Shown here piece after piece: positions 1-39,157 of a DNA stretch of 39,157 bases. The stretch covers positions 1 through 39,157 of the forward strand of contig JAAYRF010000006.1 in NCBI GenBank assembly GCA_012518905.1. Reading direction: 5' to 3'. Each line of letters begins with the position of its first letter. Position 1 is the stretch's first letter. Origin of the DNA: Bacillota bacterium (GTDB taxonomy: Bacteria; Bacillota; Limnochordia; DTU087). The translations under genes and the position numbers were made by a program. The notes under the pieces were generated by a model. It saw only the letters and a list, made by a program, of their open reading frames with translations. It was not told the DNA's origin and ran no database searches.

Positions 1-363
1 CAGGATACACTTGCAGTCCTTCGGGAATATGCCCCCCTACAGGGTGTGATGCACTGCTTCTCCGGTAGCTGGGAGACGGCTCAGATCTGCATAGACATGG
101 GCCTGCATATCGGTTTCGCTGGGCCTATCACATTTAAGAACGCTAGTCGCTTGCAGAAAGTAGTCACTCAAGTACCTTGGGAGAGATTGGTTGTGGAAAC
201 CGATTGCCCGTATCTTAGTCCAGAGCCCCTGCGGGGAAGACGCAATGAGCCCGCCAATTTGCAGTACATCTTGGAAAAGCTAGCGGAGATCAAAGAGGTT
301 ACCTACGAAGAAGCGGTGAAGATGACTACTTTGAACGCACGCCGGGTATTCAACCTCGAATAG
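1..363 (+). CDS. TatD-family metal-dependent hydrolase, C-terminal fragment (5' end lies outside the window)
   Basis: The frame is open from base 1. The translation (...HCFSGSWETAQICIDMGLHIGFAGPITFKN...ETDCPYLSPEPLRGRRNEP) matches the conserved TatD/YabD C-terminal motifs. Confidence 0.8.
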   Translation, partial: QDTLAVLREYAPLQGVMHCFSGSWETAQICIDMGLHIGFAGPITFKNASRLQKVVTQVPWERLVVETDCPYLSPEPLRGRRNEPANLQYILEKLAEIKEVTYEEAVKMTTLNARRVFNLE

Positions 364-376
364 CATCACCAAAACA

Positions 377-414
377 ATGGGGTGTTGCGGGCCAATAGCG
401 CTACACCCCATTTT
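377..414. terminator. Bidirectional intrinsic terminator between tatD and chrA
   Basis: A 9-bp stem pairs ATGGGGTGT (377-385) with ACACCCCAT (403-411). It is followed by TTTT on + and by TGTTTT on -. Confidence 0.6.
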
Positions 415-420
415 CCATGG

Positions 421-939
421 TTAGAAATTCAGCAAGATTCCGGCCATTCCACCTAGGAATATGAGTAGAATGGGACTGAGCTTAGTTCTCGTCATTAGTA
501 TGAAGGTGGCTATGGCCAAGAGTGCAGTTTTTGAATCGATTACAGCGGAAGGCAAGATGTAAAGAGCTGCAGAGACGATCAAGATCACGACGGCTACTTG
601 AATACCCGACATCAGTTTCCCGGTAATCTTGTGATCCCGATATCGGTTGAGGAAGTAGATCAAAACAAAGGTGAGAATCAAGGATGGGGAGATGACTGCC
701 AAAGTGGCAACGGCTGCTCCGAGGAGGCCGAAGAGGCGGTATCCAACAAAGGTGGCAGTGTTGATGGCGATGGGACCTGGTGTCATTTCGGAGATGGCTA
801 CCACATCAAGAAATTCCTGTAGGGTAAGCCAGCCCGATGCCACCAGTTCTCGCTGGAACAGAGGAATCATGGCGTATCCGCCGCCATATGCAACCAGCCC
901 AACCTTGAAAAAAGCTAAGTATAATGCTGCTAGGTTCAT
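421..939 (-). CDS. Chromate transporter (ChrA family, short half-size protein)
   Basis: The 172-aa hydrophobic protein contains FKVGLVAYGGGYAMIPL, the CHR-family signature. It is paired with a second half-size gene. Confidence 0.85.
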   Translation of the reverse strand: MNLAALYLAFFKVGLVAYGGGYAMIPLFQRELVASGWLTLQEFLDVVAISEMTPGPIAINTATFVGYRLFGLLGAAVATLAVISPSLILTFVLIYFLNRYRDHKITGKLMSGIQVAVVILIVSAALYILPSAVIDSKTALLAIATFILMTRTKLSPILLIFLGGMAGILLNF

Positions 940-1030
940 GTCAATCGGCGCCTTGCTTATTCCTTGCGGAAAGCAGGCAGCGCTTTCCCCCTTGTAGTCA
1001 TGTTTTATGGCAAGGTTTGATGCTTCATTA

Positions 1031-1618
1031 CTAGGCTAGTAAAAGGCCAGTGATTGCCGCCAAAAGAACAATGGCAATGGGATGGACATTAACACTAAAC
1101 ATAATTACCAGGCCGGCTGCAGCGGCTAACCACTTCCAGCGAGCATCGAGGGTCTGGCGGGCTATGCGCAGGGCTGTCGCCAAGATTAGACCAACTACTA
1201 CAGGTCGAACGCCATAGAAGAAACTGGACACAATCTCCCACTCATGGAAGTTATGAAATACAGCCGCAATAAGGGATATGATAATAAACGAAGGCAACGT
1301 GACCCCGGCCGCGGCTGCCAAGCCACCGGCAGCACCTCGCATCTTGTGCCCAGTGAAGAGTCCCATGTTGATGGCCACAGCCCCGGGAATCAGCTGGACA
1401 CTGGCAAAGCATTCTAGGAAGTCATTCGGCTGCATCCAGCCTTGTCTTTGCACTAGCTCCTGCTCGATGAGGGAGATCATGGCATATCCACCACCAAAGG
1501 TGAATGCCCCTATCTTGAAAAATGTCCAGAAAACCGACCAAAGACTGGGCTGAATTTTCCCCGTAGTGGAAGCAGCTTCTTGCGGTGTGTTAAGTACGGT
1601 TTTTACGTTTTGGGCCAT
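1031..1618 (-). CDS. Chromate transporter (ChrA family, short half-size protein)
   Basis: The 195-aa protein contains FKIGAFTFGGGYAMISL. An AAAGGAG RBS lies 7 nt upstream of the ATG. Confidence 0.85.
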   Translation of the reverse strand: MAQNVKTVLNTPQEAASTTGKIQPSLWSVFWTFFKIGAFTFGGGYAMISLIEQELVQRQGWMQPNDFLECFASVQLIPGAVAINMGLFTGHKMRGAAGGLAAAAGVTLPSFIIISLIAAVFHNFHEWEIVSSFFYGVRPVVVGLILATALRIARQTLDARWKWLAAAAGLVIMFSVNVHPIAIVLLAAITGLLLA

Positions 1619-1659
1619 TGAATTGCTCCTTTCTAGTGCCTTTGGTGGATGATGTTGCG

Positions 1660-2385
1660 TTAGTTCTGCTGTAGCTCTACTTTGTAACGGAAGCGGTCCC
1701 CTCTTACTACGGATCTACGAAATTCAACCGGCTGATTCTGCGGGGAAAATGAAATTCGCTCCACCAAGAAGACAGGTGTATCTTTTGGGATCTCCAAAAG
1801 AGCTGCTTCATCCGGTGTTGCAGTAACTGCCTGTAGGTATTCTTCTGCACGGGCAATGTAGATTCCGTAGGTTGTTTCAAGCAGATCATACAAACCTTCA
1901 AGATAGCTAAGCTCGGTCAATCCGGGGCATAGCGAACTGGGTAAGTAGGACGTTTCCAGCATGATAGGTTCTTCGTCTACGTGACGAAGCCGCTCAATAA
2001 CCATCACTAATCCCCCAGTTTCGAGGCCCAGCCGCTTGGCGAGCATCGAATCGGCATAAGTCTCGTCCCGGCGCAGGATCTTGGAGGAGACTCGATGAGG
2101 ACCCCCACCGAAACTCCGTGCTAGACTATAGAAGCGAAGGAGATCCTGTTCCAGCTTAGGCTTGGCAACCGTACTCCCAATGCCTTTACGAGTTATAACC
2201 CACCCTTCCCTTTGCAGCTCTGCTAAGGCACGGCGAACGGTAGCCCGGCTCACTTGACATGTCTCAGCCAGTTGACTCTCTGAGGGCAAGAGTTCGCCAT
2301 CGGTCCACCTGCCCTGTAATATCTGATCCAAGAGGGTAGTTTTGATCTGGTAGTATAGTGGCACAGGACTGGATGGATCAAGCAT
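1660..2385 (-). CDS. GntR-family (HutC/UTRA-type) transcriptional regulator
   Basis: The N-terminus has a winged HTH (PLYYQIK...LPSESQLAETCQVSRATVRRAL) and the C-terminus looks like a UTRA effector domain. The RBS is AGGAGGTG. Confidence 0.85.
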   Translation of the reverse strand: MLDPSSPVPLYYQIKTTLLDQILQGRWTDGELLPSESQLAETCQVSRATVRRALAELQREGWVITRKGIGSTVAKPKLEQDLLRFYSLARSFGGGPHRVSSKILRRDETYADSMLAKRLGLETGGLVMVIERLRHVDEEPIMLETSYLPSSLCPGLTELSYLEGLYDLLETTYGIYIARAEEYLQAVTATPDEAALLEIPKDTPVFLVERISFSPQNQPVEFRRSVVRGDRFRYKVELQQN

Positions 2386-2416
2386 TGTCCCACCTCCTAC
2401 GAGTGGCTACTGCCCG

Positions 2417-2440
2417 ACCTGTATACATGTGCATACAGGT
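2417..2440. promoter_or_regulatory. Inverted repeat ACCTGTAT-N8-ATACAGGT, candidate operator for the adjacent GntR regulator
   Basis: The repeat has perfect 8-bp arms and lies about 30 bp upstream of the gntR start. It contains a GTATAC core, as in HutC-family GT-N-TA-N-AC sites. No T-run follows it, so it is unlikely to be a terminator. Confidence 0.4.
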
Positions 2441-2535
2441 TGCGTCCTCAGCTTAGCAGAAATGGTTATAGCCGTCAACCGATAAGGGAGTTACCCCATC
2501 GTATGCGTCCATTCGGCCAAAGCGCAAGCCGGCAC

Positions 2536-3060
2536 CTAAATAATGCTATCTTCGTCGGTGGCTAGGAGGCCTCGATGGGCTAGGGCCTGACGAGCTTCTT
2601 CCAGGTCTTCTAACCTTGCATACTCAACGGAATGCAAATGTACGCCATCAGTTAACGATGAGAGTAGGGTTGCTTCCTCCTTTGCTAGTGCTTCTATGAA
2701 ACGTTTCACGTCTTGTCTAGACCTCATCATTAAGCATCCCCGCAGTTCGCCGTAGAGAGGATGCTCTACGATGACATCCAGCACCTTGAGACCATGATCT
2801 ACCATGATGTTGAGTTCATCTTCGGTATCCTGCGCCTGGTGTTTGACAGCTAGGACGGCTTGATTGGCGGCTTCTCCTTGGGGAAGAAGATACCCTTGAG
2901 GAGTAGCCATTATGTCATACCCCTTGGCCCTTAGAATGGCTACATCCTGCACGATAACCTGGCGGCTGACACCTAGATCCTTCGCTAGATCAGAACCGCT
3001 CATTGGCGTGGAGGTTGTTGACAGCTTCTGAAGAATGTTTTCCCGGCGTTTCCCGCTCAT
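2536..3060 (-). CDS. niaR: Transcription repressor NiaR/NadR (HTH plus 3H domain)
   Basis: The 174-aa protein shows HTH and 3H-domain features (MSGSDLAKDLGVSRQVIVQDVAILRAKGYDI...HPLYGEL...). It is the last gene of the nadC-nadA operon. Confidence 0.85.
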   Translation of the reverse strand: MSGKRRENILQKLSTTSTPMSGSDLAKDLGVSRQVIVQDVAILRAKGYDIMATPQGYLLPQGEAANQAVLAVKHQAQDTEDELNIMVDHGLKVLDVIVEHPLYGELRGCLMMRSRQDVKRFIEALAKEEATLLSSLTDGVHLHSVEYARLEDLEEARQALAHRGLLATDEDSII

Positions 3061-3072
3061 AAAGTCATCACC

Positions 3073-4167
3073 CTAAGAGCCTATTTTGAGCATTCGCTCG
3101 ATGGCTACCCGTGCCCACTGGGCAATCTCGTTATCAACAGTGATTTGATTTCTGATCTCGCCAGCAAGCAAACCTTCCAAGCACCATAAAAGGGTGACAG
3201 GAGTGGTTTTCATCATATCGGAGCATGGCTCTACCCGCTCGTCCAGTGACCGAATATTCTTCTCTGAATGCTCTTTGCCCAATCGCCTAACTAGATTGAT
3301 CTCCGTACCGATTGCCCAAGAAGAGCCAGGGGAGGCGGCTCGTATACGTCCAATGATACCTTCCGTAGAGCCACTATCGTCAGCTTCTTTGGCGGTGTCA
3401 TGGGGACATTCCGGGTGCACTATGATTTGGATACCAGGGTGTTCTTGCCTAAGCTTGTAGATTTGGTTGGGGTTGAATTTTGCATGTATTGGGCAATAGC
3501 CATTCCACAAAATGAGCTCCGGATCGGAAGAGCCCAACAGCTCTTGTCGGTGGCGATCCCAAACAGACATAGCCTCAAGGGAAATGCCCACCAGCCTGCC
3601 GGTGTTGCGGCCCAAGTGTTCGTCAGGTAGAAAGAGTATTCTCTTACCTTGGGCTAAGGCCCAGCGAAAGATTCTCACAGCACTAGACGAAGTGCAGGTT
3701 AACCCGCCGTGTTTACCACAGAAGGCTTTGACTTCAGCAGAAGAATTGACATACGTGATGGGGATAAACTCCTGGTTGAAGCGGCTTTGTATTACTTCCC
3801 AACACTCTCGGACTTGCTGGGCGTTGGCCATATCTGCCATCATGCAACCTGCTCCGGGCTCTGGCAAGATAACAGTCTGCTGGGCGGAGGTGATTATGTC
3901 TGCCGTTTCGGCCATGAATCTTACTCCAAGGAAGACGATGTAGTGGGCTATCTTGTTTTCCGCAGCGTGTCGGGCAAGGAGGAAAGAATCACCCCTGAGA
4001 TCGGCGAATTCGATGACACTGTCGTGTTGGTAATGATGACCAAGAATGAGTAGTTTTGCACCCAGCTGTTTGCGAATAGTTTGTATACGGGCACGCAGAA
4101 CCTCTGGCCGCAATCTGGGACTGGACGATATGCTTGAAGAGCCATGGGCTACTGTATCACGAGCCAT
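3073..4167 (-). CDS. nadA: Quinolinate synthase NadA
   Basis: Bacillus-type NadA motifs are present (ILGHHYQ, FMAETADI, HPECP). I moved the start to the ATG at 4167 because AAGGAGA (4174-4180) sits just upstream and the longer ORF would overlap nadC. Confidence 0.9.
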   Translation of the reverse strand: MARDTVAHGSSSISSSPRLRPEVLRARIQTIRKQLGAKLLILGHHYQHDSVIEFADLRGDSFLLARHAAENKIAHYIVFLGVRFMAETADIITSAQQTVILPEPGAGCMMADMANAQQVRECWEVIQSRFNQEFIPITYVNSSAEVKAFCGKHGGLTCTSSSAVRIFRWALAQGKRILFLPDEHLGRNTGRLVGISLEAMSVWDRHRQELLGSSDPELILWNGYCPIHAKFNPNQIYKLRQEHPGIQIIVHPECPHDTAKEADDSGSTEGIIGRIRAASPGSSWAIGTEINLVRRLGKEHSEKNIRSLDERVEPCSDMMKTTPVTLLWCLEGLLAGEIRNQITVDNEIAQWARVAIERMLKIGS

Positions 4168-4181
4168 ATTCATTCTCCTTA

Positions 4182-5009
4182 TCAATGGGCTTGTAGTTCC
4201 AGGCTGATATCCAAAGGAAGGGCGGAATGGGTAACCCAACCGAGGGATATGACATCAACGCCGGTGGCGGCTACCAGGGAAACTTGTTTGGGAGTTATGC
4301 CGCCTGAGGCTTCGACAATGGCTCTCCCCTTGATTATGTCTACAGCCTCGCTCATTGTGCCTGGATCCATATTATCTAACATAATAACATCAGCCTCCGC
4401 GGCCACTGCCTCCCTGACCTGTGCAAGATTTTCTACTTCCACTTCTACTCTCACCATGTGACCTACACGCTCTTGGGCCAGCTTAACGGCTTTTTCCACG
4501 CTACCGGCTATTTCAATGTGATTATCCTTGATGAGGACTCCGTCATCTAGACCAAAGCGGTGGTTTTTACCGCCCCCCACACGCACAGCATATTTTTCCA
4601 ATGCGCGGAGTCCTGGAGTGGTCTTTCTGGTATCGGTGATGGTGGCATTAAAGGGTTTTGCCGCCTCAACTGCTTCTTGTGTAGCCGTAGCGATGCCAGA
4701 GAGTCTTTGTAGCAGGTTGAGAGCTACCCGCTCACCCGCAAGTATGCTGCGGGCGTTGCCGGTTACTGTGGCTATCACATCCCCCTTATGGACTCTGTCC
4801 CCATCTTGTTTTAGTGGGGTGAAAACTATGTTTGGATCGACTAGGCACAGAACTTGCTGAGCCATGGGCAAACCAGCTAATACTCCCGTGGACTTGCTGA
4901 TGAAACTTGCTTTTCCCACAGAATCCCGGGGAACAATGGCATCGCTTGTTACATCACCTCTGCCCAAGTCCTCCTCCAGTGCCTGGCGCAAGATCTTCTT
5001 TATTAGCAT
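4182..5009 (-). CDS. nadC: Nicotinate-nucleotide diphosphorylase (carboxylating), NadC
   Basis: The protein shows the QPRTase signature (LEEDLGRGDVTS...TRKTTPGLR...DNHI). I chose the ATG at 5009, 5 nt after AGAGGTG. The GTG at 5015 in the ORF track lies inside that RBS. Confidence 0.9.
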   Translation of the reverse strand: MLIKKILRQALEEDLGRGDVTSDAIVPRDSVGKASFISKSTGVLAGLPMAQQVLCLVDPNIVFTPLKQDGDRVHKGDVIATVTGNARSILAGERVALNLLQRLSGIATATQEAVEAAKPFNATITDTRKTTPGLRALEKYAVRVGGGKNHRFGLDDGVLIKDNHIEIAGSVEKAVKLAQERVGHMVRVEVEVENLAQVREAVAAEADVIMLDNMDPGTMSEAVDIIKGRAIVEASGGITPKQVSLVAATGVDVISLGWVTHSALPLDISLELQAH

Positions 5010-5165
5010 TGCCACACCTCTTTTGTGATAGAGCGGGTATGCATCACCTCTGAAAGATAAGTGAACCTAGCTGCATCTCCGCCGATGATATGCAGGGCCA
5101 TTCACCCTCTTGAGACTCGCCTCATTTTGGCGTGCCCTTGCCTGGACCAACATCCTGTCCACTTC

Positions 5166-5194
5166 ATTATCTGTCTATACAGCTGTCTTGTCAA
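5166..5194 (-). promoter_or_regulatory. Candidate sigma-A promoter of nadC-nadA-niaR, with AGACA direct repeats in the spacer
   Basis: On the - strand the sequence reads TTGACA-17 nt-GATAAT. The spacer, AGACAGCTGTATAGACA, carries two AGACA copies and a central ACAGCTGT palindrome. Confidence 0.45.
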
Positions 5195-5227
5195 CACAAA
5201 ATCATGTGACCCTCTTGGAAGTGACTC

Positions 5228-5256
5228 TTGATTTTAAAAGGCGATCCGGATATAAT
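5228..5256 (+). promoter_or_regulatory. Sigma-A promoter for the tRNA-Gly/tRNA-Thr pair
   Basis: TTGATT-17 nt-TATAAT, ending 12 nt before the tRNA-Gly 5' end. Confidence 0.55.
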
Positions 5257-5267
5257 GAAAGACACAA

Positions 5268-5342
5268 GCGGATGTGGCCTAGTGGTATGGCATCGGCTTC
5301 CCAAGCCGAGGATCGCGGGTTCGAATCCCGTCATCCGCTCCA
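5268..5342 (+). tRNA. tRNA-Gly (anticodon CCC)
   Basis: The cloverleaf was folded by hand. The acceptor stem pairs GCGGATG with CATCCGC, the anticodon stem pairs TCGGC with GCCGA around the loop TTCCCAA, the T-loop is GGTTCGAATCC, and CCA is encoded. Confidence 0.9.
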
Positions 5343-5349
5343 TTTTTAT

Positions 5350-5425
5350 GCCGGCGTAGCTCAATCGGCAGAGCGACGCATTCGTAATGCGTAGGTTAGC
5401 GGTTCAATTCCGCTCGCCGGCTCCA
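5350..5425 (+). tRNA. tRNA-Thr (anticodon CGU)
   Basis: The acceptor stem pairs GCCGGCG with CGCCGGC, the anticodon loop is TTCGTAA, the T-loop is GGTTCAATTCC, and CCA is encoded. Confidence 0.9.
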
Positions 5426-5476
5426 AGGGACTCCGTAACCAGGTGCTGGTGCGGAGTTTGTCAATTTGTGGGAAAC

Positions 5477-5518
5477 AAGGAGAGCCCTTCGGAGGTGAAT
5501 TCCGAAGGGCTCTCCTTG
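5477..5518. terminator. Bidirectional terminator hairpin between convergent tRNA genes
   Basis: An 18-bp perfect stem pairs CAAGGAGAGCCCTTCGGA with TCCGAAGGGCTCTCCTTG across a 6-nt loop. Confidence 0.65.
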
Positions 5519-5522
5519 TTGA

Positions 5523-5599
5523 TGGTGGTCGCATCTGGACTCGAACCAGAGGCCTCTACGATGTGAGCGTAGCGCTCTAACCGACTGAGCTATGCGACC
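5523..5599 (-). tRNA. tRNA-Val (anticodon CAC)
   Basis: The reverse complement folds as GGTCGCA...anticodon stem CTACG/CGTAG with loop CTCACAT...GGTTCGAGTCC...TGCGACC-A-CCA. Confidence 0.9.
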
Positions 5600-5617
5600 A
5601 AGAAGATCTGCAATACT

Positions 5618-5646
5618 ATTATATCGCGACCTAGCTGTGGTGTAAA
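5618..5646 (-). promoter_or_regulatory. Sigma-A promoter for tRNA-Val
   Basis: On the - strand the sequence reads TTTACA-17 nt-TATAAT, ending about 18 nt upstream of the tRNA 5' end. Confidence 0.5.
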
Positions 5647-5935
5647 GAACGATTTGATAGAACAAAAAAGTGAATTATTTACCATTCCCCGAAATGTATA
5701 GTCGATGTATGGGTGAGATAGATTACAGATAGAGGTCGGCAATGTCTTTCGGACCTGATTCGAAACTCAGAGTAGTTCGAGCCACTCTACCCGAACGTCC
5801 TTTTCTCGGCAAGTGGCAGACTCGTCCAGAGTCTATCAGCCCCAAAGACCCCTTGTCGACCTTTTGTGTTTGAGACTTGAGCTAAAAGCCGTTTATTGAG
5901 CGGCGGGGCAACTAAGCTATGGGAGGAGACAGGCT

Positions 5936-6646
5936 TTGGGTATTAGCACGGCCATTGCTCGGACGTTGATTTTCTATGCCATTTTGCTTCTTCTGTTGCG
6001 GATCATGGGTAAGCGAGAGATTGGCTCCCTTTCTCCTTTTGATTTGGTGGTTACCATCATGATTGCTGAATTGGCAGCACTGCCTATGGAAAACCCGGAT
6101 ATTGGTCTTCTAAATGCTCTTGTACCTATACTTACTTTGACCTTAGCTGAGATAACAGTCTCTTATCTGACATTAAAGAGCGAATCATTGCGTCTCTTGC
6201 TTACTGGAGCCCCCAGCATTATAATCCGGGGTGGAGAGATCATCGAAAGCGAAATGCGCCGGGTGCGCTATAACTTAAGTGATCTAATGCTGCAATTGCG
6301 CCTCAAAGGTGTCAGCAATATTGCCGATGTGGAGGCAGCCATTCTGGAAACCAACGGTGAACTGAGTGTGATTCTCAAATCCCAATATAGGCCTGTTATC
6401 CCAGCTGACCTCGGTATAGAAACCGAATATGAAGGTTTGCCTTTGATCATTATCATGGATGGGCAAATAAACAGAGTGAATCTCAAACAGGCAGGATTAG
6501 ATGATGTGTGGCTAGAAGCTCGACTCCAGGAGCGGGGCATTGATTCTGTAGGGGACGTACTATTAGCTAGTCTAGATACGTTGGGGAGGCTGTTTGTACA
6601 GAGGAAAGACCGGTCTAGGAGGAAAAAACGTGCGGACATTCTATGA
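5936..6646 (+). CDS. DUF421 (YetF/YrbG-like) membrane protein
   Basis: The N-terminal transmembrane region reads LRIMGKREIGSLSPFDLVVTIMIAE, as is typical of DUF421. The start is TTG, 6 nt after GGGAGGAG. Confidence 0.75.
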   Translation: MGISTAIARTLIFYAILLLLLRIMGKREIGSLSPFDLVVTIMIAELAALPMENPDIGLLNALVPILTLTLAEITVSYLTLKSESLRLLLTGAPSIIIRGGEIIESEMRRVRYNLSDLMLQLRLKGVSNIADVEAAILETNGELSVILKSQYRPVIPADLGIETEYEGLPLIIIMDGQINRVNLKQAGLDDVWLEARLQERGIDSVGDVLLASLDTLGRLFVQRKDRSRRKKRADIL

Positions 6647-8048
6647 TGTAGTAATAGTTGGTGCCGGGCCTGCCGGCATTTTTGCCGCTATGGAGTTGGC
6701 TCGCAGTCACGTGGACTTATCTGTTCTTCTAATAGATAAGGGTAGGTCTTTGAGCAAAAGAATTTGTCCAGCCCGCAAGACAGGAGTCTGCGCCTCATGC
6801 GATCCATGCGCTATCACCAGCGGCTTTTCTGGTGGAGGAGCTTTTAGTGATGGCAAGCTCAGCCTAGCCTCGAGTGTTGGCGGCCGGCTGACCGACTACT
6901 TACCTGAAAAGACCGTGCAGCGGCTTATCGACTATGCTGATGATATTTATCAGGAATTTGGAGCCCCCAACACAGTCTATGGACTTAACGAGGGAGCCGT
7001 GGAGGATATTACGTATGAAGCCTCCAAGTTCAACATTCAGCTAGTCCCCTGTCCCGTTCGGCATCTAGGGACGGATGCTTCTTTCGTAGTTTTGCAAGCC
7101 ATGTATGAGTATCTTGTATCCCAGCCAAACATCACGTTTCTAGAACTGACTACGGTGCTGAAGATCCTAAAGGAAAACGAGAGAGTCACGGGAGTCCGTC
7201 TCCAGCGGAAAGGGGATGCACCAATAGATATCAAGGCTCGCTATGTGATTGTGGCCCCTGGCCGGGGCGGTGCAGCCTGGCTGCTGGCAGAAAGCAGACG
7301 GCTAGGTTTGACTACTGAGAACAACGAAGTTGATATCGGCGTGCGGGTAGAGGTACCTAATGCCATCATGGATCACATTACTCGGGATCTGTACGAGGCG
7401 AAGCTAGTGTATTACTCCGACACCTTCGATAACAGGGTTCGTACATTCTGTATGAATCCCGGTGGAGTTGTGTCAGAGGAGCGCTACGAGGGAGATCTTG
7501 CCGTAGTTAACGGCCATAGCTATAACGATCCAGAGTTGAGAACAAACAACACTAATTTCGCCCTTTTAGTATCTACTCGGTTTACCGAGCCCTTCAATGA
7601 GCCTATCGAATACGGCAAATACGTTGCTCGGCTGGCAAATATGCTAACTGGTGGCGGTGTCATGGTTCAGCGCTTGGGTGACCTTCTAAAAGGTCGCCGA
7701 ACTGATGAGGACAGACTCAAGAAGTCTACGACCATACCGACTCTGTCCAGTGCAGTGCCAGGAGATCTGAGTTATGCTTTACCCCATCGTTACTTGATGT
7801 CTATTGTTGAGACATTAAGGGCGTTAGAAAACATAATACCAGGCATCTACTCCAGGAATACGCTTCTTTATGGGGTTGAAGTCAAATTCTACTCGGCCAA
7901 AATCGATGTTCAGCCCCATATGGAAACGGAGATCCCTGGATTATACGCCATTGGAGACGGAGCAGGTATCACCAGAGGGCTGATGCAAGCTTCTGCCAGC
8001 GGTGTGATCGTGGCCCGAAATATTCTGGGATTACCGTTACCGGCGTAA
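6630..8048 (+). CDS. NAD(P)/FAD-dependent oxidoreductase (COG2509-type FAD-dependent protein)
   Basis: A dinucleotide-binding motif (DVVIVGAGPAGIFAA) sits at the N-terminus and GDGAG at the C-terminus. I chose the GTG at 6630, after AGGAGG, rather than the ORF-track start at 6594. Confidence 0.8.
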   Translation: MRTFYDVVIVGAGPAGIFAAMELARSHVDLSVLLIDKGRSLSKRICPARKTGVCASCDPCAITSGFSGGGAFSDGKLSLASSVGGRLTDYLPEKTVQRLIDYADDIYQEFGAPNTVYGLNEGAVEDITYEASKFNIQLVPCPVRHLGTDASFVVLQAMYEYLVSQPNITFLELTTVLKILKENERVTGVRLQRKGDAPIDIKARYVIVAPGRGGAAWLLAESRRLGLTTENNEVDIGVRVEVPNAIMDHITRDLYEAKLVYYSDTFDNRVRTFCMNPGGVVSEERYEGDLAVVNGHSYNDPELRTNNTNFALLVSTRFTEPFNEPIEYGKYVARLANMLTGGGVMVQRLGDLLKGRRTDEDRLKKSTTIPTLSSAVPGDLSYALPHRYLMSIVETLRALENIIPGIYSRNTLLYGVEVKFYSAKIDVQPHMETEIPGLYAIGDGAGITRGLMQASASGVIVARNILGLPLPA

Positions 8049-8095
8049 GCAGAGAGCATGCTCCTGAGGGCTTGAGCTCTTTAGTCTCCGGGAAG

Positions 8096-9274
8096 CTATA
8101 ATCCCTGTGACAAGCGCTTATCCAGGATCTCAACGGTTGCTATAAGTACTTTCGCGGCAGTGGCAATGGTGGTTACGTCCACCCATTCATTAGCACCGTG
8201 AGCCTGATCGATACTTCCAGGGCCGAAAACGACACAGGGGGTGCCCGACTGGGCTATCTTGCTGGCATCAGTACCGTATGCAACTCCCCGTGGCTTGGGA
8301 TCAAGGCCATAACTAGTCAGGGCTTGCTGCAAGGCCGGAACTAATGGACTGCTTAGGTCACATTCCAGCGGTGGAGAAAGCACAAACACTTCACCCCGGA
8401 GCCACCGGTTACCTAGGTGGTTTTGCTGGGCCAGAAATTCATCGATGAAATCTAACACTTGCTCTGGAGTCTCGCCGGGAACTAATCTTCGCTCTATGGC
8501 CACTCGGCAGGTGCCTGGCACTGTATTTAGCCCCTCACCACCACGAATTAAAGTGGGAGTCCAAGTGGCCGGCCCCGTGAGGGGGTGGGTGTTGCTTTTT
8601 GTGTAGGCAGTAAATGGTTCGCGCAATGCCGATAAAAGGGACATCATCTCCCAGATAGCATTGCGACCTAGCTCTGGGTTGGAGCTATGACAGGAGACCC
8701 CTTCGGCTATGAGTTCGAAGCGGACTGATCCCTTATGAGCTACTATGGGTGCTAACTCCGTTGGTTCTCCTACGATACAGGCATCAAACCTATAGTTGTC
8801 TTTGACGTAGAGGGACCCCTTGGCACTGATTTCCTCATCTATGGTACCGATGAAGTATAGGTCACTGGCCATTCTTCTTTTCTTAGCCAGGGCCCCGAGG
8901 GCAGCCAATTGAGCGGCTGTGCTTGCTTTGGGATCAGAGCTTCCTCTCCCATATAGTCTATTTCCCTCAAGCTGGCCCCAAGGCGGTACCGTAATGTTGC
9001 TGATTTGAACTGTATCGAGATGGCTTTGGAGTGCTATACTATGCTTGCCTTGGGTCCCCGGCAAACGAGCCATGACATTATATCGCTCCGGGAGCACTTC
9101 ATCGAGCCACACTTGAAAACCAATCTGGCGCAGTTGGTCGGCTAGATAGTGGGCATAGCGTTTTTCCCCAAAGAACGAGGGATCGTCTTCAGGGGTCGCA
9201 AAACCTGGATTAACGCTGGGCACGGCGACAAGCTGCTTGAGCAGGTGTACCAATTGAGTTTCTGTCATCTGCAT
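8096..9274 (-). CDS. M20-family metallopeptidase (ArgE/DapE/acetylornithine deacetylase-like)
   Basis: M20 motifs are present (LQSHLDTV, GRGSSDPK, IDEE). The start is uncertain: 9286, 9274 or 9268. The 33-aa hydrophobic extension in the ORF track looks spurious. Confidence 0.8.
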   Translation of the reverse strand: MQMTETQLVHLLKQLVAVPSVNPGFATPEDDPSFFGEKRYAHYLADQLRQIGFQVWLDEVLPERYNVMARLPGTQGKHSIALQSHLDTVQISNITVPPWGQLEGNRLYGRGSSDPKASTAAQLAALGALAKKRRMASDLYFIGTIDEEISAKGSLYVKDNYRFDACIVGEPTELAPIVAHKGSVRFELIAEGVSCHSSNPELGRNAIWEMMSLLSALREPFTAYTKSNTHPLTGPATWTPTLIRGGEGLNTVPGTCRVAIERRLVPGETPEQVLDFIDEFLAQQNHLGNRWLRGEVFVLSPPLECDLSSPLVPALQQALTSYGLDPKPRGVAYGTDASKIAQSGTPCVVFGPGSIDQAHGANEWVDVTTIATAAKVLIATVEILDKRLSQGL

Positions 9275-9440
9275 GAGGGCCACCATCCTAGAAGTAGTTG
9301 TCCATAAGAACAAAGCACATAGGACATATAGTTTGATTATCCCACAAGCTGCAAATGTTGGCAATAACAGCAAAGGACTTTGGTGGGATTTTAGGGAAGT
9401 TGTGTTGGTGGGAGGGAACGGGGCTTTTCGCAGAAGGGGA

Positions 9441-9469
9441 TTGAAATAAATGAATCCGTTTGCTATAAT
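9441..9469 (+). promoter_or_regulatory. Sigma-A promoter for tRNA-Arg
   Basis: TTGAAA-17 nt-TATAAT, located 24 nt upstream of the tRNA. Confidence 0.6.
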
Positions 9470-9492
9470 GAGGTGGTAGTTAATCTCATCAA

Positions 9493-9568
9493 GCGCCTAT
9501 AGCTCAGCGGAATAGAGCACCGGCCTCCGGAGCCGGGAGCGCAGGTTCGAGTCCTGCTAGGCGCACCA
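9493..9568 (+). tRNA. tRNA-Arg (anticodon CCG)
   Basis: The acceptor stem pairs GCGCCTA with TAGGCGC, the anticodon stem pairs CCGGC with GCCGG around the loop CTCCGGA, the T-loop is GGTTCGAGTCC, and CCA is encoded. Confidence 0.9.
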
Positions 9569-9573
9569 TAATG

Positions 9574-9606
9574 AAAGCCACCGATTCCTTTTCCGGTGGC
9601 TTTCTT
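9574..9606 (+). terminator. Intrinsic terminator after tRNA-Arg
   Basis: The stem pairs AAAGCCACCG with CGGTGGCTTT and is followed by a T-rich tract. Confidence 0.7.
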
Positions 9607-9676
9607 ACTCCATGGAATCTGCATGGGCCATGCTATCTTGAAGTAAGATTAAGATGGAGCCGGAGCAGAGGGGGCA

Positions 9677-10270
9677 ATGGGCAAGATGTCGATTATCCAG
9701 TGGCTCAATTACTTGACCGGCGTGGTTAATCCCACGAATCTCTTCGTATTATCTATTATTGAATCCGTTTTCTTCCCGCTGCCTCCCGACACTATGCTGT
9801 TACCGTTAGTTCTCATGAATCCAGAGAAAGGCATGGTACTTGCTGGGCTTACTACCATGGGATCAGTTATTGGAGCCGTGATCGGGTATTTTCTCGGTTT
9901 ATGGGGAGGGCGTCCCCTCTTAGAGAAACTCGCCTCCGGTGACAAGTTAAAGAAAGTCGCTGACTTGTACGAAAGGTATCAGTTTTGGGCAGTGGGAATT
10001 GCTGGGTTTACTCCTATTCCATATAAAGTGTTTACAGTGTCTGCCGGTGCGTTTCGGCTTAGACTACATACCTTTGTTTTGGCTTCCATTATCAGCCGAG
10101 GGGGGAGGTTTTTCCTTGAAGCCGGCCTAGTCATGATCTATGGCCAAGAAGTTATCGGCTTTATTGAACGTTACTTCAATGCACTTACCATGGGTGTAGT
10201 TGTCATTGTTGCCGTTGCATGGCTGAGCTGGCATGGATGGAGACGGTATGGAAAGAAGCGGGAGGAATAG
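9677..10270 (+). CDS. YqaA/DedA-type (VTT domain) membrane protein
   Basis: The 197-aa polytopic protein contains ESVFFPLPPDTMLLPL and GYFLGLWGGRPLLEKL, as is typical of COG1238. The start could instead be the ATG at 9686. Confidence 0.75.
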   Translation: MGKMSIIQWLNYLTGVVNPTNLFVLSIIESVFFPLPPDTMLLPLVLMNPEKGMVLAGLTTMGSVIGAVIGYFLGLWGGRPLLEKLASGDKLKKVADLYERYQFWAVGIAGFTPIPYKVFTVSAGAFRLRLHTFVLASIISRGGRFFLEAGLVMIYGQEVIGFIERYFNALTMGVVVIVAVAWLSWHGWRRYGKKREE

Positions 10271-10382
10271 TAGGGCTCCTGGCGAAGAATAAAATAAAGA
10301 TAAAAAGCGATTAGTCTACCTCTTGGTTTGGGACAAACTAGCCTGGACGAAAGGGTTAGAAGAAGCACAAGGAGGTCATTGT

Positions 10383-11357
10383 ATGAAAATTGGTGTCTTA
10401 ACGGTTCTCTATGGGCAATTGCCTTTTGCCGAGGCATTGGACAAGATTAAGAGCTATGGTTTGGAAGCTGTGGAGATCGGATGCGGCGGATTTCCTGGCA
10501 AAGCCCATTGTGATCCAGAAGTCCTATTGGCCGATGAAGCTAAGCTCAAGGACTGGAAGAAAGCCTTAGAAGACCGTGGTATGTTTATTAGTTGCCTCAG
10601 TGCCCATGGGAACCCACTCCATCCCCAAAAAGAGATTGCTGAGCAGTTCCACAAAGATTGGCGCAATGCCATACTACTGGCAGAGAAGCTAGGAGTGGAG
10701 ATTGTAACGGGCTTTTCCGGCTGCCCAGGTGACCATGAGGGTGCAAAGTATCCCAACTGGGTGACTTGTGCTTGGCCCACTGATTTTCTGAAGATCCTCG
10801 AATGGCAGTGGGAGGAGAAGCTAATCCCCTATTGGCAAGAAGAGAGCAAGTTTGCCGCTGACCATGGGGTTACCAAGATAGCGTTCGAAATGCATCCTGG
10901 TTTCTCTGTCTATAACCCCTATACATTGCTTAAACTCAGAGAGGCTGTGGGACCATCCATTGGCGCCAACTTTGATCCGAGTCATCTTTTCTGGCAGGGG
11001 ATCGATCCAGTGAAAGCCATCCGATATCTCGGTGAAAACGATGCTATCTTCCATTTCCATGCAAAGGATACAGCCATAGATGCATGGAACTCACCTGTTA
11101 ACGGAAATTTAGATACGATTCCCTACACGGAGCTTTCCAAGCGTTCCTGGCTATTTAGAACAGTTGGTTATGGCCATGGGTACCAGGTTTGGAAAGATAT
11201 GGTGAGCGCCCTTAGGCTGGTAGGGTATGATTACGTGCTGAGCATTGAGCACGAGGATGCTTTGGCCTCCATCGATGAAGGTTTTGGTAAAGCTGTGGAA
11301 TTCCTCAAGGAAGTTGTTATGGAGGAGTCTTTAGCTGAGGCTTGGTGGGTTGACTAA
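10383..11357 (+). CDS. Sugar phosphate isomerase/epimerase (xylose-isomerase-like TIM barrel)
   Basis: The sequence has AP-endonuclease-2/xylose-isomerase-like TIM-barrel features (EIGCGGFPGKAH...AFEMHPG...SIEHED). I chose the ATG at 10383, after AGGAGG. Confidence 0.8.
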   Translation: MKIGVLTVLYGQLPFAEALDKIKSYGLEAVEIGCGGFPGKAHCDPEVLLADEAKLKDWKKALEDRGMFISCLSAHGNPLHPQKEIAEQFHKDWRNAILLAEKLGVEIVTGFSGCPGDHEGAKYPNWVTCAWPTDFLKILEWQWEEKLIPYWQEESKFAADHGVTKIAFEMHPGFSVYNPYTLLKLREAVGPSIGANFDPSHLFWQGIDPVKAIRYLGENDAIFHFHAKDTAIDAWNSPVNGNLDTIPYTELSKRSWLFRTVGYGHGYQVWKDMVSALRLVGYDYVLSIEHEDALASIDEGFGKAVEFLKEVVMEESLAEAWWVD

Positions 11358-11410
11358 TAGGCATTACCGGGGATTTTTCCCTCGGCGCTAGCATGGATAG
11401 TACGATTCTT

Positions 11411-11442
11411 CAGCGGGGGAAAACCTCCGCTGACTTTGTTTC
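11411..11442 (+). terminator. Intrinsic terminator after the TIM-barrel gene
   Basis: A 9-bp stem pairs CAGCGGGGG with CCTCCGCTG across an AAAA loop. It contains one G-U pair that is valid only on the + strand. ACTTTGTTTCT follows. Confidence 0.65.
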
Positions 11443-11675
11443 TACTTACCCTTTGATGGGTGTTGTATGGCAGGTATCTGAACTAGGGACTAGAAGAGGT
11501 ATTCTAATTGTACCGAGAACGAGTCAATCGTTACTCATAGTGGGACGGTTGCCACCACGGGAGAAGGAGTTTTTACAGTAGGGGATGTAACTAGTGGTGG
11601 GGCTGCATAACCAGAGACTACTGGACGGAAGTTGGCGGCGTAGACGAGATAAACCGTTTGCCAGGAGGAATTGTA

Positions 11676-12521
11676 ATGGGAGCCAAGCTCATAGATGGGA
11701 AAGCTATAGCTGCCGAGATTAGGCAGGCGCTGAAGGTTGAGATTGACCAGTTGCGTAAACAGGGCATAGTCCCAGGATTGGCAGTAGTATTAGTCGGAAC
11801 GGATCCTGCTTCTCAAACGTACGTACGCTCCAAGCAGCGGGCATGTGCTGAGGTTGGTATTCGTTCGGAAGTGAAAACACTTCCCCCAGATGTTTCCCAA
11901 CATGACCTTGTATCATTGGTTGACGAACTAAATCAGGACCCCCAGGTCCATGGCATCTTGGTGCAGTTGCCGTTGCCGCGCCATATTGATACTGACGTTA
12001 TCATTAGAACAATCGACCCGGCCAAAGACGTTGATGGGTTTCATCCGATCAATGTGGGCAATCTATGGGCGGGTTCGAAGGAAGGTTTCGCACCCTGCAC
12101 GCCCGCAGGTATCATGGAGCTCCTCCGTCGGACTGACATAGATCCGGCGGGTCGTAATGCTGTAGTGATTGGACGTAGCAATATTGTGGGCAAACCTATG
12201 GCTGCTTTGCTGCTTCACAAGAACGCAACGGTCACGATATGTCATTCCCATACCCGGCAACTGGAGGAATACTGTCGACAGGCAGATATCTTGGTGGTAG
12301 CGATTGGGCGGGCTAGATTTATCAAGGGAGAATGGATTAAGCCTGGTGCAACAGTTATCGATGTTGGAATGAACCGAGTCGATGGGGTGCTTTGTGGCGA
12401 TGTGGACGAATCGGCTCGGGCCGTTGCCGGGTACATAACTCCTGTTCCCGGAGGAGTTGGTCCTATGACCATCGCCGAGCTTCTCTGTAATACAGTTATC
12501 GCGGCAAAAAGGATATCCTAA
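11676..12521 (+). CDS. folD: Bifunctional methylene-THF dehydrogenase / methenyl-THF cyclohydrolase FolD
   Basis: The protein is FolD-like along its full length (GAKLIDGK...YVRSK...GILVQLPLP...[13 protein letters not shown]...PGGVGPMT). The RBS is AGGAGG. Confidence 0.92.
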
Positions 12522-12576
12522 AGCGGTTTTCACCATGCAAGCATAATGCTTGGCCCCGAAACGGAGTGGGAGCGCT

Positions 12577-14499
12577 ATGCAAGTGAGATTTGTGTGGCAG
12601 GAGCAGCGCAATGGGCGCTGGCAGAAGAAGGAACGAGTGGTAAAAACCAGTGGTGACAAAACGATACTTGGCTTAGCGCGGGAGCACGGCATTGAAATCG
12701 ATGCCACGTGTGGAGGACGAGGACGCTGTGGGCGGTGTAAGGTGATAGTAAGTGGTGCTATCAATGAATTGGCGGAGGGTGAAACACTAAGGCTTACCCC
12801 GGAGGAGATAGCCGGGGGCGTTAGGCTGGCGTGCTATGCCAGACCTCGTGGCGATATTCAGGTAGACATACCTACTAGTAATACTGAACTAATGCAGATT
12901 CTTACCGAGGGCTCCGGACAACTGGTGGGTTTGCAGACCGATATAGACAAGACCTATGTAGTTGTAGAGAAGCCACAGCTGGAGAACCCTTTGGGGGATA
13001 GGGAGCGGTTGCTGGCGGCAGTTCGCCAAAAGAGAAAGGATATATTTGCTATACCTTTGACAATCATGGCTGAACTGCCGGAGACTCTACGCAAGAAGGA
13101 TCACCGTATAACGATTACCCACTGGCAAGACCGGATACTGGCTGTTGAGAGTGGTGATACTACGGACAGCCTCTTTGGGTTGGCCTTTGATATCGGTACC
13201 ACTACCGTTGTTGGTAGCCTGGTAGATTTGCATATAGGTAAGGAGCTAGCGGTAGCAGCTCGTCTCAATGGTCAAGCCGCCTATGGGGCCGATGTAATAT
13301 CACGAGTTGAGTATGCTTCTAACGGTGCATCCCAGCGACGTCGGCTGCAACAGGCGGTTCTTGATACCCTAAACGGCATTGTGACTGAACTGGAAGAAAG
13401 AAGTGGCATTAGTGCTGGCAAAATCGGTCGGTGCATTATTGTGGGTAATACATGCATGCAGCATTTGGCCCTGGGGGTTTCCCCTACTTATATTGCCCGT
13501 GCTCCTTATACCCCGGCTTTTAGCTGCCAGATTGATATCACTGCCCGTGAACTAGGCCTGTCTATTTGTCCCGAGGCAGCCGTGACCTTCTTACCCAATA
13601 TCGCAGGGTTTGTAGGTGCTGATACTGTGGGAGCAGTTCTTGCAACTGGTTTGGCCAATTCGTCCGGTCGGGTTCTCATAATCGACATTGGTACCAATGG
13701 GGAATTGGTTATGTCCCATCAAGGTCGAATGGTTGCTTGCTCTACTGCGGCAGGACCCGCCTTCGAAGGAGCGGAAATAACGTGGGGGATGCGGGCCGGT
13801 GAGGGTGCTATCGAGTCTGTAGAGATAGATGATGATGTGGAGATGCGGGTAATCGGAGGTACTCGGCCTCGGGGCATTTGTGGTTCAGGGCTTATTGATC
13901 TTGTTGCTGAGTTGCTGCGGGTAGGAATTATCGATGAAACCGGTAGACTGCAGAACAAGGATGAACTGCAGGGTCTATCTTCCGAACTCAGCCAGCGTAT
14001 CCGCACTAGTGAATTGGGCAATGAATTTGTCGTGGCTTGGGCCGACACAACCGCCGAGGCCAATGACATAGTCTTGACTCAAGGAGACATTAGGAGATTG
14101 CAGTTAGCCAAAGGCGCTATTCGAGCAGGTACTATAGTGCTCCAGAGGTTCTTATCAATACAAGATGGGGACCTAGATGAGATTCTTCTGGCGGGAGCCT
14201 TTGGCAACTATATTCGCAAGGAGAGCGCCATGGGTATGGGACTGTTACCTCCGGTACCTTTGGAGAGAATCCGCTCTGTAGGCAATGCTGCTCGAGTAGG
14301 TGCCAGGCTTTGCCTTATCTCTCAGGCCAAATTGGAGGAAGCCGCCAGGTTAGCACGGAAGATCGAATACGTGGAGTTGTCAGGGCGATCGGATTTCCAA
14401 GAAGCCTTTATGGAGGCTATGCTATTTCCCCATGTATCGCATGTTTCGCAAGATAGTACCGGGATTGACAAGAAGCTACCAAGGGATCGGGCAATATAA
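12577..14499 (+). CDS. Corrinoid reductive activator (RACE/RACo/AcsV-like: N-terminal [2Fe-2S] ferredoxin plus ASKHA ATPase domain)
   Basis: A plant-type 2Fe-2S motif (CGGRGRCGRCKV...RLAC) is followed by DUF4445/ASKHA motifs (GLAFDIGTTTV, IIDIGTNGE, GICGSG). Confidence 0.85.
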   Translation: MQVRFVWQEQRNGRWQKKERVVKTSGDKTILGLAREHGIEIDATCGGRGRCGRCKVIVSGAINELAEGETLRLTPEEIAGGVRLACYARPRGDIQVDIPTSNTELMQILTEGSGQLVGLQTDIDKTYVVVEKPQLENPLGDRERLLAAVRQKRKDIFAIPLTIMAELPETLRKKDHRITITHWQDRILAVESGDTTDSLFGLAFDIGTTTVVGSLVDLHIGKELAVAARLNGQAAYGADVISRVEYASNGASQRRRLQQAVLDTLNGIVTELEERSGISAGKIGRCIIVGNTCMQHLALGVSPTYIARAPYTPAFSCQIDITARELGLSICPEAAVTFLPNIAGFVGADTVGAVLATGLANSSGRVLIIDIGTNGELVMSHQGRMVACSTAAGPAFEGAEITWGMRAGEGAIESVEIDDDVEMRVIGGTRPRGICGSGLIDLVAELLRVGIIDETGRLQNKDELQGLSSELSQRIRTSELGNEFVVAWADTTAEANDIVLTQGDIRRLQLAKGAIRAGTIVLQRFLSIQDGDLDEILLAGAFGNYIRKESAMGMGLLPPVPLERIRSVGNAARVGARLCLISQAKLEEAARLARKIEYVELSGRSDFQEAFMEAMLFPHVSHVSQDSTGIDKKLPRDRAI

Positions 14500-14561
14500 A
14501 GCACAAAGTGTATAACCAGCACCTATTGTAATCGTGTCCATCGAAGGAGGAGTATGAGTAT

Positions 14562-15203
14562 ATGATGGTCTTACAGGAAATGGCTGACGCCTTGGTTGTA
14601 GGCAATGCTAATAGAGTCAAAGAATTAACTGAAAAGGCTCTTGCTGAGGGTATCACTCCTGGGAATATCATCAAGGAAGGTTTAATTCCCGGCATGGCCG
14701 TCATAGGGGAGCGCTTTAAGAAGAACGAGATTTATGTGCCAGAGGTATTGATTGCAGCCCGGGCTATGCAAGCAGGCCTCTCCATTGTTAAGCCGTTGCT
14801 TAGCGAAGCTGAAGCGGCAGCGAGGCTAGGTACAGTATGTATCGGTACCGTCAGGGGAGACCTCCATGATATAGGTAAGAACCTAGTGGCAATGATGTTG
14901 GAAGGTGCTGGATTCGAGGTAATCGATTTGGGTGTGGATGTACCACCGGAGAAGTTTGTCGAGGCTGTACGGGAGCATGAAGCCACCCATGTCGCCCTCT
15001 CTGCACTTTTGACTACTACCATGATTACTATGAAAGAGACTATCGAGGCCCTCAGCAACGCAGGCCTACGGGGTTCGGTTAAGGTCATGGTGGGCGGTGC
15101 ACCTGTAACCCAGAGCTTTGCCGATGATATTGGAGCCGATGGATATGCTCCTGATTCCAGTACAGCTGTGGACGTTGCCAAACAGCTCATCGGTGTTGCC
15201 TAG
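14562..15203 (+). CDS. Cobalamin-binding corrinoid protein (methyltransferase-cognate type, B12-binding cap plus Rossmann domain)
   Basis: The 213-aa protein has the DxHxxG motif (GDLHDIGKN), then ...SALLTTT...KVMVGG. Its size and architecture resemble MtaC/MtbC/MttC-like proteins. Confidence 0.85.
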   Translation: MMVLQEMADALVVGNANRVKELTEKALAEGITPGNIIKEGLIPGMAVIGERFKKNEIYVPEVLIAARAMQAGLSIVKPLLSEAEAAARLGTVCIGTVRGDLHDIGKNLVAMMLEGAGFEVIDLGVDVPPEKFVEAVREHEATHVALSALLTTTMITMKETIEALSNAGLRGSVKVMVGGAPVTQSFADDIGADGYAPDSSTAVDVAKQLIGVA

Positions 15204-15230
15204 AAGGCCCAAGCTAGCCGAATTCATGGG

Positions 15231-15268
15231 GGCTGCAGCTTTAGTTACGGGTGAGAGCTGCAGCCTTT
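15231..15268 (+). terminator. Intrinsic terminator closing the folD-activator-corrinoid operon
   Basis: A 10-bp stem pairs GGCTGCAGCT with AGCTGCAGCC and is followed by TTTGC. Confidence 0.65.
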
Positions 15269-15356
15269 GCTATAGGTAGCAGGAATCTGGTGATTAGTGG
15301 CGAATTGAGGACGAGTTAGGACCTGATCATAGAAGTATGTACTAAGGAGGGATAGC

Positions 15357-16517
15357 ATGGATTATTTTCTCACCGAAGAACAACAGATGATCAAAGAGCT
15401 GGCTGCCAGGATTGCTGATGAAAGAATTAGACCGGTGGCAGCCGAACTAGATGAGCGGGAAGAGTTCCCTTGGGAGCTCATGAAAGTTCTAGGAGAGTCC
15501 GATCTTTTTGCTGTTTGGGTTCCTGAGGAGTACGGGGGGTTGGGTGGAGGAGTTTTCGAACAGGCTTTGGTAGTGGAAGAGCTATCCCGGGCCTGTAGCG
15601 GCGTTGCCGTAAGCTATGCTGCCAGTGGACTCGGCAGCTTTCCCATCCTGCTATTTGGCTCTGAGGAGCAGAAAGCGCGTTACATGCCAGACATCGCCAG
15701 TGGGAAACGCCTGGCTGCCTTTGCACTGACAGAAGCCAACGCTGGCAGTGATGTAAGCAGCATTGCGACTACAGCCATCGAAGATGGGGATGAGTATGTA
15801 CTCAATGGCACCAAACAATGGATTACCAACGGAGGCGAGGCCGATATATATACGGTTATTGCCGTAACCGATAAATCTAAGGGTGCCCGAGGAGCCAGTG
15901 CTTTCATAGTGGAGAAAGGCACACCGGGTTTGAGCTTTGGGAAGAAGGAGAAGAAGCTGGGTATTAGGGCTTCGTCGACTCGGGAAGTGATCTTTGAGGA
16001 TTGTAGGATCCCCAAAGAGAACCTCTTAGGCCGGGAAGGCATGGGATTCATAATTGCCATGAAGACTTTCGATAAGACCCGACCAGGTATTGGGGCCCAG
16101 GCGGTGGGAATCGCTCAAGGTGCACTCGACGAGGCAGTACAGTACGCACGTCAGCGAGTACAGTTTGATCAACCCATTAGCTCTTTTCAAGGCATTCAGT
16201 TCATGTTGGCGGACATGGCAACTCAGGTGGAAGCGGCCCGGGCTTTAGTCTATTCTGTGGCAAGATTGGTTGACAGCGGGGCCAGAGATGTCTCTAGGGC
16301 AGCAGCCATGGCTAAGCTATTTGCCTCCGATGTTGCCATGCAAGTCACAGTGGATGCAGTACAGATCCTAGGCGGATACGGATATATGCGGGAGTACCCA
16401 GTCGAAAAGATGATGCGTGACGCCAAGATCACCCAGATTTACGAGGGTACCAACCAAATCCAGCGCAGCATAATTGCGTTGGATTTGATCAAAGAAGCCG
16501 CTCGCAAAGGCAAGTGA
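15357..16517 (+). CDS. Acyl-CoA dehydrogenase (butyryl-CoA dehydrogenase-like)
   Basis: The 386-aa protein has ACAD motifs (FALTEANAGSD, ...QILGGYGY..., catalytic-Glu context IYEGTNQIQR). The RBS is AAGGAGG. Confidence 0.9.
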   Translation: MDYFLTEEQQMIKELAARIADERIRPVAAELDEREEFPWELMKVLGESDLFAVWVPEEYGGLGGGVFEQALVVEELSRACSGVAVSYAASGLGSFPILLFGSEEQKARYMPDIASGKRLAAFALTEANAGSDVSSIATTAIEDGDEYVLNGTKQWITNGGEADIYTVIAVTDKSKGARGASAFIVEKGTPGLSFGKKEKKLGIRASSTREVIFEDCRIPKENLLGREGMGFIIAMKTFDKTRPGIGAQAVGIAQGALDEAVQYARQRVQFDQPISSFQGIQFMLADMATQVEAARALVYSVARLVDSGARDVSRAAAMAKLFASDVAMQVTVDAVQILGGYGYMREYPVEKMMRDAKITQIYEGTNQIQRSIIALDLIKEAARKGK

Positions 16518-16534
16518 AGGGGTGTAGGTGTCCA

Positions 16535-17311
16535 ATGCATATTGTCGTGTGTGTTAAGCAAGTACCTGATCCCAGCCAGGCCCGCATCGATCGGGACACT
16601 GGTCTGGTAATCAGGGAGGGTGTGGATAAGATAACCAACCCTTTCGATCTTTACGCACTAGAAGAAGCCATAAGGTTAAAGGAGTCCTTTGGTGGTCAGG
16701 TGACTGCGATTTCCATGGGTCCGCCAGCAGCTAAAGAGGTGCTCAAGGATGCGATAGCCATGGGTGTTGATAGCGGGATCTTGCTTAGTGATCGGCAGTT
16801 TGCCGGTGCAGATACCTTGGCCACATCCTACACTTTGGCACAGGCTATTAGAAAGCTGGGAGATGTTGCCCTCATCATTTGTGGTAAGCAAGCCGCGGAT
16901 GGCGATACCGCCCAAGTAGGGCCTGGTCTAGCTGCCAATTTGGATTTCTCCCATGTGACCCAGGTGCGGAAAATCCGTCAGCTAAATTCTACGGAGACTG
17001 TGGTAGAGAGGTTGACTGATACCGGATATGAAGTCCTTGGCCTCCGCCTGCCTGCCGTTATTACAGTAGTGAAGGAGATCAACGAGCCACGCCTTCCTGG
17101 CTTGCGGGGCATGATGCGAGCCAAAAAAGCCGAGATCCCGCTTTGGGATTCTCAAGTACTCGATGTGGACCCTAAGCGGGTTGGGCTTAATGGTTCCCCC
17201 ACCCAGGTGTGGCGTACCTTTGAGCCGGCCAGACATCAGAAAGGCGAGATGTTGGTTGGATCACCTAGTGAGCAGGCAGCTCTACTTTTGGATCGGCTGC
17301 GCTCCTTGTAG
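16535..17311 (+). CDS. etfB: Electron transfer flavoprotein, beta subunit
   Basis: The N-terminus reads MHIVVCVKQVPD and the rest of the sequence is EtfB-like. I chose the ATG at 16535 over the overlapping GTG at 16514. Confidence 0.9.
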   Translation: MHIVVCVKQVPDPSQARIDRDTGLVIREGVDKITNPFDLYALEEAIRLKESFGGQVTAISMGPPAAKEVLKDAIAMGVDSGILLSDRQFAGADTLATSYTLAQAIRKLGDVALIICGKQAADGDTAQVGPGLAANLDFSHVTQVRKIRQLNSTETVVERLTDTGYEVLGLRLPAVITVVKEINEPRLPGLRGMMRAKKAEIPLWDSQVLDVDPKRVGLNGSPTQVWRTFEPARHQKGEMLVGSPSEQAALLLDRLRSL

Positions 17312-17347
17312 TTGACCGGAGAAAGTCGATCAGGAGGAACGAGAAAA

Positions 17348-18562
17348 ATGGACATGCGTGTTAGAGCAGACGATTGCACAATCTGTGGAATTTGTGTAGC
17401 AGAATGTCTTTTTGATGCCATCAAAATGGGAGACGAGGGCCCTAAATTCAACGAAAGCTGTACTTTCTGTGGTGCATGCATCGAGGCTTGTCCTACCGGC
17501 GCAATTTATCAGGCAGAAGAAAGAGGGGATGCAGCTGAGCCCGCAGCGTCCACGGCACCCCATGACGGCAAGGCCCGGCATCAAGGTGTATGGGTATTTG
17601 CTGAACAGCACAACGGGAAGCTGGCCGGTGTAGTGATGGAGCTTTTAGGTGAAGGCCGGCGCTTAGCTGATAGATTGGGCCAGCCGCTAGGATGCGTACT
17701 TTTGGGTGATGGAGTAGAACAGCTTTCCCATGAGCTCATGGAATATGGTGCCGATCAGGTATATCTAGCTATGGATCCGCAGTTGGAATCATACCGTGAC
17801 GATCTATATGCTCAAGTGATTGAGCATATAGTGAGTAAGTACCGACCCACGATCTTTCTTTTGGGGGGAACTGCCAATGGCCGGTCCTTAGCTCCTCGGG
17901 TAGCAACCCGTTTAAGAACAGGTCTTACTGCTGACTGCACAGGCTTTGATCTAGACGAGGAAGGCAATTTGCTGCAGACTCGGCCGGCTTTCGGCGGCAA
18001 TTTGATGGCCACCATAAGATGTCCGAATCACAGGCCTCAGATGGCTACAGTGAGGCCTAAGGTGTTTGAGGCAGCTGCGAGACAGCCTGATCGGAGGGGC
18101 GAGGAGATAGTTGTGGATTTGCCCAGCCTCAATCCTTGGGTGCGGATTATCGAGATAGTAGAGGAAAGCGCCATTGGGCCAAACCTAGCGGAAGCCGATA
18201 TCGTAGTGGCCGGTGGCCGGGGTCTTGGTAGCCCTGATAAGTTGCGTCTTGTCGAAGATTTGGCCAAGGCTCTTGGCGGAGCAGTAGGGGCCTCCCGAGC
18301 AGTGGTGGATGCCGGTTGGATCGGATACCCACACCAGGTTGGTCAGACAGGTCGCACCGTCGCCCCTAAACTGTATATTGCCTGTGGCATTAGCGGAGCC
18401 ATTCAGCACTTGGTTGGTATGCAGTCCGCGGATGTCATAGTTGCCATCAATAAGGATCCCGATGCTCCCATATTCAGCGTGGCTACCTACTGTATCATCG
18501 GTGAAGTTGAGGAGGTAATTCCGGCTCTGATTCAGGAGATCAAAAACAGAAATCGGGCTTGA
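17348..18562 (+). CDS. etfA: Electron transfer flavoprotein, alpha subunit, with an N-terminal 2x[4Fe-4S] ferredoxin domain
   Basis: There are two CxxCxxCxxxC motifs (CTICGICVAEC, CTFCGACIEACP). The EtfA core follows, with the FAD motif PKLYIACGISGAIQH. The start is the ATG at 17348, after AGGAGG. Confidence 0.9.
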   Translation: MDMRVRADDCTICGICVAECLFDAIKMGDEGPKFNESCTFCGACIEACPTGAIYQAEERGDAAEPAASTAPHDGKARHQGVWVFAEQHNGKLAGVVMELLGEGRRLADRLGQPLGCVLLGDGVEQLSHELMEYGADQVYLAMDPQLESYRDDLYAQVIEHIVSKYRPTIFLLGGTANGRSLAPRVATRLRTGLTADCTGFDLDEEGNLLQTRPAFGGNLMATIRCPNHRPQMATVRPKVFEAAARQPDRRGEEIVVDLPSLNPWVRIIEIVEESAIGPNLAEADIVVAGGRGLGSPDKLRLVEDLAKALGGAVGASRAVVDAGWIGYPHQVGQTGRTVAPKLYIACGISGAIQHLVGMQSADVIVAINKDPDAPIFSVATYCIIGEVEEVIPALIQEIKNRNRA

Positions 18563-18574
18563 TGACCTGTTTAC

Positions 18575-19759
18575 TCAGTTAGCTAGCTGGGAGCCCAGGT
18601 AGGCTACGAAATCTTGCGCTTCGGGCATCTGGGCGGTGGTAGGTACGATGACTAAGGCTAGACGCTGTCGCCATGGGATGTCCGGCCAGAGGGTAAAAAC
18701 AAGCTGTGTGCTCCCACCGGAGCCAGCTTGTAAACGATTCCTCGTCCAGTTGGCTTCCAGCTCATAGGCTAGTTCCGTTGGCACTAGCATGATATCAGGC
18801 AGGTTCCTTGTTATGTAGGCCCTGTGTACCTCTAGGGAGAGTTCTATCTGATTCAAGCCCTGGATCACAGGGCCTTTTTGAGCGTAGTTGGCGATTAAAG
18901 CCTGAATCAAGGAAGCTTCAGGTTCGACGGCTTCGTACCAGAAGACAAGGTGTTTGGGTTTTGAAGCAACATCGGGTTCGGCCGGTGATAATACTCTTCG
19001 AGCTGACGGCAAGAGCAAGGAGCCGACTATGAGCATGACCATGATACCGCCGGTGAAATAAAGCCATTTGTTGGTTGAGCTGGATATTTTCGGCTCGGGT
19101 TGTAAGGCTGGATCGGACACTCTCCGCAGGTCAGAAGAGACCATCTCTTTCCACCGCTGCTTCCGTTCTATGAGGGATGTCTTTTTGATCTCTAGGTATT
19201 GGCGCTGGTCATAAAGCCAATCTTCTTTAACTGGTTGGCTTTCTCTTTCTAGCAGACTCCTGTAATCGAAATCGGTTAGGCGACGAAGGTAGAAGAGAAA
19301 GAAGTGCCACCAGATGCTGCCTAAGAGCCAAAGAACCAATGTAGCTAGCATGGGAGCAAGGGAGACCATGGGTGAGGCAAGAAAAATCCCAAAGATCAAA
19401 GGAGCTGCAGGTGCTAAAGCGAAGGCAGCAGCCATAGGACCTCGTCGGTAGTTTTGCTCGCCCCACTGGGCCGAATGGGCAGCGATCAAAGATAGCAGGG
19501 AAGCGACTAGCATGAGTGGGGTCCAAAGCGCAACAGCTTTGCACAAAGCAGATAGTCGCCCAAGAAAGGCTCCTGTACCACTAAATAAGGCACTAACGAC
19601 CCATGGACAGATAACCAAGAGAAGAATAGTCTCTCCTGCTAGTAAGCCGGCGATACTTAGGGCTTTCCAGCCCGTCCGAATGAGCAGGGTGGTGGTCAGC
19701 CATTCACGGCAGTGTCTGAGATGTTTATCATCCGGACATTGATCAGCATGGTTCATCAT
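18575..19759 (-). CDS. Hypothetical multi-pass membrane protein with a C-terminal extracytoplasmic domain
   Basis: The ORF is long, with 4-5 predicted TM helices, a charged linker, one further TM helix and a ~130-aa tail. I trimmed the start to the ATG at 19759, because the ORF-track start at 19828 would place an intrinsic terminator (19779-19814) inside the gene. GGGAGAG lies 10 nt upstream. Confidence 0.6.
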   Translation of the reverse strand: MMNHADQCPDDKHLRHCREWLTTTLLIRTGWKALSIAGLLAGETILLLVICPWVVSALFSGTGAFLGRLSALCKAVALWTPLMLVASLLSLIAAHSAQWGEQNYRRGPMAAAFALAPAAPLIFGIFLASPMVSLAPMLATLVLWLLGSIWWHFFLFYLRRLTDFDYRSLLERESQPVKEDWLYDQRQYLEIKKTSLIERKQRWKEMVSSDLRRVSDPALQPEPKISSSTNKWLYFTGGIMVMLIVGSLLLPSARRVLSPAEPDVASKPKHLVFWYEAVEPEASLIQALIANYAQKGPVIQGLNQIELSLEVHRAYITRNLPDIMLVPTELAYELEANWTRNRLQAGSGGSTQLVFTLWPDIPWRQRLALVIVPTTAQMPEAQDFVAYLGSQLAN

Positions 19760-19778
19760 TTGCGTGTCACTCTCCCGA

Positions 19779-19814
19779 CAAAAAGAGCCGGAGAAGACGG
19801 AACACTCTCCGGCT
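19779..19814 (-). terminator. Intrinsic terminator after the small Gln-rich gene
   Basis: On the - strand a 9-bp stem pairs AGCCGGAGA with TCTCCGGCT and is followed by CTTTTTG. Confidence 0.65.
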
Positions 19815-19857
19815 GATAGGTACATCAATCGCTGGTGTTTGCTTGGTCTTCTGTTGC

Positions 19858-20031
19858 CTACCTACTGGGTTTGGTCTCTTTCATCTTCTTGGCCATCTTC
19901 TGGGTTTGAGATTGAGGGTTAGTCAGGGACTCGCTCAACTCAAATTGAGCTCTTTGCTGACCGGCCTGCTGGGCTTGTTGAGAGACTTGCTGGTTCTGCT
20001 GATTCTGGTTGTCACGTTTGGATTTGGCCAC
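19858..20031 (-). CDS. Small Gln-rich protein, gamma-type SASP-like (57 aa)
   Basis: A GTG at 20031 lies 10 nt after AGAGGAGG. The product is VAKSKRDNQNQQNQQVSQQAQQAGQQRAQFELSESLTNPQSQTQKMAKKMKETKPSR, and the gene has its own terminator. The function is inferred from composition and motif only. Confidence 0.5.
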   Translation of the reverse strand: MAKSKRDNQNQQNQQVSQQAQQAGQQRAQFELSESLTNPQSQTQKMAKKMKETKPSR

Positions 20032-20064
20032 GTAAATGGCGCCTCCTCTATTCGATATGGGGCT

Positions 20065-20093
20065 TTGCTGTAACAAACTTGCCCAGGTATATT
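20065..20093 (+). promoter_or_regulatory. Candidate sigma-A promoter for nfo
   Basis: TTGCTG-17 nt-TATATT, located about 70 nt upstream of the nfo ATG. Confidence 0.4.
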
Positions 20094-20163
20094 ATCCCTG
20101 GCTCGATATTGTGACATACTGGTAGAGTACTCATGCTTTGGAAGATACTGGAGGGATGAAAAT

Positions 20164-21006
20164 ATGATCATTGGTGCCCATCTATCGATTGCTAAGGGAA
20201 TGCCGGTCGCCATAGACCAAGCCCAATCCATTGGGGCCAACGCGTTTCAATTTTTTACCCGCAACCCCCGGGGCGGAAAAGCCCGGGATATCCCTGTGGA
20301 AGAGATGGAAGAGTTTCAGACATACCGCATCAGTGCAGGGATCAAGTACGTAGTCGGGCATATGCCGTATACTATCAATTTGGCCACCAATCGGCCGGAT
20401 ATTCATCGTTTTGGGATGGTAACGCTTTTGGAGGATCTAAGGCGCTTCAATGAGGCCGGTGTTGAGCACCTGGTACTGCACCCTGGTAGCCATCTTGGCG
20501 ATGGACCCGAGGCAGGTATCGTGCGGATAGCGGAGGCTCTGACTTACGTCTTTGATAATTACCAGGGACAGACCCGGTTGCTTTTGGAGACTATGGCCGG
20601 ACAAGGTACAGAGATTGGTTCTAGCTTTGATGAGCTAGAGGCGATATTCAGAGCCTTGGATTGGCCAGACGAGATGGGCTTAGGTTTGGATAGCTGCCAT
20701 TTGTTTGCGGCAGGCTATGATATAACTACTGATGAAGGCCTCGATAGGATAGTGGATCTAATCGACAAGAAGCTAGGTTGGCATCGGGTAGGAATGATGC
20801 ACCTTAATGATTCTAAGCAAGGGTTGGGCAGTGGTAGTGACCGGCATGAAAAGATCGGGCAGGGGATGATTGGACTAGACGGTATAGCCACCATCATTAA
20901 CCACCCGGTTTTTGGGGATCTTCCCTTCGTATTGGAGACTCCGGTAAAGGACTATTCAGAATACGGTGAGGAGATCCAGGTTGTGCGCCAGCTTAGAAAG
21001 TTATAG
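20164..21006 (+). CDS. nfo: Deoxyribonuclease IV (endonuclease IV)
   Basis: The protein is Nfo-like along its full length (IGAHLSIAKG...ANAFQFFTRNPRGG...HLVLHPGSH...DSCHLFAAGYD...HLNDSK). The RBS is GGAGGG. Confidence 0.92.
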   Translation: MIIGAHLSIAKGMPVAIDQAQSIGANAFQFFTRNPRGGKARDIPVEEMEEFQTYRISAGIKYVVGHMPYTINLATNRPDIHRFGMVTLLEDLRRFNEAGVEHLVLHPGSHLGDGPEAGIVRIAEALTYVFDNYQGQTRLLLETMAGQGTEIGSSFDELEAIFRALDWPDEMGLGLDSCHLFAAGYDITTDEGLDRIVDLIDKKLGWHRVGMMHLNDSKQGLGSGSDRHEKIGQGMIGLDGIATIINHPVFGDLPFVLETPVKDYSEYGEEIQVVRQLRKL

Positions 21007-21096
21007 GCACCGATATTAGTGCAGGAGTTCTATCGTTAGGGTAGAATATGTGCCATAGCCGCTTGGAAGCTGGCTATTAGACAATTGCATACAACA

Positions 21097-21262
21097 GCCC
21101 TTAGGTGCCCTCACTTGGGGGAGAATAGGGAAGCTGGGCGAGTGCATGCAGCTCGTAACCACGCGGTCGCGCCACTGTGCTGGGGAGTAGTCATCATTCA
21201 CCGACGATTTGAGGGAAGGATGCGGCAATCATGATGAACCAGCAGCCAGGAGACCTGCCTAG
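21097..21262 (+). promoter_or_regulatory. Cobalamin (B12) riboswitch aptamer
   Basis: The conserved blocks appear in order: AGGTGCC, AATAGGGAAG, GCCACTGT and the B12 box AGCCAGGAGACCTGCC (21244-21259). It lies upstream of btuF-like transporter genes. Confidence 0.8.
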
Positions 21263-21354
21263 GGGCAACGACTATGACCTTCGCGAAAAAGGGGATGGTA
21301 CGCATGAGCCATAACAGGCCTATGTTCTAGGTTGGTCCTGTCGGCTACCTCAGT

Positions 21355-21385
21355 CCTCTAACCTAAGTGGGGAGAGGATTTTTTG
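21355..21385 (+). terminator. Riboswitch expression-platform terminator
   Basis: The stem pairs TCCTCT(AACC) with (GG)GGAGAGGA and is followed by TTTTTT, immediately before the btuF-like RBS. Confidence 0.55.
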
Positions 21386-21418
21386 TACCAAAATAAGTCT
21401 ATTCGAGAGGTGTTTGCT

Positions 21419-22339
21419 ATGAGGCATAAAGATACAGAGCTGAAGCTGGCACTTTTTAGCTTGCTAGCGGTGATGTGTTTAATACTGGGAAGTAGCACTT
21501 TGGCTATGCCAAGCAAGGCAGCCTCCTTCCCGTTGACAATCATTGATGGCCTGAATCGTGAGGTCACGGTACCCCGTCCCCCACAACGGTTAGTTGCCCT
21601 TACTCCTAGTATTACAGAGAATCTTTTTGCTTTGGGTTTAGGGGATAAAGTAGTGGGAGTAAGTAGCTACAGCGATTATCCACTTGCTGCTCAAAACATA
21701 CCCGTGGTAGGAGATGCTTTCCAGCTCAACTATGAACAGATCCTGCTTCTCGAACCGGATCTGATCGTGGGTGATGCTCAGCTAGTGAGCAACCATATGG
21801 CAAAACTAGAGGAACTTGATTTGCCTCTCCTTGCCATCAACCCTACGAATCTCCAGGAAGTCATGGAGGATCTGCTTATCATAGGGAAAGCCACCGATGC
21901 CCTTGGTGCTGCCCAGCAGGTTATAGATGAGATGCAGGTCAAGATCCAGCATGTCCAAGGTGTTGTAGCCGATCTCCCCGAGACAGTCCGACCTTTGGTT
22001 TTCGTGGAAGTGTGGGATGAGCCTCTGATGACATGCGGACCTGGCAGTTTCATGCAGGAGTTGATTGAACTGGCCGGCGGGAGAAACCTAGCTGCTGATG
22101 CTGACAGTTCGTGGGTAGAGTATAGCAGTGAACTCGTGGTTGAGCGGGATCCAGAGGTTATTTTGCTCACCCGGCCATATGTTGGTGAGGTGATGGCTAG
22201 AAGCGCTTGGCAGGAAATTCGAGCTGTTAAGAATGGCAGAGTAGTGGCTGTTGATTCAGATCCCTTTGTGAGGACGACCCCCCGATTAGCCGATGCCTTG
22301 GTAGAGCTAGTCGGTATTCTCCATCCAGACAGCTTCTAA
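21419..22339 (+). CDS. btuF: Cobalamin/siderophore-type ABC transporter substrate-binding protein (BtuF-like)
   Basis: The protein has a signal peptide and a periplasmic-binding-protein cluster A fold signature (RLVALTPSITENLFALGLGDKVVGVS...). It is controlled by the B12 riboswitch. The start is the ATG at 21419, after GAGAGGTG. Confidence 0.85.
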   Translation: MRHKDTELKLALFSLLAVMCLILGSSTLAMPSKAASFPLTIIDGLNREVTVPRPPQRLVALTPSITENLFALGLGDKVVGVSSYSDYPLAAQNIPVVGDAFQLNYEQILLLEPDLIVGDAQLVSNHMAKLEELDLPLLAINPTNLQEVMEDLLIIGKATDALGAAQQVIDEMQVKIQHVQGVVADLPETVRPLVFVEVWDEPLMTCGPGSFMQELIELAGGRNLAADADSSWVEYSSELVVERDPEVILLTRPYVGEVMARSAWQEIRAVKNGRVVAVDSDPFVRTTPRLADALVELVGILHPDSF

Positions 22340-22359
22340 GGAAGTGTGATTAGTGTATC

Positions 22360-23145
22360 ATGACCAACAGCCTGGTTGTTCAAAATCTGAGTTTTGCCTA
22401 TGGCGAATGGCCGGTTATCAAGAATGTCAACTTGTCTGTAAAAGGTGGAGAGATTCTTGGAATAATCGGTCCCAACGGGTCAGGGAAATCCACGCTACTA
22501 AAGCTGATTAGCCGGGTTTTGGTGCCAGATCAGGGAAGGGTATTTATTAACGGCGAGGATGTCAGCCTCTGGTCCCGGCGTCGGCTGGCTAGGACTCTGG
22601 CTGTAGTACCTCAAGATAACCAGATACAATTCGATTTCACAGCAGGTGAAATAGTGGACATGGGCAGGAGCCCGTATCTGGGCCGGTTCCAAGCAATGTC
22701 TTCCCGCGATCGACAGGCAGTGAAGGTTGCCATGCGGGCTACCGGCACAACGACCTTAGCAGAGCGTTCGGTAATGGAGCTTTCTGGAGGAGAACGGCAA
22801 CGAGTCATTATTGCACGGGCTCTGGCACAAGAACCCCAAGTGCTTTTGCTAGACGAGCCTACGGCCTCTTTGGACATAAATCATGAGGTGGAGATATTTC
22901 AGCTACTGCGGCACTTGACGGCCAGGAGACAACTGGTGACCATCGCGGTTTTGCACGATCTCAACCTGGCAGCAGAGTACTGTGACAATCTTCTATTGCT
23001 ATCGGCAGGGGCGGTGACTGCTTGGGGAACAGTCGAGGAAGTGCTGACATCAAGCAATATCTCATCGGTATACGGCCTCGATGTAGCTATCTACGAGAAT
23101 CGAGTTACAGGTCGCCCCCACGTTCAGCCCTTGCCCCGTAATTAA
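22360..23145 (+). CDS. btuD: ABC transporter ATP-binding protein (BtuD/FecE-like)
   Basis: Walker A (GPNGSGKST), the ABC signature (LSGGERQR) and Walker B (LLLDEP) are all present. Confidence 0.9.
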   Translation: MTNSLVVQNLSFAYGEWPVIKNVNLSVKGGEILGIIGPNGSGKSTLLKLISRVLVPDQGRVFINGEDVSLWSRRRLARTLAVVPQDNQIQFDFTAGEIVDMGRSPYLGRFQAMSSRDRQAVKVAMRATGTTTLAERSVMELSGGERQRVIIARALAQEPQVLLLDEPTASLDINHEVEIFQLLRHLTARRQLVTIAVLHDLNLAAEYCDNLLLLSAGAVTAWGTVEEVLTSSNISSVYGLDVAIYENRVTGRPHVQPLPRN

Positions 23146-23161
23146 GAAAGCGGGTTTTGAG

Positions 23162-24226
23162 GTGGTCAATCTGGGTAACACATCAGTAACAGGTCGTAGT
23201 CAGCGGTGGGTACTGACGCTCGTCACATTAGGTTTGCTGCTTGTGATAGTTATGGCGATAGCTGCTGCCACTGGCCCCGCTCAAATCAGGGCAGTTGATG
23301 TGGCTAAGATGCTCATCCAAAGGCTGCCAGGCGTTTCCACTCCCCAACAGGAGAACTGGCCCGCCTCCCATAGTGTCATCGTTTTCCGAGTACGCCTCCC
23401 TCGGATAATCTTGGCAGCAATGGTGGGGGGAGGGCTTGCCATGGCAGGGGCCACCTATCAAGGGCTGCTGCAAAATCCCATGGCCGATCCATATATTATC
23501 GGCATATCTGCTGGCGCCTCATTGGGTGCCGCTGTGGGTGTAATCCTTCGGGGTAGATTCGCCTTCTTCGGACTATCCACCATCACTTTGATGGCCTTTG
23601 GCGGCGCTTTGCTTACTGCCTTTGTTGTGTACAATATTGCCAGGATTGGTGGTCGTGTACCTATCACGACCTTGCTCTTGGCGGGGGTCGCAGTTAGCGC
23701 GCTGCTTTCTGCCGTTGTGTCATTTTTGATGGTATCAGCCAGCCAATCCTTGCACGAGATTGTATATTGGATGATGGGCAGTCTGTCTGGTAGGGGTTGG
23801 GCCCATGTGCGGGCAAGCCTTCCGTATCTAGCAATAGGTGGTCTGGTGGTATTGGTCTATGCTCGAGAGCTGAACATAATGCTTCTGGGGGAAGAGACTG
23901 CGGAGAATCTTGGTGTCAATGTAGAGCTAACAAAGGTGGTCTTACTCACGGCAGGTTCACTTATGGCTGCGGCAGCTGTGTCAGTAAGCGGTATAATCGG
24001 GTTTGTTGGGCTGATCATTCCTCATACAGTTCGGCTTTTGACCGGGCCGGATCATCGGATTCTCCTGCCCACAACGGCCCTGGTTGGTGCTATCTTTTTG
24101 GTTGTGGCTGATACGATAGCCCGCACCATTCTGGCTCCGGCGGAACTGCCGGTGGGTATTATTACTGCTTTAGCCGGAGCTCCCTTTTTTCTCTACCTCT
24201 TGCGTCGGCAGCAAGGCAAGAGCTAA
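23162..24226 (+). CDS. btuC: FecCD-family ABC transporter permease (BtuC-like)
   Basis: The 354-aa polytopic protein has FecCD motifs (RLPRIILAAMVGGGLAMAGATYQGLLQNP...GIIGFVGLIIPH). The start is GTG. Confidence 0.88.
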   Translation: MVNLGNTSVTGRSQRWVLTLVTLGLLLVIVMAIAAATGPAQIRAVDVAKMLIQRLPGVSTPQQENWPASHSVIVFRVRLPRIILAAMVGGGLAMAGATYQGLLQNPMADPYIIGISAGASLGAAVGVILRGRFAFFGLSTITLMAFGGALLTAFVVYNIARIGGRVPITTLLLAGVAVSALLSAVVSFLMVSASQSLHEIVYWMMGSLSGRGWAHVRASLPYLAIGGLVVLVYARELNIMLLGEETAENLGVNVELTKVVLLTAGSLMAAAAVSVSGIIGFVGLIIPHTVRLLTGPDHRILLPTTALVGAIFLVVADTIARTILAPAELPVGIITALAGAPFFLYLLRRQQGKS

Positions 24227-24422
24227 GTAGTTTTCTGCGCATAGCATGGTGCCATAGGGAGGATGTTAAGATACAGAGACGGGCCCGAAGATATATGTCC
24301 TGCTTAGTATATGGTTCTAGGCTATTGTGTGCTATAATAAAATGGCAATTGTGTTGTTTGTGGGAATTTTGTGAAGGGAGGTAAGCCGCTTTGGGATTCC
24401 ATGTGCTAGAGCGGCTATAACT

Positions 24423-25856
24423 ATGCAAAAAACTCCTCAGAAAATCAAGTTCGGCACCGATGGCTGGAGAGCCGTAATGTGTGACACGTTTACCTTCGCC
24501 AATGTACGCCTGGTCGTACAGGCTATAGCAAGTTATATACATGATTCCGGCAAGGCCCACAAAGGGGTAGTCATTGGCCATGATGCCCGGTTTTTGGCGG
24601 AGCGATTCGCTGAAGAGGCGGCCAAAGTCATGGTGGCAAACGGCATCAAAGTTCTCATGTTTAATGAGGATGCACCTACGCCGGTTGTGGCATACGCCGT
24701 CACCCTTTACCAAACCGCAGGGGCTGTCATGTTTACAGCCAGCCATAATCCACCGGAGTATAATGGCATCAAGTACATACCTGAGTACGGTGGACCAGCC
24801 TCTACAGATATCACTGGCGCTATCGAGTCCAATCTAAACAAGCTTACGAGTGTATCCGCGGACAGCGTGGATTTGGAGATTGCCCGACAGCAAGAGAGAT
24901 TACAGCTTATTGATCCCCGCGGCGAGTATTTTGACCATATTAGTCGACTAGTCGATTTTGATGCAATTCAACAGAGTGGTTTGCGGTTAGTTTGCGATCC
25001 CATGTATGGATCTGGCCGCCACTATCTCCCGGAAATCTTAGCCGTGAATGGTTGCCAAGTGGAGACAATCCGGGGATATCGGGATCCGTTGTTCGGTGGT
25101 GGTTTGCCGGAACCAACGGAGAAAGAGTTGACACCTCTGATAGACAAAGTTAAGGCTACCGGCAGCCATCTTGGTTTGGCCACCGACGGGGATGCCGATC
25201 GATTTGGCGTCATCGATGGTACCGGCCGGTACATTACCCCCAACCAGGTCATTGCTTTATTGCTTGTTCACCTGGTGGAGAGAAGGGGGTACACTGGTGC
25301 TGTTGTACGGACAGTGGCAACCACCCATTTGCTAGATCGATTGGCGGAAAAGTATGGCTTGGAGCTAATCGAGACTCCGGTTGGGTTCAAGTACATATGC
25401 GAGCTGATGCGCAGGCAATCGGTGGTTATCGGTGGAGAAGAAAGTGGTGGGCTGAGTATTGGTCACCACATCCCGGAAAAAGATGGTATCCTGGCAAATC
25501 TTCTTATGGCTGAAATGCAAGCCACTCGAGGTAAAGCGCTGGGTGAAGTACTAACGGATATTATGAATGACGTGGGCTTTTTTTATAGCCGACGTATTGA
25601 TCTTCGCTACCCGGAGGTAAAGAAGGCAAGTTTGGTTAAAACCCTTGCTAGCGCGCCTCCTCCTCGGATAGCTGGTAGAAGCGTAGAGCGGGTTATTGAC
25701 ATTGACGGTGCGAAGCTTGTTCTTGAGGATGGAAGCTGGTTCTTAGTGCGCCCATCGGGCACAGAACCTTTACTGCGTGTGTATATCGAGGCTAGCTCTG
25801 AGACGATAGTAGAAGAACTGGCAGTTGCCGTGCGGGAATTCGTGGAGAGCCACTAA
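24423..25856 (+). CDS. Phosphoglucomutase/phosphomannomutase-family protein (alpha-D-phosphohexomutase)
   Basis: The active-site loop (TASHNPPEYNGIKY), the metal-binding loop (DGDADR) and the sugar loop (GGEESGG) are present. An extended -10 (TGcTATAAT, 24330-24338) lies upstream. Confidence 0.88.
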   Translation: MQKTPQKIKFGTDGWRAVMCDTFTFANVRLVVQAIASYIHDSGKAHKGVVIGHDARFLAERFAEEAAKVMVANGIKVLMFNEDAPTPVVAYAVTLYQTAGAVMFTASHNPPEYNGIKYIPEYGGPASTDITGAIESNLNKLTSVSADSVDLEIARQQERLQLIDPRGEYFDHISRLVDFDAIQQSGLRLVCDPMYGSGRHYLPEILAVNGCQVETIRGYRDPLFGGGLPEPTEKELTPLIDKVKATGSHLGLATDGDADRFGVIDGTGRYITPNQVIALLLVHLVERRGYTGAVVRTVATTHLLDRLAEKYGLELIETPVGFKYICELMRRQSVVIGGEESGGLSIGHHIPEKDGILANLLMAEMQATRGKALGEVLTDIMNDVGFFYSRRIDLRYPEVKKASLVKTLASAPPPRIAGRSVERVIDIDGAKLVLEDGSWFLVRPSGTEPLLRVYIEASSETIVEELAVAVREFVESH

Positions 25857-25933
25857 TAGTATCCGCCTCTGATCCACATAGTCTTTAGCCCTACAGGCAT
25901 ACTAAGTAAAAGCCTGTGAGGGAGGACATGGTC

Positions 25934-27073
25934 ATGGAATGGAGACATTTCCGCAACCGCCGGGAGCTTTTCATTGTACTTATTATCAGTGCTGTGGTGG
26001 GATTGGCCGGGGGTTGGTGGGTCGATCAGCGATGGTCTGCTAGGTCCATTCCTCCTGCCCCAGAAGAAATAAGAGCAGAAGAGGAGCCTCGGTCTCCATC
26101 TGACAGTGTTAGGACGGGGCTCCTCACTGATCTAGAAGACACTACGGTTAGTGTTGTTGAAAAGGTTGGGCCAGCGGTTGTGAAGATCGCAACTACAGAA
26201 AAGACAATAGTTGATCATTTCTTTGTAGGAAGGATCGTGCAAGAGCGAGAAGGTATCGGATCGGGAGTAATAGTCGACGAAGCAGGCCACATACTCACCA
26301 ACAACCATGTTGTAGCTGGAGCCTCTGAGATCAAGGTCTTTCTGCCTCAACGTCGGGATCCCTATCGAGGGAGTCTAGTTGGTGCCGATCCCTTTACTGA
26401 CTTGGCGGTCATTGAGATTGCCGGTAAGGATCTACCCGTGGCTGAACTGGGCGATTCTGATAAGCTGCGGGTAGGTCAGCTAGTCATCGCCATTGGCAAT
26501 CCCTATGGTTTTGAGAATTCTGTAACCTTAGGATTGATAAGCGCCCTTGGCCGAGGGCTGCTAGTCGATCCCGATTATGGTTTGCAGATCGAAGGCGTAA
26601 TCCAAACAGATGCTTCGATAAACCCCGGCAATAGTGGAGGTCCACTATTAGACCTCGAGGGACGGGTTATCGGCATTAATACTGCCATCATAGCGGAGGC
26701 CCAAGGGATAGGCTTTGCCATACCTACTAATACGGCTCGAGAGATCATGACTGAGTTGATCGCCCACGGCAGGATCTTACGCTTGGGTATTTTGGGTGGT
26801 GCCATTGATGACGTTTTTGTAGCGCGCTATGAGCGGGAAACCGGCACCACTCTACCGGTACAGGCTGGCATCTATCTGGTTGAAGTGGTTGCTGATGGCC
26901 CGGCGGCTAAGGCAGGCTTGCAGCCCGGTGACATAATTACCGAGGCTGGCGGCCAGTATATCCGAACCATGGAAAGACTAGTTGAAGAGGTGCAGAAAGC
27001 AGGTCATGGTGGGAAGTTGGGTATCGTGTTTTTCCGAGGGAATGCTAAGTTAGCGGTAACAGCTAGTCTCTAG
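25934..27073 (+). CDS. htrA: HtrA/DegP-family serine protease (trypsin domain plus PDZ)
   Basis: The protein has an N-terminal TM anchor, catalytic motifs (TNNHV, D..LAVI, GNSGGPL) and a C-terminal PDZ domain. The start is the ATG 8 nt after GAGGGAGG. Confidence 0.88.
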   Translation: MEWRHFRNRRELFIVLIISAVVGLAGGWWVDQRWSARSIPPAPEEIRAEEEPRSPSDSVRTGLLTDLEDTTVSVVEKVGPAVVKIATTEKTIVDHFFVGRIVQEREGIGSGVIVDEAGHILTNNHVVAGASEIKVFLPQRRDPYRGSLVGADPFTDLAVIEIAGKDLPVAELGDSDKLRVGQLVIAIGNPYGFENSVTLGLISALGRGLLVDPDYGLQIEGVIQTDASINPGNSGGPLLDLEGRVIGINTAIIAEAQGIGFAIPTNTAREIMTELIAHGRILRLGILGGAIDDVFVARYERETGTTLPVQAGIYLVEVVADGPAAKAGLQPGDIITEAGGQYIRTMERLVEEVQKAGHGGKLGIVFFRGNAKLAVTASL

Positions 27074-27133
27074 GCAGAACTCCCCGGCATCCCCCTTCTA
27101 GACCTCAACTAACGGAAGGGGGATGGATGTTAA

Positions 27134-27613
27134 TTGCAGGTTACAGTAGCAGCAGCAGGGAGGGTCAGAGAAGCTTATCTCGCCAAAGGTATTGCTGAAT
27201 ATGCCAAGCGGCTCCGCGCTTATTGTCAGCTTAGCATAGTGGAAGTGAAAGATGAGCCTTTTCGAGAGGGGTACTCCCCGGCCCAGTTGCAGATGGTTAT
27301 GGCTAAAGAAGCGGAGCGTTTGCGGAAGGCAATCCCGCAAAGGAGCTATGTTATCGCATTGGACATCCATGGCGAAATGCGTTCTTCTGAGGAATGGGCC
27401 GCTTTCATAGAGCGTTTGGGAGTCGAAGGTTCTAGCCACATAACTTTTGTCATCGGGGGAGCACTGGGTCTCCATTCCTCCATACTATCTAGCGCCGACT
27501 TGCGCTTGTCCTTTTCCCCCTTGACATTCCCCCATCAGCTGATGCGGCTAATCCTTTTGGAGCAGATCTACCGCTGGTTTACCATCACCAGAGGGGAATC
27601 GTATCATCGCTGA
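27134..27613 (+). CDS. rlmH: 23S rRNA (pseudouridine1915-N3)-methyltransferase RlmH
   Basis: The 159-aa SPOUT protein contains IALDIHGE..SSEEWA and FVIGGALGL. The start is TTG. The htrA-rlmH order matches that in Bacillus. Confidence 0.88.
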   Translation: MQVTVAAAGRVREAYLAKGIAEYAKRLRAYCQLSIVEVKDEPFREGYSPAQLQMVMAKEAERLRKAIPQRSYVIALDIHGEMRSSEEWAAFIERLGVEGSSHITFVIGGALGLHSSILSSADLRLSFSPLTFPHQLMRLILLEQIYRWFTITRGESYHR

Positions 27614-27620
27614 TCAAAGA

Positions 27621-27644
27621 AGCCAAGGGCTTGCGCCCTTGGCT
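27621..27644. terminator. Terminator hairpin between convergent rlmH and the isomerase-family gene
   Basis: A 10-bp stem pairs AGCCAAGGGC with GCCCTTGGCT across a TTGC loop. The T-rich tail (TTCTTTG) is on the - strand side. Confidence 0.6.
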
Positions 27645-27672
27645 GTCCTACGAAGCAAGGAGATTCACCATG

Positions 27673-29082
27673 TTATGCCCGATGATAGTAGGTGTCCCAG
27701 CCAAGATATTTGTCAAAAGCTTCATAGATGGCAGCGGCCACTTGGGATGGGGTAATGGCAACATGATGCTCAAACCCATTGCTGCAGATGTGGTGAAGCA
27801 GGTGCTGCAAGTTGGGGATCCGAACAACACCATAGCCTCCAAAAGTGGTCAAAGGATCGTCGGTAAACTCACCTTCTCCTACATAGGCTCGAACAATTCC
27901 GTTGGTATCATCTGTGCTTACCCGGGCGAAGCTAAAGGGGCCCGGTTTGATCCTACCCGTGACTGCTCCATAGGTGTTTTCTTTTCCTACAGTACCGGCA
28001 ATAATGTCTTGATAACCCATGGAGGGATCTTCCATGAGGTCCCGGGGGAAATTGCTGCAGTGGAAAGCTACAGCTTTGTCAAGATGATCCCCATAGTTGT
28101 TATTCCAGTCCACTATGGCACTAGGTTTTTGCGACGCTGCTTGTAACGCAAGCATGCCGATGAGCCCGGTAACATCGACCTCGCAAGCACTGGGGATTAG
28201 CCTGTTACTCATCATGCTCATGACCGCGCAAGGGACTATGCCAAAAAACTCCTCCATGGATGTCCAGCACTGGATAGCAGTGCCGATTAGCTCATTCTCC
28301 TCTACCCAGCGGTCGATTACTACACCAAGTTTTGCCATCTTAAGTAGAGCATCTTGGGGAACTCCAGTAGTTCTGATGTAGCCACCTATATCGGTCAGTA
28401 GTTTCTGAACTTGGGGTTCTGTGTCAGCGAGGCGTTCTATCTCACCAAAGACCTCTGATAAGTCCAAAGGCTCCACAGAGATACCTGCGGCTTCCAATAA
28501 CTTTTCGCTGTAGCGTACAGTATTGAAGTTAGGTGGCCTGGTACCGATGGCTCCAATGCGAGCACCTTGAAGCGTTTTAACGACGCGACAGATTGCTGCA
28601 AACCATTCCAGATCTTTGGCAAAGGATGTGTCAGCTGGTGCTACGGTATGCTTACTGGTAAGGGAAAATGGGATACCGTACTGTTTGAGATTGTTGCATA
28701 CAGAGAGTTTACCACAAAAACTGTCTCGTCGATGGGCGAGATCCATCTTGTTGGGGTCGTCGGCAAAGGCGTGCACCAATACCGGCACTTTTAGGCCTGA
28801 TAGCCGTATGGCGTTGGCCACACCTCGCTCATCGCCGAAGTTGGGTAACGTTACCAAGATACCGTCGATTTGGTCACCATGCTCTTTGAAGAGGTTAGCA
28901 CACTTTCGGGCATCATCCCACGTCTCCACGGTTCCGAGATTTGTATCTTGGGGAGTGAGGGATATGACTTGGAAACCCTGGGTCCTTAGGATCTCCAGAA
29001 CATCACGGCGCCCCTCTTCACAGAGACTATCGGGGAAAAAATTCCGATTGCCCACAATCATGCCTAGAGTAATTTGAGACAT
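27673..29082 (-). CDS. L-fucose/L-arabinose isomerase-family protein (COG2407)
   Basis: The 469-aa protein begins ITLGMIVGNRNFFPD and shows conserved family blocks throughout. The RBS is GAGGAGGAG. Confidence 0.8.
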   Translation of the reverse strand: MSQITLGMIVGNRNFFPDSLCEEGRRDVLEILRTQGFQVISLTPQDTNLGTVETWDDARKCANLFKEHGDQIDGILVTLPNFGDERGVANAIRLSGLKVPVLVHAFADDPNKMDLAHRRDSFCGKLSVCNNLKQYGIPFSLTSKHTVAPADTSFAKDLEWFAAICRVVKTLQGARIGAIGTRPPNFNTVRYSEKLLEAAGISVEPLDLSEVFGEIERLADTEPQVQKLLTDIGGYIRTTGVPQDALLKMAKLGVVIDRWVEENELIGTAIQCWTSMEEFFGIVPCAVMSMMSNRLIPSACEVDVTGLIGMLALQAASQKPSAIVDWNNNYGDHLDKAVAFHCSNFPRDLMEDPSMGYQDIIAGTVGKENTYGAVTGRIKPGPFSFARVSTDDTNGIVRAYVGEGEFTDDPLTTFGGYGVVRIPNLQHLLHHICSNGFEHHVAITPSQVAAAIYEAFDKYLGWDTYYHRA

Positions 29083-29209
29083 TGACGTATCTCCTCCTCT
29101 AGCGCCCAGATTTGTCTGGTGCTTTCATACTACCAAAAACGTTCGGCACCCAACAAAGTTTTCCTTTCCAGCAAACATACTGGCAAGAGAGGGAGCTGAC
29201 CACACCTAT

Positions 29210-29239
29210 TTGCAGAACATGGCTAGGTACGGGTATAAT
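29210..29239 (+). promoter_or_regulatory. Candidate sigma-A promoter for glyQS
   Basis: TTGCAG-18 nt-TATAAT, located about 57 nt upstream of the ATG. Confidence 0.45.
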
Positions 29240-29295
29240 AGGGCAAGAACCTAGAAGCATATCAAATTATATAGAGGTTGGGAAGGAGCCAAACG

Positions 29296-30681
29296 ATGAC
29301 GGAGAAGACCATGGATCAGCTGGTTGCATTATCCAAGTCCCGGGGCTTTGTCTACCCTGGTTCGGAGATATATGGTGGGTTGGCCAATACTTGGGACTAT
29401 GGGCCTTTGGGTGTAGAGCTGAAGAACAATATCAAGAACGCTTGGTGGAAGAAGTTCATCCAGGAATCACCGTATAATGTCGGTCTCGATTCCGCCATAC
29501 TTATGAACCCTCAGACATGGGTGGTCTCGGGGCATGTGGGTAGCTTCAGTGATCCTTTGATTGACTGCAGACAGTGTAAGGCCAGATTCCGCGCTGATAA
29601 GCTTATTGAGGAACACATGACCAAGGTGAATCAGGACCAGGTCGTGGACGGCTGGTCGGAGGATCAGATGTCGGGTTATATTCAGGACAAGGGGTTGGCA
29701 TGTCCTCGGTGTGGTGGCCGGGATTTCACAGACATCCGCCAGTTTAATCTCATGTTCAAGACTTTTCAAGGTGTCACGGAAGATGCGAAATCGGAAATCT
29801 ATCTAAGGCCAGAGACTGCTCAAGGGATTTTTGTCAATTTTAGAAATGTTCTACGGACCAGCCGCAAGAAGATACCCTTTGGCATAGGGCAGATTGGCAA
29901 GTCCTTCCGCAACGAAATAACGCCAGGCAATTTCATCTTTCGCACCAGAGAATTCGAGCAGATGGAGCTGGAGTTCTTCTGTGAACCTGGTACCGATATG
30001 GAATGGTACGAATACTGGAAGGAGTTTTGCCTAGACTGGTTGCTGGATTTGGGTATCGACTCCGACAATTTACGCATGCGAGATCACACCCTCGAAGAGC
30101 TTTCCCACTATAGTAAAGCTACAACGGATATCGAATACCGCTATCCCTTTGGTTGGGGCGAGTTGTGGGGAATCGCTAACCGGACCGACTATGACCTGCG
30201 CCAGCATAGCGAGGCAACGGGGGAGGACCTCTCTTATCTCGATCCTTTTACTAATGAGAAGTATACACCCTATTGTGTTGAGCCATCGGTGGGTGTTGAT
30301 CGGTTGTTTCTAATGTTTTTTGCTGATGCTTTCCAAGAGGAGAAGTTAGAAGGCGGAGACACCCGTAACGTCCTACGGCTGCATCCGTATCTAGCTCCCT
30401 TCAAAGCCGCTGTGCTTCCCCTTTCAAAGCGGTTAGTTCCCGAAGCGGAGAAAGTCTATGAGCTTCTCAGACCCCATTTCTTGGTGGGTTATGATGATGC
30501 TGGCAGCATCGGCCGTCGTTATCGTCGCCAAGATGAGATCGGGACGCCGTTTTGCATTACCTTTGATTTTGACTCTCTTGAGGATAAAGCTGTCACGATA
30601 CGAGATCGCGATACCATGGAGCAAATACGTCTGCCCATAGCTGAGCTCGTAGAATATCTCGGGGACAAGCTAGTTTACTAG
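29296..30681 (+). CDS. glyQS: Glycine--tRNA ligase (homodimeric class II type)
   Basis: The protein is GlyRS-like along its full length ([24 protein letters not shown]...[21 protein letters not shown]...). The start is the ATG after GGAAGGAG. Confidence 0.92.
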
Positions 30682-30770
30682 ATCACTCAGTATTGATGCA
30701 GGATAACAATGGTCAAGCTGGAATAGTATCGAAAAAGGGATAACGGTATTTCTTAGGGAGGGAAGCAGAC

Positions 30771-31406
30771 TTGGCGTGGAAGAGGATCTCCGATGCAGTG
30801 ATCCGGCGTCTACCTCTATATCTCCGGGTACTTGAGGAAGTCAAGAGCAAACAGTCGTCCATCTCCTCCCAGGAGCTAGGAAGCAAAGCTGGTGTTACAC
30901 CGGCCTTGGTGCGTAAGGATTTGGCTTGGTTTGGAGAGTTCGGAAAACAAGGGGTAGGCTATGATGTAGAGTTTCTCCAGGATGAGCTACGGAAGATCCT
31001 TCACCTCGATGCGCCTATTCATATGGCGCTAGTGGGTGTAGGTAGTTTAGGACGTGCTTTAACTCGCTATAACCGTCGCCGCTTCCGGGATGACCCGATT
31101 TTTACCATCAACTTGGTGGCTCTCTTTGACGCGGACCCTAAGGTGGTTGGCACAACATTTGATGGTGTATCAATTCACCACATAACGGACATTTCTCGAG
31201 TTGTTGCGAAGATGGATATTCAAATGGCAATCGTGACTGTCCCCGCAGATGCCGCCCAAGAAGTGGGGAATCTGCTGGCTGAGGCAGGTGTGAAGGCGAT
31301 TCTCAACTTTGCTCCGGTCAGCATAGACCTTCCCAGCGATGTGCATGTTGCCAACGCCGATTTGAGTCTGGAATTACAGCGCCTAGCGTATTACATCCAT
31401 GGGTAA
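30771..31406 (+). CDS. rex: Redox-sensing transcriptional repressor Rex
   Basis: The sequence runs RRLPLYLRVLEE...SSQELG...LVGVGSLGRAL and then a Rossmann fold. The start is TTG, 8 nt after AGGGAGGG. Confidence 0.9.
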   Translation: MAWKRISDAVIRRLPLYLRVLEEVKSKQSSISSQELGSKAGVTPALVRKDLAWFGEFGKQGVGYDVEFLQDELRKILHLDAPIHMALVGVGSLGRALTRYNRRRFRDDPIFTINLVALFDADPKVVGTTFDGVSIHHITDISRVVAKMDIQMAIVTVPADAAQEVGNLLAEAGVKAILNFAPVSIDLPSDVHVANADLSLELQRLAYYIHG

Positions 31407-31515
31407 TGATCGCGTTAACTGGGAGAAACTGGAGAGACCATCTTTGGCCAGGACGTATATTGCAGTAGGAACTCGGGCACCATCATAAATGCAACCCACA
31501 GTATGTCAGTTGGGT

Positions 31516-31905
31516 TGGGTAAAGGGGTCCATAGCGGTCGAGCGCAGATCTATGCAGGTTCTGTAGGGGATCTGCATAGGTCGAGCAAAGGCCAAAACCG
31601 GTTCCAAATCGGGGATCGGTTTTCGCCGGCGCCAAGGTTATTGCATGTCTCATAGGGGTTGGTAACGGCTGTAGAAGCTGTTACTGGCTCTGCAGGGATG
31701 TGCAGTAGCCGGGCCAAGATCACCCCGAGTTGCCCAAGGATCTATGGTGGCCATCAGGTCACTATAGGTTCAGAATGTGACTCGTGGTGGTCGGGCGAAG
31801 ATCAGCGTATTTTCCGTAAGGTTCTATAGCAGCCGAAAGGTTGCTGTGGGATCTGTAGGGAGGTACGTTGGTCGGAGCGAAGATCGTTATGGGCTCCTTT
31901 ATCGA
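31516..31905 (+). repeat. Degenerate non-coding tandem array of ~9 units of ~41-43 nt, forming serial hairpins (candidate structured RNA)
   Basis: The anchor motif GGTCGRGCG(A/C)AGATC and its variants occur at 31536, 31579, 31624, 31707, 31789 and 31870. Weaker units lie between them. Stops occur in all frames. Unit spacings are 39-46 nt and are mostly not multiples of 3. Confidence 0.6.
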
Positions 31906-31906
31906 T

Positions 31907-31942
31907 CCTCCGGCGGTGGAAGGCGGATGCCACCGCCAGAGG
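31907..31942 (-). terminator. GC-rich hairpin immediately after the MCP stop codon
   Basis: On the - strand a 13-bp stem pairs CCTCTGGCGGTGG with CCACCGCCGGAGG, including one U-G pair. On the + strand that position is a C-A mismatch. There is no clear U-tract. Confidence 0.5.
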
Positions 31943-31955
31943 AAAAGAGGCCGGT

Positions 31956-33068
31956 TTAAACTCGGAACTCCTGCACCTGATCTTTTATGCGTTCTGCCAT
32001 ACTGGTCAAAGTCTGAGCTCTCTGTGATATCTGCTCTATGGAGGCAGCTTGTTCTTCGGCTACGGCTGCAATCTGCTGACTTCCGCTGCTTAGATGCTGG
32101 ATATTGGAGCTGAGATTCTGCATTTCTCTAACCGACCTATCGACTTCTTTCTTAACGGCGCTAAAGCTTTCTGACAGCTGCCTAAGAATGTTTCTACCAC
32201 CTTCTACTGCACGGACATTCATATCCACAGCAGCATCAGCCTGGGAGTCACCCTCAGATATGTTGGCAACTACCCGCTGTACTTCATTGGCTGCTCGCCC
32301 CGATTGCTCCGCAAGCTGTCTAACTTCCTCAGCTACCACGGCAAATCCCCGACCTTGCTCACCGGCTCGCGCTGCTTCGATGGCGGCATTGAGTGCTAGC
32401 ATGTTGGTTTGGTCGGCAATATCAGTTATGTCACCGACAAACCGATCGATTTGCTCGTAGCGTTGTCCCAAATCTTTCCTTATTTCGGCTAGCTCGGAAA
32501 TGGCCTGTTCTATCTGAGCCATTTGATTTACTACCTCTTGGATCAACGCTAAGTGGTCTTCGGTGATTTCACCCACCTTTAGAGAGGATTCTGCCAACAC
32601 CCCGGAAGTAGCGTTAACCTGCTGGACCGAACTGGCAAATTGGTTAGCAGTACTGGCCACCTCTTGAACAGATGCATTAATTTCTTCTGAAGAGGTCAGT
32701 AGGTTCTCACTAGCCTCAAGTAGCTCTTGGGAGATCCCTTGCACACTTCCGAAGAAGGTCTTCAGTTTGTCTCCTAGGCTGACTAGAGATTGGCCTAGGG
32801 AGCCAAGACGTCGATCCTCGTTGGCAGCCAGCTTATCTGCGGAGCTTAAGTCGCCCTTTGCCAGCTGCTTTGTAACTTCTTCTATATCTTCGAATCTTTG
32901 CTTTCCCATGAAGACTCCAAAGCCGGCCAGAAGGAAGTTGACTGCCAATATGCCTACGACCCATGCCATCTCCTGCAATGACTCAGCTATTTTCAGAAAA
33001 CGAATGATTGCCGTGGAAATCCCGATAAATACAACACCTACGATGAGCTTTCTCCAATTCACCTTCAT
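31956..33068 (-). CDS. Methyl-accepting chemotaxis protein (2 TM, HAMP, MCP signalling domain)
   Basis: The highly conserved hairpin region reads [40 protein letters not shown]. The RBS is GGGGAGGAA. Confidence 0.9.
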
Positions 33069-33335
33069 GAACTAGATTCCTCCCCGCTCGTTTCCGGATA
33101 AAGATATTCTTGGTAGATACTAGTACTAGATTCTGCATGGACACAATCTTTCCTACATACAATAGGAAAAATCCTCCAACCTTAAGGGAAATGGCAGGCA
33201 CTGGTATAGGCCCATAGATCGGGAAGGATCCTTTTATCTTGGTGTGGAAATACTGTTGGCAGGTGCTAAATAAGCCCATGGATATTGGGGTGTCGACGGG
33301 AGACGGATATAGCTTTTATAGAAAGGGAGCTGCCC

Positions 33336-35006
33336 ATGTTAAGTGATATAGAGATTGCCCAAAATGCCAAGTTGCGGCCGATTCAGGAGGTTGCCCACCA
33401 GCTTGGCCTCGGTCCCGATGATCTGGAGCTGTACGGGAAATACAAAGCGAAGATCGGCTCAGATGTCTGGGATAGGGTAAAGAACAATTCCCATGGGAAA
33501 CTGATTTACACAACAGCCATAACGGCCACGGCTGCCGGAGAAGGGAAGACATGTACTGCCATCGGCTTAGTACAAGCACTAGGCCAGTTGGGTAAGAAAA
33601 CAATGGTCTGCCTCAGAGAGCCCTCTCTAGGTCCCACCTTTGGTATTAAGGGAGGAGCAGCAGGAGGAGGCTATGCCCAAGTTGTACCCATGGAGGATAT
33701 CAACCTGCACTTTACCGGTGATATTCATGCCGTAGGTACAGCCCACAATCTTCTAGCCGCTATCATCGACAATCACATTGTTCAGGGGAATGAGCTGAAT
33801 ATAGACCCTAAACGTGTGTTGTGGCGCCGGGTGATGGATATGAATGATCGCCAGCTGCGCAATATCGTTGTGGGGCTAGGTGGACCTGGTAACGGTGTAG
33901 CCAAAGAATCCGGTTTTGACATTACTGTAGCCTCCGAGATCATGGCGATTTTGTGCCTGGCAGAGGATATGGATGACTTAAAGAATCGCCTGGGACGAAT
34001 GTTGGTAGCGTATACCCGGGACAAGCAACCTGTCTATGCCCGGGACTTGGGGGTGGTAGGCTCCCTAGCGGTTCTCCTCAAAGACGCCCTAAAGCCCAAT
34101 TTGGTTCAGACCCTAGAAGGTCAGCCGGCGTTCATCCACGGGGGGCCCTTTGCCAACATTGCTCACGGAAACAACAGTATTGTCGCTACGCGCTTAGCTC
34201 TAAAGCTAGCTGATTATGTAGTAACCGAGGGTGGATTTGCTGCCGATCTTGGCGCAGAGAAATTCTTTGATATTGTCCACGGATATAGCGGCTTGACTCC
34301 TGATGTGGCGGTTTTGGTGGCATCGGTTAGAGCTCTTAACATGCACGGGGGAGTCCCTCGGGAGGACGTGGCAAAAACCAACCTAAAGGCTCTAGAACAA
34401 GGGTTAAGCAATTTACGAAAGCATGTTGCCAATCTGCAGAAATTCGGTTTGCCAGTAGTGGTGGCTATTAATCGATTTCCTACAGATGAGCCAGCGGAGT
34501 TGGAGCTTGTGGAAAGAGCCTGCGCTGAGCTAGAAGTTAAGGCGGCTATCTCGGAAGTTGTCTCCAAGGGCGGACCTGGTGGTCGGGAGTTGGCAGAAGC
34601 TGTGCTTGCTGCTTTGACTGAAGAAGAGAACCGATTCCAGCCACTGTATGATTGGAGTCGACCTATAAAGGAAAAAATGGATATTCTGGCTCAGGAAATC
34701 TACGGGGCTGATGGTGTCGTATATACGACTAGAGCCGAACAAGATATACAAGCTCTTACAGATATGGGCTATGGCAATCTACCTATCTGTGTAGCCAAGA
34801 CTCAGCATTCTCTATCGGACAATCCGGCTCTAAAAGGTGCTCCTAGCAACTGGACTTTGACTGTCAGGGAAGTGCGAGCCTCATTGGGAGCAGGCTTTTT
34901 AGTACCCCTAACGGGAGATATGATGACGATGCCGGGATTGCCCAGGTTGCCAGCAGCCAATCGGATTGACATAGATTCAGACGGGACTATTACCGGATTA
35001 TCATAG
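33336..35006 (+). CDS. fhs: Formate--tetrahydrofolate ligase
   Basis: The protein is FTHFS-like along its full length (LSDIEIAQ...TPAGEGKT...[19 protein letters not shown]...[11 protein letters not shown]...). The start is the ATG after AAAGGGAG. Confidence 0.93.
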
Positions 35007-35060
35007 GGTAAGACGACGGTCAGTGCACGAAGAGAGAGTCTGCAAATCATTAAGGAGTGG

Positions 35061-35501
35061 GTGGGGTTGGCAGTGGAGCAGACCTTTATAATAATAAAGC
35101 CTGAAGCTGTAGAAAGGCGTTTGGTGGGGGAGATCCTCGGAAGGTTCGAAAGAAAAGGCCTGGAGATCAAGGGCTTGAGGGTTACCAAAATAAGTGAGGA
35201 TCTGGCCAAGGAGCATTACGCTCATCATGAAAACAAGCCGTTTTTTTCGCAGCTCATCGAAGCTATCACCCGAGGACCCGTGGTCCTTGCAGTTCTAGAA
35301 GGCAACGATTCTGTCAGTCAGGTGAGAACCTTGGTAGGAGCCACCGATCCAGTTAAGGCGGCACCGGGTACCATTCGAGGTGATCTTGCAGTCCGGCTTC
35401 CGTACAATATGGTTCATGCCGCTGATTCACCGGCCAACGCCCTGATCGAGATCGAGAGGTTTTTCGGTAGTTGTCTGTCGGGCATGCCGAAAGGTAGCTG
35501 A
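35061..35501 (+). CDS. ndk: Nucleoside-diphosphate kinase
   Basis: The sequence contains EQTFIIIKPEAV...GATDP...GTIRGD...N.VHASD-like motifs. The true start may be the TTG at 35067 or the GTG at 35073, which would give the canonical M-E-x-T-F N-terminus. Confidence 0.9.
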   Translation: MGLAVEQTFIIIKPEAVERRLVGEILGRFERKGLEIKGLRVTKISEDLAKEHYAHHENKPFFSQLIEAITRGPVVLAVLEGNDSVSQVRTLVGATDPVKAAPGTIRGDLAVRLPYNMVHAADSPANALIEIERFFGSCLSGMPKGS

Positions 35502-35552
35502 ATTCGATAAACCCATGGGAAGTAGCAGCTAGGGGAGGGGGGTGGAGGATTC

Positions 35553-38165
35553 TTGAATAGTTTTACTAGGACCCTGACCTGGCTGGGTCGCCTGTACCGT
35601 AGGGTGCGAAACTCTTGGGCCCAGCGGTCCGCTGTTCAATATGGATGGTTTATCCTGGGGTTAGTCTTGAGTCTTCCTGTGTTTTGGGCTAGTTCGGTCG
35701 ATGCGGCTCTGCCCTCTAGGGTGCTCCAACTTAGAGACAAAAATGAAGAGATAGCCATAGGGTTGGGTGAAAGTCAAGGGAGCATCCGTATCTCGTCTAC
35801 GGAGGGGCTCGAGATCCTCACTGCTGATGGCAAACATCTCACTGATGTTGCCAAAGCGATTAGTATCACTGCAGGAAAAGGCCGAAAGGTAGAGAGACAG
35901 CAGACTGTTTGGCGAGTACAAGTTAAGGCAGTCCGGGATGAGCAGGCCGCTTGGGATCTCAAGGGCAAAGTGGAGGCCGAGGCCGGTATGATAAGTTATG
36001 TCCTCCACGAAGAGCCTTGGTATAAGATACAGGTGGGCGATGCCGCTAGTTTGGCAGAAGCTGAGGTGATAAAGGAAAAGATCATTGGCTTGGGCTATGA
36101 GGATGCATGGATCTCTAAAGCAGAGGCGCCTGTGGCCGATGCTGTCTCCGACGATAGTAATTCTATAATCCCAACCCTCAGCATAGAAGATGGTATAGAT
36201 GGGAATCTACTAGTAGATCTTACCAGGCATGAGCTGGTGGTGGCTCCCAAGGGCAAAGAGCCGCTTGCGTTGCAGTTGAGCGGTAGCCCACTCCGAAAGT
36301 ATCGGGGCAGGTTGCGCCTTACCGCCCTAGGGCAAAACCAGATCCGAGTGGTCAATCTCGTTGGACTTGAGGAGTATCTCTATGGCGTTGTGGGCGCTGA
36401 GCTATATAGCAACTCCAAGGAGGAGCAGGCAGCTTTAGCCGCCCAAGCGGTAGCTGCCCGAACCTACACTATTCAAAACCTTGGCAAGCATGAAGGGGAA
36501 GGATATGATCTTTGTGCAACAGTGCATTGCCAGGTATATCAGGGTGTAGAACGGGAATCAGAGCTCATTCGCAAAGCTGTGGATACGACTTGGGGGCAGA
36601 TCTTGGTCTATGGGGGCCAGGCCATTAGTGCAGTCTATCACTCCAGCAGTGGGGGAGCCACTGCCGGTGCTGAGCAAGTATGGGCCACCCGTTACTCGGG
36701 CTATTTACGTCCCGTGCCTGACGAAGTCATAGACCCTGCGACAGAAACCATGGTCAAGCTCGGTCAAGATCGTCCTGGTTATAAGTGGGAGATCACTTGG
36801 CAAGCCGACGAGCTTAGCGATATTCTCCAGCGTCACCTGGCTGCAGAGCTTTCCATTAAGGTTCCCGTCTCGGCAGTTCTCAAGGACCTGCGTGTCGACA
36901 AGACAGACCCTTTGGGTAGGGTAGAGCGGCTTATTATTGTCTATGAGGATGAGACGTCGGAGGAGGAAGAACCAAAGAGCGAATACTTGGTTACAAAGGA
37001 TAAGATCCGGTGGGTCTTGCGTAAGCCCGATGGCAGCATCTTGCCCAGCACCCGGTTTGAGCTAGAGACCCATAGTTCCCGTGATAGGCTCGAGAAGGTA
37101 TCGGTCGTAGGCCAAGGCAACGGCCACGGATTGGGCCTATCCCAAGCAGGGGCCCTCCACATGTCCCGCTTGGGCTACGGTTATGAAGAGATTCTATATC
37201 ATTACTATACTGATGTTACGCTGTTGACCTTGGGTCAGTACTATGAGCACATGGAGTCCATGCTTGTTTGGGAAAACAAGGGATTTGTACAGACGTGGGC
37301 GGCTATCCTCGGCTCCGATCATGGTGTTAATGAGCATACCGATGTATTACAGTGGTCGCCGGCGGGAGATCTGATTGCCTATGGGGCATCTGGGGCGGAA
37401 GGAGGGCTGTGGGTTTTCAATACCATTACCGGCGAGCGTGCAACGGTTCTTCAAGATCCTGTACGGGAAATAGCCTGGAAGAGTGATGGCTCTGCCGTTG
37501 CTGTTGTTACAGCTACCCAAAGGGGTAGGAGACAGTTGCAGATCATACCCATCAATATCTCGGCGATGGGAGATCGTGGGTCATTGTCTCCGGATTTGCT
37601 GGCAGAGGGGGCGGATATCCATTCACCTACATGGCTGCCCGGCAGTGACCTGGTGTTGTTTGGTCAAAACGGCATGGTCTACGGGGGAGTGACGAAAGTA
37701 AGTGTGCCGCTATTGACTGGGGCGACAGTGCCCGAAATTGCCCCTAGCGGCAAGCAGATGGTTTTCTATCGAAATGGGGCAGTTTGGCTATATAACTTGA
37801 TTACGGGGGCTGTGCAACAGTTATATGCCGTAGACAGTATTAAGTCTGTTTTTTGGTCACCGAATGGCAGACATTTGGCCGTTGCCTTATCTGAAGAAGT
37901 GCTGATTATCGATGTGCAATCAAGGGAGCTGATTATCAAGTTGACTGGCAGCAGCCCTGCCTGGTCAGCCCATGGGGAGTATATTGCCTATGTTGATGAA
38001 GGTAATGATGGTTTATGTGCCATCAGTATCTTGGAGGTTGCATCCCTAGAGAAGCATGTTCTAGCCAATGTCAACCAGGGAAATTCCGCTGTCCATTTGT
38101 CCAATGCAGCCCAGGCTGTAGCTTATATCAATCAGGGCAGATTGCATCTTCTCACATGGCGCTGA
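35553..38165 (+). CDS. SpoIID/LytB-domain protein fused to a SPOR domain and a C-terminal PD40/TolB-like beta-propeller
   Basis: The protein has a TM anchor, then a SPOR-like segment (WRVQVKAVRDEQAAWDLKGK...YKIQVGDAASLAEAE). SpoIID motifs follow (AQAVAARTY, CATVHCQVYQG, AVYHSSSGGATA). Repeated WSP.G..IAY-type propeller blades come last. The start is TTG after a GGGGAGGGGGGTGGAGG RBS. Confidence 0.85.
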   Translation: MNSFTRTLTWLGRLYRRVRNSWAQRSAVQYGWFILGLVLSLPVFWASSVDAALPSRVLQLRDKNEEIAIGLGESQGSIRISSTEGLEILTADGKHLTDVAKAISITAGKGRKVERQQTVWRVQVKAVRDEQAAWDLKGKVEAEAGMISYVLHEEPWYKIQVGDAASLAEAEVIKEKIIGLGYEDAWISKAEAPVADAVSDDSNSIIPTLSIEDGIDGNLLVDLTRHELVVAPKGKEPLALQLSGSPLRKYRGRLRLTALGQNQIRVVNLVGLEEYLYGVVGAELYSNSKEEQAALAAQAVAARTYTIQNLGKHEGEGYDLCATVHCQVYQGVERESELIRKAVDTTWGQILVYGGQAISAVYHSSSGGATAGAEQVWATRYSGYLRPVPDEVIDPATETMVKLGQDRPGYKWEITWQADELSDILQRHLAAELSIKVPVSAVLKDLRVDKTDPLGRVERLIIVYEDETSEEEEPKSEYLVTKDKIRWVLRKPDGSILPSTRFELETHSSRDRLEKVSVVGQGNGHGLGLSQAGALHMSRLGYGYEEILYHYYTDVTLLTLGQYYEHMESMLVWENKGFVQTWAAILGSDHGVNEHTDVLQWSPAGDLIAYGASGAEGGLWVFNTITGERATVLQDPVREIAWKSDGSAVAVVTATQRGRRQLQIIPINISAMGDRGSLSPDLLAEGADIHSPTWLPGSDLVLFGQNGMVYGGVTKVSVPLLTGATVPEIAPSGKQMVFYRNGAVWLYNLITGAVQQLYAVDSIKSVFWSPNGRHLAVALSEEVLIIDVQSRELIIKLTGSSPAWSAHGEYIAYVDEGNDGLCAISILEVASLEKHVLANVNQGNSAVHLSNAAQAVAYINQGRLHLLTWR

Positions 38166-38264
38166 GCCGAAGAACCAGAGGAATTGGTGTTTATTTTCCA
38201 GAGACCATTTGGTATACTAACTGGTAGTTGTCTAAAGAAAACCACCGGGGAGGAGTATACGACC

Positions 38265-38723
38265 ATGCTGCCTACTCCTAAGAAATTCACATTGTGTGTA
38301 GGTGCCGCAGAGGGGTCTCCAAAGCTAAATGCCTTTGACAACGCTTTACTGGAAGCTGGCATTGGTAATCTCAACCTTCTCAAGGTTAGTAGCATTTTGC
38401 CTCCTGGTGCTCAATATGTAGATCACATCGATGCTCCGCCGGGGTCCTTGATTCCCACGGCCTACGGTTCCATTGCCAGTGACGAGCCCAGAGAGCTGAT
38501 TGCTGCCGCCGTTGGGGTGGGTCTTGTTCAAGGCAGTTTCGGTGTGATTATGGAATATGCTGGCAGGTGCTCCCGCCAAGAAGCGGAACAAGTAGTGACA
38601 AATATGGTCCGGGAGGCCTTACATACTCGCAAACTCGAGTTGGATCGCATAGTGGTCAAGTCCGTTGACCACAAGGTAGTTAGTTCGGGCTGTGCCTTTG
38701 CGGCGGTAGCCCTTTGGTACTAA
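38265..38723 (+). CDS. pdaD: Pyruvoyl-dependent arginine decarboxylase
   Basis: The N-terminus reads MLPTPKKFTLCVGAAEG...LLKVSSILPP, with the Ser-Ser self-processing site. The start is the ATG at 38265, after GGAGGAG. An extended -10 (TGgTATACT, 38210-38218) lies upstream. Confidence 0.88.
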   Translation: MLPTPKKFTLCVGAAEGSPKLNAFDNALLEAGIGNLNLLKVSSILPPGAQYVDHIDAPPGSLIPTAYGSIASDEPRELIAAAVGVGLVQGSFGVIMEYAGRCSRQEAEQVVTNMVREALHTRKLELDRIVVKSVDHKVVSSGCAFAAVALWY

Positions 38724-38796
38724 GGAATTGCTCCGTCGTTGGACAAAGCTGGCTTGGGCTTAGAGGTACAATTACTACGGGGGGGAGGTCGATCAC

Positions 38797-39157
38797 ATGG
38801 AGCTGTGGTTTACGGAAAAGCAAACGGATCATGTGGGTATTACCTGTAAAGTCAAGGGGACTTTGATGAGGAAGCAGTCACCCTATCAAGAAGTGGCAGT
38901 CATTGATACTGAAGGATTTGGTAGAATGCTACTTCTCGATGGGGTTATACAAACCACCATCGCTGATGAATTTACCTATCACGAGATGATCGCCCACGTA
39001 CCTATGAACACCCATCCTAATCCCCGGCGTGTGGCTGTGGTCGGAGGCGGAGACGGTGGGACGATTCGAGAGGTCATCAAACATGATTCCGTGGAAAAGG
39101 CAGCATTGGTGGAGATTGATGAACTGGTGATCCAAGCTAGTCGTCAATATTTACCGG
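38797..39157 (+). CDS. speE: Spermidine synthase (polyamine aminopropyltransferase), 5' part; the 3' end lies outside the window
   Basis: The ATG at 38797 follows GGGGGAGG, and the frame is open to the window end. The translation reads [19 protein letters not shown]...[23 protein letters not shown]...[10 protein letters not shown]. The ORF track omits it because no stop codon is reached. Confidence 0.88.

Follow-up and report, generated by a model that had tools for sequence, protein, structure and literature searches.

A large, very stable structured RNA probably encoded immediately 3' of rex in a small group of uncultured Bacillota

The window, by which we mean the whole stretch of 39,157 nucleotides that was analysed, contains a rex gene followed by a 550-nt spacer and then, on the opposite strand, an MCP gene. 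A preliminary description made from the sequence alone had seen no credible open reading frame in this spacer, and comparison with relatives bears this out: no ORF within it is conserved among them, the longest stop-free stretches differ from one relative to the next, and the variable columns of the spacer alignment show no codon periodicity (65/70/66). Public annotations nevertheless place spurious small ORFs on this segment in two related loci, L013 and L009. Judging from its sequence and predicted fold, the spacer probably codes for a previously undescribed and very stable non-coding RNA with a star-shaped structure. The predicted gene lies on the + strand at approximately positions 31491–31943 (~450 nt, with a core of ~390 nt). 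The folding energy of this strand is -271.7 kcal/mol, compared with -161.3 +/- 6.0 kcal/mol for shuffled sequences (z = -18.4), whereas the - strand reaches only -148.9 kcal/mol (z = -5.1); DNA parameters bring the z-score to only -6.8. The window copy has 176 predicted pairs, 39 of which are G-U, and both these wobble pairs and the difference in z-score between the strands agree with the earlier assignment of the transcript to the + strand.

The overall fold comprises a 5' hairpin (P0), a closing helix (P1) of 22 bp and a six-way junction from which five arms (A to E), built of 15–16-bp helices, emerge, with a GC-rich terminator-like hairpin to the 3' side of P1. The 5'-terminal hairpin P0 (31491–31518; stem CAACCCA/UGGGUUG) holds the predicted transcript start; in the nine-sequence alignment described below, 90% of its cells are paired and there is A-U/G-C covariation at two pairs. 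P1 is formed between a 5' strand at 31518–31539 and a 3' strand at 31882–31903, recognised as an inverted repeat, in the fold and in the alignment. It has 19 consensus pairs that are 96.5% paired, with double changes at three and with invariant G-U and U-G pairs. The preliminary description had depicted a simple chain of hairpins and had missed this long-range helix, which encloses all of the arms. The hairpins are longer than it proposed (15–16 bp), and several of those it listed are fragments of arms C, D and E.

The arms are separated by short linkers, of which J1 (GAGCGCA, 31540–31546) is the first copy of a recurring GRGC-NAA sequence evident both in the window and in the alignment. Its CGC could pair with the GCG of the last linker, J6 (85% paired, without covariation). 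Arm A (31547–31582) is predicted to be a 16-bp hairpin with GAUC/GGUC at its base and GGUUC/GGAUC at its top; its 15 consensus pairs are 99.3% paired with double changes at four, and its loop varies in both length and sequence. Linker J2 (GAGCAAA) and arm B together occupy 31583–31627, the arm folding as a hairpin of 3 + 12 bp with a GGUUCC/GGGAUC top (15 pairs, 97.8% paired, double changes at seven). Linker J3 (GGCGCCAA) and arm C follow at 31628–31710; here two 16-bp helices are stacked with a 3x3 internal loop between them, and each has 16 consensus pairs (99.3% and 97.2% paired, with double changes at seven and four respectively). Arm D, which with linker J4 (GGGCCAA) spans 31711–31792, is the most conserved part of the RNA. 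Its lower helix of 7 + 8 bp and upper helix of 15 bp in the predicted fold flank a conserved asymmetric internal loop, and in the alignment the two helices comprise 17 pairs (11 invariant) and 16 pairs (7 invariant). A canonical 11-nt tetraloop receptor and a k-turn were both considered for this arm and rejected because the sequences do not match. Linker J5 (GGGCGAA) and arm E (31793–31873) complete the series with two 16-bp helices (100% and 98.6% paired; double changes at seven and three), a GUA/GUA 3x3 internal loop and a GNRA tetraloop, which is GAAA in the window and GAAA, GGAA or GCAA in every aligned sequence.

Linker J6 (GGAGCGAA, 31874–31881) returns the chain to P1 and contains the sole unpaired GGA in the RNA core, with a probability of being unpaired of 0.96–1.0; its GGAGC is kept in eight of the nine sequences. 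Behind P1, the terminator-like hairpin at 31906–31943 is a 14-nt inverted repeat of 93% complementarity that lacks a U tract in the window copy. An equivalent hairpin is found directly 3' of P1 in L007, L009, L011, L013 and L021, and in L021 a canonical + strand terminator with a T7 tail stands right behind P1.

Using a sequence pattern taken from arm D, we recovered the full RNA from eight further species-level relatives, in each case in the corresponding position, immediately behind rex. The Rex proteins of these relatives are 72–79% identical, and the distance from anchor to anchor is 370–373 nt in all of them. The nine sequences share 159 consensus pairs with 97.6% of the pair cells paired, and 42 of the 159 pairs have double compensatory changes, compared with 13.9 +/- 2.9 in shuffled alignments (none of 500 reaches the observed number) and 5–10 in slid controls. 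RNAalifold with seven of the sequences gives a similar picture (160 pairs, 44 with double changes). On these alignments, the structure is kept across species by compensatory substitutions beyond the controls, as is characteristic of a conserved structured non-coding RNA. The preliminary description had postulated a structured + strand RNA and had suggested a search of relatives for compensatory changes; the former now has strong support from both thermodynamics and covariation, and the latter are present.

The RNA is single-copy in each genome and every copy lies next to rex. The carriers are six GTDB species representatives, the species of the window itself and further metagenome contigs, and they probably constitute a small clade of uncultured Bacillota from anaerobic digesters, belonging to the class Limnochordia. 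No such RNA follows rex in the close relative L014 (Rex 75%), nor in the more distant Rex neighbourhoods (66% identity or less: L017, L018 Geochorda and L019). A metagenome scan with a transition-tolerant pattern gave one true match, a partial copy in L032 that was left out of the alignments, together with 10 chance matches; a scan of viral contigs gave a single match, a chance one within high-GC coding DNA, and BLAST searches of plasmids and phages showed no similarity to the element. The narrow distribution could reflect a dispensable, lineage-specific function. To its 3' side the RNA is followed by the MCP gene on the opposite strand or by fhs/ndk, and no gene co-varies with it in the related loci examined. 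A leader or riboswitch for fhs was rejected, as the opposite-strand MCP gene intervenes in three lineages, and a decoy for the Rex operator was rejected too, there being no Rex-box-like sequence.

Within the RNA, four double units of ~82–88 nt can be recognised (A+B, C, D and E, each with linker and helices), and these align with a mean column identity of 68%. All six anchor motifs listed in the preliminary description are found at the positions it gave, and GGTCGRGCNNAGATC (allowing up to two mismatches) has four matches in the 39-kb window, all of them on the + strand between 31536 and 31803, compared with 1.5 expected by chance. The tandem array of about nine units of 41–43 nt that had been proposed is not recovered, however: Tandem Repeats Finder (score of at least 30) reports no array in the spacer, a repeat search of the spacer yields only short matches in two copies, and the real period is that of the double units. 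The element that recurs is a helix end, GAUC/GGUY, which is present at least eight times with invariant G-U wobble pairs and each time adjoins either a loop or one of the GRGC-NAA junction linkers. Across the relatives the helices keep constant lengths and the terminal loops vary freely (four of the five in both sequence and length); neither copy number nor length varies between species, and alignment gaps are confined to loops. A CRISPR array and a group II intron were also considered and rejected.

Two boxes upstream of P0 resemble a SigF-type forespore promoter, with a putative -35 box GTATA at 31455–31459 and, 15 nt after it, a putative -10 box GGGCACCATC at 31475–31484 (consensus GGnnAnAHTR), both on the + strand. 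The SigF consensus is given as GYATA at -35, a 14-bp spacer and GGnnAnAHTR at -10 (PMC11599450), and the csfB promoter carries GTATA (PMC4383634). The -35 box is kept as GTATA, GCATA or GAATA in all eight aligned lineages, while its flanks vary. The resemblance is a relaxed one: the pattern G[CTA]ATA-N14-15-GGnnAnnHT has three matches in the 39-kb window compared with 1.35 in shuffles, and one of the three is at the RNA. The pattern is present at the homologous place in seven of eight relatives, 58–68 nt before the P1 anchor. The -10 box of the window has two mismatches to the full 10-mer, all of the copies miss the consensus A at position 7, and the promoter region of L009 fits the forespore consensus poorly. 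The other two matches in the window precede nadC and an unknown ORF and look like chance. P0 begins 6–7 nt after the -10 box, and we place the putative transcript start there. A sigma-70 promoter scan of the + strand gave nothing convincing, and a reading of GTATAYT as a sigma-A -10 element was dropped because a second conserved box follows 14–15 nt later, and a forespore promoter with two boxes accounts for the pair better. Limnochorda pilosa has been treated as a spore-former having core sporulation genes (bioRxiv 10.1101/2022.02.25.481979). The window also encodes a SpoIID-domain protein.

A search of the spacer against Rfam 15, a check that had been suggested earlier, finds no match to a known unrelated family: nothing reaches the gathering threshold, including OLE, ROOL, GOLLD, raiA, HEARO, 6S, group I and II introns, RNase P and tmRNA, and a permissive search (E of 10 or less, positions 31300–32100) yields nothing relevant, its matches to H19 and plant miRNA precursors being chance only. 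The most divergent copy, L015, is likewise without a relevant Rfam match, and literature searches turned up no account of such an RNA, whether behind rex or in Limnochordia. Elsewhere in the window, Rfam recognises only tRNAs and a cobalamin riboswitch.

We propose, giving the idea about an even chance of being right, that the locus is a gene for a large structured non-coding RNA with its own forespore-type promoter, the product of which would act in trans as a rigid multivalent platform. Transcription would begin at the first base of P0, from the putative SigF/SigG-type promoter, and would end at the GC-rich hairpin after P1; given that the predicted promoter is of the forespore type, the RNA would be made during sporulation. 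The recurrence of GAUC/GGUY ends on helices of fixed length, together with the variability of the loops, is what points to a platform acting in trans. Such a platform could hold several copies of a protein, probably a dimer that recognises helices, by docking or sequestering them; as an alternative within the same proposal, the RNA could pack into a defined RNA architecture. It probably acts neither by base-pairing nor by presenting single-stranded GGA motifs. The helix-end motifs are invariant, and covariation supports their pairing through one double change only (L021). A bolder version, which we put forward tentatively as possible but doubtful, is that the forespores of a Limnochordia-like clade make a new class of ornate RNA, whose scaffold of 16-bp helices would serve in spore development or dormancy either as a sponge offering double-stranded RNA sites to a protein or as an RNA-only assembly. 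We know of no description of such a scaffold mechanism, with iterated helices marked by wobble pairs, for bacterial RNAs.

Several other readings bear on this proposal. One takes the RNA for the 3' UTR of the rex mRNA, or a piece cut from it, which would act in cis by blocking exonucleases or directing processing, would thereby determine how stable the rex mRNA is and would lack a separate promoter. The RNA does share its strand with rex and always stands immediately behind it, and a simple scan of the window finds no terminator between the two, as had been noted before, with L007 likewise having no recognisable one; but terminator-like hairpins separate rex from the RNA in L016 and L011, two conserved boxes resembling a promoter stand between rex and P0, L014 has rex without the RNA, and ~390 nt of covarying, fixed-length architecture exceeds the needs of a 3' stabiliser. 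We consider this origin quite unlikely. An ornate RNA that titrates no protein and works alone, comparable to ROOL, GOLLD or OLE, either by self-assembling into a particle made of RNA only or as a ribozyme, would be in keeping with the strictly fixed helix lengths, the invariant wobble pairs and the conservation of junction linkers, arm E tetraloop and 3x3 internal loops, and there is a precedent in large bacterial RNAs that form RNA-only assemblies, at least as outlined in PMC12286853. It appears rather unlikely all the same: the free variation of four of the five terminal loops makes loop-loop contacts improbable, few conserved unpaired nucleotides are available for an active site, and there is no similarity to those three families. 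It is very unlikely that arms C, D and E are precursors from which cuts by RNase III release small RNAs, even though the arms are near-perfect hairpins of 75–85 nt, conserved internal loops break their helices every 16 bp, and the only weak Rfam matches are to models of plant miRNA precursors. Bacterial RNase III prefers roughly two helical turns, and helices of 16 bp fall short of this; covariation in the arm interiors preserves pairing and not sequence, so that no conserved 'mature' sequence is left besides the helix ends, and a precursor would need neither a closing helix nor a conserved junction.

The preliminary description had favoured a sponge of the CsrB/RsmZ kind, in which GGA or GGGA motifs in hairpin loops titrate CsrA. 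In its favour are several G-rich RGGAU motifs, the repeated hairpin organisation and the conserved unpaired GGAGC of linker J6. The motifs are not in loops, however. In the core, six of seven GGA motifs have a probability of being unpaired of ~0 and form part of the conserved GGAUC/GGUUC helix ends, the exception being the junction GGAGC at 31874; the pairs that flank the motif covary, and in arm D of L021 a C-G to U-A double change falls within the motif. The SELEX consensus was matched at 9 of 10 positions by the hairpin at 31686–31710 with its GGGAUG loop, but this hairpin is not conserved as such (70.8% of cells paired across nine species, 70.0% in shuffles) and competes with the conserved fold. 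There is no match to a Csr or Rsm family in Rfam, and tblastn with B. subtilis CsrA as query did not find csrA in the window or the related loci. The neighbouring MCP gene had been offered as motility context, but is missing from four of the eight related loci with the RNA. A CsrA sponge is thus highly improbable, and it is hardly credible that there is no functional RNA at all and that the spacer is a lineage-specific minisatellite, the decayed remnant of a repeat from a mobile element or a group of GATC sites that matters at the DNA level. For this reading, the units are repetitive within themselves, the distribution is narrow, and nine GATC sites fall within ~360 nt of the element compared with roughly one per 180 nt over the whole window; against this stand the constant length and copy number between species, the negative Tandem Repeats Finder result, the 42 pairs with compensatory changes, the strand-specific G-U pairs and the occurrence as a single copy at one constant locus, in the neighbourhood of which there are no genes for a transposase or of phage type.

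It is rare to find a bacterial non-coding RNA that exceeds 350 nt and covaries strongly, and past examples of large ones have proved to be ribozymes or the cores of ribonucleoproteins and, in recent work, nanostructures made of RNA only. The unusually regular and modular design of the rex-linked RNA, its extreme stability and its plausible, predicted developmental (forespore) promoter together make it a new and tractable subject for RNA structural biology. It is a possible player in sporulation outside Bacilli and Clostridia, with its general importance limited by the narrow distribution.

OLE, ROOL, GOLLD and raiA are large 'ornate' bacterial non-coding RNAs of unknown function, and the RNA described here is like them a large multi-helix Bacillota RNA, supported by covariation and non-coding, with a conserved GNRA loop and conserved junctions. 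It differs in being smaller (~390-nt core), in its construction from repeated helices of nearly equal length (16 bp) whose ends carry a recurring motif, and in being limited to a handful of uncultured species, whereas those families occur in hundreds. With CsfG and Bvs196/S357 (a Bacillus RNA of 294 nt), small RNAs that SigF/SigG control restricts to the forespore, it would share the organisation of an independent intergenic RNA gene, with a putative SigF/SigG-type promoter before it and a terminator after it. Bvs196 has variable loops and conserved stems (PMC9147052), the same pattern as in the rex-linked RNA, although the latter is larger and far more stable, with a folding energy of -272 kcal/mol against the -82 kcal/mol reported for Bvs196. 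CsrB, RsmY and RsmZ could share with it the logic of presenting many copies of one binding element per RNA, but they carry GGA in loops, whereas here the repeated element is double-stranded (the GAUC/GGUY helix ends) and a long-range helix closes the molecule. RNA-level repeats with a period of ~36–45 nt that is no multiple of three are a likeness to ToxI and other type III antitoxin RNAs. In those RNAs, direct repeats that are almost identical stand just before a toxin gene, and the RNAs are cut into units; this identity was rejected, as the units here are degenerate and form one global structure, and what lies downstream is MCP or fhs/ndk and no toxin gene of the ToxN/AbiQ type. 6S RNA is a single rod of ~190 nt whose central bubble mimics an open promoter. 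The rex-linked RNA is without such a bubble, but resembles 6S RNA in being highly base-paired, and in both the helical shape, and not pairing to a target, is likely to be the functional feature. 6S-1 RNA also influences the timing of sporulation (PMC9147052).

The 549 nt spacer between rex (30771–31406, + strand) and a convergent gene encoding an MCP signalling domain (31956–33068, − strand) contains a segment whose + strand transcript is predicted to adopt a very stable structure. When 31480–31950 is folded as RNA, separately for each strand, the + strand has an MFE of -271.7 kcal/mol (shuffles -161.3 ± 6.0; z = -18.4) and the − strand one of -148.9 kcal/mol (shuffles -120.6 ± 5.5; z = -5.1), a gap arising from G-U pairs, which account for 39 of the 176 pairs predicted on the + strand; with DNA parameters the + strand reaches -90 kcal/mol (shuffles -61.6 ± 4.2; z = -6.8). 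The predicted + strand RNA fold starts with a small 5' hairpin (P0, 31492–31517) and is closed by a 22 bp helix (P1, 31518–31539 with 31882–31903), lying within a 27 nt long-range inverted repeat (31513–31539 with 31882–31908) that the preliminary description had missed. Inside P1 are single-helix arms A (31547–31582) and B (31590–31627), arm C with two stacked 16 bp helices and 3x3 internal loops (31636–31710), arm D with helices of 7+8 bp and 15 bp (31718–31792), and arm E with two 16 bp helices, a GUA/GUA internal loop and a GAAA tetraloop (31800–31873). A separate GC-rich hairpin lies 3' of P1 (31906–31943). The core is ~390 nt long, or ~450 nt counting P0 and the terminator hairpin.

The region had been described as about nine units of 41–43 nt, and every one of the anchor motifs used to define them is found where it had been placed; these units are nonetheless half-units, the real repeat being a linker plus ~80 nt of helical sequence, present four times (A+B, C, D and E) with 68% mean column identity. 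The anchors themselves correspond to the interarm linkers, which have the form GRGC-NAA, and GGTCGRGCNNAGATC, if up to two mismatches are allowed, is found at four sites in the 39 kb window, all of them on the + strand within 31536–31803. Tandem Repeats Finder reports no array in the rex/MCP spacer, and a repeat search of the spacer yields several inverted repeats and, beyond these, nothing but short matches in two copies. Most helices are opened or closed by GAUC paired to GGUC or GGUU, which accounts for the nine GATC sites within 360 nt of the RNA region, against ~1 per 180 nt window-wide. The window as a whole has 216 GATC sites (168 ± 12 expected), a number reached in none of the dinucleotide-preserving shuffles.

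Rex of the same species is encoded on 23 metagenome contigs, with spacers 99.8–100% identical and two SNPs among them, both upstream of the RNA. The Rex homologues point to an uncultured Bacillota lineage, with the Limnochordia (Geochorda, Limnochordaceae) as the nearest named relatives at ~60–63% identity. Relatives were sampled from the neighbourhoods of Rex proteins, stepping down in identity. At loci from related genomes or metagenome contigs with Rex 72–79% identical (L007/L008, L009, L011, L013, L015 and L016) the RNA lies directly 3' of rex on the same strand, with a constant distance of 370–373 nt between conserved anchors; it is absent after rex at all loci examined with Rex of ≤66% identity (L017, L018 from Geochorda subterranea, and L019). 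It is also absent after rex in L014 (Rex 75% identical; region 3646–3958), where the upstream synteny (fucose isomerase, glyS, rex) matches and rex is followed only by a terminator and, after it, an ABC transporter; the RNA has either been lost in L014 or is elsewhere in that genome. Only the window, L011 and L013 have the MCP gene; in L007, L009, L015 and L016 it is missing, and fhs (+ strand) is the next gene after the RNA. The RNA thus travels with rex rather than with the MCP gene, which shows insertion/deletion polymorphism among members of the clade. When the best-conserved part of arm D was used as a search pattern against 185,579 species-representative genomes, six matches were true and two due to chance; the true ones are all in MAGs labelled "Bacillota bacterium" that come from biogas reactors or comparable sources, with one copy per genome and rex immediately upstream. 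A transition-tolerant scan of a metagenome collection added one true, partial copy (L032) and 10 chance matches, the viral collection yielded a chance match only, and a plasmid and phage comparison found no similarity to the RNA. The clade carrying it is uncultured.

Comparison of these copies provides strong support for the fold. RNAalifold with seven sequences predicts 160 pairs, 44 of which have changed on both sides with pairing retained. Among nine distinct full-length copies, several of them closely related, standard pairs fill 97.6% of pair cells and 42 of 159 pairs have double changes, compared to 13.9 ± 2.9 in column shuffles (none of 500 reaching 42) and 5–10 when partners are slid by 1–3 columns. 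Compensatory pairs are present in P1 and in each arm, and the helix lengths are fixed, since alignment gaps are confined to terminal loops, one linker and one bulge. No reading frame is open across species in the region, and variable columns by codon position (65/70/66 of ~127 each) lack three-base periodicity. Public gene calls of hypothetical proteins on or beside the RNA in L013 (3823–4077, +, 84 aa) and L009 (4054–4209, +, 51 aa) have no Pfam match, are not conserved in the other lineages and are probably spurious. The RNA belongs to no Rfam family, with no Rfam 15 match for either the window copy or the most divergent copy (L015) even at E ≤ 10. Arms C and E of L015 (3816–3895 and 3981–4058, +) give sub-threshold Rfam matches to plant miRNA precursors (16–17 bits; thresholds >100), reflecting long-hairpin shape only. 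From the fold stability, the covariation, and the lack of an ORF or Rfam match we conclude that the spacer holds a real, conserved and previously uncatalogued + strand structured RNA. The existence of an RNA gene is near certain; it is single-copy, its product is very stable, and the six-way-junction fold is under purifying selection. A non-functional repeat is contradicted by the covariation and by the constant length between species.

Two boxes stand out as conserved in the alignment upstream of P0, with unconserved sequence between them: GTATA, replaced in some copies by GCATA or GAATA, and, 14–15 nt later, GGnnAT..TA (GGGCACCATC in the window). The SigF consensus has GYATA at -35, of which GAATA is a known variant, and GGnnAnAHTR at -10 with a 14 bp spacer (PMC11599450), and the csfB promoter is GTATA / GGGGAGGCTA (PMC4383634). 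A relaxed SigF-type pattern has three matches on both strands of the 39 kb window (1.35 expected), one of them at 31455–31483, and it recurs at the homologous place in seven of eight relatives, 58–68 nt before the P1 anchor, as the sole match at six of those seven loci (4.4–8 kb compared). L009 fits poorly, and the A expected from the consensus at position 7 of the -10 box is missing from every copy. The -10 box ends 6–7 nt before P0, so the predicted transcript begins with a 5'-terminal hairpin. We take the related SigG consensus to fit the boxes about equally well, and therefore call this putative promoter forespore-type (SigF/SigG), an assignment from sequence that we regard as somewhat favoured. 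It is biologically plausible in this lineage, as Limnochorda pilosa is regarded as a spore-forming species with the core sporulation genes (bioRxiv 10.1101/2022.02.25.481979) and the window encodes a SpoIID-domain protein. The GC-rich hairpin 3' of P1 is present in most lineages; L021, another related locus, has it as a canonical + strand terminator ending in a T7 tail, and the window copy lacks a U tract.

The region had been proposed to be a CsrA sponge, a model requiring GGA to be displayed in loops. Six of the seven core GGA triplets have a predicted unpaired probability of ~0, and the only free one is in the last linker (GGAGC at 31874). The paired triplets are part of a recurring GGAUC/GGUUC duplex, just outside which pairs covary (131–141 and 132–140, arm B); within it L021 has a C-G to U-A double change in arm D, and L009 and a further locus, L024, have one-sided changes that keep pairing. 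The hairpin at 31686–31710, put forward as a 9/10 match to the CsrA SELEX consensus, competes with arm C and is not conserved (70.8% of cells paired, against 70.0% in shuffles). No Csr/Rsm model matched in the Rfam search, and no csrA was found within the window. A CsrB/RsmZ-like sponge is thus very unlikely.

What is conserved are helix lengths, linkers, the arm D and E internal loops and the arm E GNRA loop; of the five terminal loops, four differ between copies in both sequence and length. The helix-end motif, in at least eight copies, has invariant G-U/U-G wobble pairs, a pattern also seen in P1. Conservation of helix ends and wobbles rather than loops suggests that shaped double-stranded sites, repeated many times, are recognised. 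On that view the RNA would serve as a multivalent platform, either docking or sequestering multiple copies of a protein that binds helices, or packing into a defined RNA architecture; the logic resembles that of sponge and 6S-type decoys, with double-stranded sites. A SigF/SigG-type promoter of its own would have it transcribed independently of rex, presumably in the forespore; one rival reading is a rex 3' UTR element acting in cis. The iterated hairpins could alternatively be a precursor releasing small RNAs, or the whole an RNA-only ornate particle or ribozyme. We consider the chances of the full proposal (RNA gene, forespore transcription and multivalent platform) to be evenly balanced, and those of the specific scaffold mechanism, read from conservation patterns, to be distinctly poorer.

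As a new family of large structured non-coding RNA it is alike in kind to OLE, ROOL, GOLLD and raiA, large "ornate" bacterial RNAs whose function is not known, and it shares presumed forespore regulation with CsfG and Bvs196/S357. Bvs196 has conserved stems and variable loops (PMC9147052), as does the RNA here. Two things set it apart from all of these, its modular, almost crystalline iteration of 16 bp helices and its very narrow distribution, and its mode of action has a real chance of being new as well.

Several other features of the window are of some interest. A conserved block, GGAWCCTTTTnnCTYKKTGTGGAAATACTGTT (33226–33265, +), lies ~30–60 nt upstream of fhs (formate-tetrahydrofolate ligase), is found between the RNA terminator and fhs in L007, L009, L015 and L016, and is kept with or without the intervening MCP gene; it could be an fhs promoter or operator, and does not resemble a canonical Rex box. 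A nadC-nadA-niaR-like operon (QRPTase, NadA, HTH_11+3H; 2536–5015, −) is located beside a tRNA gene cluster (associated coordinates 5268–5599 and 9493–9565), with another relaxed SigF-type match, probably due to chance, upstream of nadC (5180, −). A cobalamin riboswitch (RF00174, 61.6 bits; 21086–21276, +) precedes ORFs starting at 21383.
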